Notes under the pieces: generated by a model | What the model saw: the letters and a program-made list of their open reading frames with translations, nothing else | Database searches by the model: none | Told to the model about the DNA's origin: nothing | In this document: one piece after another, positions 1 to 53,311 of the stretch | How the letters are laid out: each line of letters opens with the position of its first letter | Numbering within the stretch: position 1 is the stretch's first letter | Program-made: the position numbers and the translations under genes | Assembly (NCBI GenBank): GCA_026025795.1 | Contig: JAPEUG010000081.1 | Location: 1-53,311, forward strand | Source of the DNA: Thelocarpon superellum | Lineage: Eukaryota | Direction: 5' to 3' | Length of the DNA stretch: 53,311 nt

Positions 1-121
1 GGAGGAGGAGGAGGGGGGGGGGTGGTTGGTGTGCGGTAGGATAGAGGGAAACAATGAGAGTAGGTAGACGCGTGCGAGAGAGGCGGAAGTGGGCATGGAC
101 ATGGAAAGTGAGGACACGAAC

Positions 122-685
122 CGCACATATCCCCCCCCAGGGCCGCCAAGGCAGCCACCAACCTCCCCACCTCCGCCGCCTTATCTGTTCGATAATGCAA
201 CACGGCGCCCGAATGCGGATCGTACGCTTTAAGCACCAGACTTGCCCGTGTGACATTACGTTCTGGTGCGCTGGACGCATTGGCTGTGGCTGGGGTGGTT
301 GTGCTGGTTGTGGCATTGTTCGTGCTGGAGCTGGTGGTGGGAGGGGGCGGCCTGACGGTATACTTCGTCGTAATTCGAGTCTGATCCTCGCGCTCACCCG
401 TCAGCAAGTCGTACCTTCAGTCCTCCAGTCACTTGCTGGCCGTGCTTGCGAGTGTCGCTAGGGTGACACATGGCAACAGCAGGCAACAGCAGGCAATGGT
501 CAGCATGGTAGGTGATGTATCTGGGCAGGAATGGACGTGAACACCTCACACGAAGGGGATGGATGGATTGAAAGTGAGAAAGCTTGGGCCGGGAAAGAGA
601 GGGGACGTCCACTCACGGTGCTGGGATAGGCTTGAATGAGTTTTCGGGCGCTGGAGAGCCAGTCGTTCGCGTTGTCGATGTACAT
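122..685 (-). CDS. SRP9: Signal recognition particle Alu-domain subunit SRP9/Srp21 (3' end not resolved, probably runs off the window start)
   Basis: Exon 685-617 reads MYIDNANDWLSSARKLIQAYPST, followed by a GTGAGT donor. Exon 380-122 reads TRITTKYTV...RASLVLKAYDPHSGAVLHYRTDKAAEVGRLVAAL, matching the fungal SRP9/21 motifs TRITTKY, LVLKxYDP and KAAEVGRL. Confidence 0.88.
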
Positions 686-1014
686 CTTGTCGCTTTCTCC
701 CTCTCTTCCTCCAGCTCGGACGTTTGTAGGGGGGAAGCTATGAAATCCATTGTGGGCAGGTCGGCGCTGGCGAGTTCTACTATGGATCTCCGAGTACGTC
801 AAAAGGGCCATTTCGGCATCTTCAGTCCACCACTCATCGATTCATTCGCCATTCACGCACATTCACCTCATTTCAAATGTATACATGTACAAGCATGGTC
901 GTCATCGTCTCACTCTGCGTATATCTAGCTGCTCTACATGGGATAGCGCAGTGAAAACACAAAGGCGCGAAGGTGGACATCAAAGTCTTGTGCACATCAT
1001 ATGTCCTTCGACGA

Positions 1015-4000
1015 TCAAGGAGTCGACGGTGCCGTGGTCCCGCATTTCTTACAGACCAGTTTCTGCCCCTTGGTTGTACCCAGGCCCAAGACGCCACCCT
1101 TCCCTTTGCTCGCCTTGAAGCTGGTGCTACCACAATTCGTACAGCGCACGTGATCCGCGTCGCTGATGTCGTCGCTGCTCAGCTTGCCCGTACTGCTCGT
1201 CTCGCTGCTCAGCCGGCTGAGGTGGCTCGGTGACCGGCTGATGGGCGCCGTCACGTGCAGATGCGCGCTGTCAGGTGGGGACGCCGTCTTCTGCGTGTTC
1301 CAGCTCTGCAGATTCCAGAACATCATCGAATGCCCGCCCTCCTGGATCATCAACGGATCCGACGGCGAGGCTTGCGGTGGGTTGATCTCGATGCCGGGGG
1401 CGTGTGTCGGACTCGGCGTGTTGGTCTCGCGCGAGTCACGGCGCAGGGACGGCGGCGGGGAGGAGGTCAGGATGGACGGGGGCACAGCATCGCTCCTCAC
1501 GACGGGGGCCTTGGAGGAGGTCGATGCCGCCGACGAGAGGCCAACCGTCTTGCGCGGCGAGACGCTCCGCGTGGAGGTACCCGGCTTTGCGAGGCCGTCC
1601 AGGCTGGTGTTGCTGATGGAGTTGCGCCACGACAGGATCCTGTCAGCTGGCGGATGCATCGATGCCGAGTTACGACGACCGGACTTGCTGCTGTTGCGCG
1701 TGCCATTGCGCGCCAGGATGCCCGAGCTCAGCTTCTTGGAAAAGGTGGACGACGTCTCCCACGAGTCGGTGCGCCGCTTCTGGTACGCGCAATCCTGTCG
1801 AAAGACCTTGATCTTCCCCATGTAGTCGGCCGTCACAATGATGTTGCCTTCCCGGTGCGCTGACCGCGCCAGGTAGGCCGGCGACGGAGAATCATCGCCC
1901 TTGAAGTGGCTGTGGCTGCGTGCGTGTGTCTCCGTCGTGGCCGGCGTTGGCGGCACGCTTGGGTCGGACTCGCGCTTGCCGTTCTCCGTCGGCGCGCGGG
2001 ATGACACAAAGGACTCGGCCCGGTCGGCCAAGGTCACCGGCGGCGGGTTGCACAAGTCATACAGTGGATCCCCAGACCCGCCCAGCAGCTGCCGTGCCTT
2101 GCTCGGCGCCAGGATTGCCGTCGTCACGATCGCCGAGTGGGCGGCAAACGTTTCCACCGGCCGTTTGTCCTTCTTCTCCCCCTCTACCGGACCGGTGCCC
2201 CAGAGGTACACCTTTCGATCTTCGCTCCCGCAGATGACGTACCGCACGTCGTCGCTGAAGCTGGCCCGGATCTGACTGCACGTGTTCTCGTTGCCCTTGA
2301 ACTTCATCTCGAGGCTCTTATCCCGGAAGTTGTACAGCCGTATGCGCGAGTCGTTGCTGGTGATCAACAGCTTGACCTCGCCGTTGGGGTCATCGGGCGG
2401 ATAGAGGACCGTCTGGATGCCCGTCACCTTGCTCCCTTTCGTCTTCCGCCCGTGCGTCGACCGCACGTGGATCTGGGTATGATACTTCAGCCCCGCCGTC
2501 TCGTAGAAGAGACACAGTCCATTCAGACATCCCGCGATCGCGGTCTTGCCGTCCGGCGCGAAGGCGACCGCGGTGATCAGGTCGGGCAGTTGGTTCCAAA
2601 ACGCCACGTTCTTGTCCGGGATGCTCCACAGCCGCAGCTTCGAGTCCAGCGACCCGGCCAAAAAGAACCGGTCGTCGCGCGGATGAAAGGCGATGGACGT
2701 GACGAAGTCCGGGTGGGTGAAGCAGCAGAGGCATTCTTCTCGACTGACGTGCCAGAGCCGCACAGTCTTGTCCATGGAGGACGACAAGAGGAAGTTGTTC
2801 TTGCTCCAGCTGAGGTCGAGCACGTCAGCCGTGTGTCCGTGGTACGCCTGCACCGTCTTGCTCTTGAACACCGGCGCGCTCAGACGGACGCCGTGCTGTC
2901 CGTGGCTGGAAGAGGTGGCATCCTCCTCATGCTCGTGCGCCTCGCGCTCCGCCGGCGTGGAGATGACGGCCCAGATGCGGACGACGCGGTCCTGGCCACC
3001 GGCCGCAATGTAGCGTCCATCCTTGCTGAACTCGAGCGCCCAGACCGCGCCGCTGCTGCCCGGGCTTCGGCTTGCAGTCGCGTCGTCAGAAAGGCTGTGG
3101 GTGCGGACCGACCCCCTGCCGTGCAGCTCCTGCGCCAAGAAGACCCGGTTGAATTCGCGCTCCTTCTTGTTGTGTGCGCGCACCTTGATGTACTCGGGCG
3201 GGGTGGGGTGTCGAGGCGTGTAGCCGTACGACGACTGGATGGGCTGGGAGAAGACGTTGGCGTTGACCCCCTCAGTGCGCGCGTCCCCAAGCTCCGATTC
3301 ATCGTCGCGGTTGAATTCGGGGAGGGTCTTCTTCTTCGTGCCAATGATCCGACTGAAGAAAGATACGCCCTTTTTCTTCTCTTTGGCCCCCACGCCCGCC
3401 TCACTAACCGCGCCGTCAGGCGCGGGGCTTTCGGTGACGGCGTCGAGGCCGCCCGTGGGGGACAGTCCATCCTTGCTGGCCCCTTCCAAGGTGCTCGCTC
3501 GTAGCTTCGGAGGTATGTTGCCTTCCGCATGGGTACGCTGGAGGATGTGCTGCATGCCATGTCTCGGTGAGTCGCGGTCAGGAACGATGATGGGCAAGAG
3601 AACAGACCTGGGAGAGGGGGTCGATGGTGGTCGGTGCCTGCGATTGCGCCGGCGCCTGCAAGGGCGACTGGGAGAGTCGGCGCTCCTGGCTCATGATCGC
3701 TTCCGCTGGGGCGCCATTGCTGGCGGGCGTGCGAGTGGTCATGGGTCGGCCCGGCGATGCAGAAACTACATTCACGGCGCCATCAGTCTATCGAGCACAA
3801 GTAGCATCGCCAAGGCCATGGATAGGCCGCTTCACCTTCTCGTGGTGACGGCAAGGGCGCGGGTGACGCTGAGGGAGCTTTGGTGGAGGGCGTGACCGCG
3901 CTAACATCCTTCTCACTGCTGGTGGCGGACACAGCCAAAGCTGTAGGCGACGACGTCGACAGTCCCGACCCCGACACCGACGCCGGTAACGCCGCATCCT

Positions 4001-4049
4001 TGTCTGGTGCATCCGTCACCTCGATCTGGGGCAGGGGCGACGCAGACAT
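1015..4049 (-). CDS. WD40-repeat protein of WDR44/Dgr2 type with C-terminal CxxC-CxxC zinc ribbon
   Basis: WD repeats (GAVWALEFSKDGRYIAAGGQD, GHTADVLDLSWSKNNFLLSSSMDKTVRLWH, HPDFVTSIAFHPRDDRFFLAGSLDSKLRLW). Start MSASPLPQIEV at 4049. Introns at about 3835-3767 and 3607-3550, the latter joining IDPLSQ|HILQRT. Tail CTNCG...CKKCG. Confidence 0.9.
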
Positions 4050-6790
4050 CTTGGGCCAGGATGCATGTCGCCACGCGGGTCTGCACGCTTTGCATTTCGA
4101 CCCACGATGCGTTCGCCGTCCGTGGTTCAGGAAGAGCAGACGATCCGGATGGTCCGGACGGAATGGGAGGAGTTCCGTCCCGGGGGATTACGGTTCCGAT
4201 CGAGCTCGTATCACTATGGCGGCGGCAGTTGGTAGAGCTTCAGCCTTGACCAGCACGGGTATGGCTGGGCCCGTGCGCGGAAGAGTGTACTAGGAGGACC
4301 CAAACCCAGGCAGCGGGGAGTCCAGACGAGAAACGAGGAACGAGACTGGGCTGAGATCAAAGGTGGAAGGTCTCAAGAGGACTCAGTTGCGTCGTCACTG
4401 CCTGGTAAAGTCGTCGGCTCCTCCCCTCAACGTGCACCACATTCCTCTGGTTCTAATCGCGAGACGACACCTTGGAATGGCCCGTCCCAGGTCACTCGCC
4501 ATGCGCGCAGCCCGACGTCTTCGATCGCAGAAGACATTCCAACCAATTGCGTCTCCGTCTCCGGAAACGCTTGACGAGTCCAGTGCCGTCTGGATTAGCG
4601 GTGCAGCTTACCTGGCTCGGAAAGCTGTATGACGCCCCCTAACCGGCCGAGATCTAGCACCGTGTAGCCCGTAGCAACAATGACTCCGGCGCCGTTTGCT
4701 TGGGGTGGTAGGGCTGTCATCTGTAGCCGGTTGCTCCCACGCCCAGGGACCTCAGGCAGTTGTCGTGAATCAAGAGGCATCCCACGCTTACGTATTTACT
4801 CCCATACAACCACGGAGAGTCTGGTCAAAGACTAAATGGACAGAGAGCCGGCTGTGATAAAATATTTGGATCGCGGCTGGGCGAACGACTCGCCCCATCC
4901 GGCCATGCGGACATTATCCGCAGCGGGCTAACATAGGCTCTATCGGACAGGAAGACGGGTGAGATACCAAACTGCTGCTTTTGCTCCTCGACCCAGATGG
5001 CGGAGAGGCGTTGTCCACCCACTAGAATCCCTGAAGAACACCTTGCAAACCATTCCTGATAGCTGGCGTCATGTTCTGCCCAAGTTGTTTCAACCGGCCA
5101 GAAATCCTCAGCAGGGTTCGGGCGGGTGCTTCTCTTAGAAAGGCAAGAGCAGTTGAAGCCTGGCAAGGTCCGACTTGTTGAGTCTGTTTGCCTGGTTTCG
5201 AGGCCTCGTGAGACATCATCCGGTTCGAACAAGAAGCCCAAGTGCGAAGTCTAAATTTCCCGTGCCACCCATGCCATCTCCATTCCAACCCAAATATAGC
5301 AAGGGTGCGTCGAGAACGATTCTTCGCATCCACCGGGCCAAGGCTGCTCACAGCGCACAGGGGCCTACGATGTCTAAATCCTTGACTCCTCTCATGACCG
5401 GGTCTCCCATACCTAGAGGAACGGCGTGGCACCGTGGATTGCCACTACGAGGGCCTGAATCACTCGGTGGCAACGTTCGAATTGCAATTGTGGGTAACTA
5501 GCGCTGTACCACAGACAGCTGTGTCACACGTTGCTTGTCAGCTACCGCTTCCTTGGATACGGACTGGTGTTCTGAACGTCTTCATGTCCGTTTCACCAAA
5601 CTCGTACCATAGCTACGGATCCGTCGGACGAGAACGCGTCCGCGTCTCCTCGGTCGCGCCAGTCGCGGCCTTGTCCATTAGGTAATCACGTGGCACTAGC
5701 CATGGGATACACTAGAACTACCGGAGATCCCAGATCATCCAGAATACAACGGGTGTTGATGGCGGAGGACGCAACGCAGATCGGATCTCGGAACGACGGT
5801 CATTTCGATAAGTTGAAGGAGTCTGAGTAGCAAGGCCAACCGTTGATGTACGTAGACGATCGTCGCCCAACTCCCCGCCACGACCACAGGTGTGGAGGGG
5901 GCAGATAGCCTCTCGAGAAGGCTGGCTGGTCAGGTAAGCGAAACTCTTCATTGGGGCGGGAGAGCCGAGGGGCTGTCAAACGGCGGGTCTGATTGGACCC
6001 CGTCACCACGCAGCGGCGCTCGTGTCTCCTTCCCGCCCCGTGCACCGCCAACCGAGTGCTTCTTGGGTGGTGCCGGTCACTAAGGACGCACGACGATTGG
6101 TGGGGAGGGAGGTACTCTGACCAAGGCCCAGCCTCGTTTGCACCTAAACCGACTGGGACGCAGTGTACCCGTACCTTCACGCAGCGCATCCGTGCAGTAC
6201 GGGGGTCCTCCGGACGTTAGCACGTTCGAGGTTCAGTCCAGGTGCTTGCACGGAATAATTGGGTGCAGTCACCGGGAGCTGTGCGGCGTAGCGTGGCAGT
6301 CTTTGCAGTGAGGCGAGCCAGCCCATGTACTTTGCGCCTGCAGCAAGTACGGCGGACGCACCCAGCCCGTAGCTTGCACGACCTATCACCAACAGATCCT
6401 CGAGGAGGTTGACGGCGGAGCAGTACCCTTAGGTCAAACTTTGCCCTTCGAGCTCGATCACAATCGTCGCGCTCTCGAGATCCACCGACCGATGCCCGTC
6501 AACCGTTTGCTCATGTCTCCCGCATCGCAGCGACTTCCTTGACAAGACGTTGACGGCGCTGACAGACGTTGGCCGACCTGCGTCGGGTGAAACACGTTGG
6601 GGTCGTCGGTAGACGTTCCACTTTGGCACCGCCGATCGCCCGTGGTCCCATCGTCGCCGGCCCGCCTCCCCATGCAGCTCTCCTCAGGAATCGACCTCGG
6701 TCTTTGATCACCTCCTCGAACGTCCTGACGATCGTGGTCACGGCCGTCAACACCTCACCGGCCGCCTCGGACACCGTCTCGGCATAGGTC

Positions 6791-9700
6791 ATGTCGCTGA
6801 ATGGATTGGAGGACCCTCAGATCACCGATGCATTCCAGGCCGCCCTAGCCGAGCCCGGAGGATGGTGAGTCTGCCTGCCGTGCTCCTGCTCAGCGCCATC
6901 ACCGCCGGAGCAAGCGGCGCGTGTCGTGCTGAGAGCGCTTTGGCTAATCGATCGGGGGTAGGTTCGTGCTCAAATACGCCACCCGGGATGGCGTCGAGCT
7001 GCTGGCCCGTGGCAGCGGCGGCGTCGCTGATCTCCGCGAGGCCGTCTCCAGCTACCCCGAACAATCGCCTCTGTACGGATTCTTGAAATTCCGGCGACGG
7101 AGCGTGCTTCTGAAATACGTACCCAATGGCACTTCACGTCTGCTACAAGGTACAGAACGCATCCGCTCCGGTCCGTTCCTCGGAACCGTTACTTATGCTT
7201 CTGACAGCCCGGGTCGCCGTCCACTTTCAATCCATCGCCGAGAATTTCTCGCCCCACGATGCCGTCTTCAACATCGCCTCCGCTAACGATCTCAAGGATA
7301 CGGCCCTCTCAGCGGCTTGCTCCTTGCATGCCGCCTCTCACTCCACCTCCTCATCCAACAGCTCCTTACCCCGTCCACGCCTGGGCGAGATCGCCGAAGA
7401 CGCCGAAGAGACCCGGACGGTCCAGGGAGAGATCGAGAAACCGCTACCGCCGTTGCCTGACGGTCCCGCCCCAACCTTCCCTCACCGAGAGGCGTCTGTC
7501 CGGAGCAAGGCCGAGATGAGGTCGAGTGAGGACACCGAGCGTGCTATCCGCGATGCCGTTCTCTCCGCCACCTCCCCCGCGACCGAGCTCGACCGTGCCT
7601 TTGCCAGCTCTGCGACCCCGATCGCCCCATTCCTAGACCACCGCCCATCCACCTCGAGCAACGCACCGCCGCCACCGTCCAACGAGATCGAAGACCGGCG
7701 CATGTCGTCCAGCTCCATGCGACCTTCCACGCGTGAGCTCGCCAATGCCTATCCTTACGGGCTGAAACCGAAGGTGAAGTTGGGACCACGACCGTCGCTT
7801 GATCATGGCGGACGACCCGACTCAAGTCTACATGGCGTCCGACCCGTCTCGGCCCTGCCAGCTGGCCTTCGCGTGGCGCCGCGCAAGCTATCCGGCCCCA
7901 AGACCAAACCCCATCATCCGGCCGCAGCGATGCCAACGATCGATTCCGCCTTGCTTCCACCCCTCCTACGCCGAGACATCCCGCTGTCGCCGACATTGGA
8001 GATTCCTCGTCCAACAACCAGCTCCAGCGTGGCCGGCGGCCCGGCTCCTTCCGTTCATTCCGTCGTCTTCAGACCTGCCCCTATGTCTCCCAGCAAGCAG
8101 AAGTTGATGAAGGCGCTCCAACTACGGAAGAAGCAGATGGAGGCATCAACCAAGACGGCCCCTCAGGAATCCGACGAGAAGGGAGTCGGCGAGCCCCAAG
8201 GGTCCGAAGCTCAGGACGGGGGCCTCGTGTCACCCGTCTCTCAGGTTACTGCGGACCTTCCATCGTCCCCCGAGGAGACGACCGGGCACGGAGCTCCACC
8301 AACCAAACTTGCGGCCCCCGCGACCGAACCTCTCTCCCTGGCGCCGTCAACCGAACACGGACCCTCGGAAGAAATTGCTATGGACAAGACCGGCTCGTCA
8401 CCCGTGTCTCTTGCGGAATCCCACGACCCGGTGTCGACCAAGGCCTCATCGGTTTCCGAAAACACCGATCACCACCAGTCCATGTCGACGGAGCGGGCGC
8501 AGAATGATGTGGGTGAGATGGAGAGCTCGACCAGTCCTCAACAGGAGGTACCTCCCGTCTCAAGCCAAGTTGAGGAGATGGCGGATCACCCGGATGGAGA
8601 GAACGAGCCGAAACTTGACAGCTCAGGGCCCGGTGAGGTGCCTACGGCTCAGACGGGGGCAGGGAAAACGACGGCTGAAGAGCTACCGGTGGACGAGTCG
8701 GCGACAGAGAAGACGCCTGCTGACCATACGCCTATCAATGATATGCCTGCTGAAAAGGCACTTGTGGGAAAGACACCGACCAAGGCGTCATTTGAAGAGA
8801 CACCAATTGAAGCGACCCCGGTTGAAGAGACGCCGATCAAAGAGACGCCGGTTGTTGAGACGTCGGTTGACGACGCGGCGGTTATAGACGTGCATGACGA
8901 CGAGATCAAGCATGCTGTCCCTCATCAAGACGAGGAAGATGACCATTCGTCAATCGTGGACGAATCCGCCGCCTATCTCAACGGAAATGCTGAAATCGAG
9001 GAGAGTCTTGATGAGGAAGTCCCACCGGCTCATGTCGAGCGATCGGCCGAACACGGGACGGCGGCAGCCGCCGACCACTTTGGAGATGGAACCTTTCTCG
9101 ATACCGGAAACACCACCGACGCGGACGCCGACAGCAGGACGTCCAAGGATGGTATGGATGAGAGTGACTTTCTTGGCCCTGCCACCCCCTCTACTTCTGC
9201 CGTGCCTGCCACTCCTGCCACTCCCACTACCCCCATCGCCTCCATCGTGAATGGCCGTAAGGATGGCCAAGTGACACCTGCCCCACGCGTCGAAGATGTT
9301 GCGCGTACCAGCTTGCACCTCTCACGTGCATCTGATTCCACGGGTGGCAGTGGTTCGAAGCGAGCCAGCGTGGAAGAGAGTACGTCTCCGCAGAAGAAGC
9401 GACGAGGTCTGGTGGATCCGATCCGTACCGATATCGATCCCGACACCTCTGATGATAATCTACTCTCCGACAAATCGCTGATGAACGAGCTACGGGCCGC
9501 GACGGTGGAAGAGGCTCGACCCGTCTCCGTGCGCAAGTCTCCGATGAATTCAGCCTTTCCTCGCCGGCCAAATGAGGCATGGATGGCTAATTGGGCGGCG
9601 TCAAACCCATCCGTTCCGATGGCGACCTCGATCACCAACGGGTCGTCAGCGGTTGAGGTTCGCGCGGACGGCCGAGAGCGATCGACGTCGGGCTCTTTGC

Positions 9701-11045
9701 TCGCCGTTAATGGGCACAAGCAAGGGCCAATCGCAATGATCAAGAAGATCAACGTGTCATCGGGCATCTCACAGCGCATCAAGGCTCTCGAGATGCTCTC
9801 GAGCCAAGCCAACGGTGGCCCCGTCACGCCGCCGCCGGACGCCACTCCCAGTCCGCAGTCTTCCCCTGCCTTCTCCAGCTTGCGGAACTCGACCCGGCGA
9901 TCGCCTTCCCTTCGCCAAGGCACCACGCCGACACAGCCAAAGAAAGGAATCAGCTTCAACCCCTTCTCATCCAAACGTACCGCGCCGGTTGAGCCACCGT
10001 GCCGTGAAGAACCTACGTCGAAACCGGCCGACCATGATGATATGCCCAATGGGAATGCATCCGAGGTCCCGACCGAGTCTATCTCGGTCAAGGCGCGGAT
10101 CCTCAAGGACGTCAATCAGCCTTACGCGGCCGACGCTGAGGCCATTCTGGATCCGAACGACCCCACACCCCTCGACCTCCAAGCCAGCCCGCTCGTGATC
10201 GAACACCACAGGGCGGTTGCCGCGCCGCAACGGTCGCGCGTCCACTCATCGAAGAATGAGCGACCGTTGTCGACGATATCTTCAAGCATGGCGCAGCGAT
10301 CCGCGCCGACGTCGCCGACCAGCACGCGCCGGGCATCGAATGCAAGCAAGCATTCGAGCTCGAGCGTGGGTCGGGCTGAAAAATCGCCACCACCAGGGTC
10401 GCGAATCTCTTCGTCAAGCGGAGGTGCCAGCGCCGAGGATAAGAAGGAACAGAGGAAGGAATCGACCAAGAGCCGCATCTTCCGCCGCATGTCGTCCATC
10501 TCCGGTGGATCTCGCAAGAGTGTCGTCCACGCCGTTAGTCCGACGGTGCGCGAAGAAGAGATGGCCGACCCGGTGGCGGGCTCGGCGCAGCGACGACGGA
10601 CTAGTATCGAGGTGGGAGAGGTGAATGTTCAATTTCCGGACAGCCTGGTGCGTTCAAGATGTGGAGCTGACTCAAACGCGCTTGCGTGCTAACGCTGATA
10701 TTCTCAGCTCTGGAAACGGCGATGCTTGAAAATCGACTCCCATGGATATCTCACCATGACGCAGTCCAAGGCCGATGAGCTCGCCAGAGCCAGCGCCAAA
10801 CGCTATCATCTGGGGGAATTCAACCCTCCATATGCACCGGATCAGGATGGACAAGAGCTCCCTCACAGCGTGATCCTGGATCTCCGCGATGGCGGGACGT
10901 TGCAATGCGCGTGTGAACACCCGGCGGGACAAGCTCACGTGCTGAAAAGTATGTGAAATGACTTGAATCTACATTTACTCTCTGCGCGCACGCTGACACG
11001 TCTTGTGCAGAGCTGGCTGAGGCCCACGGCGCGTGGGTGAGTTAG
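6791..11045 (+). CDS. Large protein with N-terminal ADF-H (cofilin-like) domain, long low-complexity middle and C-terminal PH-like domain
   Basis: Exons 6791-6864, 6962-7149, 7208-10647, 10708-10948, 11011-11045 with GT-AG introns. N-terminus MSLNGLEDPQITDAFQAALAEPGGWFVLKYATRDGVELLARGSGG...PLYGFLKFRRRSVLLKYVP. C-terminus VNVQFPDSL|LWKRRCLKIDSHGYL. Confidence 0.82.
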
Positions 11046-11252
11046 ATCTTCAACGGAAACAAGGTTTCCCTAGCAATTCACTCACGACTTTCATGACGAC
11101 GCTTCACTTACTTCTGACGAGATTCACGGCCGGTTGAGCTGACAGCACTGTACCTTTCCATACACCGGACAGGCGTGCAGATGTTGGTGCGGATGTCGGT
11201 ATGGGGCTGGGCGAAACGTATGGCTTGCTTAGCGGGGCCGCACGCGTCTTCG

Positions 11253-11281
11253 TTCCACTTTCCACTTTCCACTTTTCACTT
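11253..11281. repeat. Short (TTCCACT)n-like microsatellite
   Basis: ttccactttccactttccacttttcact is visible directly. Confidence 0.6.
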
Positions 11282-12082
11282 CTCGTATTTATTCATGCCT
11301 GTATGGTCCCCCTTGTGCTTGGACATGAATGACCTTGATCTTGACCTTTGAGCGCGTGACTCCCTCTTGTGTTGTCGGTGAATTTTCCTGACGGACGATC
11401 CCAAGAGACGGAGATGGAGGAGAGAGATGGGAGAGGAGGGAGGAGGGTTGAGGCCTAGGGGCGCCGGGGAGGGAGGGGGACGAGGAGAAGGCGGATGAGT
11501 AAAAGGAAACACCGGCTCCAAGTAAGGAGTAAAGAGTAAAGAGCAAAGATCAAAAGAGGGATGCAAGTCACTCTAGGACTAGGACTTGACTTCCTTCATA
11601 CTTCAATTTCACCTCCGCTTTACCTCCCTTCCATTCGTGTCTGTTGTATCTGATGATGTTTGTGCCTATCAGTAACTCGTCTTTATTCACGTGGGCGGCC
11701 CCCCGTACATCATCCATTTCCACCATCAAGTAGTAAGAAGAGCCTCCGTAAGATGAGAACGAAGAGTAGTGGGTGGTGAGATTCAACGACATGGCTATTG
11801 ATAATGCTCGATTGCATGATTGCTTGCTTGCTTCTCCATCTCTCTCCCGTTCTCGTCCGCTTTCCTTCCCACGCTTCTGCTCCAGTGTACCGAAGCATCA
11901 TCATCATCATTCATCCCTGCCGTGTCGAGTCAAATCATGTCATGTCGCGTCATTTCGTTATCGTCATCTCCACATTCCACATCCCTGATCCCAGATCGTC
12001 GCTCACGTCCCAAATCCCAAGTCCCAAATCCAAGATCCCAGGTCAGAAGCCTTATATTGCTCCTCCTCTCCGTACGTCTCCA

Positions 12083-13579
12083 TCACCGTAAGCGGGACAT
12101 GAGCGAGGAGGCAGCCACCTTCTGCTTTGCTTTATTTTTCCGCTGGGCCGCGAGTTGGGATTTCAGTGCGCCGAGCCACTTGGCTAGTGCGTCTTCGGTC
12201 GGGGCGCAGAAGCGGTGGCTGTGGCTGTGGCCGTTCCTATGACCGTGACTGTGCCCATTGGGACCTTGTGGGGCTTCGTCGTCGATCTCTGATTCGTCTT
12301 CTTCGCTGTTGGCGATGATTTGCATACAGTGCGCCTTGCTCTTCGAGATCGGGTCGATTTCGACCGCGTCGATGATGGTGCTCATAGGTATGAGGAGCTG
12401 CGCTGCGTATTCCTGGACGGGGCGCTATGTGAGTACGGTGCTAAAGGACGGAAGGCGAGTGGAACGTACGTCTTCGTTCTTGTAAAAGGCCAGATGTTTC
12501 GGGCGAAGCACCGCCCAGAGTAACTTCCACTGCCGCACCCCTCGTTTCGATTTGAGGCAGTACAGGTAGCCGTGCCAGATGACGCGCTCGTCGTCCTGGG
12601 CCAGATTGATGCCGCTGGTCTGGCTCGCGTTGCGCGCTATCTCGGGTCGGTCAGGCCGGGCTACGGCCGCGGATTGCATGTGTGTAGTGTCGGTCGGGAG
12701 GGAGTTCTGGATGGACCAGGACGAGCTGAGCACCCCGGAGGCGTCGGCACCGTCGGAGAAGTCGGAGTAGGAGGTATGCTCGGTACCGGAGTAGTCCACG
12801 GTGTGGGAGACTTTTCGCGGCAAAGACGGAATGCGGACCCCGTCACGCGTCGTCGCCGGCTGGACTGGATGGTCGCCGGGTTCGGGCGAGCTGGACGTCA
12901 GACGCTCATCGCGCGGGATGACGGGGTGGTGGAGCGGGCTCTCTGGCCGTTCGAAGCCATGGTAGGTGCCCCTGCGTCCGCCGGGCGACGCCATGTACAT
13001 CTCCTCCTCCTCTTCCTCGATCCGAGCCTCTTGCCGGATGAGCTCGACCCATTCACGCGCATCCTTCTCGGACGGGGCTTCGAGGTGGAAGTTGCGTGAT
13101 GGCGAGAACAGTCCGAAGACGTGCTCGCGTTTCGGGTCTTTGAGATAGGCGACCGCGGTGAGGTCGGACGGGTTGATCTGCTTGCGCAGTTTGTCCTCCT
13201 TTTCGTTCTTGTAGATGGAGAGGAGATTGGGCCGGAGGACGAGATAGACGCTTCGCCATGCCTGTCGCGTGGTCAGCGTCAGTGGCCATCTCGGTCATAC
13301 TCGCATGCCGCCATCTCTTACTTTGGTCTTGCGTGTGCGTTTCTGTACAAAGCCACATTTCAGCACGCGGTCAAAGGCAAAGCTGCCGTTCTGGTTGACG
13401 GGCGAGAAGGTATCGAGGTTGAGGTGGCCATTGCGCCGGTAGGCTGCCGTTGACGCATTGGAGAGCGAGAGGTTGACCTGCCGGGCGGACGGGGTTAGGA
13501 GGGTGGAGCGGAGGGGGATGTCCATGGATGGCGAGGCACTGGGGAATGCATGTGAGGCGGCCGACATGACTTGAGTCAT
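12083..13579 (-). CDS. Tandem PH-domain protein (Opy1-like)
   Basis: Exons 13579-13322, 13261-12470, 12412-12083. Motifs LDTFSPVNQNGSFAFDRVLKCGFVQKRTRKTK|AWRSVYLVLRPNLLSIYK, second PH VIWHGYLYCLKSKRGVRQWKLLWAVLRP and RFCAPTEDALAKWLGALKS. Confidence 0.88.
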
Positions 13580-14649
13580 GATGTAGAATGAATGATCATC
13601 ACCTTGCGACGGAGTCGGCGACGTGGGAGGGGCGAGATCTGTGGGACCTGCAAGCGGAACGACGACTGTGTAAGATGAGGTCGTGGTCCCGTGGTCTCGT
13701 GGTGGACAAGCAGAGGGCGTGCCGGATCAGGGCCGACGGTGGAGTATTGCGGGGGCAAGTATTCGGACGCCTCCTAAACTAAAAAGTTGCGGCGGCGTCG
13801 ATGGCTGGCAATTAACGATATAAGGATCGGCGGGACGGTGGAACCGTGCGCCAAGCACCCAACCATTCCGTGAACGGTCGCGCGCAATTACGGCTGCCCC
13901 AGTAGCCACGCATTGCTCGACAACGTTTCGACTTCTGGAGAAGGGTCTGAAAGGACTGGGAACACGAGTTCTCGGACGTGAATCATCGGTCTGGACTTGA
14001 CTGTGACGCGCTGGAGTGTTCGGCATGACTTCCGCTCCGCCAGTCAGGTCGCCAGCGACAGGGCGCATGGGCATGATCTCCAAACTTACCTGAGACGAAG
14101 CGAGGCAAAGGACAGGGGAGGGGAGCCGGGGGTTTCGGTACCGAGACGGTAGTTCGCGACCTGCCACTGCCACAGCCTTGCAGGGGAACTCCAAGTAACC
14201 ACTACCCTACTCCGTTCCTGGGTGGCGGAGGACTCCTCGGTCGACTACGTCAGCTATCCACGCACCGTGCCGACCGTGTCCGTCGGTCGGGTCTGCCCCT
14301 GGAGCATCGGCAGTTCGAACATTCGTTCTTCGCTCCCTGCCTCCCTTATCATCATCCGCGCTCCTCTATCACGCTCGCCTCTACGACCGTCTACACCTCT
14401 CGACTCGGAAAACTGTTGAGGATTATGGCAGTTTCATCTTCTCTTGCCGAAGTGATTACCCATGTCGTCCAATCCAGATACCGCCAGCCCATTTCTCAAT
14501 CCAAATATAAAACCAGTCCCGCCTATGCATCGCAAGAACACAAGTCATACTCAGGCCCTTTGCTGGCGGTCGCTGGGGGCTGCACCGATCTGCGGCCTGC
14601 GGTCTGCGGATCCAAGAACCTGACTATCCACAATCCCTTCGGTCGTCGT

Positions 14650-16102
14650 CTATCTAGCAACGCCAACTGCCTCTGGTCGCTTCGGTTCATCGTACCCCTT
14701 CTGCTCGAAAGGGAGACGTCCCCCCTTTTCCGCGTCGTCCATTCTCGTCGTCTTCGCGCTCAACGCATCCATCCACTGCACTTCCCGGGTTGGGAAGTCT
14801 TTCTCGCAAGGCGAGCTCCAGGCGGAAAGGTCGGACAGGTTGCTGGCCTGGACCCATCGCCCCTTGCTCGTGTAGAAGCGCGGCGAGTCCAGCGGCTTCG
14901 GCGAGCTCTCCGCCGCCGCCGGCGTCTTTCGGAGACCGCGAATTAGTGGTCGCATCGTGGGCACGCAGGCGCAAACGACGCCTAGCGAGAGCTCGATGAT
15001 GGTCCAGACCATATGGTCGCTGTACGTCCCTAGAACAAGTCAGTCCTTGAACCACGGCTGGACAAGAGCGAGCGCTCCATGAATGGGGACGCACATGGCA
15101 TATCGCTCGGATCAAATTCGCGGATCGTGATAATGCGGAACACAGTCGCGATACAAACACTGACCACACGGTCGCGTTAGCCACGACCATCTCTTCTGAC
15201 CATCGGATACAGGTACTTACGCGCTGCCGAGCAAGAACATAGTGCACAAGACATTTTTCTGTCGTTGTGCCACGTTCAACCTCCAGATGATTGGCATTGG
15301 TAGGAACAAGATGACCAGGTCCGTTGCGATATTGATCCCCGACGCGGCATAATAAAGGGCCGTCATGTCGACGCATCTGCCCTGAATAGACAAATCCCAG
15401 AATGCGACGGCGGGAAAGCACGAGACGGCGGAGGCCACGGTTCCGCCGATCAGCTGGCCAGTCACCAAAGCAATGCAAAGCTTGACACACATCCGGAACT
15501 TCGGGAGCACGAAGACGCGGTGAAAGAGCAAGAGGATGGAGATCTTGAGCAAGGGGTAGACGACGGCGTAAAGGAGCTGACCGAGGTAGAGGGACTGAGA
15601 CAGCGTCAGGTCCGTCGGAGGCCAGGGCTTTCTCAACCGCTTACCTCGAGACCGCGCGAGATGAGATCAGGGGCGAACAGGATCGCATGTCTGCCAACAC
15701 CGTTGTACCAATCTGCCGTCTCTCTTAGCTCTCGAGCCTCGTGGTTCGGAAGGGCGTCAGGGACAGCGGCTCGAGCCCTCCTTACACATGATGTAGTATA
15801 AGGCCCAGATCGGGTAGGTGAGCAACTGTCATCTCTTAGCCAGCTGCGCTACTGGTGCGAGAGGTGGCCACGGCACTCACCAGAGACAGGATCACGGCAT
15901 AATCATCCCAGAGCAGCGGAGCTTTGGCCAGCTTGCGTGACCAGAGACGGAGCACCACGGCGGTGGTGCACACAAAGGGTGCGAGGATGCACAAGATCTT
16001 GGGGAGCAAGGACTTGTCATCATCGACGTGCTTGGCTTGGTACTGGAAGGATTCGAAGTTGAGGATGTCCGCGAGGGCGCGGGGCGCCAGCGTCGGGCTC
16101 AT
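14650..16102 (-). CDS. PTH11-like integral membrane protein (fungal rhodopsin-domain GPCR-like, no CFEM domain seen)
   Basis: Six spliceable exons. Motifs AVVLRLWSRK..LLWDDYAVILSL, KISILLLFHRVF, NIATDLVILFLPMPIIWRL, QKNVLCTMFLLG and WTIIELSLGVVCACVPTMRPL. Confidence 0.87.
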
Positions 16103-17796
16103 GATGCTCTCAAGCTGTGATCTATCGGTCCGGTGAAGGAGGGGGGCAGTGACGCGTGGACTTCACCACCGCCACTCCGGACGAGCGATACTTATGACCC
16201 GGGACGCCCTCCGCCGCCGTCCGCGTGTGCGTGTGTCACAGATGACTTGGGGAGGAGGACTCCTGGCCGCGGATCACTCCGGATCATCCTTCGTTCCGTC
16301 GAAAGGTTCTCTTGGAACGAGGACCTCTCCGGAGCGCCCACACCTACCATATCGAGCCTGGTCCGGGCGCTGAAAGAAGAGGCGGATCATCTCGGTACAG
16401 ATGGTGACAACGAGAGTACATTGCCTAATATAGATCCGTGTCCATCTTGTGCTGAAATGACGCTGTAAGAGAGCTACCTCGTCAGCGGAAGGGCTGCACC
16501 CGCCGACGAGGTCCGTCAGTGGTCGCTTGGACGGTACGAGTGCCGTGCCGGGGGGTGTCGGGGCATGCCTGTCAACCGAACATTTACAGGGTCTTGGGCT
16601 ACAACATTGCGGATCTGTCCTCCAACTAGCCCGTTGTGGCCCGCACTTCTGCCTCCGTTCGTGCAAAAGCCAACGACTAAAATGGAAACGCTCTGATCAT
16701 CGTGGCAAGAGGAGGGTCCATCACGCACAGCTTGTCCGGACCAGTGTTCCACGAACCCTAGAGTGACCTGGGCCGACCTTTCTTCGGCCGTTCATCAAAC
16801 CGCACCGTCCTACCACGGCCATCGATTGCGCCCATCTGGTTTCACTTTCCAGAGGGTTCGCCAATTTACGCGATGTTTGACTCTTGTTCGACACTGAACG
16901 AAGAATTGCCCAGAGGATCCAGAATATCGTGGGAGAGAGCCCACTGGTGGAGTGTGGTAGCCTCGCCTGTTCGCCAAGGCGTGTCTTTGTGTCGGATCCA
17001 ACACCAGTCTCTAGCGACAGACACGCCTGCAAGAGATTGTCATACAGCAGTGTGTGTTGGATCATCTCTCAAGGCTCTTACGGGTAGAGCGCGGATGAAG
17101 GAAGTCTAACCACCGACTTCCCTACTTGTCGCATCTCCCGTTCACATCCTCGCAGCAGCGGCCAAAATAGCATCCTGCCCGCTGTCACCGATTGGCCGCG
17201 GACCAGAAGGAAAAGCGGTGGAGCTACTCCGCCATTTCTGGGACAGGAACACTATCGTTCTCATGGCCGGAAACTACTGGTTATCCTGGCTGGTGGGTCG
17301 ACGTTCCTGCTAGGCAAGTCGATCTCCCAAGGACGAAGTACTCATAGGAAAGTGTTGCTCGTAGAGGGGGGGCGTAAGTGGGGTGAAGACGATAAACTAC
17401 CTGGTTTAGGCGGACGATCAAGGAGTTTGAACGAGGACGTGGACATACTATGTTATCTTAGTGGGTTGTCCTCACAACCTGGCGCTGCGCAGTAGAACCG
17501 CCGGCTCCTCGACGGGTCGGGGGTGAAAGTCGACGGTGGGCGAGGTCTGCTACATTGGAAGAACGACTGGCGTGAGCCGCCATCCGAGCCGATCTCATGA
17601 ATCAGCCCTTCGTCGCGATGTGGAGAAACGCGCACGGGACTTGCGTCGTGCGGCGACGCTGATTCCGCGCATCTGTCGCCGAGTCTCCTTGAACCACGTG
17701 CACTTAGTCTGCATCTAGGTCGTACGGAAGACTCATGGAACGTTCCATGCATCGTTTCAATCAACCTGATCGCCTTTCGCCCTGACTTTCGCCGAG

Positions 17797-20700
17797 ATGC
17801 CGGTGGTGGGGACGGAGAAGCTGATTGCCCTCCAACAAAAGCCCGAAGGCATCCGAAATGTACCCTGCCCACATCTGATGCAACCCGTCCAAAGAAGTAG
17901 AGCGCCTCTGCTGACCAGTTCGCCCAGATTTGTATCTTGGCGCACGTGGTAACCATCGCCCACTCTTTCTCCCTCACTCTCTCTCTCTCGCGGAGACCAT
18001 GTCTGACATGGAAATCCACAGGACCACGGAAAGACGTCTCTGACGGACGCGCTACTCGCCACCAATGGCATCATCTCTCCCAAACTCGCGGGAAAAATCC
18101 GCTATCTGGACTCCCGCCCAGACGAGCAACTGCGCGGGATCACCATGGAGTCATCGGCGATATCGTTGTACTTCTCCATGCTTCGTCGGTCGCAGCCCGC
18201 AGAGGCACCAGCCCAGCGAGAATATCTGATCAACTTAATCGACTCGCCGGGGCACATTGACTTTAGCAGCGAGGTATCGACCGCATCGAGACTGTGTGAT
18301 GGGGCCCTGGTCCTAGTCGACGCCGTCGAGGGCGTCTGCAGTCAGACGGTGACGGTGCTCCGGCAGACCTGGATCGAGCACCTGCAGCCCTTACTGGTCA
18401 TCAACAAGCTCGATCGACTCATCACAGAGCTTCGAATGAGCCCCGGAGAGGCGTATGCGCACCTCAGCAAACTGCTCGAACAGGTCAACGCTGTCGTCGG
18501 CAGCTTCTTCCAGGGCGAGCGCATGGAGGAAGATCTCAAGTGGCGCGAGCGCGTCGAGGAGAGGGTCGCCGCCACGGCGGCAAAAGAACAAGCCCGAGAA
18601 GCCAAGCGTGCTGTGCCGACGTCTCCGGGTGAGGAGGCTGATGAGATCGAAAGCACGACCGGCAACATGGCGGGGACCTTTGAAGAAAAAGATGACGAGG
18701 ACATCTACTTCGCCCCCGAGAAGAACAATGTCATCTTCAGCAGCGCCGTTGACGGCTGGGCCTTTAGCGTCAAGCAATTTGCTGCGCTGTACGAGAAGAA
18801 GCTGGGCATCAAGACGAGCGTGCTGGAGAAAATTCTGTGGGGAGACTACTATCTCGACCCCAAGACCAAACGTGTCTTGGGCCAGAAACATCTCAAGGGC
18901 CGCCCATTGAAGCCCATGTTTGTGCAGCTCGTCCTCGAGACGGTGTGGGCCGTGTACGAGGCTACGACGGGGGGCAGCCAAGGCAGCCGTGCCGGGTGCG
19001 TGGTCTCTCATCTCATCGCATATTGTCCAATAGATCAGACCCCAAGACTCTACCGCGCCATCGAACCATACTCATCCCCATTCTCATGTCTAGTAATCCC
19101 ACCATGCTTGAAAAGATTACCAAGTCCTTGTCCATCACGCTGCCGCCTCATATCCTACGATCGAAAGACCCCCGTGCCATTCTCGTGGCCGTCTTCGCGA
19201 CCTGGCTCCCCCTCTCCGTCGCCGTCCTCGTCTCCGTCATCGAGCAGCTGCCATCACCCTCGACGGCACAGGCCTCCCGACTCCCGGCCTTGATCGATGC
19301 ATCCCCAGGAGCCAAACAAGTCGATCCCCGAGTCCGAGATGCCATGGTCACGCTGCGCGCGGAGAAAAACGAGCCCGTTGTCGTGTACGTCAGCAAGATG
19401 GTGGCCATCCCGGAGAGCGAGCTCCCCGAGAACAGACGACGGGGAGGTGGTCTCAGCGCGGAAGAGGCCCGCGAGCTGGCTCGCAAAAAGAGAGCGGAGA
19501 TTGCCAGAGCGCGAGCACAGGCACAGGCCAATGGCGCAGCAGCACCTGACGCTGTCACAGCGATCACTGACGCGTTGGGACATGCCCATCTCGATCTCGA
19601 GGAGACGGATGGAGATGTCGTCAGCGAAGAAGAAACCAGTCCCCATCGCGAGCATCTCGTGGGATTCGCACGCATCTACTCTGGCACCCTGTCCGTGGGC
19701 GACCAAGTCTACGTGCTCCGTCCGAAGTTCACCCCGGCAGCGCCACATGCCCACCCTAGACCTCGACAAGTCGTCGTGACCGCCCTGTACCTCCTGATGG
19801 GCCGAGGACTCGAACCACTCCAATCCGTGCCCGCCGGAGTGGTTTTTGGTATTGCCGGATTACAGGGACACGTCCTCAAGACCGGCACTCTTTGCAGCCA
19901 GCTGGAGGGCGGTGTGAACCTCGCCGGCGTGAACATGGCCAGCCAACCCATCGTCCGCGTGGCGCTGGAGCCCGTCAATCCCAGCGATCTCGACAAGATG
20001 ATACGCGGCATCCAACTCCTGGTCCAAAGCGACCCGTGCGCCGAGTACGAGGTGCTAGAGAGCGGCGAGCACGTCATCCTCACGGCGGGCGAGCTCCACC
20101 TGGAGCGGTGTTTGAAAGATCTCCGAGAGCGCTTCGCCCAGTGCGAGATCCAGGCCGGGGAGCCACTGGTGCCTTACCGGGAAACGATCGTCAGTGCCGC
20201 CGAGATGGCTCCGCCGCGGGAGAGGGACCAGCCGCGAGGACTGGTGCACGGGATGACGTCCTCCAAACAGGTGACGGTGCGACTACGGGTACGACCCTTG
20301 CCTGCGACGGTGACGGCCTTCCTCGAGAAGCACAGCGCAGCCATCAAGCGGCTGTACTCGGAGAACCGGGCGAAAGAGGCAAGCGGTCAGGCAGAAACAG
20401 CAGAGACGGATGAGGACATCGTGGGGGAGGAGGAGGACAGCCGCGGAGACGGTGGTAGCCAGATCCTATCCCCGACCGAATTCAAACACGAACTGTCCGC
20501 AGCCTTCGAGCAGGCCGAGACGGACCGCGAGACATGGGCCGGCGCCGTCGACCAGATTGTGGCCTTTGGTCCGCGGCGAGTGGGGCCAAATGTGTTGATT
20601 GACGGAACGACGCAAGGCTGCTGCCGGAGATTGTGCGTCCCAGAGGAGCGCGTCCAGCGCAGCACCAGCTAACCGCCCCGCAGTCTAGGTACGTCGGATT

Positions 20701-21538
20701 CGGGCGGCGCGGACGTCGACCATGCCGCCAGAGAGACGAGCAGCGACGTACTTCACGCGCGCGATTTCTCCGACAAGATCTCCTACGCCTTCCAGCTGGC
20801 GACGGCACAGGGTCCACTGTGCCACGAACCGATGACTGGCGTGGCGGTCATCCTCGAAGATGTCATCATCGCCGTATCCTCAGCCGAGGACGACACGTCG
20901 TCCGCCCGAGACCACCTTGGTCGTCTCACGGGCGAAGTCATCAAGACCGTACGCGACTCCATCCGCCTGGGCTTCCTCGATTGGAGCCCGCGCCTCCTTC
21001 TGGCCATGTACAGCTGCGAGATTCAAGCGTCAAGTGAGCTCCTCTGGCGCCTCGTTCCCGTCCCCTTCCAATCCTCTTCTGCCATCGTGTTTGGCTCCTT
21101 CATCTAGTCCTCCTACTCTCTTCGCTCATCTTTGCTGACTCCTGCGTCATCGTAGCCGACGTCCTGGGCCGAGTCTACGCCGTGCTAACGCGCCGCCGAG
21201 GCCGCATCTTGTCCGAGGCTCTAAAAGAAGGAACGGCGTACTTCACGATCCAAGCCCTGCTACCCGTCGCCGAGTCGTTCGGCTTCAGCGACGAGATGCG
21301 CAAGCGCACCTCGGGCGCCGCCAGTCCCCAGCTGATCTTCCAGGGCTTCGAGATGCTGGACCAGGACCCCAACTGGGTGCCTTTCACCGAGGAGGAGATG
21401 GAGGATCTTGGTCAGCATGCAGACAGGGAGAATGTGGCAAAGCGCTACATGGATGCCGTTCGGGCGAGGAAGGGCCTCTTCGTGACGGGGAGGAAACTCG
21501 TCAAGGATGCAGAGAAGCAGAAGACGCTGAAGCGATAG
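17797..21538 (+). CDS. RIA1: Elongation factor-like GTPase Ria1/Efl1 (60S maturation)
   Basis: MPVVGTEKL...[19 protein letters not shown] (G1 split over a 21-nt exon at 17928-17948), [64 protein letters not shown] and [14 protein letters not shown]. Further introns at 18996-19093, about 20633-20683 and about 21034-21154. Confidence 0.96.
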
Positions 21539-21939
21539 TGGTAGCGCTGGTGAGCGGGTGACGAAGAAATGTTCGTAGGGTTGGTACTGCGGGCCAGCTT
21601 GACGGGTTACGAAGACCATGAGAGCATTTCTCCACCTTTCCTTTGAAAGTACAAAGCAGTCTTTGCATACTGCGAGGGACTAGGCTTCCTCAAGGGTGGC
21701 GGCGACACGAGTATCACCAGACCCGATGGTCTCACAGCACACCTGAGGAGCCTACCGGCCTCCAAACTCCTTCCTAGACCCGATCATGCGCCCGTCAATG
21801 CCATGCCGTACCGACTGCCCCGTTCCAGCCCCCCAGTGCGCGACTGCGACGGCCTCTCTCCCTGTCGCACGCAATGCCATCAATACGGTCCTCATATCCA
21901 GGGCTCATCCGTGCGCGATACTCATGACCAAAGATTTGT

Positions 21940-24239
21940 CTAATTCGCCAAAACGAACATTGACGAGGACAGATCTTTCTCGTCTTGACCTCGTTGATCA
22001 CCTCCATCATGGCCTGCCGTCCAACTGAGGGGTGCTCGACCTTCCGCGTGCCCGGGATGTTGTGATGCTAGTGTGTCGTCGATGTCGCCTTCCATCGTTG
22101 CTGTGGTCGAGCGTCCGTCTGCAGCCAAGACGGCTGCGGCCGAGTCATGTGAAGGCACTGCAGCGTCGCCTCGAAGTAGCTCTCCCGAACCACGCTCACA
22201 CTCCATATCGTGCAGAACCCTTCCTCCAGTGCCTGCATCCTCTGCTGCCGGGGTGTTTTGGACAAGCGTAGTCTCCCTCAGCGGTGGGTCAGATCTGATG
22301 AGTTCAGGGTCGGGTTCGTCCTCGACACGTTCGTAGAAGAGCATAAAGACACCACCCTGGCTCAAGGCATGCTCTCGGCTGACCATCAGGACATCGTCGT
22401 CGCTGATGCGCCACCACTGTCTCCCTGGCGTCTCGCTTGACCTTGTCTCAGACTTGGCTCCTCGCGGTTCCGTGGGGCTCGGACGGTAGCAGACGTAGTG
22501 CCCATTCTCGTGACGTCCTTGGTGCGTGATGATGCCGCAGAGCTGATATTGCGGCCCCTGACTGGTGGAGCCCCTCTCAGGGAGCATGGAGCGAGAGGGA
22601 TCCAGCTCCCACTGCTCCATCGGGGCATTTTCGTCCATGGGTCTTCCCGCAGCGCTGGTCCCAAGACACCATGGGCCCAGCTCCAGGGTCTCCTGGAATC
22701 GCACTTCGGCGTAGTTCTTCTTCTGCGCGCCGGAGAAAGGATCGAAGATGCTGCGGTTGACATGGATGACGAGTGACTTCGGCGCTCGTGCAACGACTGC
22801 TTGTCGGGACTTCGTGGCGGGGATGCGTCGCTTCGAGGGGATTTTGCACTTGTTGGTCAGCGTCGCCTCGCTGAAATCATCCTCTTCGAGTGCCGCATCC
22901 ACCACCTCAAGCCTTGCTCGGACGGAGCGTCGGACCAAATCCTCACTCGCATTCCCATCCGCCGATACAACATTCGACGTGTCAGTCGGACTAGAATCGT
23001 CCCCAACGAGACGCTCCAGACCTGCCTTGGCCTCCAGCAGGGTACATCGGGCACACTCCACGTTCTCGATATATTCCAAGCTGGTGTAGTCATCAAGCGA
23101 CTGCCGCAGGTCTTGGTACCAGTCTTTGCCCAGAGGCACCGTCAAGCAGATGAATGGAATCAATGACAAGCCCTCGGACCAGCCACAGCGCATGCAGCCC
23201 ACACGCTGGGCAAGGAGACCCTCAAGGGGATTTCGCAAGCGCGAGTGGTAGGGTGACAGGCGGCTGACGATGCCAGCTCTGGGAGGAGGGGCCACAACGG
23301 AGCGAAGCGGGGACACGGACGCGGACAGCATCTCCGCGCACGGGTGCGTGTTGTTGCGGCCAGGATCGCGTGGTTTCGAGAGAAGGTCAGTCAGGCAATG
23401 GGGTGGTTGTCGAGTCCGCACGTCCTGAATCAGCTCCTTGTCCATCTCATCCAAGATCTTGGAGAAGTACTCCTGAGCGTCTTGCTGCTGCCAACTGCTC
23501 ATCGACCGTAACGCGCTGGGATTCCAAAAGCGTCGGCCGCTGTGGGCTGGATCATTGAGGTCCCTTATGATGTCTCGGAGCGCGGTGATGGCTGCCTTTT
23601 GGTTCTTCGTTGGTGACACCTCCTTGTTTGCTGGATTGGGGACCATGGCGTTGAGGTAGATGGACATGGATGGCAACGATGCCAGACCCTGCACCTGTCA
23701 GGCGGGGTCGAGGCAGTGGTGGGGGGACTCAGACGTAAAGTACGCACCTGAATCACGCTATTTTGGTAACACGAATTATCCCAGTTACCTAGGCCCGCGG
23801 GACGCCCATCCTCTGCAGCGACAGAGAGTGCCCGGATCCTCGAAAGTATCCTCGAGCGGTCCAACGTCGAGACGACCCCTTCCCACGGGAGGCCAAATAA
23901 CTTCCTCATAGCTTCGTTCTTGGCCGCATAGGAGGTGGCCACATTGTGAAAGAGGGATTCGTCAAGCGCTGGGGATGCGGAGACAGCGTTCGCGGCCACG
24001 ACGAGCCGTAAGGGGACGAGATACACCAAGATGTTCCACAGGAACTCGGGAATGGAAAGCGAGCGTCGGTCGAACCAGGTGACGAAGAGTTGATAGAACA
24101 GGAGGAGGAGACACAGGAAGGAGACCGAGAGCGCGGTCGGGGAGGCGGACAGCTGCGAGAGGTCGAGTGGGCTGCTCGCGCGCACGTCAAAGGCTCGAGC
24201 CTTCGCGATGAGCTGGTCCAGTCGGACGTTACGCATCAT
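21940..24239 (-). CDS. Ubiquitin carboxyl-terminal hydrolase (USP/C19 family) with N-terminal hydrophobic anchor, Ubp1/Ubp16/USP30-like
   Basis: Cys box GLGNWDNSCYQNSVIQ|GLASL (intron 23747-23689), QQDAQEY, His box IITHQGRHENGHYVCYR and WWRISDD..VFMLFYE. N-terminal hydrophobic stretch FLCLLLLFYQLFV. Confidence 0.9.
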
Positions 24240-24698
24240 GGTGTGAAGAGGATGAACAGGCCAGGACGGACGACAAAGGGTCTAAGCCATGAGCAAAGGT
24301 GAGCTGGCATACTGGTGCCCGTGCCCATGCTGTGATCGTTCGAAGTCAAGGTGTGGAGCTTGGATGTTGGGATGCGAGCTCACGAGACCCAGCTATGATG
24401 AGGGCCAAGGGCATCGCTACCGTAATTTGGGATGGAGCGTTCGCTGTACCGTAGGAGTACAAGTAACATACGCGTACGACGAACATCACGGACCTTCGGT
24501 TATCTTTCCCGTGTCCCACTAACATAGTCACGGCATTCTGGACTAAACTCGTAATTCGCCCCACCATGCTCGTCTCAACCAGCCAAGATGATATATTATC
24601 ACCGTGCTGACACCCCCGTTTGCTCTACCACATTTCGTGGAGTGCTCCAATCTGTCCAGCCTTCATCCTCCTTTGTGGGCTGACCCCCCAGTTTCGCG

Positions 24699-25340
24699 AT
24701 GGCGAAGACGGCAACTCTGAAGAAGCACAGTAAGCGATACGGCTTATGTATCCGGTCTCTCTAACTGACGTGATCCTAGAACCGGCAGTGCATTCACGCG
24801 CCGCTCGGCGAGCCACCTCACCCTCGATTGATGTCGATAAATCCCTGACATCGATCAAAGCCCCGCCTGAGAGTGCGGACCATCGGCCGTCCGTTCTGGC
24901 CCTCCATCATGGGGCCGGAGTGATGAAGAAGACCAAGAGAGGCCGAGCCGTGAGCAGCAAAGCGCGGAAGCGACAGGAAAAAGGCCTCGAGCGAGCTGAA
25001 CTGGTCATGGACCGTATGGAAAAGAAGGTGGAAAAGAGCGTGGAGCGGGCTCGATCCGTCAAGGCAAGACGGGTATGTCGGACCCCCGAATCCGATCCGC
25101 TGAGCCTGACGTTGACGCATCCAGGCGGCGTGGAACGAACTCAATGAGCGAATCCTTCCCCAGGCAGAACAGGCCAAGACTGAGGAGACCGCGAGAAGAC
25201 CGTCCGCGGTTGTGGATATGACAGAGCACACCATAATCGTAGATTCTGAACCTGCAGAAGTCATGAACGAGTCCAGCAAGCCGCGGGCCCCTCTATATCC
25301 TGCCGGGATTGCTTTACCGGACGAAGATGAAATCTTATGA
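24699..25340 (+). CDS. Alb1/Ecm1-family pre-60S ribosome biogenesis factor
   Basis: Exons 24699-24729, 24780-25072, 25125-25340. Reads MAKTATLKKHKPAVHSRAARRATSPSIDVDKSL...KARKRQEKGLERAELVMDRMEKKVEKS...KARR|AAWNELN. Confidence 0.82.
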
Positions 25341-25724
25341 ACCTCATGAACGTCATGTTTGGTCAGCGTGGATGCTCGCGTAGCTTTCTGAGTTACATAA
25401 ACCAGATGGGTTCTCTTCACGTCTTCCAGACTCCAGCGTAGTTTGAGATTCCCTAGCAGATTTTGGCGAGCTGCGGTGTCGTGAGTTGCAGCTCAATCGA
25501 CTGCCACGACCCCGACGACCAGACGAGTCGGCGGTTTGACGTCCCACGTTCGCTTAAGTTTGGGGCCGGAGATATCGAACAGGAATCTCGTCATGCTCGT
25601 CCGGGACGCGGAGGCAACGTCTTACACAGCACCTGGTCGCCCATTCTCATTTGACCCTTGTGCCACCTTTTCCCCCGTGGCGCTCTGTCTCCTCCGTTGC
25701 GTGTGTCTATGGCAAATCTCCGTC

Positions 25725-27188
25725 ATGCCTCTCAAACGAATGACCGCGAACCCAGTGCGGCCGGCCAGATATCGTCCAGGAAAGCCCATCGGCCCAGAAG
25801 CATCGTCGGAGGAAGACGAGAGTGACGAGGACGTGGACGCGGACGTGGACGCGGACGTGGACGTAGACGAGAGCAGCCAAGGGCCTACCCGCCGGCCGGC
25901 CCCGAAAGCCTCGTCATATCCCACCGATTCAACGCGAATCGCCCACAATCTGAAGAATGTCGATTTGAATGAACGAAAACGACAGGCGGCCCGGGACGAG
26001 GCGGTCAGAGAGAAACGCGAGGAGGACGCTCGGCGAAAGGAAGAAGAGGGCTTCGTCACGGAGGAAGAGTCCGAGGAGGAAAGCGAGGAAGACGATGAAG
26101 AGTCCGGCAGCGAGGAAGAAGAAAGCAGCGACGACGAGGCGCCAAAGCGAACCTTGCTACGACCCACCTTCATCAAGAAAGACAAGCGCCAAGCCACCAC
26201 GGGATTGAATGACCCCGAGACGGAAGAAGCTTGGCAAGCCCGTGAGGAAGAGCGGAAGAAGGCGGCCGATGAGATCGTTGAGGAACAGCTCCGCAAAGAC
26301 GCCGAGCTGCGGGCTGCAGGGAAGAAGGACTGGGACGACGACGAGGCTGGAGAGATCGACCAGGTCGACGACGCCGACGGCCTCGAGCCCGAGGCTGAGC
26401 GCGCCGCCTGGAGATTACGAGAGCTACGACGGGTCAAGCGCGAGCGCGAGGCCATCGAGGAGGCAGAGCAAGAGCGCGAGGAGGTGGAGCGCCGACGCAA
26501 CCTGTCCCAAGAGGAGAGGGATGCTGAGGATGCCGAGTATTTGGCCCAGCAGCGAGGTGACAAGGAGTCCCGCGGACAGATGGGCTACATGCAAAAGTAC
26601 TTCCACAAGGGCGCCTTCTTCCAGGACGACGCCAAAGACAAGGGCCTCGACCGACGGGACATCATGGGGAGCCGATATCAAGACGACGTCACGAATCGCG
26701 AGCTGTTGCCCCAGTACATGCAGATCCGAGACATGACCCGCTTGGGCCGGAAGGGGCGCACCAAGTACAAGGATCTACAGTCCGAGGATACCGGCCGATG
26801 GGGTGCCTTCGACGACCGTCGCGGCCGAGGAGGTAGACCGCCCGCGGGTTCGTCACACGACGAGAGATTCATGCCTGATCATCTACGAGACCGCGGCGAC
26901 GCGACCGGAGCGAATGCAAGCGTCGTGAACGAACGACGGCGAACGGAGGCTGCGCCCTCCGGTCTGAGGGCTTCGTCGGACCGGGAGCCCGGTGACCGGC
27001 GGGATGCGAGAAGCCGTCGAAAAGATGACAGTCCCGCGCGACGGCCGGAATACCGCTCCCCGTCACGATCCCCGAGGAGAAGTCATCATGACGAGGATCA
27101 TCACAAGCACGATCGACGGAAGCGAAGTCCGTCTCCATACGATCGGCGACGAGACGACGACAAGCGACGCAAGGTCGCCGTGGGCTAG
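25725..27188 (+). CDS. MFAP1: MFAP1 (microfibrillar-associated protein 1)-family spliceosomal B-complex protein
   Basis: Intronless. MPLKRMTANPVRPARYRPGKP, acidic tracts, AWRLRELRRVKRERE, MGYMQKYFHKGAFFQD and LPQYMQIRDMTRLGRKGRTKYKDL. Confidence 0.92.
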   Translation: MPLKRMTANPVRPARYRPGKPIGPEASSEEDESDEDVDADVDADVDVDESSQGPTRRPAPKASSYPTDSTRIAHNLKNVDLNERKRQAARDEAVREKREEDARRKEEEGFVTEEESEEESEEDDEESGSEEEESSDDEAPKRTLLRPTFIKKDKRQATTGLNDPETEEAWQAREEERKKAADEIVEEQLRKDAELRAAGKKDWDDDEAGEIDQVDDADGLEPEAERAAWRLRELRRVKREREAIEEAEQEREEVERRRNLSQEERDAEDAEYLAQQRGDKESRGQMGYMQKYFHKGAFFQDDAKDKGLDRRDIMGSRYQDDVTNRELLPQYMQIRDMTRLGRKGRTKYKDLQSEDTGRWGAFDDRRGRGGRPPAGSSHDERFMPDHLRDRGDATGANASVVNERRRTEAAPSGLRASSDREPGDRRDARSRRKDDSPARRPEYRSPSRSPRRSHHDEDHHKHDRRKRSPSPYDRRRDDDKRRKVAVG

Positions 27189-27297
27189 CTACAAGATCCA
27201 GATGGAGGAAGAGAATGAGAGAGCCCTTCTCCACAACGCCCAAGACATGCTCTCAACGCCAGTCCCATGCCAGCAGATCCATCCCCGTCATCCCGTA

Positions 27298-28048
27298 TCA
27301 GCTGCGTTGGAGGAAGGCTTCGCGTTCCAGCACCTCCGGCTGGAACTTGATGAGAAAGACCGTCTTCCCCGGCCAGAGCTCCGTGCCCACCCCATGTGCC
27401 GTCACCCGCGCGGGGAAGCCTGTGCCATCACACACGCCCTCGATGATGCCCGCCACGAAGGCGGCGCAGTTCAGTTGATTCATCTCCTTGGGCACAGAGA
27501 TGTACTGGTTGACGAGGGGGTCATTGTCCGAGATCATGTATTCGTCTTCGTGGTCCTTGGACCGCTCCAGCGCATCGGCCGGGCGCGAGAAGAGGTGTCG
27601 CCACAGCGTGGTCGTGATCAATTGGAGCAGGGGAAGGATCTTCGTCGGTCGTTGCGCCGTGCGCACGGGTTCGCGGTAGAGGAGGAGGTCGAGGAGACGT
27701 AGCCCCAAGGAATAGCCTTGCACATTGAGTCTGGAGCGGAGGCCCGTCAGCTGCGGACGCGCAACGCGACGCGGGAGGCGCCGCGGCCCCGACGTCCACC
27801 CACCGCTTCTCCAAGTCCTGGATGCCCGTGACGCGACGTTGTGCGTACGTGACCATCTCCCCGAAGAGGTAGGCGAAACTGGCCCGACTGAGCTCCGCCG
27901 TTCGGCTCCGGTTCAAGTTGCGGTCGTAGATGGTCTTTTTGTTGCTGGGGTACCGCAGTCCACCCACCGCTCCCCGCCCCGCTGCACCTTGACCAGATCC
28001 GGGCGGGACGCCGGACGGCGCCGGCTTCGCTGCTTGCGATGCACTCAT
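27298..28048 (-). CDS. TRS31: TRAPP complex subunit Trs31 (Bet3 family)
   Basis: LRYPSNKKTIYDRNLNRSRTAELSRASFAYLFGEMVTYAQ...LEKR|LNVQGYSLGLRLLDLL...YISVPKEMNQLNCAAFVAGIIEGVCDG..FPARVTAH. One intron. Confidence 0.95.
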
Positions 28049-28860
28049 CCTCCTCGTCTCGTTCACTAGAATGGGGACAGCGCCGGTCGAAGGTGGCTCG
28101 CAGAGAAGCTCAACGCATCGTGCGGGTCGACCAGTGCAAGACGTCAAGGAGTGACGGTGGAAATGTCTGAAGTGGGGAATATATTAGTTGTCTCGTGTAA
28201 ATCGCATTGGGTCGGCTGCGGCTCTGGCCAGTCCTCGCCGGAAGCTGTGAGAAGTTGACCGAGTGGATTGCACGGCAACAATATGATCGTTCATGCAGGT
28301 GGTTCGTCTGGGGCACCTCAGAGCGATGAGCAGCGCCTTTCGCCAACCGGACATTATCCGCCGTATCCCCCGCCCGTGATTTAGACACGTCGAGACGCAT
28401 GCGGATATTGAGTTGTAATGCCTTCTGGACCTCCTATTGGCCCACATTTGAAATGGTCACGACCAATCCCCCCAACACCGCGACGATCGATATGACTACA
28501 TTAGTGAACGTAGTAAATGATAGAATCGTTCACTGCAGATCACGGTGCAACTTCCCTTGCCGCAGCGACATCAACATCCCCGTCTCTCATCATGGGCACC
28601 GGCTGACCCCCGTCCCCTCCTTCACCGCTCTCTAAACTGCCGCGAGAGCCGCGTTCTGCCATCCTCCACCCCCCTCAGCCGCAATCCGGCTTCGACGCCG
28701 CCGCTCGGAAGGCACGACCACAGCAACACCAGCGACCACAGTGCACACTGACGACACCGTCGACGTCGTGGTGGACGACCGTCGGTGGTCAAGGCATTCC
28801 CACGGCTCGCCCTTCATCGTCCATGTTGCTTCCGTGATCGGGAGCACATCTTTCTCATCC

Positions 28861-30308
28861 ATGTCGGAGGCGGATCTCGAACATCGTTCTCCTCAGGCCG
28901 GCAATTCCCCCACCCTCACCCTGGCCGACCGCTCCCCCGCCAGTCCCGCGGCCGTCCCGGGACACGAGGGCTTCGTCGCGCCCTCGTCATACCTACGTCC
29001 ACGGACCGTGTCCAAGCCGAAGGAGACCCCACCTCCGCCGACCCCGCTGGACCTGGAACAAGCTCAAGGCTTGGTAGGGCCTCCATTTGTCGTCGGCGAG
29101 CGCACGAGATACACGTTCCTTGCTGACCGAGACTACGGGCGACCTACAGCGTGCCATACGCGCCTTTCTCAAAGTTCGTACCAGCTACGACGTCCTCCCA
29201 CTCAGTTTCCGCCTCATCATCTTTGATACCACGCTGTTGGTCAAGAAAAGCCTCAACATCCTCCTTCAGAACGGTGAGGAGTGGGGTTCCATGACATCCC
29301 CGCTGCCGCGGCTGATCGTGGTCAACCCACAGGCATCGTCTCCGCCCCGCTCTGGGACTCCAAGTCGTCTACCTTTGCCGGGCTGCTGACGACCTTTGAC
29401 TACATCAACGTTATCCAATACTACTGGCAGAACCCCGATGCCCTCAACCAGATCGACCAATTTCGACTGAACAGTCTGAGAGGTGAGTGTGCGACCGGCA
29501 CGTCGTGGGGTCGTGACCCCACGTCAACCACTCGACTAACTGCCCCGTCCGCAGAGGTGGAGAAGGCGATTGGCGTAGTGCCGATCGAGACCGTGTCCAT
29601 CAACCCACAGAAGCCGCTCTATGAGGCCTGCCGGCGGATGCTGGAGTCGCGGGCCCGTCGGATCCCCTTGGTCGACGTAGATGACGAGACCAACCGGGAC
29701 ATGGTCGTCAGCGTCGTGACCCAGTACCGCATCCTGAAGTTCGTCGCCGTCAACGTCACCGAGACGCAGATGTTGCGCAAGCCCCTGGGCACGTTGAGCC
29801 TCGGAACGTACGAGAATCTCTGGACGGCACACATGGACACGCCGGTCATCGATGTCATCCACATGTTCGTCAAGCGAAGCATCTCCAGCGTCCCTATTGT
29901 CGACAAAGAAGGTCAGACTACGCCTGCTCCACCGCATCGGGCCGCGCTGACAGACAGTAGGCCAGGTGCTCAACGTCTTTGAGGCGGTCGACGTCATCAC
30001 CATCATCAAGGGCGGCGTCTACGATGACTTGACCCTGAGCGTCGGCGAGGCCTTGACCAAGCGAGCCGAGGTGCGCTCCCGTACCAAGCCCCCATCACGA
30101 GAAGACATTCACTGAACAGAGCTAGGACTTCCCCGGCATCTACACGTGCACCCCGAACGATCGGCTGGATACCGTCTTCGATACGATTCGCAAGTCGCGC
30201 GTCCACCGTCTGGTGATCATCGACGAAGCCAACCATCTGAAGGGCGTGCTCACCCTCAGTGACATCCTCGAGTACATTCTGCTCGAGGGCGAGGGCGAGG
30301 AAGGTTGA
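28861..30308 (+). CDS. SNF4: AMPK/SNF1 gamma subunit (CBS domains)
   Basis: RAIRAFLKVRTSYDVLPLSFRLIIFDTTLLVKKSLNILLQN|GIVSAPLWDSKSSTFAGLLT, SVVTQYRILKFVAVN and SRVHRLVIIDE..LKGVLTLSDILEYIL. Five GT-AG introns, stop TGA at 30306-30308. Confidence 0.96.
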
Positions 30309-31379
30309 GACGAGACCGCACCAAGGATCTTCACTGCGCGTGTACGTGAGCATCAGCGCGGATCGGGATTGGGGCACGGCGATTCGGGAGGACACCTGGA
30401 GGAATATTTCTGTATTTTCTATAGACGGCCGATCATACATCGACTTTTTCGATGTTCCTTCAATACCCGGCGCCTCGTGCGCATTCCTTTCGTGCGCCAG
30501 GCGGTGCACCTCGTGCTCGTTGTTGGACGGGTGGCTGTCCTTTGACGTCGTGGCCTCATGAAAGGAACGCGGTTTATAGGACCTCTCAATAAGCAGCCGG
30601 GAAGGCGTACGAATCCAGTCAAGCCACCATCAACATTGTGCATTGCATGGTTCATCTGTGCCTCCCTTTCCCCATCTCTCTCACTATCAAGCTGGCTGAT
30701 CTCGTGCCCTAGCCTCTCCACCCGGGTCCCCCCTCGTGGGTACGTCCAACGGATCGCGACTGGCGCAGCCTTCCAGCCCGCTTTGGCACCCGGCGTGTCC
30801 GACCGCACCGTAGCCATCTGTTCCACGCTCCCTTATACGGAAGGGACCCCTGAGATTGTTTGGTGGTGGTCTTGTGGCAGAATCTGACTCAGCGCCTGGC
30901 GGATCCCCACTCAGGGGGAGGTTTCCCCGCTCACGGATAGGGGGGCGGGCTCCGTCGACGAAAACACCCTTTCAGCACCTTGGTGGGTGGCGTGGTCAGA
31001 CCAGCCTTTCGACTGAAGATGGGGCTCGTCTGCCGCTTCCTTATGCTGGATCAACCTGGCCGAAGACGGGAGGCACGCACTTTTTCTCGCGCCAGATCAA
31101 CCCTCCGGCGGGTGTCCGCCACATCAACCACACGAATATAGGAGGAGCTCCTCCCCGTGCCCTCCTCCGGCTATCATGAATCGAGGCGCGCCTTCCACGC
31201 TCACTCGATCATGCCAGGCGCCCGAGATCAACATGTTGATCTGCTATGGGCGCCGCTCGCGTCGCGCCCATAAAGCCGTGGTCATTTATCTTCGGCTTCC
31301 TTTCTCTTCTTCTTCTTCTCTTCTCCTCGTGAACACTTCCTTGGCTGAGCGCTCCCCCTCTTCCATCACGACGCCCATC

Positions 31380-33320
31380 ATGGCGTCCATCGTGAAGTTC
31401 ACCACCCTCATCTCCTCTCTCCGCGAGCACCGCTCGCTCTCTCGAAGGGTGTCCCCGTCGCGTCTGGCGGCACTCTCGACCTCGATCCCCACGGCTGCCG
31501 TCGCCCTCTCGCGAGGGCCTGACGCCGTGGTCGCCACATCTCGGACGCCCTCCAAGGGCTGGCTTTCACAGCAGCTCCTTGCGAGGACCTCCTCGTCCGA
31601 GTCCCGTGTCGACCGGGACGTTGTCGATCGAGTCGCCGCCGGCGACCTCCCGGCCCCTTCGCCTCTCTCGGCCGTCGTCGCCCTCCTGGCACGACGCGCC
31701 TGTTTCGCCGCCGCGGCTCGCGGTTCCTCGAGGTCACACGAGGACCGACGCCCGGCCGGCCCCTCCCCTCCCGCGTCCGCGACCCGCCGCTCCTCGAGGT
31801 CACACGAGGTCGGCGCCCGGACCGGATCTCCCTCTCTCGATGCACTCGATGCATTCGACCAAGCCGACTCCGCCGAGCGCGGATCCTCGCGGCCAGGCGA
31901 GGATACCAGCTCCCGGAGCGGCTCCCCCTTCCCTCTCGGTGCACTAGATGCATTCGAACCGACCGACTCCGCCGATGGCGACTCCTCACGGTCACATGAG
32001 GATAGCCCCCGGATCGGTCCCGCACTTTCGTCCGCCCCAACCGCCGGACCCGACGCGCCTGATGCCGACGTCGAGATCGACTCGAGCGATTGCAGCGCCG
32101 CGGCTTCGGCCGAGGCGTTCTCCCGGGTCGACACTCCGCCGCAGATTGCGCGCCTGCGTTCCGTCCTGGTCGATTGTAGCGCCGAGTTGCGAAACTCGGC
32201 ACTCTCCCAGGTCGGACGCAGTTCCGACGGTGCTTCGAGTCCCTGGGACTCGGAGTTGGATGGAAGCCTGGTCCAAGGACTTCCCGCCCCGATTGGCGCC
32301 ATCGCCCCGAGTTCCTCGGCGACACGCCAATCCAAGACGGAAGCACCTTGCGACCTCCTCGGCGCCCTCTTGAGGGTCGCCAACACCGAAGCCCCGGAGC
32401 AAGACCACCGTGGGCACGACATTCCATTGAGGAGTGTGCGTGTCCGGGCCTTGCTACCGACGCATTGCCCCATGCCCGAGCGGTCGACTCGCGTCGTCGT
32501 GGAGCGCATGGAGAGTCTCGCGGAGCTGTCGCCGCCAGTCGTCTCCTCCGACCGTGTCGGGGGTCACTGGCCCGGCAACTTCGCCGACTTCGGTCCCTTT
32601 GGGGCCATTTTCGCAATGCCGACGGGGCTTCAACCCGTCGCGGACGGCCCGGCACTGCCGGGACTGTTCGACGACTTTACGGCGTTCGCGCCGATCGATG
32701 GACGTCGCGAGACGGTCCTCGACGCGAGCCGTGTCGGAGACCTTCTGGTCAAGGCTCCGATGGTGGGAAGCGCGGCGACGACGGAGTCGGCTCCGATCGT
32801 CACACCGCCTCCCGCCGACCGGGCTGCAGGGATGCACGAGGCACCCGCCGCAGCCAGCTCGGCCGCCACCGCTCGATCCGCCTCCGGCGAGGTCGAGCGT
32901 CTCCCGGAGTCGCCATCGCGCGACCTCACCCCATCCACCGGCGACGATTCGAGTGCGCCCGGAGTAGGCCCTGGTGTCTACTCCGACGATCGCACGTCGT
33001 TCCCGGTCTGGTACGGACGGGAGCCGAGCAATTCGGAGGATTGGGGCTCCTTCGGCGGCGTTCCATCCCTGCGGCGCGCGTTCACTTTTGAGCGCCGCGA
33101 CCAGGGCATGGACGCCATGCGGAGGGAGATCCTTCGGCTTCACCGGCGGGTGGAGTCGAAGGACCGGGAGTTGGAGGAGAAGGAGGAGGCACTTCGGTGC
33201 AAGGACCAGGAAATCGAGCGGCTGCTCGAGGACCTGGCGTGGAAAGACGAGGAGCTGGTCTGGAAGGACGAGCTCCTGGTGGAGGTGAACGAGGAAGTCG
33301 AGCGACTCGAGAACGCCTAG
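31380..33320 (+). CDS. Intronless orphan Ser/Pro/Ala-rich protein with internal repeats and C-terminal acidic coiled coil
   Basis: Open frame 31176-33320, most plausible ATG at 31380 (MASIVKF) after a pyrimidine-rich leader. SSRSHE-type repeats. C-terminal heptads KDRELEEKEEALRCKDQEIERLLEDLAWKDEELVWKDELL. No family recognised. Confidence 0.6.
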   Translation: MASIVKFTTLISSLREHRSLSRRVSPSRLAALSTSIPTAAVALSRGPDAVVATSRTPSKGWLSQQLLARTSSSESRVDRDVVDRVAAGDLPAPSPLSAVVALLARRACFAAAARGSSRSHEDRRPAGPSPPASATRRSSRSHEVGARTGSPSLDALDAFDQADSAERGSSRPGEDTSSRSGSPFPLGALDAFEPTDSADGDSSRSHEDSPRIGPALSSAPTAGPDAPDADVEIDSSDCSAAASAEAFSRVDTPPQIARLRSVLVDCSAELRNSALSQVGRSSDGASSPWDSELDGSLVQGLPAPIGAIAPSSSATRQSKTEAPCDLLGALLRVANTEAPEQDHRGHDIPLRSVRVRALLPTHCPMPERSTRVVVERMESLAELSPPVVSSDRVGGHWPGNFADFGPFGAIFAMPTGLQPVADGPALPGLFDDFTAFAPIDGRRETVLDASRVGDLLVKAPMVGSAATTESAPIVTPPPADRAAGMHEAPAAASSAATARSASGEVERLPESPSRDLTPSTGDDSSAPGVGPGVYSDDRTSFPVWYGREPSNSEDWGSFGGVPSLRRAFTFERRDQGMDAMRREILRLHRRVESKDRELEEKEEALRCKDQEIERLLEDLAWKDEELVWKDELLVEVNEEVERLENA

Positions 33321-33414
33321 CAGCGTTCACGGAAGACTTCGGTCTTGCGCCCGTCCACGACTTTCGCCCTCGTTACCCCCGCCCCGTCCCCACGGAGCCG
33401 GCGACGAGAATCCG

Positions 33415-34061
33415 GAAGAAATTGAGGGTCGGCCAGCCGTGGCTTGCTGCGCGACCATTCTCCCTTCTCGATTCCCGCCACCAACGATCCCGACGACGCG
33501 GACGACTGGCCAGCCGTTGCTTGCTGCGCAGTCCTCCGCCATTCGGATCCCCGCTCCCCTCCTCCTCCTTTTACGACAAAGAAATTGAGGGCCGGCCAGC
33601 CGTTGCTTGCTGTGCAGCCATTCTCCCTCTGTCGTCACCCTCCCCTCCCCCCCGCCTCCCCCCGGACGATGATGGAGAAATTGAGGACTGGCCAGCCGTT
33701 GCTTGCTGCGCAGTCATTCTCCCTCCCAATTCGCCCGCTCTCCCCGGCAACGACGACGAAGAAGTTGAGGGTTGGCCAGCCGTTGCTCGCTGCGCACCTC
33801 TTCTCTCTTCGTCCCGTTGTCGGTCCCGGTGTCGACGCCGATCGCGGAGAAATTGAGGACTGGGCAGCCGTTGCTTGCTGTACGGTCATTCTCCCTTCCC
33901 GGTCGTCTCGATGCCCTCTCCCGTGTCGAAGACCTTGAGGGTTGGCCAGCCGTTGCTTGCTGCGCAACCATTCTCTCTTTGTCACATCTCGAACGTCATC
34001 CCCTGAACGCGAAGGAGTTGAGGGCCAGCCAGCCGTTGCTCGCTGCGTGGTCATTCTCCCT
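33415..34061 (+). repeat. Array 1: eight copies of a ~48-nt hairpin repeat separated by variable ~30-45-nt C-rich spacers
   Basis: Consensus GAAATTGAG-GNNNR-GC-CAGC-CGTTGCTT-GCTG-CG-YNNNC-ATTCTCCCT. Cores at 33433, 33510, 33596, 33692, 33776, 33864, 33946, 34029 (periods 77, 86, 96, 84, 88, 82, 83). Confidence 0.93.
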
Positions 34062-34298
34062 TCTCCTTCAGCCTGACGTCCTTTCTTCCAGTCGCTCTGT
34101 CGTCTGTCTTTACCGACGTCTGTCGTCTGTCGCGGTCGTCGTCCAGTCGCCTCGTCGCATATCGTTTCGTCTGCCGTCCACGATGCTCAATCATTTGATC
34201 GAACTCGGTGGCTGCGGAGTCCTACCCATCCCGGAGTATTCCGGCTTCTTGATGGTTTTGACCAATCTCTGCTCTGTCGTCCGCAAGGGACCAAGCAA

Positions 34299-35580
34299 CC
34301 AAACATCTTTCTGTCGTCCCCAAGCGACCCACCTGACATCCCGCCGGCGATCACCTCTCGAAGCCTCCTAGGCTCCTCGATCGCACGAGCAAATCTCATC
34401 GCTTTCGAGCAACCAAGCAAAACTTCCGCCGACGATCATCTCCTCGATCGCACGTGCACCCCAATCTCTTCTCTGTCGTCCACAAGCGACGGATCAAACA
34501 TCCTCCCCGGCGATCACCTTTTCGAGCTGCCCAAGCTCACGATCGCACGAGCACCGTGACCAACTCTTCTCTTCGTCGCTTTCCAGCGACTGCAAAAGCT
34601 CCTGACGTCGATCATCTCCTTGAGCACTTCCCGCTCCTCGATCGGACGCGCACTCGTGAGCAAAAATCTTTTTCCTCCTCGCTTTCCGGCGAATGTCGGG
34701 ATATCCTGCCGGCGCTCATCTCGAGCACTCCCTGCTCTCGATCGCATGTGCAACGGTGACCAATCTTCTTCTTCTTCATCGTTGTCACGTCGTCGTCGTC
34801 GTCGCATTCTTCTTTCGTCGACCGACCGGACCTCTGGCCGTCGATCGCCTCGTCAAGCTGCCCAAGCCCTCGATCGTACGCGCACTCATGACCAAACCTC
34901 TTCTCCTCGTCGCCTCTCAGCGACGAACAACTCTCTCTGCCGGCGATCACATGGAACACTCCTCGCTCCTCGATCGCACGAGCAAGTGTGACCAATCTCT
35001 TCTCCGTTGCTCCGAGCGACGCTCAAGTCCTCCCGCTGTTGATCATCTGGAGCCTCTCTTGCTCGATGATTGCACGAGCGATCGTGACCAAACCTTTATC
35101 TCTTCCTCGCTTACCAGCGACCGTACAACCCTTCCGCCGGCGATTGTCCGTTCGAGCTCTCCCCGCTCTCGGATCGCACGAGCGTCACCCTACTTCATGG
35201 TCGTAAGCAACGACGACCAATCCAATCCAATCCAAGTCCTTGTTGCCTTGCGACCACAAGCAACCTCCCCGCCGGCGATCCGATCACGAGCTCGAGCTCT
35301 CTTCGCTCCCTGATCGCACGAGCGCCAACATACGTCTCGGTCGTTAGCAACGAACGACCAAACCAAACCAAATTCCGTCGCCTGGCGACCAAAAGCAACT
35401 TCGTGCCGGCGATCATCTTCCTCGAGCAACTTTCGCTCTTCGATCGCACGGCCCTTCCTTTCTCCCTCTCGCGAGCAACTGCGACTGCAATCAATCTTCC
35501 CGCCGGCATTCACCTCCTCGAGCTCAGCCCGCTCGCTGTTTGCACGGGCGCCAACGCTCCCGTCGCCAGCGACGCAGCAA
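34299..35580 (+). repeat. Array 2: about twelve diverged ~100-nt units, each with two hairpin-forming motifs
   Basis: Unit is ACCAA..(Y-rich)..GTCGC-n-GCGAC...GCCGGCGATC..GAGC-n-GCTC..GATCGCACGAGC. GATCGCACG-like motif near 34379, 34446, 34541, 34640, 34740, 34872, 34972, 35068, 35172, 35312, 35442, 35538. Confidence 0.85.
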
Positions 35581-35604
35581 CTTCTGGCTCCTGATGGTAC
35601 TCAA

Positions 35605-37714
35605 ATGGCAGGTGAGTCAACACACCTGTCGGCCGCGCGACAGACGTCCAGTGGCACGACTGACATCATATCAGCCAAACATTTCGTCGATGATCCTACC
35701 CGGCTGGTGCGCACAGCGCTGGAGGCCGCTCCTCTCATAAACCCTTCATTAGGCCTCGACGCCGAAAACAAGATCGTCTACCGACGGGCCAAGCATGCAC
35801 CACAAGTAGCTTTGGTCTCGGGCGGAGGCTCCGGCCACGAACCTAGCTTCACGGGATTTGTCGGACATGGCCTTCTGTCAGCGGCAGTGGCAGGCTCTAT
35901 CTTCGCCAGCCCCAGTGCTGCACAGGTCCGGTCGGCCCTTCTACAGCGAGTAGACGGCCGGCAGGGTATCCTGGTCATCCTCATGAACTATACCGTGAGT
36001 GATGAACTCCTGTCACACCTGAAATTCTGCGGGCGAGAGCGCAGTCTGATCTGCGACGGCGACGATAGGGTGACGTGCTCAACTTTGGCATGGCCGTGGA
36101 AAGCGCCAAAGCAAGTGGAGCGCAGGTGGAAATGGTCGTCGTCGGCGACGACGTCGGTGTCGGGCGACGCCAGGCGGGGAAGGTCGGCCGCCGAGGCATT
36201 GCAGGCACAGTGCTGGTACACAAGATCACCGGTGCGCTGGCAAGCACGGGGTAGGGCATCGCAAGAGCAGAGGACGAGTCGGACAGGCTGACCAGGCACC
36301 TCATCAGGGCCCCCCTGGACCAGGTGCGCAACATCGCGCTGCTCACATCCCAAAACTTAGTCTCCGTCGGTGCGTCCCTCGATCGGGTCCATGTGCCTGG
36401 TCGCGCCCCTTTGGAGCCTACCTCCGACGAGACGCTGGCCACTGGTGAGGTCGAAGTGGGAATGGGCATCCATAATGAACCCGGTTCCTACCGCGCCCGC
36501 CTGGACCTACATGGCCTCGTGAAGTCGATGCTCGCCCAAATTCTGGACGATGACGAGGATCGCGCCTTTCTTCGCATCACCCCGGACGATCCCGTCGTGC
36601 TCCTGCTGAACAATCTTGGCGGAGTGAGCATGCTTGAACTTGCCGGCATCACCACCGAAGTGGTAAGCCAGTTGAGATCATCATATAGCATTAAGCCTGC
36701 GAGAATTCTCTCGGGCACCTACATGACCAGTTTGAACGGCCTCGGCTTCAGCATCACGCTCCTGAAACTCGTCGACACAGGGCTCGGCAAAGGGCAACAA
36801 CTGATCGACCTCCTAGACGCCCCCGCGGAAGCCGTGGGCTGGTCCGCACCTGTTGCTCCACAAAGCTGGGGCCAGAAAGGAGACATCGAGGAAGACACCG
36901 TGATGGGCGGCATCGATGACTACTCCAAGCCCAGCGGCTTCCGCAGTGAGCATCTCCGTACCCAGTCCGAGTCGAGACGCTGACGATTACGACAGTGGAT
37001 CCAGTAGTCGCAAAGACGGCGTTGGAATCTGCTCTGAAGCGTCTGATCCATGTAGAAGCCGACATCACGCACTACGATGACGTGGTGGGCGACGGCGACT
37101 GCGGGGTTGGACTGACGCGAGGGGCTGAAGGTGCGTGCACAGTCTCGCACGGCAGGCATGTGGCTTACAATCTTAGCCGTCTTGAGCGTCATCACGGGCG
37201 ATCAGCCGCTGTCTGACGACGCGGAGGTCGAGGTCAATCGCTGGGCTCGCATCGTGGAGACGAGCATGGACGGCACATCTGGCGCCCTCTACACGTGAGT
37301 CGGTCTGGGGGGCCCAAACGAGACGTCTACCGCTGATCACTACGCAGCATCTTCCTGCATTCGCTCGCCCATTCGCTCCGCGAGGCCGGCGAGACCGGCT
37401 TGCAGATAGGGACCGCCTTCCAGTGGGCCGAAGCTCTTCACGCTAGCCTCGCCGTGCTACGCCGCTATACCCCAGCGCACCCGGGCGACCGCACCGTGGT
37501 CGATGCCTTGCAGCCTTTCATCGAGGTACTGCAGCACACGGGTGATGTGAAGCAGGCGGCCGCTGCGGCCAAAGAGGGTGCGAGGCGAACCCAGAGCATG
37601 AGACCGAGTCTAGGCAGAAGTGTCTATGTTGGCGGGGATGGCTGGCGAGACGTGCCCGATCCGGGGGCTCATGGGTTGAGCGAGTTCCTGCTGGGATTTG
37701 CAGCCGGACTGTGA
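35605..37714 (+). CDS. DAK1: Dihydroxyacetone kinase (DhaK-DhaL fusion)
   Basis: [112 protein letters not shown] and PDPGAHG. Six introns. Confidence 0.94.
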
Positions 37715-37831
37715 GTCCATTTAGATGGCTAGGCTCCCATAACATCGTCGCGAGCACTTCATCCCTGCCACTCCAACTTTGGGGATAGAGTACACGTAGC
37801 CAAGCCCAAGGAAGCGCGGTAATCTTATAAC

Positions 37832-38479
37832 TCAACTGAGCAGAACGAGAATGACCGAGTCCCCGCGCAGAAACCTGATCGAGACCAGCCATGTCAGCAA
37901 GCGTCGACGGCTCGTACCTCGTGGGAGAAGTACGGCTGGGGGCCACAAGTCACGTACATCTTACTGATAAAGCGATCTTTGTTCACCGGTCTCCCCTTCT
38001 TGCCCGACGCCAACCGCGGCGTCTCCGTCCACATCTCCTTGACATTCTCCAGCACCATGTTGCAATGGCGATCGAACGCCTTGACTCTCGCGAGCAACTT
38101 GCGGTTATTCCGACACGAGATCAGCACCTGTGTGTGCGAGCGGACGGCCGTTTGCAAGATCGAGAGAGGACCTGAGCTGAACTCGTGCTCCTCGAGTTGT
38201 GCGATCTCGTATTCCCTGCATGACGACGAGGGATGCTTAGCTCTTTGATACTTTACCACGACGAAATATTACGTGGCTCCCGTGTCTCCTTTCCCTCATG
38301 TAACCGCCCACTGTCTTTTCAGAGGGAAGCTAGATGGTCCAGCAGCAAAGTAACGTACGTGAGCTCATTTCGCGGCTTGTTGAGCAATTCCCTAGGAAGC
38401 GATTCGAGCATTAGCTATGACTCATCAAAGAGCGGGGACTCGACCAGTGAGTGACGCACGCAATCTTTGCATCAGACAT
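37832..38479 (-). CDS. SMD2: Small nuclear ribonucleoprotein Sm D2
   Basis: [79 protein letters not shown]...[21 protein letters not shown]. Confidence 0.97.
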
Positions 38480-39841
38480 GGTGGTCGGTGTGGTGGAGGT
38501 TGATGAGGGCCGTTTCAACGTGAGTTTGGAGCTCGGCGGCCCGGCGTCAGATCGATGAAAATGGAGGTTGTGGAATTTAGAGTTTCGTGTTTGGTGACTA
38601 ACCAAACAGCATTGGTGCGAAGTGCGTTGGTGCCTTGGTGCTGCGCAGACCAAACCTCTCGTGACTGGCCAGAGGCCGGGGCATTGTTCGCTCACCCAAC
38701 GCGTCACGGTCCACGCCTGGTACTATGACTGTTAGCAACAGGGCTCTCCATTTCCTTGGAGAATGCATTCTATCCGATTATCCGGAGTGTGTCGCAAGTC
38801 ACACTGACGCGCTGATCCAAATGATAGCTGCGGCAATCTGTCGTTGACGAGTGCATCCCGCGCGGATTAGCTGTAATGTAACGCGCTCTCCAAACTAACA
38901 TATCGTGCTCCCCCACCTAATTTCAAGGCAGTCCTCGCCCAGCCCAAGAGCGGCCGGAATCGAAGATGGGAATAGTTTACGCAGGTCAGGTGATGGCTAT
39001 GACACCGATCTTCGCTCAAGCCGAGTAACCGCTTCAATGCAAGTGGCACGATCAGTCCTTGTGGAGATACACAGGGTGCTCCATAGCTGTGGATGCTGTA
39101 AATTAGGGCCGTAGTTGCACCATCCGCAGCAATGAAGCACCTCGTGAAGTAAGACGAGGGCCGGGCATGATTGGCGGAGGCTTATCCTCGGTTAGGTCAT
39201 GCAAAGACATCATTGTTGCCCCCCCCTGCTAGTCGCGTCGGCGCGCCGCGAGTGGGTAAAGCACGAGTCCAAGTCACTCACGAGCGTGTTCGCGGGCGGA
39301 AGTACTTGGGGAAACATCCCCAGATGTGCAAGTCCTAACGTACCACCCCCTCCGCCTCCACATCCATGTTCACGTCCATGGCCGCTGGCACATCTATTGG
39401 TAGCGATCCTCAAGTCACGAACCCTCGGACCCGTCGTTGTCAACCAAGCTCCATCACTATCCGGACCCTCCGTTGCTCCTTCCCCGGCCGATTCACCCCG
39501 ACTCGGCTGAGCTCCCGCAACAACAGAGCTGGGCAACAAAACATATCGTGCTCTCGTCCACACCTCCACCATCTCCATCTTCCTGCTCATCGACGGTACT
39601 TCACGTCCATTCTCCACCGGCAGATCTCCTCGCCCGTCCGTCTTGATAACGCTCATCCTCCACACGTCCATTTGCTCCACGACCACCTCCCCGACCGTGG
39701 TCTCCACGTCCCTCCCAGCTTCCGCGCTCCAAACACATCTCCTCTACACGTCCATCTCCGTCACGTTCATCATCCACACATCCTCTCTCCAATCGCCACG
39801 TCATCCGCCACCACCCCCGACATGCGGTGACATTGCTCGCC

Positions 39842-42800
39842 ATGTCCTCGCCAGCGGCCTATCCTGGCTCGGTGCCCGCGTCCACTGCGGGCGCGAGTGC
39901 TGCAGCCCAGGATGGCGTGCTGGGAGACTCGCACGGGCTCTGCCTGAAACCCATGCGGCGTAAGACTCCTCACCCCTCCCAAACCCTCGATGCGAACTAG
40001 GGCTAACCTCATGACGGCCTGTCTACAGTGAAAGTGCTCTACACCTTCGACGATCAGAACAAGACCAACTGCCTGGCACGTTGGCCTCATGTCATCCAGG
40101 TCCAGACCGTCCAACTAGACGAGACGTCGACCATCGGTGTCATCGAGCTCAAGACCTGCATCCAGGCGATTGTCTCCGCAAGGTAGGTCGCTCCCCATCT
40201 GCGTTTTACGCGTGCCTCCTGCGACGCGTTGCTGAGACCAATGCTGATTGCCTTCATCGCAGTCCTGAACTCGTCGCCAAACTGGGTCAAGACTATACAG
40301 TCTACGCGTATGACTACTCCGAGTATGAAACGCCCTTGGTTGGTCAAGGCATGCTGTCGTGGGCACTGGCGTCCGCGTCACCTACCCCCGGAGCCCCCGC
40401 TCATCAATCGCGTACGATGATCACCGGTCGTGTCTGCAAGAACATCCTCGGACTATTCAGCAACGGCGTCAAAGAGACCTTGGAGGTCAAGCTTCGCCTC
40501 GTGGCCGTTCCCACGTGCCTTCAGAGCGATTATTTAACCAGCATGGAGCGTTATCGTCAGATCAGCAAGGGCTTCCCTCAAGGCGTCGACCCGACCGATG
40601 CGAACCCGCAGCTGAGCATGGCCGACCGAATTCAGACAACGACCGTGATGCCTGAGATGCCACGTCCCAGAGACGGCGCCGGCGTCGAGCAACTGAGACA
40701 TATGCTGGAGCAAGGCCTCGCCTCCGATCATGTGACCCAGAGCGCGCCGCCTCCATCGGCGTTCGAGGCTGGCGCCATGCAAGGCCGGGTGGGGTCCATG
40801 GTGTCCAGATACGAGACCATGGAGCACGACTTCAGAGCCGAGCAGCCCTGTCGGCCGCGGTTGCATACAGTCGTCAAATCCGAGCCGTCTTCGCGACCCG
40901 CCTCACGGGATGCCCCAGACTCCTGCCGCCCCGCCTTCGTTCAGCTTGGCTACGGCGATGAGAACGTCAAACCTGCCGACGCGGAAGAAGAACGAGGTCG
41001 CAAGAGGGTCCGAGTGACGCAGACCAATTGGAGCGGTAAGTCGACCTTGGAGAGCAACGCGGAATCGCTCCGGGTCGCCGCCAGCACCGCCGCCAGCGTA
41101 CGCGTCTATCGACCCATTGCTATGAACCCTGCTATGGCGCCACGGGGTTCGCTCGAGCCTGGGCCGCGTGCCCCCACGCCCCGCCCAGAGCGTGCCGCCC
41201 CCAAACCCAGCCGGCTGCTCTATGGCGCTCAGAGCCGGCTTCGGCATGGTTCCTTTGACCAGGGCCCCGGTCACGCGCACCCATCCATCGAGTCATCCGC
41301 CACCTCACCCGACGAGGGACAGATGGGCAGCTTTGCCCAGACGCCCATCGATATCACATCCTCGCCTCCACAAGTGGAGGCTTTCTCAACGGCCGCGTCG
41401 AGCCCTGGCCTTCCCCCGCTAGCCCTTCCGACCGACTCCGGCTTCATGAGCGGCGCGATCGATGATCTGTTCGAAGAGGCAGACGACGACGAGATGCGCT
41501 TGCCAGATATAGACGACCTGGAGGCCGCGGCACATTACATCAAGCGTGACGCGAGACCCTCCGTCAAGGAGCTCACCATCGAGGAGGTGGTGCCCGGCCC
41601 GCCAGAGCTCCTACCCACGAAGATCCTTCCACGACCCGCCTCGAGTCTGAAGGTAGGATCCAAGCGGTCCCGATCGATCGCCTGTAGCGAAACGGGTGAA
41701 GTTCCAGAGGGCGCGGAGAAGCCACCCGCCTCCAAGGTACCTAGCAAGCTCGGCACCGCGGTGGTCTCAGATGCCGCTCACTCCATGAGACCCGTGGGAA
41801 CTCAAGCACCACCCTCATCGATGCGGGCGTCAAACCCCCCTGCACGACCACTGGCCCCGTCTCGGCCCATCGCACGCGCTCCGTCCGTCGGGAACGTGAC
41901 CTTGCCCTCAGTCACCAGTGACCCCATCTTTCAACCCATCGCCCCCCGCCCTGGCCCTCCCGGCGCTGGTACCGATCACGCCACGTCCGACGCCAGCGTC
42001 TACCCCACGGCCGACGCGGCACGAAAGGCGGGACCCGAACCACCCAAACTCGTGCGCAGCGGCTCCGGCATGAAGCGACGCAAGGCCATTCAAAAGCGTC
42101 TTGAGAACGCCATCGAGATGGGAGAGACCCCTCCATACTGCGGCAATTGCGGCGCGATCGAGACCCCGACGTGGCGAAAAGCGTGGGCGAAAGATGTCCC
42201 AGGCACTCTCGATCAGATTCGACCGTCGGAGGAGAGCGGCATCATCGGCGTGGTGAACATTGACCGAGCGCCTGTCCCATCCGTCACTATCCTCAAAAAG
42301 ATTGTGGCGCCGAGCGATCAGGGCTTTCACGAGGTGCAAATGTGCAATCGTACGTCCCCCTTCCCTCACCTGTCCTTCCTTCGATGAGAGTTGACTGACG
42401 CAACCGTAGCCTGTGGCCTGTGGTTACACAAATTCCGCTCCATGCGCCCATCCGAGAGGTGGAACAAGGAGCCCAAGGGGCCGGATGAGAAGAAACGCTC
42501 CCGCAAACGCAAGAACTCGACGTTGAGTGAGATCACGCCTTCGGAGGGTATCTTTTCACGTGACGTGTCGGCGGCGCCCACGACGTCCCGGCTGGGAGAT
42601 TCATTGGTCGAGGCATCGGAGGTGGCCGACGGGGCCTCGCAACCCGGCCCGGCGCGGCCGACGAAGAAACGAGCCAACAGCGTGCAGATCGAGCGTCTGC
42701 ACCGGGAGGGGGGCTGGACCGAGGACGCCGCGGCCGCGGCGTTGGCGCGGGCGATTCAGTCCAGCCCCGCGCGCCTGCTTGGTCAGGCGCAGAGTCCCAT

Positions 42801-43518
42801 CGAGCTTGATGGGCTGGGGTACACCAAGCGCAAGCTGTTCTCGTCGCCGGGAGCAGCTGCCGCCCCAGCCCATCAAGCCCGATGGGAAACGGCGCCTGCC
42901 CGGGCAGGCGCGCGGGGCGTGGAGGAGGCGGAGAAGGAGGCTCCGCCAGTGGTTCTCGCGGCGCCTCCGATGGCGGATGCGGTTCCGGGCGCATCCTGCC
43001 CGGACCCGGGCAACAAGGAGAATCTCCCCCCCATCGGGGCGGACGATCTGGAGGAGCTGTGGGCGCCTTTGGAGGCGGGAGGGCCCACCACTCCGTCCAG
43101 ATTCGCCTCGGCGGGTGGAGGGGATCTCCTATTGCCGCCGCGCACGCCCAGCACGCGTGCGCGGACTCCGCCGTCGGAGGTGCGCCCGGTAGATCCGTCG
43201 CCGTTTACGGCGCATTTGCACGCCTTGCTGTCGGGGACGGACGTCTCCCCCTCGACTCAGGCCTTCCACAATCTCCCGTCGATCGAGGAGGTCTACCAGA
43301 GCGGCGGGCGGCCTCCGGCTTCGGCCATGGGCTTCGCGGACGTTGACGTGGACCACGTCTTCCCGGTGGGGGACATCTTCTCCACGGATAACGTCATGCC
43401 GTCGTCACCCCCGGCCTTCTTCGAGTTGTACGAGGATCCCGTCGTTCCCGCCTCGGGTTTTTGGACCGAGTTCGAGATGCCGGATGGCGAAATGACGGAG
43501 GCGCCCTCCTTGCTCTAG
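39842..43518 (+). CDS. ams2: Ams2/Spt21-family GATA-type transcription factor
   Basis: N-terminal domain KPMR|LKVLYTFDDQNKTNCLARWP, SPELVAKLGQDYTVYAYDYSEYETPLVGQGMLSW and TGRVCKNILGLFSNGVKETLEVKLRL. Split zinc finger CGNCGAIETPTWRK...MCN|PCGLWL. Late KENLPP motif. Three introns. Confidence 0.88.
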
Positions 43519-44188
43519 ATGGAGGCTCCGTCATCTCGTCATCCGGTGTCGTTCGGGAACGTCGAGATGCTCGTGCGACCAAAAGGAGGTTGGGGGTGGC
43601 GACGTCATGGGGGGATCCGTGGAGGCAGTGGTCCGCCTCGATGTCCGCGGGGTCTGTGGTCGGCGTTGGGCTTCGCACGTTGTTTGGGGAGGCCTCTTCG
43701 GGCGACAGCGGGTTGGCGGAAGGTCGGAGTTTGGGAGGAGGTTCATCCCCAGCGGCAGGGCGCGCATTTGCGCCGGGCGTCATGTATATCAGTTGGGGGG
43801 GGAGCCGTGGCTTCGCGGCGCGCCTGGGCACCGCATCCAGCATCATTAGAACAGCGTAGTTTTTATGCTTAGCATAGCAGCCGCCGCCGCATCAGCATAC
43901 ACCCACTCGTTTGCTGCCTTTGCACTACTTTACCGCCTCAAGAGCTCTCGTACAGGGCTACTAGCCCTGTTTGGAGAGACAAGCTGTCTTTTGAAGATAG
44001 AGCAGAATCACTCGTTCTACGAAAACACCTGCCCTCTTTCCTTTTCGTTTCCTTGATGTATGACGGTGGTCATGTCACATTTGCCACACCTATCTGATAA
44101 GGACCATCGTGCTATTGTCAATCATTTTTCGTCTCGCTTCCGCCCTCCAGCCCTCCATCCACATTTATCCGCCATCAGACATCAGACG

Positions 44189-44776
44189 TCAGACGTCGGG
44201 GTTATAGAAAATCTCCTTGTGACGATGGGTAGCTTCGACCACAGCGGCCACGGCGTTGTAATCTGCATTAGGACAAGAACCCGGTTAGAATCGTTTTGCC
44301 CAGTGTGGGGAAAGAATCATCATCATCACGACCATCATATGTGCATTGATCGATACGAGCCATTGATGATGATGACCACTAATCATCCACATTCTCACTC
44401 TCGCTCTCACTCACCCACACTAGAACCCAAGTCCGTGGCAGCCAACACTTTGATCGTCAGGTCGGGATTGACTCGACCGACCACCTCGGCGCCATTGTCA
44501 AGCTTAAGGTGGGAGTCCTATCGCAACAATCAAATCCTCGTCAGTCCGGCAGTCCAGCCCAGCGTCCGTTCCTCATGCTCCTCGCCAGCCGGAGTGGAAC
44601 GGGAATGTCGGTCAACATACGCGGGTCAAGATGAGGGTGACGTCGCCACCACTAGCATCCAGCGTTGCTTGCTCGCCTCGCAATTGCGTGACTCGGCCCA
44701 CGATTCGAACGGTTTGGTTGGCAAAAGCTTCAAGGTAGGCGTGCGAGATGCGCGGCGTCGCGATATTCTCGCCCAT
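44189..44776 (-). CDS. RPA3: Replication protein A 14-kDa subunit (Rfa3/Ssb3)
   Basis: MGENIATPRISHAYLEAFANQTVRIVGRVTQLRGEQATLDASGGDVTLILTR|DSHLKLDNGAEVVGRVNPDLTIKVLAATDLGSSV|DYNAVAAVVEATHRHKEIFYNPDV*. Two introns. Confidence 0.93.
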
Positions 44777-44894
44777 GGCGAATTGGCGGAGTGTCGTGAC
44801 GGTAAGTAGGGCCAGTGGCAGGGAGGTCTTGCTGTTCGATAACCAATGGTTTCGCCGCGGTGTCGTCACATCGCGGGCCTACAGTCCGCGGCTG

Positions 44895-44918
44895 ACGCGT
44901 AGATCGCGAAGTCACGTG
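44895..44918. promoter_or_regulatory. MCB/SCB-like and CACGTG motif cluster upstream of RPA3
   Basis: ACGCGT at 44895-44900, CGCGAA at 44905-44910 and GTCACGTG at 44911-44918, about 120 nt upstream of the RPA3 ATG. This fits known MBF control of replication genes. Confidence 0.55.
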
Positions 44919-46827
44919 GTTGGCGGTACTTTGGTTCCGCTTCTCTGCAGGATCTCGGCAATCGGCGGCGGACGACAGAGATCGGTCAATCATGGTACAG
45001 GCTGACTGACGCCCGGTGAAGTTCGATAGCTGGCGTCCTGCACAGCTCGGCGACATCCCCGCACCTGGTCCAACGCCACCCACAGCTAGAAACCTCCGCG
45101 ACATTTACCTTGCGTCAGGAATTCCTTCTTCCAGGCTGCTCATCGGAACTTCAGACACTGTAGTGTCGCTTGGTCAGCCCTCCTTGGCTTCTCACGCCGT
45201 GAGTCTTCCCCAGCGTGAGTCGGAAAGTCCCGCAGTTTGGGTTCACGATCACGAGTATCGGAACCCAGGTACGACTGGGGGCACGGGAAGAGGTCCACAA
45301 CTCATATGCTAAGAGTAGGCCTCCATCATCCTCATCATATGGAGTGTTACCAGCAGCCGTTCGCAACCCAAGAATGTGTGGGTCACTAATGCTTATCCAA
45401 GGCAGGAAAGGACTTATGGGTGCCATCCCGTCGCTGCTATCGTGGCCGAACGGAACATGGTCGCCGAGCCTCCACTTAGCCTGACATGTGGTTGGTCATG
45501 GATGCAAACGGCAGATTGGTTCAGACAGCACGGCGCAGCCGAGATCGGTCAAGATACTGCGACCATATGGATGGCGCACGAGCTGCTGCAGCCCCGGCAT
45601 GTGTGGCGGAGGATCATCGGTCCCCACTGCATGTGTGGAAGGCCAGGAGACGAGACGTCCATGGGCAAATTGGAGTCCTTCGAATGGGAAAGTTCGAAGC
45701 GCATTCTGCCTACGAGGCCTGCCAAGGATCATCGACGATCATAACTGCGTATGGGTAAGACTAACTGCGGTGGACTGGACAAGCGATGGCGAAGATACTG
45801 CGCTAGTTGCCTTCCTGGCCTAGCTGAGCGCCGCTGAGCTTGCCGCAACGAGGAATGGGCGCGCCCGACTACGCTGCGTAGCGGCCGTCATTATTGCTGC
45901 CCCTCTTTCTCCGAACTTTCCGGTTTCCCTGCTCGCTGGTGTCATGCAGGGAGTCTCGCACTGGCACAATTCGAGCGCCAAAGACCGCAAGGGTAGCGCG
46001 GTTCGACGTTCGCATGCCCTCCGTGGCCGTCGCAAGACGCGTAGGTTCATGCCGTTCTTCGGGTCGTTCTGTTGGGAACGGTCCCCACTCTTCCGCGGAC
46101 GGGCGCCGGGGACGAGTCTGGGAGCTCGCTGATGCATATGACCAGCTCGCTTCTCTCTTCCTGTTTCCTTGTTCTCGTCGCGATCTACGTCAGAGCGCCT
46201 CCCCTCGGCTTTTCTAGCATGGTTCCCTCGGAACGACGTCACAGGCGCCCGACAGTGAAAGCGGAGTTTGCTCCGGCTGCAGTCACCGCACCATCAAATT
46301 TGGCTCCATTCGTCGCGCGAAGAGGAAATCTTTGTACTCGTACCCCTACTCGTTCGTGTAGTGAGGAGATGATAGGACGGGTGGCTCCCAGGCTGTTCAG
46401 ATCCGACCCGAGCGGGGAGAAGTGGATACAAGTACTTCGTACCTAGGAAAGCCACGCAGATGATCAGACCACCAAATCGGCTCGGCCACCCCATCGTGCA
46501 TCCCCAGAAGAACGTACAAGCGGATTCCACATGGCGCCATTATCCCTGTTCATTGCCCCCTCACTCGTCTACCAGAGCACACCTGGCACTCGTTACTGTG
46601 GCGTGAGCTGTTCGTGCTAAAGCTCCGTCTCCCGGTCGGATCCCCACGCCAATTCCCTACAAGTAGTCGTTGTGCCGCGCTGGAAGTATCACAGCCGCGG
46701 TCGCCGGATCCACCGTTCGCCACCACCGCAACCCCTCCATTCCTCGACATCAACACCTGACAACGTCGAACAAATCCGCTTTACACATTCTCACTTGTCA
46801 ACAACACGGATTGATGTGGTCGCTCCG

Positions 46828-48084
46828 ATGATGGATACCCCGAGCTTCTTCTCCGCTGCCCTGGGCGCTCAGGAGCCTAATATCTTTGACGCTTCGTTCA
46901 AGGCCGACATGTCGGGCCTCGATCGTGCCAACGACATGTCCGACGGGACCCTCACCCCAGGCAAATTCCTTCGCTCTGTCAACAATGATTCGTTCTCTCC
47001 CTTGTTCCGCTTCTCCCCTGGCCTCAGCCCTCTCCCGTTTGACCTGGCCAGCCGTGACCGAGCGACGGAGCCGTCGTCGCGTCAGATGCAATCCAGTTCA
47101 CTGCGGCTCAATGAGGTGGCAGACAGGGTATGGAGTGACGAGGCCGAGGCGACGTCGCGGCCAGAGCCTCCGATCATCCCCCAGGAGCCTTCTCCCCCAC
47201 ATTCGTCCCGCTCACCACCGCCGGCGTCGTGGGCGTATCCGATCCCCAATACTTCGACAAGTTCCGAGCGATATGAACCAACCTACGGGACGTCGGGAGC
47301 TACCGGGGCCACACGCGGGCAAATCACCCCACCCAGCGACACTACACCTCCCACGCCGGTTGACCTTGTCGAGACCTGGACGCCCGAACAAGCGCCAGGG
47401 GAAAAGAAGGACACGGCGATCTCTACATCTCCGGCATCAAAGCGAAAGCGAGGTCGGCAGGTCAATCAGCCCGAGCAGGAACCCGAGACAAGCAGCACTA
47501 AACGGCAGCGAAAGTCCAACACGAGGAGCAGGGCGGGTGGTGCGGGTGCATCGAACGAGACGTCCGCCAAAGGCGAGGACCAGAAAAGGAATCGCTTTCT
47601 TGAGCGCAATCGAGTCGCCGCGAGCAAGTGTCGGCAGAAGAAGAAGGAATGGACGGGTAACCTTGAGGCCAGGGCGCGCGAGCTGCAAAGCGAGAGGAAC
47701 CAGATTTCCGTCGTGGTCAGCTCCTTACGCAATGAGGTGGTCTGGCTGAAGGGTGAGCTGCTGAAGCACACGACGTGTGGATGCGAGCGGATCCGTCAGT
47801 ACCTGGATCAAGAAGTGGCCCATCTCGCTACCCAACCTGGTTCTCTCCCAGCCCCGTCGGCCCGGGCCTTGTTGTCCGGAACGACGTCGCCGAGCGACTC
47901 GGCCACTCGCCCCGAGAGTTTCGGTCTTCTTGCAGGCGCCCAGTCCCCGACCACCACCACGACACTTCCACCGTCGCTCGACCCGGCCGTCACTTGTCCG
48001 ATCGCGCAACCTTCGTTATCAGTGACGAAGACGGAGAGTGATCGACAACTCTATGATACCCTTTCGGCCGAGATTGCGCATTGA
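46828..48084 (+). CDS. ATF/CREB-type bZIP transcription factor (Atf21/AtfB-like)
   Basis: Intronless. KRNRFLERNRVAASKCRQKKKEWTGNLEARARELQSERNQISVVVSSLRNEVVWLKGELLKHTTCGCERIRQYL. First ATG in the frame is at 46828. Confidence 0.9.
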   Translation: MMDTPSFFSAALGAQEPNIFDASFKADMSGLDRANDMSDGTLTPGKFLRSVNNDSFSPLFRFSPGLSPLPFDLASRDRATEPSSRQMQSSSLRLNEVADRVWSDEAEATSRPEPPIIPQEPSPPHSSRSPPPASWAYPIPNTSTSSERYEPTYGTSGATGATRGQITPPSDTTPPTPVDLVETWTPEQAPGEKKDTAISTSPASKRKRGRQVNQPEQEPETSSTKRQRKSNTRSRAGGAGASNETSAKGEDQKRNRFLERNRVAASKCRQKKKEWTGNLEARARELQSERNQISVVVSSLRNEVVWLKGELLKHTTCGCERIRQYLDQEVAHLATQPGSLPAPSARALLSGTTSPSDSATRPESFGLLAGAQSPTTTTTLPPSLDPAVTCPIAQPSLSVTKTESDRQLYDTLSAEIAH

Positions 48085-48623
48085 AAAAGTCGTCCGTCCG
48101 TCCGTTCGTCCATCTCATAGTCTTCTCTCTACCTTTTTTTCGAAATCATCAGGCGATACCAGCCACGCAGAATAATGCAAGGCACCGCAAAAAGCACTAG
48201 AATGTCGATATCAATAAGCAACGCGCGAGAGTCCACGGCGAGTTCACGACGAGTGCAGCGAAAACTCGGCGACAAGAGCAATCGTCCTCAATCATCTCGA
48301 ATCTTTCTAATTCTTCCTTCATACCACGTCGTCGTCCTCATCGTGTCGGAGGATTCTTCTCTTCGCTCGCTTTGTCTATTACGAGGAATTGGAAAGGGGG
48401 GGCGAAAACGGAGAAACATCCTGGCAACAAGTCAAGATGGTTAAGCGGAGGAAGGGATAATCGGCGTTTGGGCTGGACCAGGCTAGCAAACGGAAGGCAT
48501 ACGGAAGACGGAATGAAATGAAGCAAAGGGAAATAGGACTGGAATAGGGGCAGGGGAGGGAAGGCAATAAAAGGCAACAAGGATTGTGATGTTAATGGCT
48601 GGCCGTTGGCTTATGTACTTGCG

Positions 48624-48646
48624 TGCTTGCTTGCTTGCTTGCTTGC
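48624..48646. repeat. (GCTT)n tetranucleotide microsatellite
   Basis: tgcttgcttgcttgcttgcttgc is visible directly. Confidence 0.7.
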
Positions 48647-48902
48647 TCTTGTATCTGTCTGTGCTGTTCCTGGACACCGCAGACTCCGCCACGTCTAGGT
48701 CCATACACGAGAAAGTTGAAGAAAGTTTCTTGGTCCATATCCAACCTTTCAGCTTCTAACAATGCAGGCCCCAAGAATAAGTCGTACGTGCGCCCACCTA
48801 CTGATTCGCGGGCGGGAAGAGAGAAGCCCAGGGTTGCCCACGTTGAGAAGGCAGCAGCTTTAATGGCGGGCCTCGGAGGAAAGTAGAAGAAGAAGAAGAC
48901 GC

Positions 48903-50317
48903 CTACAAAGCAGGACGAGAAGGCGACAAAGGAGGCTGCGACGTGGCATGAGCAGCCGCAGCAGCCGCATCGGCAGAAGAATCACCACCACCACCAATAC
49001 ACGACCCCTCGCAGCACGGGAGCACTTCGCCAAGCAAGGCCCAATCTTCGGGCGCCACTTCGGGCGCGGCGGACGTGAGCAGCGCGCCGATGGCGTCGAT
49101 GATGAGCTCGCATGCGAACTCTAGCCACGCCGGCGTGCCGCTTCCCAGTTCCCAGGCGATATCTGTCGTCCCGCCAATGGTCCCTGTTAGTCTCGTGCTA
49201 TGACTGGTCATTGACGGCGGGGACGGAGGTAGGAGGGAGAAGGGAAGACGGAAAGGAGAGGCTGGTTCAACTCACCAATATTCATCCATGCTGCTTCTGC
49301 TTCGTTTGCCTCATTGAGCTGCACGCCTAGGAGGTCATGCGTGGTTAGTCCACTCTTCTCTCTTTCTCTTTGTGCGTCATGGTATAGGCGCATGGGAGGA
49401 AGAAAAGGGCACTTACTGATCGAGTTGGCGGCATTGCACAGAGTGGCGTGGCCAGTACAGGAGCCCGAGGGAGGGCTCACCGCGCGCTTATCGTGGGGAC
49501 AAGCCCCGTCCAATTCCAGCCAGGGTACGCTGCTGCAGCTTTTGTTACCCGACGCCGACTGCTGGAAGGCGTTGACGGCGGCGCCGAGCATGGCGTCGCG
49601 CTCCTGCGTCGATTTGTAGAAGCTGTCGTCGATGGTGAAGGTGGGTTGGCCGACGGTCATCTCCGTCCCGACGACGGTGCTGACGTCTTTCACGACGGCC
49701 CCGTTCGAGGCACAGCTCGCATTGCTGCCGGGCTTTGGATCGGGACATTGCGGCGTGAGCGCGTTCCACATGGCGCTGTAGAGCGCCGACCCACTGAGTT
49801 CTCCCACGTGAACGTAGTTGTTCGACACCTCCACCTTGGTCGAGGGCCTGGGCTCCACGCAGCCGGGTTTGGGCCTACATTCACCGTTGTTGCCGCCTAC
49901 AATGGCGCAGACATTGCAACCGAGCGTCGCGACCGGGTAAGGTTGTGTGGGGTTGATGGTCGACGACGGAAGCGAAGAATAATCGCAGCTGGCGCTGGTC
50001 GGGGCCGTCGCAGGCACGCTGAGCACTGAATATGGCTTGCTATTGCACAGGCAGTACGCGCTTGGGATCCCTTCACCTGGATCCGGGTCCTGCACGTAGC
50101 ACGTTGGCTTGGTGAGCGGTGCCGCCGTCGTCGACGGCGGGTTGGATCACGGCTTGCATGCATTCGATCGCTTGGCGGGCCCTTGGTAGGCAGAGGTCGT
50201 CGGGACGGGCGGAGAGGCGGTCAACGCCGCCTCCGGCTGGGACCAGCCGGGGTGGACATGCACGCTGAGCACCCCGAGCATGCATAACGTGCGGCCCAAT
50301 GAGACCAACCCGACCAT
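48903..50317 (-). pseudogene. Secreted cysteine-rich protein gene with one in-frame TGA near the N-terminus (pseudogene, null allele or recoded)
   Basis: Signal-like MVGLVSLGRTLCMLGVLSVHV from 50317. TGA at 50149-50147, then the same frame continues SNPPSTTAAPLTKPTCYVQDPDPGEGIPSAYCLC. Clean introns at 49416-49327 and 49275 to about 49165 lead to DIAWELGSG...FACELIIDAIG. Confidence 0.7.
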
Positions 50318-51203
50318 GGTGGGAGAAGGCAATAACGAATGTCGGAGGACTGAAAAGGAGCGTAGTAGAAGACAGAACAAGACAATCAGGAACGCGGAAA
50401 GGGATGGTGAGTGCGGATGTCGTCCGATTGTCGCCAAGAGAGGTCCTATCAACGCTCTTCTAATACCTGTTACATCCAGATGAATCTTCATTGCTCTGAG
50501 CCGGGGCGACATCAGACGGAAATTGAGCGTGTATGTCCGAGCATCATCTCACATCAGAATCTACTAGACCACCCGCGGTCATGAGGTGGCAGTGCTGTGC
50601 AAGTAGCCTCCGTGTCACCAATCAAATGAGGATGCTGAGGCTCGCATCATGACTCCAAGTCACATAGGGGGGACATCGAACGGAGCCGTGGGGCGGCCCG
50701 TTCATCCGATTGCAGCGTGGGCTCCGCTGCGGTAGTCTTGGCGATGGACTGATGTGAGCTCGGGATACTGGGAAGCATCGAGCTGAAACGTCCCCACATG
50801 CATCTCATCGTGAGACGCCGGCACTAACCTGGTGGCGCATGTCAAGCCAACAGCCGTCAGCTCCCTCGACGTTGGACGATCCCATCTTTAGGTGGATTAG
50901 GTGGAGGAAAAGGGTAAGCTGTGTTCAGGCCAGATGGACGGGCATCATCTCAGCCATTGGTCGCGGGGTTTCAACCCGATGTAGCGGCGTGACTCGCTAA
51001 AGCCGCCGAGGGCCCGTCGGACATTTCCCGCTACTTTGCCTAGTATAGAATCCATAAGCGGGGGCACAGAAGACACTCCCAACAGCTATATCCCTGCCCT
51101 CCAACTCGACTATGCAGGTACACGTCTTAGCTGCGCGGTACCCGAGCGGCGCCACTATGCAGCATGCCACGACGGAATGGGTAGAGAAGCCGTGGTGGTC
51201 TAG

Positions 51204-51458
51204 GTGGGTGAAGACGTCTTTGCCATCCCCGATGAATGCAGTGTCAAGGACGACACCGTGCTGCTGATCTCGTGGCAAGCCTGGCCGGTGGGGGACGACG
51301 AGGATGGCTATGATCTGATGGAAGAAGGCTGGACGCCATTCCGCGTTCACTTTCCCAGCGCGGCTACCCTCTGCCAGGGCCTTACTTCAAAGCTCAACCC
51401 TCATGAGCTGCCCGAGAGTGAATTCGAGGATGGTGTTTTCACCTGGATCCCAGAATAA
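51204..51458 (+). CDS. Possible terminal exon or relic of a small acidic protein gene
   Basis: Protein-like frame after a TAG acceptor (VGEDVFAIPDECSVKDDTVLLISWQAWP...FTWIPE*). Splice-like signals lie upstream but I could not assemble a stop-free model. Confidence 0.3.
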   Translation: MGEDVFAIPDECSVKDDTVLLISWQAWPVGDDEDGYDLMEEGWTPFRVHFPSAATLCQGLTSKLNPHELPESEFEDGVFTWIPE

Positions 51459-52561
51459 AGCAAATATGACGAGGGTGCTAGCGATGATTTGCCCATCCAC
51501 TTGGTGTCCCACTGTAGGCTGGCAGAGGGTTCAGTTCGGTCGGTTCGCTTGCGCACGCCTTTGCTTTGTTAAACCTTGAATAAAGTATTCGCGAAATTGA
51601 AAAATCGATATTCTACGTATATTTTATTCCTCATTCATGTCCCGCTCGCATCTGGACTGAGCGACGTAACCTGGCCTCAAAGGAAGTTATCATTAATTTT
51701 CTCACCAAGCCTTCCAATTATAAGGTTACGCCAAGTTGTCGGAGCTATCTGGGTCTTCGACGCGGGTTTGGTCTGTCGCAATGAGACTGGTGCTGGTAGG
51801 GTAAGGGATACTTCATAGAAGGCTTCCAATCGTACGCGACAAGCTTGGTGATGTTGGAGGCTCTTCCACGTTGTAGTGCCCAGCAAGAAAATGCCACGGC
51901 CTAGCGGAAATGAGTGTCGCGTTGGCTGTAGCTTACTGTCACCGTCTGTGTCGTGATTAACCCACCTGCGATGTAGGCATGTCAGCTCTGGCAGGTTGCG
52001 CACGTAAGACAACTATAGTAGGTGGCAAATGCCCTTTTATATCTACGACTTTGGAAAAGTGAAGTCGTGTACGGTGTTTACGAACCAGCCTTATCACGCA
52101 GTCTTCGTATCATTGCTATGGTTGGAGGCTCCGCCGCATACAGTGAGCTCCCTTCAGGCGAGATCGGGCCACGTCAGTTAAACGTGCGGCGACAGACATT
52201 GCGACTGGTTGTGTCGACAGCGTAGTGTAAGTACGAGCACTCGTAGGGCTTGCCGATCGGCCCCCACCGAAACGCGGGAACCAATTAGCAAACATTATTA
52301 TCAGGTGCGATTGGGTAACGGTCGGGCTGTTACTAGCGATCTACCGATCACAAATGAGAGACCACACGTACGCAAATAGCCAGCGGTGAGACGACGCAAA
52401 GAGAGGTAGCCGGTGAATCGTAAAAGAGGACGCGACCCGCAGCACTGGCCCATTTGCTCAGGCTGTTCCATCGCTCGTCGAAGTGATCTTTTGCTCCTCC
52501 ACTCGTACATTGCAGCTCGGTTCGTGGCACGTGTACCGGTCGGACCCCCCGTACTCGTAGA

Positions 52562-52846
52562 TTGACAGCCGTCGCGTCGTTGGCTTTTTGCCGTTTAGCT
52601 ATGATCGTTTATTTCTATCGGAAGCACAAGGCCAAAAAGGCCCAGGCTCAGGCTCAAGCCCAGGCCCAAGCACAAGATCAGACTCCGGCCCACGGCCAGA
52701 ATCAGACACAAGACCATGGGCAGACTAAGACGCCAATTCGACGCAAACCATGCCCTCATCAGCTCTCCTACGTGCCTCGAGATGAGTCGGCGAAGGATTC
52801 CCAGGCCGTGACAGATCATCAGGTGGCCCAAGCCAGCCCACTTTAG
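52562..52846 (+). CDS. Possible exon of a small single-pass membrane protein with QA repeat
   Basis: Hydrophobic stretch followed by basic RKHKAKK and (AQ)n. No start or upstream exons established. Confidence 0.25.
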   Translation: MTAVASLAFCRLAMIVYFYRKHKAKKAQAQAQAQAQAQDQTPAHGQNQTQDHGQTKTPIRRKPCPHQLSYVPRDESAKDSQAVTDHQVAQASPL

Positions 52847-53311
52847 CAGGATTCCGTACTAGGCTCTCCCCTACCGGCTCCAGCTCCAGCGTCCGAGGGT
52901 GCACAGTTGGAGAACACCTCCGATAAGGTCGATGGTTCTGGAAGAGCCTCTGAGCCATGTCAGGCCTGCAAGCAGGAGAAAAGGGCCGCCAGAGTGTACC
53001 GCTGGAAGCGTATTGGCGGCCTTTTCCTCCTCTTCGGACTTGGCGTCGTGCTGCTCGGGCTGGCGTACCAAGCCCTGCTACCGAGCTTGCAAAAGGCCAG
53101 CGATCTTGCCGATGGACGTGAGGATTGTTTCACCGAGCGGGCCTTGACACACTGGCTGCGCCGCTCCCTCAGCACGGAGATGGTCGCAATCTATGGCGAC
53201 GTGGTGCGGAAATGTCTCCGATGTGGCTTTGGCCGTGGCGAGGACCTCAATCAGCCAGCGCTCCAGGAAGGCGTATACCAGGAAGTGATTTGCCCGTTGA
53301 GACGGTTGGAG

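What the first reader, a model, noticed from the sequence alone, without database searches (positions are those of the whole stretch)
30700..35590. A ~5-kb cassette (structured leader + orphan coiled-coil ORF + two hairpin arrays) between SNF4 and DAK1
Seen: the block differs from its conserved, mostly intron-containing neighbours. It is intronless, C/CpG-rich on the plus strand, rich in inverted repeats and has about 2.3 kb of patterned non-coding sequence after the ORF. I see no transposase, reverse transcriptase, terminal inverted repeat or target-site duplication. Inference: a single functional unit, such as a protein plus its multivalent RNA scaffold or sponge, a selfish/drive-type locus, or a retro-copied or virus-derived non-autonomous element.
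Basis: inference. Interest (0 to 1): 0.8.

Follow-up and report, generated by a model that had tools for sequence, protein, structure and literature searches.

The report
Hairpin repeat arrays beside orphan gene
Between two housekeeping genes of a lichen-allied fungus lie an orphan gene for a mostly floppy protein with a dimer-forming tail and two old tandem arrays of conserved hairpins whose stems co-vary; they look like an undescribed structured RNA (or hairpin-prone DNA), but no expression data or related genomes exist yet to prove it.

Summary
The sequence features are real. Between a CBS-domain (SNF4-like) gene and DAK1, all on the + strand, lie an intronless 646-aa ORF (31380-33320) and 2,284 nt of non-coding DNA. 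That DNA holds two unrelated tandem arrays: 8 units of 77-98 nt (33392-34085) and 12 units of 67-140 nt (34264-35552). All 8 array-1 units fold into the same ~23-bp hairpin. Its apical core is about 90% identical between units, its flanks about 40%, and its stems are kept by compensatory changes (13 of 23 pairs; 0 of 500 shuffles reach this). Array-2 units carry two hairpins that are kept mainly by sequence conservation. The ORF has no detectable relative and is mostly disordered. It ends in a helix predicted to form a parallel dimeric coiled coil. The "structured leader" folds no better than shuffled sequence. Read depth indicates a single-copy locus, and no transposon, retro-copy or viral hallmark was found. 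My best reading (about 0.4) is that the hairpin arrays are under selection and act as + strand RNA: the ORF's 3'UTR and DAK1's upstream leader. Rivals are hairpin-prone minisatellites kept by template switching, and DNA-level regulatory arrays. I could not test whether the ORF and the arrays form one unit, because no RNA run, whole genome or close relative is available.

The parts
30126..30308 (+). Last exon and stop codon of the upstream CBS-domain (SNF4-like, AMPK gamma-type) gene
   Evidence: Pfam CBS, E 4.7e-11. The stop TGA at 30306-30308 was read.
30309..31379 (+). Spacer between SNF4 and the ORF: presumed SNF4 3'UTR plus the ORF's promoter and 5'UTR. A CT-rich tract lies at about 31285-31330.
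   Evidence: The fold of 30700-31379 has z -0.48, no better than shuffles. Sequence. GC skew is -0.25 in bin 31001.
31225..31272 (.). Two back-to-back perfect palindromes, 108-155 nt upstream of the ORF's ATG: an 18-nt palindrome with no loop, and a 9-bp stem with a 10-nt loop. A 14-nt palindrome lies at 31141-31154.
   Evidence: These are 2 of only 8 perfect hairpins of 9 bp or more in the 53-kb window.
31380..33320 (+). Intronless orphan ORF of 646 aa. It is rich in S, A, R and P, has pI about 5.0 and is mostly disordered. It contains an internal 99-nt repeat (31834-31905 and 31933-32004).
   Evidence: In the AF2 model 493 of 646 residues have pLDDT below 50. No relative was found. No Pfam family matched. 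The internal repeat is D12.
33090..33314 (+). Codes for the C-terminal helix (residues 571-645), a predicted parallel in-register homodimeric coiled coil
   Evidence: In the AF2 model the 10-residue blocks from residue 581 onward average pLDDT 95-98, and block 571-580 averages 82. The dimer model scores 0.60 against a best control of 0.01.
33392..34085 (+). Array 1: 8 tandem units of 77-98 nt. Each unit is one hairpin of about 23 bp with a conserved apical core and variable, covarying stems.
34086..34263 (+). Spacer between the arrays, with degenerate 7-nt GTCGTCT repeats at 34091-34143. It is the least GC-rich part of the tract.
34264..35552 (+). Array 2: 12 tandem units of 67-140 nt. Each unit has a GACCAA plus CT-rich segment, a short hairpin A (UCGC/GCGA stem) and a three-helix hairpin B.
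35561..35574 (+). Partial 13th unit: a palindrome like hairpin A, followed by an AGCAAC motif. It ends 30 nt before the DAK1 ATG. An out-of-frame upstream ATG lies at 35595.
   Evidence: Read. AGCAAC at 35576.
35605..35994 (+). Start of DAK1: exon 1 at 35605-35611, an intron, and exon 2 at 35675-35994
   Evidence: Pfam Dak1, E 2.6e-29. The public model P0003 begins [11 protein letters not shown].

Best explanation
This is not a mobile cassette. It is a single-copy stretch of the fungal chromosome with two components. (i) A lineage-restricted, intronless gene for an acidic, mostly disordered protein rich in S, A, R and P, whose last ~75 residues form a parallel dimeric coiled coil. (ii) A 2.28-kb spacer that runs up to DAK1 and is built from two old, unrelated tandem arrays whose units are maintained as hairpins. 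In array 1, hairpin formation itself is under constraint. An invariant apical stem-loop is presented eight times on stems whose sequences differ between units but stay complementary. I infer that the arrays act as + strand RNA. Array 1 begins about 70 nt after the ORF's stop codon, so it would be the ORF mRNA's long structured 3'UTR. Array 2 ends 30-50 nt before DAK1's ATG, so it would be upstream or leader RNA of DAK1. On this reading the arrays are multivalent platforms for an unknown sequence- and structure-specific RNA-binding factor that controls mRNA stability, localisation or translation, or controls DAK1 by read-through. Shown here: the arrays, the conserved hairpins, the covariation, the single-copy state, the orphan and disordered nature of the ORF, and the coiled-coil prediction. 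Inferred: transcription, strand, transcript boundaries, the binding factor, and any link to the ORF protein.
For: ARRAY 1, WHOLE HAIRPIN. The consensus hairpin has 23 pairs. 85.3% of 184 cells form a standard pair, against 38.6-52.3% when the partners are slid by 1-3 columns. 13 pairs show changes on both sides, against 2-6 when slid. 0 of 500 shuffles reach the observed pairing, the compensatory cells or the covariation score.

ARRAY 1, MIDDLE HELIX. It is 95.8% paired, and 4 of its 5 variable pairs are compensatory. All four combinations of states at pairs 27-52 and 28-51 occur. By my count from the table this needs at least 5 independent double changes.

ARRAY 1, OUTER STEM. The sequences are specific to each unit yet complementary. 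They are 64.3% paired against 46.3% in shuffles (0 of 500 reach it) and 27-43% when slid. 7 of 7 pairs have changes on both sides.

UNEVEN CONSERVATION. The core is 0.90 identical, the variable stem columns 0.52 and the flanks 0.39-0.44. Whole units are only 56-78% identical, so the array is old.

FOLDING. All 8 units have the same hairpin as their minimum-energy fold, with z from -1.28 to -3.93. The whole array has z -2.71.

ARRAY 2. Hairpin B is 92.1% paired against 16-42% when slid. The position that varies most in its 3' arm is a predicted bulge. 10 of 12 units have negative z, and 5 reach -2.4 or lower.

NON-CODING. Unit lengths are not multiples of 3 and there is no codon periodicity.

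REAL, STABLE, SINGLE-COPY. The likely source run covers all 30 bins at depth 131-243 with no joints. Three metagenome runs of a second study hold pieces of the ORF and of both arrays with 0-3 differences per piece.

CONTEXT. The three genes are co-oriented and the arrays abut the ORF's stop codon and DAK1's ATG.

COILED COIL. AF2 models a helix over residues 571-645; the 10-residue blocks from 581 onward average pLDDT 95-98. The homodimer model supports binding but does not show it. The score is 0.60 and the best of 3 controls is 0.01. That mark was reached by 21 of 30 proteins solved as pairs of one chain and by 0 of 23 solved as single chains. On eukaryotes it was reached by 17 of 29, but by only 1 of 7 with no older solved relative. 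The runs agree in at least 95% of contacts, and the partner's pLDDT is at least 84. Coiled coils are a textbook interface, so this pass may reflect likeness to solved structures.
Against: No strand signal, which an RNA under selection should leave. In array 1 there are 14 G.T cells, but 7 of them are one conserved column, against 7 A.C cells. In array-2 hairpin B the counts are 6 against 5. The minus strand folds even better than the plus strand (z -4.22 against -2.71). Symmetric pairing fits a DNA-level process as well as RNA. Array 2 has little covariation: 2 pairs, and 29 of 500 shuffles reach that number. All copies are paralogues within one genome, so the shuffle controls overstate independence, and part of the pattern is inherited through a two-unit higher-order repeat. 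There are no expression data and no orthologous arrays. No Rfam family matched. Nothing ties the ORF protein to RNA: it has no RNA-binding domain.
Confidence: 0.4

Rival explanations
1. Hairpin-prone minisatellites with no function of their own. Palindromic units stall replication and expand by slippage. Intra-strand template switching or hairpin-templated repair copies one arm from the other, so complementarity is renewed by mutation and not by selection. The cores look conserved because the C-rich spacers diverge quickly through slippage.
For: Wobble against A.C cells show no strand asymmetry (14, of which 7 are one column, against 7; and 6 against 5). Both strands fold well. This is what a DNA-level process predicts. 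Two unrelated hairpin arrays lie side by side, with 7-nt and 3-nt microrepeats between and inside them, which points to a locally repeat-prone region. The ORF itself contains 99-nt and 21-nt repeats. A published mechanism exists: 'Template switching in DNA replication can create and maintain RNA hairpins', PMC8794818. I saw only the search listing and the start of the abstract.
Against: The array is old (units 56-78% identical) yet keeps a 22-nt core that is invariant or nearly so in 8 of 8 units, and 0.90 identity across the core against about 0.4 in the flanks. Template switching renews complementarity. It does not conserve loop and core sequence across copies. A 40-50-nt core is short for homogenisation by gene conversion (my inference). 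Stems carry G.U intermediates and bulges at fixed places, not perfect arms.
Confidence: 0.25
2. DNA-level cis-regulatory arrays: repeated promoter or enhancer modules, that is, homotypic clusters of transcription-factor sites. They would mainly serve DAK1, whose ATG lies 30-50 nt after array 2.
For: Array 2 runs right up to the DAK1 start. Its units carry a GACCAA(T) element followed by a CT-rich tract, which resembles the CCAAT-box plus CT-box layout of filamentous-fungal promoters (that layout is recalled, not from a call). AGCAAC and its complement GTTGCT together occur 17 times in 2.2 kb: 9 AGCAAC and 1 GTTGCT in array 2, and 7 GTTGCT in array 1. The background rate of AGCAAC is about 0.23 per kb. 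An orientation-independent protein site would look like this. Sense-strand C-richness is typical of the 5' regions of other genes in this window.
Against: A protein site does not need its two flanks to stay complementary while their sequence changes. The compensatory changes in array 1 are therefore unexplained. The CCAAT pentamer is intact in only 4 of 12 units, and the conserved word is GACCAA. The 7 metagenome DAK1 relatives (45-68% identity) show no cassette DNA. No upstream repeats were found in the 3 that I scanned (L119-L121), of which only 2 have kilobases of upstream sequence.
Confidence: 0.12
3. A tandem cluster of small-RNA (milRNA-like) precursor hairpins. Each array-1 unit would be a Dicer substrate giving the same ~21-22-nt species.
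For: Each unit is a single hairpin of ~23 bp with internal loops. Both arms are conserved except for four central positions.
Against: The 8-nt loop is as conserved as the arms (6 of 8 identical), which is unlike miRNA families. The stem is only just long enough. No small-RNA data exist. A re-analysis of fungal hairpin small RNAs (PMC9757828; I saw passages via a term search) contains 0 occurrences of 'tandem', 'polycistronic' or 'clustered'. I did not check whether this fungus has Dicer or Argonaute genes, because no genome is held.
Confidence: 0.07
4. One reading: the ORF protein binds its own downstream arrays, forming a self-contained protein-plus-scaffold unit. Alternatively, the block is a selfish, retro-copied or virus-derived element.
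For: The ORF and the arrays are adjacent and co-oriented. The ORF is lineage-restricted, Arg/Ser-rich and disordered, and is predicted to dimerise, which would give multivalency. The block has higher GC than its neighbours (0.67-0.71 against about 0.60).
Against: No RNA-binding domain was found. No transposase or reverse transcriptase was found, and I saw no terminal repeats or poly(A) remnant; target-site duplications were not searched for. The locus is single-copy by depth. The covariance model finds only the 8 known units in 53 kb. The viral scan gave only single chance matches: each of the 80 loci listed, out of at least 117, has one match. Adjacency alone is weak evidence.
Confidence: 0.08

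Closest known systems
Repeat modules of long non-coding RNAs, e.g. the Xist A-repeat. The description is recalled. PMC6917512 was seen only as a search listing and the start of its abstract.
   Same: About 8 tandem copies of a short, GC-rich, conserved core that forms a stem-loop, separated by variable pyrimidine-rich spacers. The architecture suits multivalent protein binding.
   Different: There is no sequence similarity. The organism is a fungus, not a mammal. The arrays lie between two coding genes and abut a stop codon and a start codon. Transcription and protein partners are unknown here. The stems here covary between copies.
Hairpins created and maintained by replication template switching (PMC8794818; search listing and start of abstract only)
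   Same: Complementarity of the stem arms is kept through changes on both sides, with no strand bias between G.U and A.C.
   Different: That mechanism explains perfect arms. It does not explain an invariant loop and core shared by 8 diverged copies, or bulges and internal loops at fixed places.
Minisatellites (tandem repeats with units of tens of bases)
   Same: Head-to-tail units of 67-140 nt in non-coding DNA, with variable unit length and a higher-order two-unit period.
   Different: Conservation within a unit is very uneven (0.90 in the core, about 0.4 in the flanks), and each unit keeps a hairpin through compensatory change.
Fungal hairpin small-RNA (milRNA) loci (PMC9757828; passages seen via term search)
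   Same: Intergenic or UTR hairpins of about 65 nt.
   Different: The loop is as conserved as the arms, there are eight tandem paralogues, and there is no small-RNA evidence. That paper's text does not mention tandem or polycistronic loci (0 occurrences).
Conserved structural RNAs of fungi (PMC8216456; term search only) and Rfam 15
   Same: Candidate cis-acting RNA structures in fungal UTRs, supported by covariation.
   Different: No Rfam family reaches threshold. The only match at E of 1 or below is a bacterial sRNA at 19.9 bits against a gathering score of 70. That paper has 0 occurrences of tandem, repeat, DAK1 or SNF4.

Membership tests
Any Rfam 15 RNA family | Covariance-model score at or above the family's gathering score | tested here: not met
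   Search of 30000-36500 on both strands at E of 1 or below gave 1 match: Ysr224, 19.9 bits against a gathering score of 70, inside the ORF on the minus strand.
Box C/D snoRNA cluster | A C box (RUGAUGA) near the 5' end and a D box (CUGA) near the 3' end of each unit | tested here: not met
   0 of 8 array-1 units and 0 of 12 array-2 units have a C box. CUGA occurs in 1 of 8 and 3 of 12 units. The box consensus is recalled.
miRNA-like (milRNA) hairpin cluster | A stem of about 21 bp or more that can give a small-RNA duplex | tested here: met
   The consensus hairpin has 23 pairs with internal loops.
miRNA-like (milRNA) hairpin cluster | Arms more conserved than the loop | tested here: not met
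   The 8-nt loop is identical in 6 of 8 units, as conserved as the arms.
miRNA-like (milRNA) hairpin cluster | Discrete 20-24-nt reads from the arms | not testable with these tools
   No RNA run was listed for this organism.
Transposable element, MITE or retro-copy | A transposase or reverse-transcriptase ORF, terminal inverted repeats, or a poly(A) tail | tested here: not met
   No Pfam family matched the ORF or any of 11 alternative ORFs. None of the 15 inverted-repeat pairs is terminal. I saw no poly(A) tract. Target-site duplications were not searched for.
Transposable element, MITE or retro-copy | Multiple dispersed copies in the genome | tested here: inconclusive
   No other copy exists in the 53-kb window. 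Depth in the likely source run is flat at 131-243 across the block and its flanks. No whole genome was available to search.
Minisatellite | Head-to-tail tandem units of tens of bases in non-coding DNA | tested here: met
   This is a descriptive class, so membership says nothing about function.
Repeat-peptide precursor (KEX2-processed or RiPP-type) | Units that keep one reading frame | tested here: not met
   Unit lengths mod 3 are 2,2,0,0,1,1,2,2 for array 1 and mixed for array 2. There is no codon periodicity.
CCAAT-box promoter module array | An intact CCAAT pentamer in each module | tested here: not met
   CCAAT occurs in 4 of 12 units. The conserved word is GACCAA, with 10 copies.
Coiled-coil homodimer (ORF C-terminus) | A long helix with heptad a/d contacts between two copies | tested here: met
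   AF2 models a helix over residues 571-645; the 10-residue blocks from 581 onward average pLDDT 95-98. The dimer model scores 0.60 against a best control of 0.01. Contacts recur every 3-4 residues from 573 to 644 and are in register. This is a prediction only and may reflect likeness to solved coiled coils.

The most novel reading that the evidence does not exclude
The two arrays are a new kind of eukaryotic cis-acting RNA. Eight plus twelve selected hairpins would form a multivalent scaffold carried on the 3'UTR of an orphan gene and the leader of DAK1. The scaffold would be bound by a dedicated factor, possibly the neighbouring dimeric, disordered, Arg/Ser-rich protein itself. The result would be a self-contained RNP or condensate module that couples the orphan gene to DAK1 expression in an isolated lichen-allied lineage. 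The AGCAAC words in array 2, some in hairpin loops, might also kiss the complementary 8-nt loops of array 1.
Probability: 0.1. Interest if true: 0.75.

Novelty: new variant of a known kind. Interest (0 to 1): 0.45.

Why it matters
If the arrays are selected RNA hairpins, this would be a rare fungal example of a tandem, multivalent structured-RNA module. Such architecture is known mainly from animal lncRNAs. It would also be unusual in that covariation is visible among paralogous copies within a single genome. The locus sits in an almost unsampled lineage: the source's own name for the window's DAK1 protein gives Thelocarpon superellum, order Thelocarpales, leotiomyceta incertae sedis. If the arrays turn out instead to be kept by template switching, the locus would be a clean natural case of mutation-driven hairpin maintenance that mimics selection. 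That would be a useful caution for covariation-based RNA discovery. Either way the claim can be tested with one RNA-seq experiment and one sister genome.

Tried and rejected
EXPRESSION. No RNA holder was listed for the stretch, so transcription, strand and transcript ends remain unknown.

PARALOGUES. No whole genome is held. Only the 53-kb window and read depth could be used.

RELATIVES OF THE ORF. The word-indexed search found 1 protein, the ORF itself, among 8,000 candidates scored. HMMER against 1.84 billion representatives found the ORF itself plus one repetitive protein, P0002 (E 9.9e-5, 36% identity over residues 236-311). I judge that hit spurious, a low-complexity match. ESM Atlas gave a best feature score of 0.84 and all TM-scores at or below 0.26, below any useful bar. 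Pfam gave only sub-threshold hits: XLF_CC at E 0.27 and RNase_Y_N at E 0.39.

RELATIVES OF THE ARRAYS. A 28-position array-1 unit pattern that matches 7 of the 8 units found 0 matches in metagenome contigs. A 16-mer core in viral contigs gave at least 117 loci. The 80 listed each have a single match and none is an array, so these are chance hits. The covariance model R1 found only its 8 training units (65.7-89.5 bits); the next best hit scored 12.2 bits at E 0.35.

SYNTENY AND EMPTY SITE. A DAK1 exon found 7 metagenome loci at 45-68% identity. None has the SNF4 exons, the ORF or cassette DNA by tblastn or blastn. The three scanned upstream regions (L119-L121) have 0 direct-repeat families. These loci are too distant to count as an empty-site test.

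METAGENOME RUNS. Parts of the stretch have no cover in X2-X4. These are low-depth contig sets, so no conclusion was drawn.

STRAND. Wobble counts and fold energy are equivocal.

KISSING LOOPS. AGCAAC occurs 9 times in array 2, against about 0.23 per kb elsewhere. Its complement sits in the loops of 7 array-1 hairpins. However, with 42 and 24 frequent 6-mers in the two arrays, the chance of some complementary pair is roughly 0.25. Complementary 8-mer matches between the arrays number 54, no more than array 1 has with other window segments (up to 51). I kept this as a lead only.

OTHER CLASSES REJECTED. snoRNA, repeat-peptide precursor and CCAAT-module readings were rejected. No tRNA genes were found. 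The bacterial promoter and terminator scan does not apply to a fungus.

THE LEADER. It is not more stable than shuffles as a structured RNA.

EARLIER NOTES OF THIS SCAN. Nothing was found by place, sequence or words.

LITERATURE. No paper describing such arrays turned up in the term searches. 'Thelocarpon superellum' occurs only in two checklists. No supplementary files were opened.

Full report
WHERE THIS IS. The window is a GC-rich (0.60) fungal contig. A source's own name for the DAK1 protein encoded here reads 'MAG: hypothetical protein ... [Thelocarpon superellum]'. Thelocarpon belongs to Thelocarpales, placed as leotiomyceta incertae sedis. The next best DAK1 relatives among 1,493 hits are only 62-66% identical over a conserved 173-aa exon. 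No close relative is therefore in the protein databases. That limits every comparative test below and weakens any inference drawn from 'orphan' status. CBS-domain exons (SNF4-like) end at a stop codon at 30306-30308. Dak1-domain exons start from an ATG at 35605. All three genes lie on the + strand.

THE ORF. An open frame runs from 31176 to 33320. The public protein set holds exactly the 646-aa intronless model that starts at ATG 31380. A CT-rich tract precedes that ATG. GC at codon positions 1, 2 and 3 is 0.69, 0.58 and 0.77 and begins to show this pattern near 31317, as in neighbouring genes. The long antisense ORFs are the usual by-product of GC-rich coding sequence. The protein is rich in S, A, R and P, has pI about 5.0 and a basic N-terminus (+7 over the first 60 residues), and contains an internal 99-nt repeat. 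In the AlphaFold2 model 493 of 646 residues have pLDDT below 50. The one confident element is a helix at residues 571-645; the 10-residue blocks from 581 onward average pLDDT 95-98. Two copies of residues 556-646 are modelled as a parallel, in-register coiled coil. The score is 0.60 against a best control of 0.01. That mark was reached by 21 of 30 solved homodimers and 0 of 23 solved monomers. On eukaryotes it was reached by 17 of 29, but by only 1 of 7 with no older solved relative. The runs agree in at least 95% of contacts, and the partner's pLDDT is at least 84. This supports dimerisation but does not show it, and coiled coils may pass by likeness to solved structures. No relative was found. 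The word-indexed search returned only the ORF itself. HMMER against 1.84 billion representatives returned the ORF itself plus one repetitive protein at E 9.9e-5, which I judge spurious. Pfam and ESM Atlas gave nothing usable.

THE ARRAYS ARE REAL. The 2,284 nt between the ORF's stop codon and DAK1's ATG consist of two unrelated arrays. No 6-mer that is frequent in both arrays is shared in the same sense.
- Array 1 (33392-34085) has 8 units of 77-98 nt. Its 22-nt core occurs 8 times with up to 3 mismatches, nowhere else in 53 kb, where chance expects 0.00.
- Array 2 (34264-35552) has 12 units of 67-140 nt. A partial 13th palindrome lies at 35561-35574, 30 nt before DAK1's ATG.
- Neither array is coding. 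Unit lengths break frame and there is no codon periodicity.
- The region is the longest C-rich tract in the window (GC skew -0.19 to -0.31), and CpG observed/expected reaches 1.5 in array 2. Sense-strand C-richness also marks the 5' ends of other genes here, so composition alone is not special.

THE HAIRPINS.
- All 8 array-1 units have the same single hairpin as their minimum-energy fold, with z from -1.28 to -3.93. The consensus has 23 pairs.
- 85.3% of cells are paired, against 38.6-52.3% with slid partners. 13 pairs have compensatory changes, against 2-6 when slid. 0 of 500 shuffles reach the observed values on four of the five measures.
- The five-pair middle helix takes at least four different Watson-Crick versions. 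By my count from the table, this needs at least 5 independent double substitutions, with G.U intermediates.
- The outer stem differs in sequence in nearly every unit but stays complementary: 64.3% paired against 46.3% in shuffles (0 of 500 reach it), and 7 of 7 pairs change on both sides.
- Conservation is sharply uneven: 0.90 in the core, 0.52 in the variable stem columns and 0.39-0.44 in the flanks. Whole units are 56-78% identical. The array is therefore old, its core is constrained, and pairing as such is maintained.
- Each array-2 unit has a short hairpin A and a three-helix hairpin B. Hairpin B is 92.1% paired against 16-42% when slid, but it has only 2 compensatory pairs, a number that 29 of 500 shuffles reach. 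Its structure is therefore kept mostly by sequence conservation. The full-unit alignment used 9 of the 12 units; I left out the short unit 2 and the long units 6 and 10. Per-unit z is negative in 10 of 12 units.

RNA OR DNA, AND WHICH STRAND? This remains open. G.T cells (wobble on +) against A.C cells (wobble on -) number 14 against 7 in array 1, but 7 of those 14 are one conserved column. In hairpin B they number 6 against 5. The minus strand of array 1 folds with z -4.22 and the plus strand with z -2.71. This lack of asymmetry is the main evidence against a simple 'selected + strand RNA' and in favour of a DNA-level process such as replication template switching (PMC8794818, listing and start of abstract only). 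On the other side, template switching does not explain an invariant loop and core shared by eight diverged copies. A protein-binding DNA site does not explain arms that change in sequence yet stay complementary. I therefore rank selected RNA hairpins first (0.4), mutation-maintained minisatellites second (0.25) and DNA regulatory arrays third (0.12). The + strand assignment and the split between 3'UTR and leader rest only on geometry. Array 1 starts about 70 nt after a + strand stop codon, and array 2 ends 30-50 nt before a + strand ATG.

IS IT A CASSETTE OR A MOBILE ELEMENT? There is no evidence for that.
- The likely source DNA run covers all 30 bins of 29500-36500 at depth 131-243, with no joints. 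That argues for a single copy and against an obvious mis-join. The contigs are short, though, and no single piece spans the block.
- Three metagenome runs from a second study hold pieces of the ORF and of both arrays with 0-3 differences per piece. One example is 34038-34300, which bridges the end of array 1 and the start of array 2. The arrays therefore recur in independent samples.
- No transposase or reverse transcriptase was found, and I saw no terminal repeats or poly(A) remnant. Target-site duplications were not searched for. Viral contigs gave only single chance matches to a 16-mer.
- The 'structured leader' is not more stable than shuffles (z -0.48). Two strong palindromes at 31225-31272 look more like promoter elements, which is my inference.

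WHAT COULD NOT BE DONE. No RNA run was listed and no whole genome is held. The array-1 unit pattern had no match in metagenome contigs. The 7 DAK1-bearing metagenome loci (45-68% identity) carry no SNF4, ORF, cassette DNA or upstream repeats, but they are too distant to serve as an empty-site test. Rfam has no matching family. The snoRNA, repeat-peptide precursor and CCAAT-module readings failed explicit tests. One lead remains. The word AGCAAC occurs 9 times in array 2, and its complement sits in the loops of 7 array-1 hairpins. I do not think this is statistically compelling.

VERDICT. The 'single functional unit' interpretation cannot be judged with the data available, and its mobile or viral variants are unsupported. 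What stands out is array 1: eight paralogous hairpins with a constrained apical core and covarying stems, and no match in Rfam. It is a credible candidate for an undescribed structured element in a barely sampled fungal lineage. The evidence comes from one genome and includes no expression data, so I score interest at 0.45.

Noticed in passing
window 30927-30979, 34092-34161, 35457-35535: In the likely source run, a second set of contigs at about a quarter to a third of the depth carries clustered differences: 4, 4 and 6 sites in the three stretches. Two of these differences (30927 C>G and 34116 A>G) are also seen in the metagenome runs X2 and X3. This suggests a minor haplotype or a second strain in the source sample. 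The single variant at 33712 lies 31 nt from a contig end inside array 1 and may be cross-mapping between units.
   Followed up: partly
window 35595-35611: An upstream ATG lies 10 nt before the DAK1 start codon and is out of frame with it. If DAK1's leader includes it, it would act as an overlapping uORF.
   Followed up: no
window 34294-35581 (array 2) and 33431-34048 (array 1 loops): AGCAAC occurs 9 times in array 2, against about 0.23 per kb outside the arrays. Three of the nine sit in hairpin loops (units 10-12). Its complement lies in the 8-nt loop of 7 array-1 hairpins. This could mean kissing loops or a shared protein site, but overall complementarity between the arrays is not above background.
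   Followed up: partly
window 31225-31272: Two perfect 9-bp palindromes lie back to back, 108-155 nt upstream of the ORF's ATG. They are 2 of only 8 such palindromes in 53 kb and are candidate promoter elements.
   Followed up: partly
window 42725-43164: Three perfect palindromes of 9-10 bp cluster in a 0.67-0.70 GC stretch. This is the only other palindrome-dense spot in the window.
   Followed up: no
window 31834-32004 and 33227-33279: The ORF itself is repeat-built. A 99-nt direct repeat (79% identical) encodes Ser/Arg-His-Glu-Asp and LDALDAF-like motifs. A 21-nt repeat of 2.5 copies lies inside the coiled-coil region.
   Followed up: no
window 34091-34143: Degenerate GTCGTCT heptamer repeats (about 7 copies) fill the gap between the two arrays. 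A CGT trinucleotide run lies inside array 2 at 34788-34804.
   Followed up: no
window 33639-33664: One array-1 spacer is a long C-run tract. It could form an i-motif on the + strand or a G-quadruplex on the - strand. It is not present in all spacers.
   Followed up: no
runs X2-X5: Near-identical pieces of this locus occur at low depth in runs labelled moss metagenome, from a different study than the likely source. This suggests the fungus is present in those moss samples.
   Followed up: partly

Follow-up and report, generated by a model that had tools for sequence, protein, structure and literature searches.

Eight tandem covarying hairpins between an orphan gene and Dak1 in Thelocarpon superellum: a possible multivalent protein-docking RNA array

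A stretch of 53,311 nucleotides of Thelocarpon superellum (contig JAPEUG010000081.1, referred to here as the window) contains an array of eight tandem hairpin units at positions 33405..34071, described on the + strand and designated array 1. The units are repeats of one another, they share a common fold, their helices change in ways that preserve pairing and the array lacks coding potential. Our favoured reading, held tentatively and at somewhat short of an even chance, is that array 1 is a multivalent array of putative protein-binding RNA stem-loops, situated either in a long 3' region belonging to the preceding orphan coiled-coil gene or in a noncoding RNA upstream of the Dak1 gene after it.

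Repeat units, common fold and covariation

A repeat search places the eight copies in register, with start-to-start spacings of 77, 86, 96, 84, 88, 82 and 83 nt and 61-73% identity to the reference copy over 75 nt. A previous sequence-only reading had described eight repeats at this location with a CAGC/GCTG inner stem and a near-invariant 8-nt loop, and all of these are present. The 16-nt core CAGC-CGTTGCTT-GCTG occurs eight times in array 1 (0-1 mismatch each) and has a single match, with 3 mismatches, outside the array in the 53-kb window. These nine matches compare with 0.49 expected for the whole window, and nine was reached by 0 of 100 shuffles. In the ungapped 71-column alignment of the eight units, the inner 4-bp stem (columns 30-33 and 42-45) is invariant, and variation in the loop is confined to loop position 4 (copy 1) and position 7 (copies 5 and 8). 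Array 1 is the sole large tandem repeat within 53 kb and its orientation matches that of both flanking genes.

R1, a covariance model of the array 1 units with which the window was searched with filters off, recovers every unit. Unit 1 (33405..33475; 90.3 bits) has the arm GGTCG/CGACC, the loop CGTGGCTT and the full architecture, with an MFE of -25.6 kcal/mol. Unit 2 (33482..33552; 63.7 bits) has the arm GACTG/CAGTC and an MFE of -30.3 (z -4.13). The arm of unit 3 (33568..33638; 85.1 bits), GGCCG/CAGCC, has a single C-A mismatch, and unit 4 (33664..33734; 85.8 bits), again with GACTG/CAGTC, has the weakest outer stem of the set (MFE -21.8, z -1.0). Unit 5 (33748..33818; 76.7 bits) combines an imperfect arm (GGTTG/CACCT) and the loop CGTTGCTC with a long outer stem (MFE -28.8, z -2.89). 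Unit 6 (33836..33906; 80.4 bits) has a U-G pair in its arm (GACTG/CGGTC) and an altered 2x2 internal loop. The remaining two are unit 7 (33918..33988; 83.5 bits; arm GGTTG/CAACC, MFE -24.3, z -2.54) and unit 8 (34001..34071; 78.6 bits; MFE -27.2, z -2.53), in which the arm GGCCA/TGGTC includes a G-U pair and the loop is again CGTTGCTC. The 5-bp arm sequences agree exactly with those reported earlier in all eight copies. The accompanying claim that four of the five arm positions change in coordinated pairs also holds, as both members are altered in four of the pairs and a single member in the fifth.

Single-sequence folds predict that each unit is a hairpin of ~65 nt whose flanks pair together, with an architecture common to all eight units. 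The inner and 5-bp stems had been identified previously, in hairpins that were described as shorter than they are. Beyond those stems, all eight folds contain three more elements: a G-A-G/U-U-C segment in which one A is bulged, an internal loop of 5x3 nt, and an outer stem that the spacers form. The spacers, which had been called unrelated, are not inert: on either side of a core they are complementary to each other and together make up the basal part of the hairpin. In the predicted fold the unpaired elements common to the modules are the apical loop CGUUGCUU on its CAGC/GCUG clamp, the 2x2 internal loop, the bulged A and the AAAUU/UCC internal loop. Unit 2, rightly singled out as the exception to the conserved TTGAG/ATTCTC flanks, carries instead the complementary pair GCGGA/TCCGC, which closes the internal loop. 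In a global fold of 940 nt, five of the eight hairpins form completely and a sixth forms its apical part. The z-scores of single units are modest (-1.0 to -4.1) against the GC-rich background.

Scored on the same eight related copies from which the structure was derived, 86.4% of the 176 pair cells on the + strand are standard pairs, versus 39.2-53.1% when the partners are slid by 1-3 columns. Changes on both sides affect 12 of 22 pairs, versus 2-5 with slid partners. Neither the observed pairing nor the covariation score was reached by any of 500 shuffles, a control that overstates independence because the eight copies are paralogues of one genome. Alignment of the units and folding with RNAalifold likewise gives a common fold, with 23 predicted pairs of which 13 change on both sides. 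The mean duplex energy of cognate 5' and 3' flanks is -9.45 kcal/mol, versus -5.79 kcal/mol for non-cognate flanks, and the cognate assignment ranks best among 40,320 permutations. In the same test on the 5-bp arm, the true assignment is equalled by 48 of the 40,320. Nearly every change in the arms is a transition, and units 5, 6 and 8 contain G-U intermediates. The observation of a covarying hairpin array is confirmed and is stronger than first described.

Conservation is concentrated in the unpaired positions (apical loop, internal loops and bulge) and in the apical 4 bp, and the helices vary yet stay paired. In the eight-unit alignment only 3 of the 128 cells of the 16-nt apex are changed, and the flanks have nearly no common sequence. 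Uniform neutral decay of a tandem duplication is therefore disfavoured. The proposal that selection acts on fold and loop is partly supported by the conserved loop and bulge and by the pairing-preserving helix changes, a pattern derived from eight paralogous copies of one locus.

A coding reading of array 1 was rejected, since the unit lengths shift the reading frame, TGA occurs in seven units in one frame and the open frame across the array has a GC3 of 0.50. The codon-position GC of that frame is not coding-like. As previously stated, the spacings of 77-96 nt leave no continuous frame across the array.

Genomic context and searches for relatives

The orphan ORF upstream of array 1 (31176..33320, + strand, from the ORF listing) encodes 714 aa from its first ATG; the gene on record is a 646-aa form starting at 31380. 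Its TAG ends at 33320, which is 95 nt before 33415, the distance given earlier for the start of the array. The codon-position GC of the ORF (0.67/0.58/0.76) resembles that of the known genes of the window. The protein is disordered and its C terminus carries a heptad-like acidic/leucine repeat (coiled-coil). It has no Pfam family, and its only match among 8000 scored candidates is itself. Its Atlas model has a mean pLDDT of 0.40 and neither a related cluster nor a relative at >=0.9.

Array 1 is followed by a non-repeated linker (34072..34259, + strand, from the composition profile). The lowest intergenic GC, at ~34220-34309 (GC 0.48-0.52), overlaps the 3' end of the linker, which is a possible but unproven candidate for the 3'-end region of the orphan-gene transcript. 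No canonical poly(A) hexamer is present within 33321-35604. ATG occurs 12 times on the + strand, versus 20.5 expected and 29 on the - strand; this depletion was set aside as too weak to indicate a long leader.

A second repeat region, array 2 (34260..35600, + strand), consists of ~12 units of ~80-135 nt with CCAAT-like boxes and conserved sequence blocks, and ends 4 nt before the Dak1 ATG. Both-side changes are found in 2 of its 10 predicted pairs, and this low covariation does not support array 2 as a second covarying RNA. It contains two hairpins on the + strand with loops related to that of array 1. The first (35198..35219; MFE -9.9, z -3.68) has the 8-nt loop AAGCAACG at 35205-35212, an exact complement of the array 1 consensus loop, and the second (35339..35359; MFE -9.4, z -2.56) has the 7-nt loop AGCAACG at 35346-35352, complementary to 7 nt of the array 1 loop. 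The start of the intron-containing dihydroxyacetone kinase gene follows (35605..36983, + strand), with the Pfam domain Dak1 on two ORF pieces (E-values: 1.9e-28 and 1e-36).

No Rfam 15 family matches the window at gathering thresholds, so that the comparison proposed with the original description gives no known family. At E <= 10, positions 33200-34400 give three sub-threshold matches to unrelated lncRNA and miRNA models (8.8-20 bits versus cut-offs of 45-97) and none to the known self-cleaving ribozyme families in Rfam. A covariance-model search had also been suggested; within the window, R1 finds the eight units at 63.7-90.3 bits and nothing else convincing. No verifiable match was found between the array 1 loop and known recognition motifs.

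The core of unit 3 (33579-33628) is matched by a contig of X1, a source-like run, and by contigs of two moss-metagenome runs, the moss matches with ~6 differences. These contigs, which are DNA, all continue into flanks absent from the window. They show at least one further copy beyond array 1, both in the genome of the window and in a relative from the moss metagenome. A search for RNA runs containing the locus returned none. A metagenome pattern scan for the loop, clamp and GAGG returned no stretches. The viral and prokaryote scans gave one match each (20.8 and 18.1 bits); in both, only the searched word fits R1 and the flanking helices are absent, which indicates chance.

Synteny of Dak1 was followed in seven metagenome loci (45-68% identity), of which the closest two have only 34 and 404 nt upstream. 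Upstream of these Dak1 loci the best R1 matches are 16.5 bits (E-value: 0.028, GC 0.33) and 13.1 bits, neither convincing, and loci L005 and L006 have no tandem array there. The metagenome scan and the Dak1 loci thus yielded no orthologous array for phylogenetic covariation. Literature searches on tandem hairpins and stem-loop repeats in fungi found no account of such an element; word searches of this kind are crude and are no proof of its being unpublished. Represented by one locus in one lineage, the array 1 element appears to be undescribed.

Alternative origins and functions

The strongest alternative, although unlikely, is that array 1 is a palindromic DNA minisatellite without RNA function, a hairpin-prone tandem repeat that would owe both its origin and its lasting palindromic form to replication slippage or template switching; a role as repeated binding sites far upstream of Dak1 might be added to this. 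Cruciform extrusion is inefficient for imperfect hairpins that contain an 8-nt loop, bulges and internal loops, and the hairpins of array 1 are of this kind. According to one study, template switching in replication can give rise to hairpins and can introduce, in a single step, changes that look compensatory (10.1101/2021.04.15.439925 / PMC8794818).

The two strands fold about equally well, as expected of a DNA palindrome: the mirrored structure on the - strand has 82.4% of its cells paired, and the predicted energies lean in opposite directions, with summed single-unit MFEs slightly favouring the - strand (-218.8 versus -206.7 kcal/mol for +) and the consensus energy, like the pair counts, favouring the + strand (-23.85 versus -19.56 for -). 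The G-U pairs, however, including one at columns 22:54 that is retained in seven of the eight units on the + strand, make sense only in RNA. The adjoining array 2, which is conserved in sequence, brings CCAAT-like boxes up to the Dak1 ATG and shows little covariation, resembles a DNA-level promoter repeat, and the whole region may simply be repeat-prone. The arrays also share the word GTTGCT/AGCAAC in opposite orientation; AGCAAC occurs nine times in 34072-35604 versus 12 times in the remainder of the window. A protein-DNA site, on the other hand, gives no reason for complementarity in unit-specific outer stems and variable inner arms. The invariant apex beside saturated flanks would demand selection or very local conversion, and the 53-kb window has no other such repeat.

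It is unlikely that array 1 is a precursor cut into unit-length or small RNAs, whether as a polycistronic cluster of hairpins of the Dicer type, with the apex as processing handle and the variable stems as products, or through endonuclease sites in the loops, for example of the Ire1/RIDD type. Polycistronic clusters of hairpin small RNAs are known as animal miRNA clusters and as Dicer-dependent fungal milRNAs. Array 1 resembles these in its tandem ~65-70-nt hairpins spaced less than 100 nt apart (here ~65-nt hairpins at 77-96-nt spacing with short linkers), and outer stems that differ in every unit would give diverse products. The pattern of conservation is nevertheless the opposite of that in known hairpin small-RNA families: the tandem ~60-70-nt hairpins of a cluster are present, but in place of a mature arm better conserved than the loop, array 1 has fixed loops and bulges and freely varying arms. 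Its stems are heavily interrupted by the 5x3 loop, the bulge and the 2x2 loop. The nine inter-core segments have no above-chance match elsewhere in the window (blastn-short; longest exact match 14 nt, in a CT run). With respect to cleavage in the loop, U-G-C is present in the loop of seven of the eight units, and in S. pombe the UG|C sites cut by Ire1 lie in stem-loops with 3-, 7- or 9-nt loops, one of them in BIP1 mRNA (PMC8104961). UG|C is, however, a 3-nt word with an estimated chance of about 1 in 10 of occurring in an 8-nt loop, and the orphan protein has no obvious signal peptide by eye.

An origin of the units as a locally amplified small mobile or dispersed palindromic repeat, either a eukaryotic counterpart of the REP-like elements of bacteria or part of the subterminal repeats of a transposon, is improbable. 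The matches to the unit 3 core in the X1 and moss-metagenome contigs, with their different flanks, would fit such a repeat. The other 52 kb of the window nevertheless contain no further R1 copy (best non-array match 13.5 bits, E-value: 0.19), and the viral, prokaryote and metagenome scans gave nothing or chance matches only. A link to transposon termini had been named as evidence against a new element; positions 28000-38000 contain nine inverted pairs (71-89% complementary, 19-38 nt), and not one of them is placed so as to form the termini of the array or of the intergenic region. No ORF resembles a transposase, and no Pfam family is assigned to the orphan ORF. MITEs are conserved at their ends and vary in their interior, and the conservation in array 1 is the opposite.

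Very improbable is a reading of array 1 as an RNA factory of the repeat-spacer kind in a eukaryote. A single transcript would then carry all eight hairpins, a dedicated protein that processes or binds them would grip the constant apex (loop, clamp and internal loops), the unit-specific basal stems would be released as eight different guide-like RNAs and, optionally, the array 1 loops would kiss (7-8 bp) the complementary loops of the two array 2 hairpins upstream of Dak1.

Proposed model and comparison with known systems

The reading of array 1 as a multivalent protein-docking RNA follows from the fixed unpaired nucleotides on helices that vary freely while remaining paired, a combination that points to protein recognition. 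The model would be as follows. Eight tandem modules of ~65 nt each would fold independently as RNA stem-loops, and every module would offer identical unpaired nucleotides on helices free to change while paired. A sequence- and shape-specific RNA-binding protein would recognise the modules. The array would be carried by a + strand transcript, either as a ~0.9 kb 3' UTR of the orphan gene or as a separate noncoding RNA upstream of Dak1. A 3' UTR of ~900 nt is unusually long for a fungus. The array could thereby gather multiple copies of a single protein on the same RNA, and so either sequester that protein or control RNA stability, translation or localisation. We infer the transcription, strand, protein binding and biological output from the form of the array. 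That a further copy with different flanks occurs outside array 1 in this genome, and also in a relative, is as expected of a reusable recognition element.

The 3' UTR of transferrin-receptor mRNA contains five iron-responsive elements (IREs), each with a fixed loop and bulge on variable paired stems, and multiple binding of one protein sets the fate of the mRNA. Array 1 is similar in having several hairpin copies in a 3' region, a fixed loop and bulge, and stems that vary but stay paired. An IRE, however, has a six-nt loop of fixed sequence and an unpaired C five bases upstream, whereas the array 1 loop has 8 nt of another sequence and no bulged-C geometry. The Rfam IRE models have no match in 33200-34400 even at E <= 10. 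The units of array 1 are also tightly tandem (77-96 nt) and much longer (~65 nt), and they occur in a fungus-like genome.

The Xist A-repeat has ~8 GC-rich hairpin-forming cores with pyrimidine-rich spacers and the NORAD units are likewise repeat modules of a lncRNA; both serve multivalent protein recruitment. Array 1 shares with them ~eight tandem GC-rich structured cores separated by variable pyrimidine-rich sequence. It has no sequence relation to either, differs in lineage and size, has spacers that form unit-specific basal stems and is known from DNA alone.

CRISPR arrays resemble array 1 in their repeat-spacer layout and partly palindromic repeat. A CRISPR array has near-identical repeats and non-pairing unique spacers and belongs to a prokaryote or virus with cas genes, whereas the repeats of array 1 are 61-73% identical, the spacers are mutually complementary across the repeat and the context is eukaryotic. 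The earlier description of a CRISPR-like layout without cas genes is upheld in that none of the 18 long ORFs scanned has a Cas family and the gene content of the window is eukaryotic, with introns; its view of the spacers as unrelated needs correcting, because they pair around the cores.

Engineered MS2/PP7-type stem-loop tag arrays, of which an 8x MS2 version is named in PMC10032653, are similar in having a constant protein-binding loop (putative in array 1), varied stems, non-repetitive linkers and at least eight copies behind an ORF. In contrast, array 1 is natural, is also found in environmental runs, has no Rfam match and has longer hairpins with internal loops.

Compensatory changes in tandem repeats can come from selection on RNA pairing or from template switching at the DNA level, and the locus is a clean test case for telling the two apart. 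If it is transcribed and bound, array 1 would be a naturally occurring fungal equivalent of multi-hairpin platforms in animal mRNAs and lncRNAs, with eight docking sites and a clear sequence-and-shape code, and would provide an experimentally tractable way to identify a new RNA-binding protein together with its regulon. Should this model be true, the solo copy in another part of the genome hints that there are more targets, and the array would then show how a young, lineage-specific gene gains post-transcriptional control.

The array 1 hairpins

Eight hairpin units are arranged head-to-tail at 33405-34071 (array 1), with start-to-start distances of 77, 86, 96, 84, 88, 82 and 83 nt. They lie directly downstream of an orphan ORF (31176..33320, + strand), whose TAG ends at 33320, 95 nt upstream of 33415, as given in the sequence-only reading. 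All eight units carry the 16-nt word CAGC-CGTTGCTT-GCTG with 0-1 mismatch, and the rest of the 53-kb window holds one further match (3 mismatches). These 9 matches compare with 0.49 expected, and none of 100 shuffles reached 9. Eight 71-nt windows cut in register align with zero gaps and share 23 invariant columns, including both strands of the inner stem and six of the eight loop positions; the only loop variants are at position 4 in unit 1 and position 7 in units 5 and 8. Repeat search and alignment thus confirm the eight-copy array with an inner stem and near-invariant loop that was first described from sequence, and the five-bp arms listed for each copy match exactly.

Each of the eight units, when folded singly, has the same architecture. 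At the base is an outer stem of approximately 9-11 pairs, formed by the sequence flanking the conserved core. Above it, an asymmetric internal loop, with AAAUU facing UCC, leads to a mid helix that combines G-A-G/U-U-C with the five variable pairs and has a single bulged A in its 3' strand. A 2x2 internal loop then separates this helix from the CAGC/GCUG clamp, which is invariant and closes the 8-nt apical loop. The RNAalifold consensus recovers this shape, with changes on both sides in 13 of its 23 pairs. The hairpins are predicted to be longer than originally stated: the supposedly unrelated spacers are flanks that pair around each core, forming the outer stem of its own hairpin. Unit 2 lacks the TTGAG/ATTCTC flanks and has another complementary pair (GCGGA/TCCGC) instead, such that the helix is retained though its sequence is replaced. 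The linker of units 3/4 (33638-33661) has C-tracts on the + strand (G-tracts on the - strand) with i-motif or G-quadruplex potential, unique among array 1 linkers.

In the named 22-pair structure, standard pairs fill 86.4% of 176 cells on the + strand; sliding the 3' partners by 1-3 columns reduces this to 39.2-53.1%. Both-sided changes occur in 12 of the 22 pairs (2-5 when slid), bearing out the claim of covarying stem arms, with the qualification that the copies are paralogues, so not independent in these statistics, and that the structure was derived from these very eight sequences. In 500 shuffles, pairing, the number of double changes and the covariation score always stayed below the observed values. 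In an alignment-free test, the 16 nt upstream and 16 nt downstream of each core were combined in all 64 ways. Mean duplex energy was -9.45 kcal/mol for cognate and -5.79 kcal/mol for non-cognate flanks, and the true assignment outranked every other permutation (40,320 in total); with the five-bp arms, 48 of the 40,320 perform as well. Taken singly, the units reach modest z-scores (-1.0 to -4.1), in a background of 60-66% GC.

Strand, identity and distribution

Mainly on context, we lean towards the + strand as the functional strand of array 1: the genes on either side are both encoded on this strand, which is also the pyrimidine-rich one across the intergenic region. Pair cells are 86.4% filled on the + strand versus 82.4% for the mirrored structure on the - strand, and consensus energies are -23.85 versus -19.56 kcal/mol; summed single-unit MFEs are -206.7 (+) versus -218.8 (-). 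A G-U pair at columns 22:54, possible on the + strand only, is kept in seven of the eight units.

Array 1 is not coding, as its unit lengths shift the frame (a break also noted in the sequence-only reading), TGA occurs in seven units in one frame, and the longest open frame across it has codon-position GC of 0.75/0.67/0.50, unlike the window's known genes (GC3 0.61-0.83). The motif, unrecognized at first, also matches no described RNA family: Rfam returned zero matches across the window at gathering thresholds and just three, all sub-threshold, at E <= 10 over 33200-34400. Nor is it a CRISPR array. The eukaryotic setting noted earlier stands (the window encodes WD40, EFL1, UCH, MFAP1, CBS, Dak1, Spt21-type and bZIP genes, with short introns), but the CRISPR-like layout does not, because the individual repeats differ from one another and the sequences between them are mutually complementary.

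As suggested with the original description, the eight units were turned into a covariance model (R1), which scores them at 63.7-90.3 bits; the next match in the window scores 13.5 bits. The unit 3 core (33579-33628) is matched by contigs of a source-like sequencing run (X1) and of two moss-metagenome runs (X2 and X3), the latter with approximately 6 differences. All of these contigs run on into flanks that are not in the window, so at least one more copy of the hairpin core lies elsewhere in this genome and in a close relative. Because the extra sequence in the moss-run contigs (126-167 nt) has no second match to array 1, this copy looks solo. Metagenome, viral and prokaryote collections, scanned for the pattern, gave zero matches or single matches to the searched word alone, and no such array accompanies the Dak1 relatives on metagenome contigs (45-68% identity).

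Array 2 and the neighbouring genes

The orphan ORF encodes 714 aa (the recorded form has 646 aa). It belongs to no Pfam family and has no homologue among 8000 scored candidates, its Atlas model is disordered, and its codon-position GC is coding-like; it is treated here as a genuine lineage-specific gene. Its C-terminal heptad-like segment (33227-33279, +) contains 2.5 copies of a 21-nt coding repeat (...LEDLAWKDEELVWKDELLV...). A 1192-aa open frame at 7114-10692 (+), with coding-like GC3 (0.66) and without a Pfam family, is possibly another such gene.

Unique sequence of approximately 190 nt separates array 1 from array 2 (34260-35600, +), which comprises about 12 units, each roughly 80-135 nt long, and ends 4 nt before the Dak1 ATG. 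Sequence blocks conserved among its units are CCGCCGGCGATC, TCGAGC-N7-GCTC, GATCGCACGAGC and GTGACCAA(T) (CCAAT-like), together with a small GTCGC-loop-GCGAC hairpin. With mean column identity of 51% and slight covariation (2 of 10 predicted pairs), it looks like a DNA-level repeated promoter or leader module. At score >= 80, TRF finds in the 53 kb just array 1 and a short 30-nt repeat in an ORF; it misses the more diverged array 2. Minor contigs of run X1 at 34092-34161 and 35457-35535 have about one third of local depth and 4 and 6 clustered differences, respectively; they could stem from another haplotype, from a paralogue or from repeat units cross-aligned at the 80% likeness setting. By eye, the start of Dak1 (35605-35676, +) seems to comprise a first exon of 7 nt (ATGGCAG) and a 63-nt intron (GTGAGT ... 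CTGAC ... CAG) before the conserved KHFVDDP N-terminus, with a second intron beginning at approximately 35995 (GTGAGT), after ...NYT.

The + strand of 34072-35604 contains 9 copies of AGCAAC, the complement of the array 1 loop core; another 12 lie in the remaining window. An array 2 hairpin on the + strand (35198-35219; 7-bp stem) carries AAGCAACG as its loop, which is exactly complementary over 8 nt to the array 1 consensus loop; for this post hoc observation, the chance of such an 8-mer in 1.5 kb is roughly estimated at a few percent. Another (35339-35359, +) has the loop AGCAACG, exactly complementary to 7 nt of the array 1 loop. This could reflect loop-loop (kissing) pairing inside one long RNA, a single DNA-binding word serving in both orientations or coincidence within a repeat.

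Possible role of array 1

Array 1 presents, eight times over, the same unpaired nucleotides on helices that are free to vary, as would be expected of protein-docking sites. The simplest reading, held tentatively, makes it a multivalent protein-docking platform on a + strand transcript. A less probable explanation is a DNA-level palindromic minisatellite in which pairing is maintained by template switching, a mechanism described in 10.1101/2021.04.15.439925. Against a DNA-only origin, though not decisively, conservation is uneven (3 of 128 cells changed in the 16-nt apex, beside flanks with almost nothing in common), G-U pairs are retained and the hairpin geometry is poor for a cruciform. Somewhat more doubtful still is a precursor cut into small or unit-length RNAs. 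Seven of the eight loops contain UGC, the word that S. pombe Ire1 cleaves after the G in loops of 3-9 nt (PMC8104961), a weak lead. A mobile or dispersed hairpin repeat is improbable. No terminal inverted repeats bracket the region, and no spacer matches elsewhere in the window rise above chance.

In working principle, the element comes closest to the transferrin-receptor 3' UTR with its cluster of five IREs and to lncRNA repeat modules such as the Xist A-repeat; engineered stem-loop tag arrays are close in design logic. Array 1 belongs to none of these, differing in loop, size and taxon and matching no family model. Crude full-text word searches of the literature found no description of it. 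The element is real and statistically solid and apparently undescribed, with a case that rests so far on one lineage-specific locus.

The proposed docking platform would work as follows. Each hairpin would be a docking site for a partner protein that reads both loop sequence and shape. The carrier may be a 3' UTR of approximately 0.9 kb that belongs to the orphan gene and stops in a lower-GC patch near 34220-34309, or else a distinct non-coding RNA lying upstream of Dak1. The platform would then either regulate stability, translation or localisation or sequester the bound protein.

Follow-up and report, generated by a model that had tools for sequence, protein, structure and literature searches.

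The repeated copies of the Xist A-repeat and of NORAD are thought to act jointly as a multivalent platform for protein binding, and the intergenic spacers of ribosomal DNA carry at least two families of sub-repeats in succession upstream of a transcription unit. Unlike the latter, the spacer described here lies between protein-coding genes, and no rRNA gene is found in 32000–37000. The Xist and NORAD repeat domains are the subject of four papers (PMC2796953, PMC5742192, PMC7617650, PMC8192489). Their modules number from several to about 12 in tandem, have a conserved core that is in part hairpin-forming and are separated by variable, pyrimidine-rich spacers, all of which has its likeness in the array reported below; they differ from it in being mammalian, with demonstrated transcripts and partners, whereas the present array is known from DNA sequence, belongs to an ascomycete host and shares no sequence with them. 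In fungi, tandem promoter repeats are described as multiplying transcription factor sites and raising expression, and the 34- and 46-bp tandem repeats of the Aspergillus fumigatus cyp51A promoter (TR34 and TR46) contain sites for SrbA and for the CCAAT complex (PMC9239056 and PMC4954732). These repeats also consist of head-to-tail copies just upstream of a metabolic gene, in which short blocks, a CCAAT-like element included, are multiplied; there, however, the copies are two to three in number, recent and identical over 34–46 bp, whereas here 12 old and diverged copies of ca 100 nt show block-wise conservation and nested complementarity. Lastly, template switching is reported to give rise to hairpins, to preserve them and to imitate compensatory change (PMC8794818), and the hairpins so formed, like ordinary minisatellites, resemble the present case in that a lineage-specific tandem array, polymorphic in the sample, contains inverted repeats.

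The array was found in a window of 53,311 bases, by which is meant the whole stretch of DNA analysed. This DNA is eukaryotic and fungal: its genes have short GT-AG introns and the domains that they encode include MFAP1, Ams2/SPT21, UCH, bZIP and Dak1 (Pfam). The MFAP1 protein of the window finds a best identity of 68% in a large protein collection, which indicates an isolated lineage, and its best named matches are from lichen-associated and related ascomycetes; the host belongs to a lineage of ascomycetes that is little studied and has lichen-associated fungi among its relations. The collections searched contain no close sequenced relative of it, and the finding is confined to one lineage so far. 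The array sits in a 2.3-kb spacer between two genes on the plus strand (Table 1). The upstream gene has no Pfam domain and no homologue in the Pfam and homologue searches, and the downstream gene, for dihydroxyacetone kinase, is interrupted at least once by a short GT-AG intron, after 35996. Within the spacer there follow, in order, a first array of long hairpins, ca 190 nt of other sequence and the second array, which is the subject of this analysis; the two arrays are therefore not directly adjoining, as the initial reading of the sequence had them.

Table 1. Features of the spacer and its flanking genes, in positions of the 53,311-base window; bit scores are those of the covariance model R1.
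Feature	Position	Strand	Details
Upstream orphan gene	31380..33320	+	646 aa, coiled-coil C-terminus
First array	33392..34062	+	8 units of ~85 nt, each a long hairpin
Non-array spacer	34063..34254	.	GTCGTCT-type short repeats; most AT-rich part of the intergenic region
Second array, whole	34255..35603	+	Partial unit 0, 12 units, partial 13th unit
Partial unit 0	34255..34289	+	GACCAATC block, CT-rich linker, small hairpin of GTCC-GCAA-GGAC type; repeat family D9
Unit 1	34290..34390	+	89.4 bits
Unit 2	34396..34457	+	31.7 bits, model positions 25-104; lacks the inner stem, and its small hairpin is disrupted
Unit 3	34458..34551	+	72.2 bits
Unit 4	34552..34651	+	92.9 bits; variant arms GACGTCGATC / GATCGGACGCGC
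Unit 5	34652..34751	+	90.4 bits
Unit 6	34752..34883	+	36.8 bits for 34777-34883; variant arms GCCGTCGATC / GATCGTACGCGC; (GTC)n microsatellite expands linker
Unit 7	34884..34983	+	96.5 bits
Unit 8	34984..35079	+	78.2 bits; four U.G/G.U wobbles
Unit 9	35080..35183	+	98.2 bits
Unit 10	35184..35323	+	48.3 bits for 35219-35323; extra 6-bp hairpin 35199-35218; (CCAAT)3 run
Unit 11	35324..35453	+	57.2 bits for 35350-35452; extra 7-bp hairpin 35339-35359; (ACCAA)3 run
Unit 12	35454..35549	+	36.1 bits; degenerate arms; one G-C pair has become A-U
Partial 13th unit	35550..35603	+	Small hairpin GTCGC-CA-GCGAC 35562-35573, AGCAAC linker, 5'-arm remnant
Dihydroxyacetone kinase gene start, Dak1 domain	35605..36983	+	Pfam PF02733, E 4.6e-29 and 1e-36

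The second array comprises 12 degenerate copies of a unit of ca 100 nt, together with two partial units. The covariance model R1, which was seeded with seven of the units and given the structure that the sequence-only reading had described, recovers exactly 12 units, all on the plus strand, over 34290–35549 at 31.7–98.2 bits (E 4e-8 to 2e-28). All five units outside the seed (2, 6, 10, 11 and 12) are among them, with E values from 3e-13 to 4e-8, and the next best match on either strand of the 53,311 bases has E = 0.41. Such a search had been suggested in that reading, and over the window it confirms the estimate of about 12 two-hairpin units, every one of them in the array. Motif counts point the same way. 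The 3' arm GATCGCACGAGC occurs in 12 copies from 34379 to 35538 when up to three mismatches are allowed; with at most one mismatch, all seven copies in the whole window lie inside the array, as do nine of the 12 window matches to the 5' arm GCCGGCGATC. Moreover, 11 copies of a 21-nt 3' block are found in a repeat search, spaced by 67–140 nt. Tandem Repeats Finder reports just the microsatellites within the array and leaves the array itself unreported, because the column identity of the unit averages just 46%. The boundaries first proposed, 34299 and 35580, are both too narrow, since a partial unit begins about 40 nt before the one and the partial 13th unit runs on beyond the other, stopping 2 nt short of the kinase ATG at 35605. 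The GTCGC-n-GCGAC hairpins, by contrast with these limits, had been located to within 1 nt, being seen at 34575, 34909, 35377 and 35562 (with a 2-nt loop in the last).

The structure proposed for the unit has 19 pairs, made up of a 5-bp hairpin, a 10-bp doubly bulged stem and a 4-bp inner stem, and when the 12 units are aligned with the model as guide, 93.1% of 218 cells are paired; in controls with the 3' partners displaced by 1–3 columns, the share is 16.6–37.1%. This alignment contains all that had been noted at the outset, namely a bulged long stem, an inner GAGC/GCTC stem, and loops and linkers that vary. The comparisons here and below are between paralogous units of one locus. Mean column identity is 0.93 in paired and 0.64 in unpaired columns (Mann–Whitney p = 6e-13), such that the complementary blocks do indeed persist while the loops and linkers vary. 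Expressed as mean pairwise p-distance, the paired and unpaired positions stand at 0.136 and 0.521, respectively, which is a gap of about fourfold; by segment, the stems have values of 0.06–0.23 and the remainder 0.45–0.63. The gap is seen even between neighbours of fixed length, where the alignment is unambiguous, the 7-nt inner loop having a distance of 0.63 and the 4-nt stem halves on its two sides 0.13 and 0.06. Composition follows the same division, with G making up 37% of paired and 9.5% of unpaired residues. In all, ca 55 of the 100 nt of each unit are conserved. Equal rates in stems and loops, which would mark a plain decaying minisatellite, are thus not what is found, and a neutrally decaying repeat of that plain kind is rejected by the size of the gap. 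This block-wise conservation makes it likely that the array has a function. In other words, the array looks functional as judged from its pattern of divergence, with an RNA fold and a set of DNA control sites both being candidate modes of constraint.

Whether the base pairing itself is what is conserved is a separate matter. The fraction of paired cells is reached by 26 of 500 column shuffles, and the covariation score, 0.100, is reached by 66 of 500 (shuffle mean 0.088 +/- 0.009). Changes on both sides are seen in two of the 19 pairs, a count that is equalled in 71 of the 500 shuffles, and the covariation term of RNAalifold is about zero. The arms therefore appear, from these comparisons, to be kept as sequence, with no compensation above that of the shuffles. 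Part of the pairing has a simple origin in this regard: CGATCG is palindromic and CGATC recurs in both arms, so that the long stem gains five of its six core pairs automatically; the 5' arm contains a further palindrome, CGCCGGCG, and another, CTCGAG, is found at the inner stem. Palindromes do not account for the outer four pairs of the long stem (GCCG with CG-A-GC) or for the small hairpin of 5 bp. Nor does the pattern of imperfect pairs favour a strand. An RNA helix made from the plus strand is expected to tolerate G.U and to reject A.C pairs; of the 25 cells that are not Watson–Crick, ten are G.U, seven are A.C (three of these in the degenerate unit 2) and eight are of other kinds, and the balance of ten to seven (binomial p = 0.63) leaves neither strand preferred. 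The mismatch spectrum of the stems is likewise symmetric, with 11 C>T and seven G>A.

Folding predictions give a comparable picture. Single units fold moderately better than dinucleotide shuffles, with a mean z of –1.44 on the plus strand and –0.53 on the minus strand; the z of units 3, 7, 10 and 11 ranges from –2.3 to –4.9, and that of seven of the 12 exceeds –1.4. When the array is folded whole, the minimum-energy structure contains just one of the 12 within-unit long stems. Because every 5' arm matches every 3' arm, arms pair across units instead, as where unit 10 contributes a 5' arm and unit 9 a 3' arm (P = 1.0). With the span of a pair capped at 70 nt, the within-unit long stem forms in eight of the 12 units. 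The small hairpin has a pair probability of at least 0.69, in the whole-array folding, in six of the 12 units on the plus strand and two of 12 on the minus strand. Of the proposal that the array is a second family of structured RNA modules, what stands is therefore the distinct family and the conservation of its blocks, while RNA pairing as the constraint is not demonstrated by the covariation, the G.U/A.C balance, the folding z-scores or the whole-array fold.

Several details do agree with pairing, in that variation falls at positions left free by the model; the near-confinement of G to paired segments and the double change of unit 12 are likewise in keeping with it. The predicted bulge at column 129 varies more than any other position of the 3' arm (reading, from unit to unit, A, T, A, C, T, C, A, A, A, A, –, G), and the other bulge, A126, is invariant in all 12 units and exceeds its paired neighbour in conservation. 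Of all pairs the one conserved least, 82/125, adjoins this A; three of its four changes are from G to T, which is able to pair with A126, and changes of C125 are restricted to units having T82 (two of three, versus none of the nine without T82). The variant arms of units 4 and 6 (at 34640 and 34872) had been put forward as cases of maintained pairing. Pairing is kept only if the bulge is shifted by one base, which allows the T to pair with what had been the bulge A; read in the common register, unit 4 has a T.G wobble and unit 6 a T.T mismatch. The change at 82/125 is thus, as read from the aligned arms, a shift of the bulge rather than a compensatory double substitution. Moreover, an ACGCGC tail is common to units 4 and 6, and since these units share derived bases they represent at most one event.

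Several known classes of element were looked for. In Rfam 15, searched over 32000–37000 on both strands, the single match at E <= 1 is to Ysr224, at 19.9 bits (gathering score 70) and at 32679–32744, outside the array; within the array there is no match to a known family at this threshold, the ribozyme families (hammerhead and others) that would identify a ribozyme satellite included. No tRNA-like gene was found. A cluster of box C/D snoRNAs is excluded by the count of boxes over 34255–35604 (no RTGATGA C box and four CTGA motifs out of register), and H/ACA snoRNAs by the triplets after the stem, which vary (ACC, ACT, AAC, AAG, GAT, GTC and GCC) with no ACA box among them, by an upper stem of 4 bp and by the lack of an Rfam H/ACA match. 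The stems, at 10 bp or less, are too short for a Dicer-type precursor. As the sequence-only reading had it, no consistent reading frame runs through the array: all six frames contain stops, and neither the arm distances nor the unit periods keep to multiples of 3, the arm-to-arm distances being 36, 18, 35, 36, 32, 35, 33, 34, 36, 41, 37 and 36 nt (0, 0, 2, 0, 2, 2, 0, 1, 0, 2, 1 and 0 modulo 3). The longest plus-strand frame, of 217 aa, has a protein match in none of 1952 candidates. A conserved peptide repeat, which would have told against a non-coding array, is therefore not what the units contain.

Outside the window, a metagenome scan with the pattern CCGGCGATC-N18-45-GATCGCACGAGC gave at least 120 loci, among which the matches listed stand one to a locus, with never more than two 3'-arm motifs at up to one mismatch. 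When R1 was run on 100 of these loci, it found at most one match in each, at 17–29 bits and mostly in the long-stem half for which the pattern selects; on these scores the matches listed are chance matches in GC-rich DNA. The full texts of two surveys of fungal structured RNAs (PMC5640933 and PMC8216456) do not contain the words 'tandem', 'repeat' or 'multiple copies'. A search of the literature on tandem repeats and stem-loops in the intergenic DNA of filamentous fungi returned nothing comparable among the matches listed, which is not proof that such arrays are undescribed.

The first array provides an instructive neighbour. Its eight units align without gaps into a hairpin of 23 pairs, of which 13 change on both sides, as against two to six pairs in slid controls; a 5-bp stem within it, for instance, occurs as GACTG/CAGTC, GGTCG/CGACC, GGTTG/CAACC and GGCCA/TGGTC. 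The covariation score is reached by none of 500 shuffles. Such compensatory covariation means that the formation of hairpins, whether in RNA or in single-stranded DNA, matters in this spacer. The two arrays are alike in strand, in their intergenic region and in having tandem conserved cores with variable flanks. They are unlike in that the stems of the first covary and those of the second are kept as sequence, and they are unrelated in sequence, R1 having no match within 33392–34062; to this extent the description of two distinct module families is upheld. The covariation of the first array raises the prior for hairpins in the second, without fixing the strand or showing that the two have a transcript in common.

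Taken with the conserved complementary blocks, these considerations lead us, tentatively, to the explanation that the second array consists of hairpin modules within a plus-strand transcript and serves as a multivalent platform, which we regard as the likeliest of the explanations considered, though short of probable. The array would then be a selectively maintained, lineage-specific set of 12 modules (and two partial ones) of ca 100 nt, transcribed on the plus strand like both flanking genes, either as part of a long leader of the kinase gene or within a spacer transcript that takes in the first array as well. Each module would present fixed sequence blocks on short local hairpins, one of 5 bp and one of 10 bp, doubly bulged and capped by 4 bp, with G-poor, pyrimidine-rich linkers between the modules, and the array as a whole would offer a multivalent platform to an RNA-binding factor that recognises specific sequence. 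It is the plus-strand transcription, the folding in vivo and the bound factor that we infer here; the units, the conservation and complementarity of their blocks and their non-coding nature are observed directly. As to the form of the transcript, seven upstream ATGs are present in the array, where 9.6 +/- 2.5 are expected, and this lack of depletion would make it a poor leader for scanning ribosomes.

The same blocks may be read as DNA. On this account, which we consider somewhat unlikely, the array is a cis-regulatory repeat, that is to say a stretch in which the promoter, or an upstream activating region, of the dihydroxyacetone kinase gene has been multiplied and in which palindromic or repeated factor sites (CGCCGGCG, CGATCG/CGATCAC, CTCGAG and GACCAA(T)) are conserved and the complementarity is a by-product. 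The position of the array, directly upstream of the kinase gene, agrees with this, as does the conservation of blocks as sequence with neither significant covariation nor a strand-specific mismatch spectrum; the palindromes would fit DNA sites for dimeric factors, the invariance of the A126 bulge suggests readout of sequence, and CT-rich tracts on the coding strand are a feature of many fungal promoters. Furthermore, the second array has ten copies of GACCAA, against a mean of 0.35 and a maximum of 4 in shuffles, and seven of CCAAT, always in one orientation, against a mean of 1.43 and a maximum of 5. The T that follows CCAA is variable, however (GACCAAT, GACCAAA and GACCAAC), so the CCAAT box is not the conserved element. 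What is harder to accommodate is the extent of the conservation, since ca 55 of 100 nt per unit is far beyond a few sites of 6–10 bp, and its arrangement, in which complementary blocks are nested and 20–35 nt apart, unlike the usual sites of dimers. The outer pairs of the long stem and the 5-bp hairpin extend beyond the palindromes, and the true compensatory changes of the first array are not predicted by factor sites.

A broader form of the RNA explanation would make the whole 2.3-kb spacer one plus-strand RNA, whether an untranslated region of great length or a lncRNA in its own right, in which eight long hairpins and 12 two-hairpin modules form a multivalent scaffold whose domains are perhaps in mutual contact. 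It would be a fungal counterpart of the mammalian repeat-domain lncRNAs, and we hold it to be unlikely. The observations that bear on contact between the arrays concern the hexamer GUUGCU, which lies in the invariant apical loop of all eight first-array hairpins. Its complement AGCAAC is present nine times in the second array, where 0.32 are expected, at several differing positions of the unit, and both variants of the first-array loop, GUUGCUUG and GUUGCUCG, have exact 8-nt complements there.

Unlikely too is a non-functional minisatellite, in which a hairpin-prone unit has been spread by unequal exchange, with low-complexity, CT-rich linkers and loops that change fast through slippage and with inverted-repeat arms whose likeness is preserved during replication by template switching or by repair templated on the hairpin. 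In this regard the array is lineage-specific: the window contains no further copy, and an array is absent from the at least 120 metagenome loci listed, 100 of which were searched with R1; its linkers contain microsatellites of (GTC)n, (CCAAT)3 and (ACCAA)3, the spacer is polymorphic in the source-like run X1 while the flanking coding DNA has no listed sites, and the symmetric mismatch spectrum would follow from such a process. The reported capacity of template switching to mimic compensatory change (PMC8794818) would be of service to the same account. Unlike in ordinary minisatellites, however, divergence here differs about fourfold between the blocks and the sequence between them, adjacent segments of fixed length included, and conservation extends to unpaired elements (GACCAA and the A126 bulge), which correction of one arm by the other leaves unexplained. 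The best-kept parts are, moreover, the CpG-rich arms. Gene-conversion tracts are much longer than 10 nt, and blocks of this size lie far below their length.

Very improbable, finally, is a cluster of small-RNA genes (snoRNA-like, miRNA-like or a ribozyme satellite) or a decayed coding repeat, the former having as its sole support the general picture of tandem, similar, hairpin-bearing units, with the Rfam, tRNA, snoRNA-box and stem-length checks all against it, and the latter being opposed by frames that shift between and within units and by a longest frame that matches no protein.

If hairpin modules in a transcript are indeed what the array encodes, it would be among very few repeat-domain non-coding RNAs or untranslated regions in fungi, with 20 hairpin modules in two families side by side and a number of units that is open to experimental variation. 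If the array acts at the level of DNA, it would represent a natural promoter repeat of unusual size and age before a gene of central carbon metabolism, and would be useful for studies of how expression is tuned by the copy number of control modules. In either case it would constitute sequence under constraint which is missed by Tandem Repeats Finder and absent from Rfam.

Sequence variation between samples adds a few details. Three runs from one moss-metagenome study contain pieces of 151–295 nt with zero to three differences from the window, and thus represent a near-identical strain; their two differences within the array, at 34894 and 34906, fall in one linker and are too few for a comparison of arms with loops. 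The G-C to A-U double change of unit 12 is not uniform within the source-like run X1, which covers the stretch and is probably its source; there, a second haplotype has G at 35508 and so a G.U pair. In that run there are alternative contigs at ca one third of the depth and, with no such sites listed in the flanking coding DNA, these contigs differ from the window at 33712, at 34092–34161 and at 35457–35535.

The first array, an unrelated repeat family upstream of the second, consists of hairpins whose outer stems vary in sequence from unit to unit while their complementarity is kept. When the 8 units are compared, both sides have changed in 13 of the 23 pairs, the covariation observed was matched by none of 500 shuffles, and the apical part of the hairpins is near-invariant (CCAGCCGTTGCT(T/C)GCTG). 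The apical loop in every one of these 8 hairpins contains GTTGCT, the complement of a hexamer, AGCAAC, of which the second array has nine copies, against a mean of 0.32 and a maximum of 3 in shuffled sequence; their placement within the unit is not fixed, several different positions being used. Longer inverted matches, of 12 nt, also connect the two arrays, from 33779 and 34032 in the first to 35471 in the second. The complementarity between the arrays may reflect either pairing of one with the other or a single DNA motif present in two orientations.

Features of the two arrays and their surroundings
Feature	Position	Description
Upstream gene	31380-33320	646 aa, Ser/Ala/Pro-rich, coiled-coil C-terminus
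First array	33392-34062	8 units of ~85 nt, each a long hairpin
AGCAAC copies	34294, 34408, 35206, 35259, 35346, 35394, 35425, 35474, 35576	second array
(GTC)n	34788-34804	microsatellite, linker of unit 6, second array
(CCAAT)3	35217-35235	microsatellite, linker of unit 10, second array
(ACCAA)3	35357-35372	microsatellite, linker of unit 11, second array
Variable sites	33712; 34092-34161; 35457-35535	run X1 alternative contigs

The microsatellites of second-array units 6, 10 and 11 are expansions within the linkers, and units 10 and 11 have in common an extra hairpin (35199-35218 and 35339-35359, respectively) with AGCAAC in its loop.

With regard to the flanking genes, the stop codon of the upstream gene lies ~70 nt before the start of the first array; a search of its product for Pfam domains found none, and no homologue at E <= 0.001 was found among proteins of similar length. 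On the other side, an out-of-frame ATG stands 11 nt upstream of the start codon of the dihydroxyacetone kinase gene (35594-35605), and the frame that it opens overlaps the beginning of the kinase coding sequence.

In run X1, the sequencing run that is probably the source of the stretch, alternative contigs differ from it at 11 sites, all of which fall within the 2.3-kb spacer holding both arrays. The depth of these contigs is about a third (42-62 of 176-191), and the main array contigs show a matching drop (122-130 vs ~175 in the flanks), a pattern that suggests two haplotypes or nuclei in a ratio of roughly 2:1, the variation between them lying in the spacer. Beyond this run, pieces of 151-295 nt from 31500-37500 were found in three runs of a single moss-metagenome study, and the fact that they carry only 0-3 differences apiece points to the presence of a near-identical strain in the samples of that one study.
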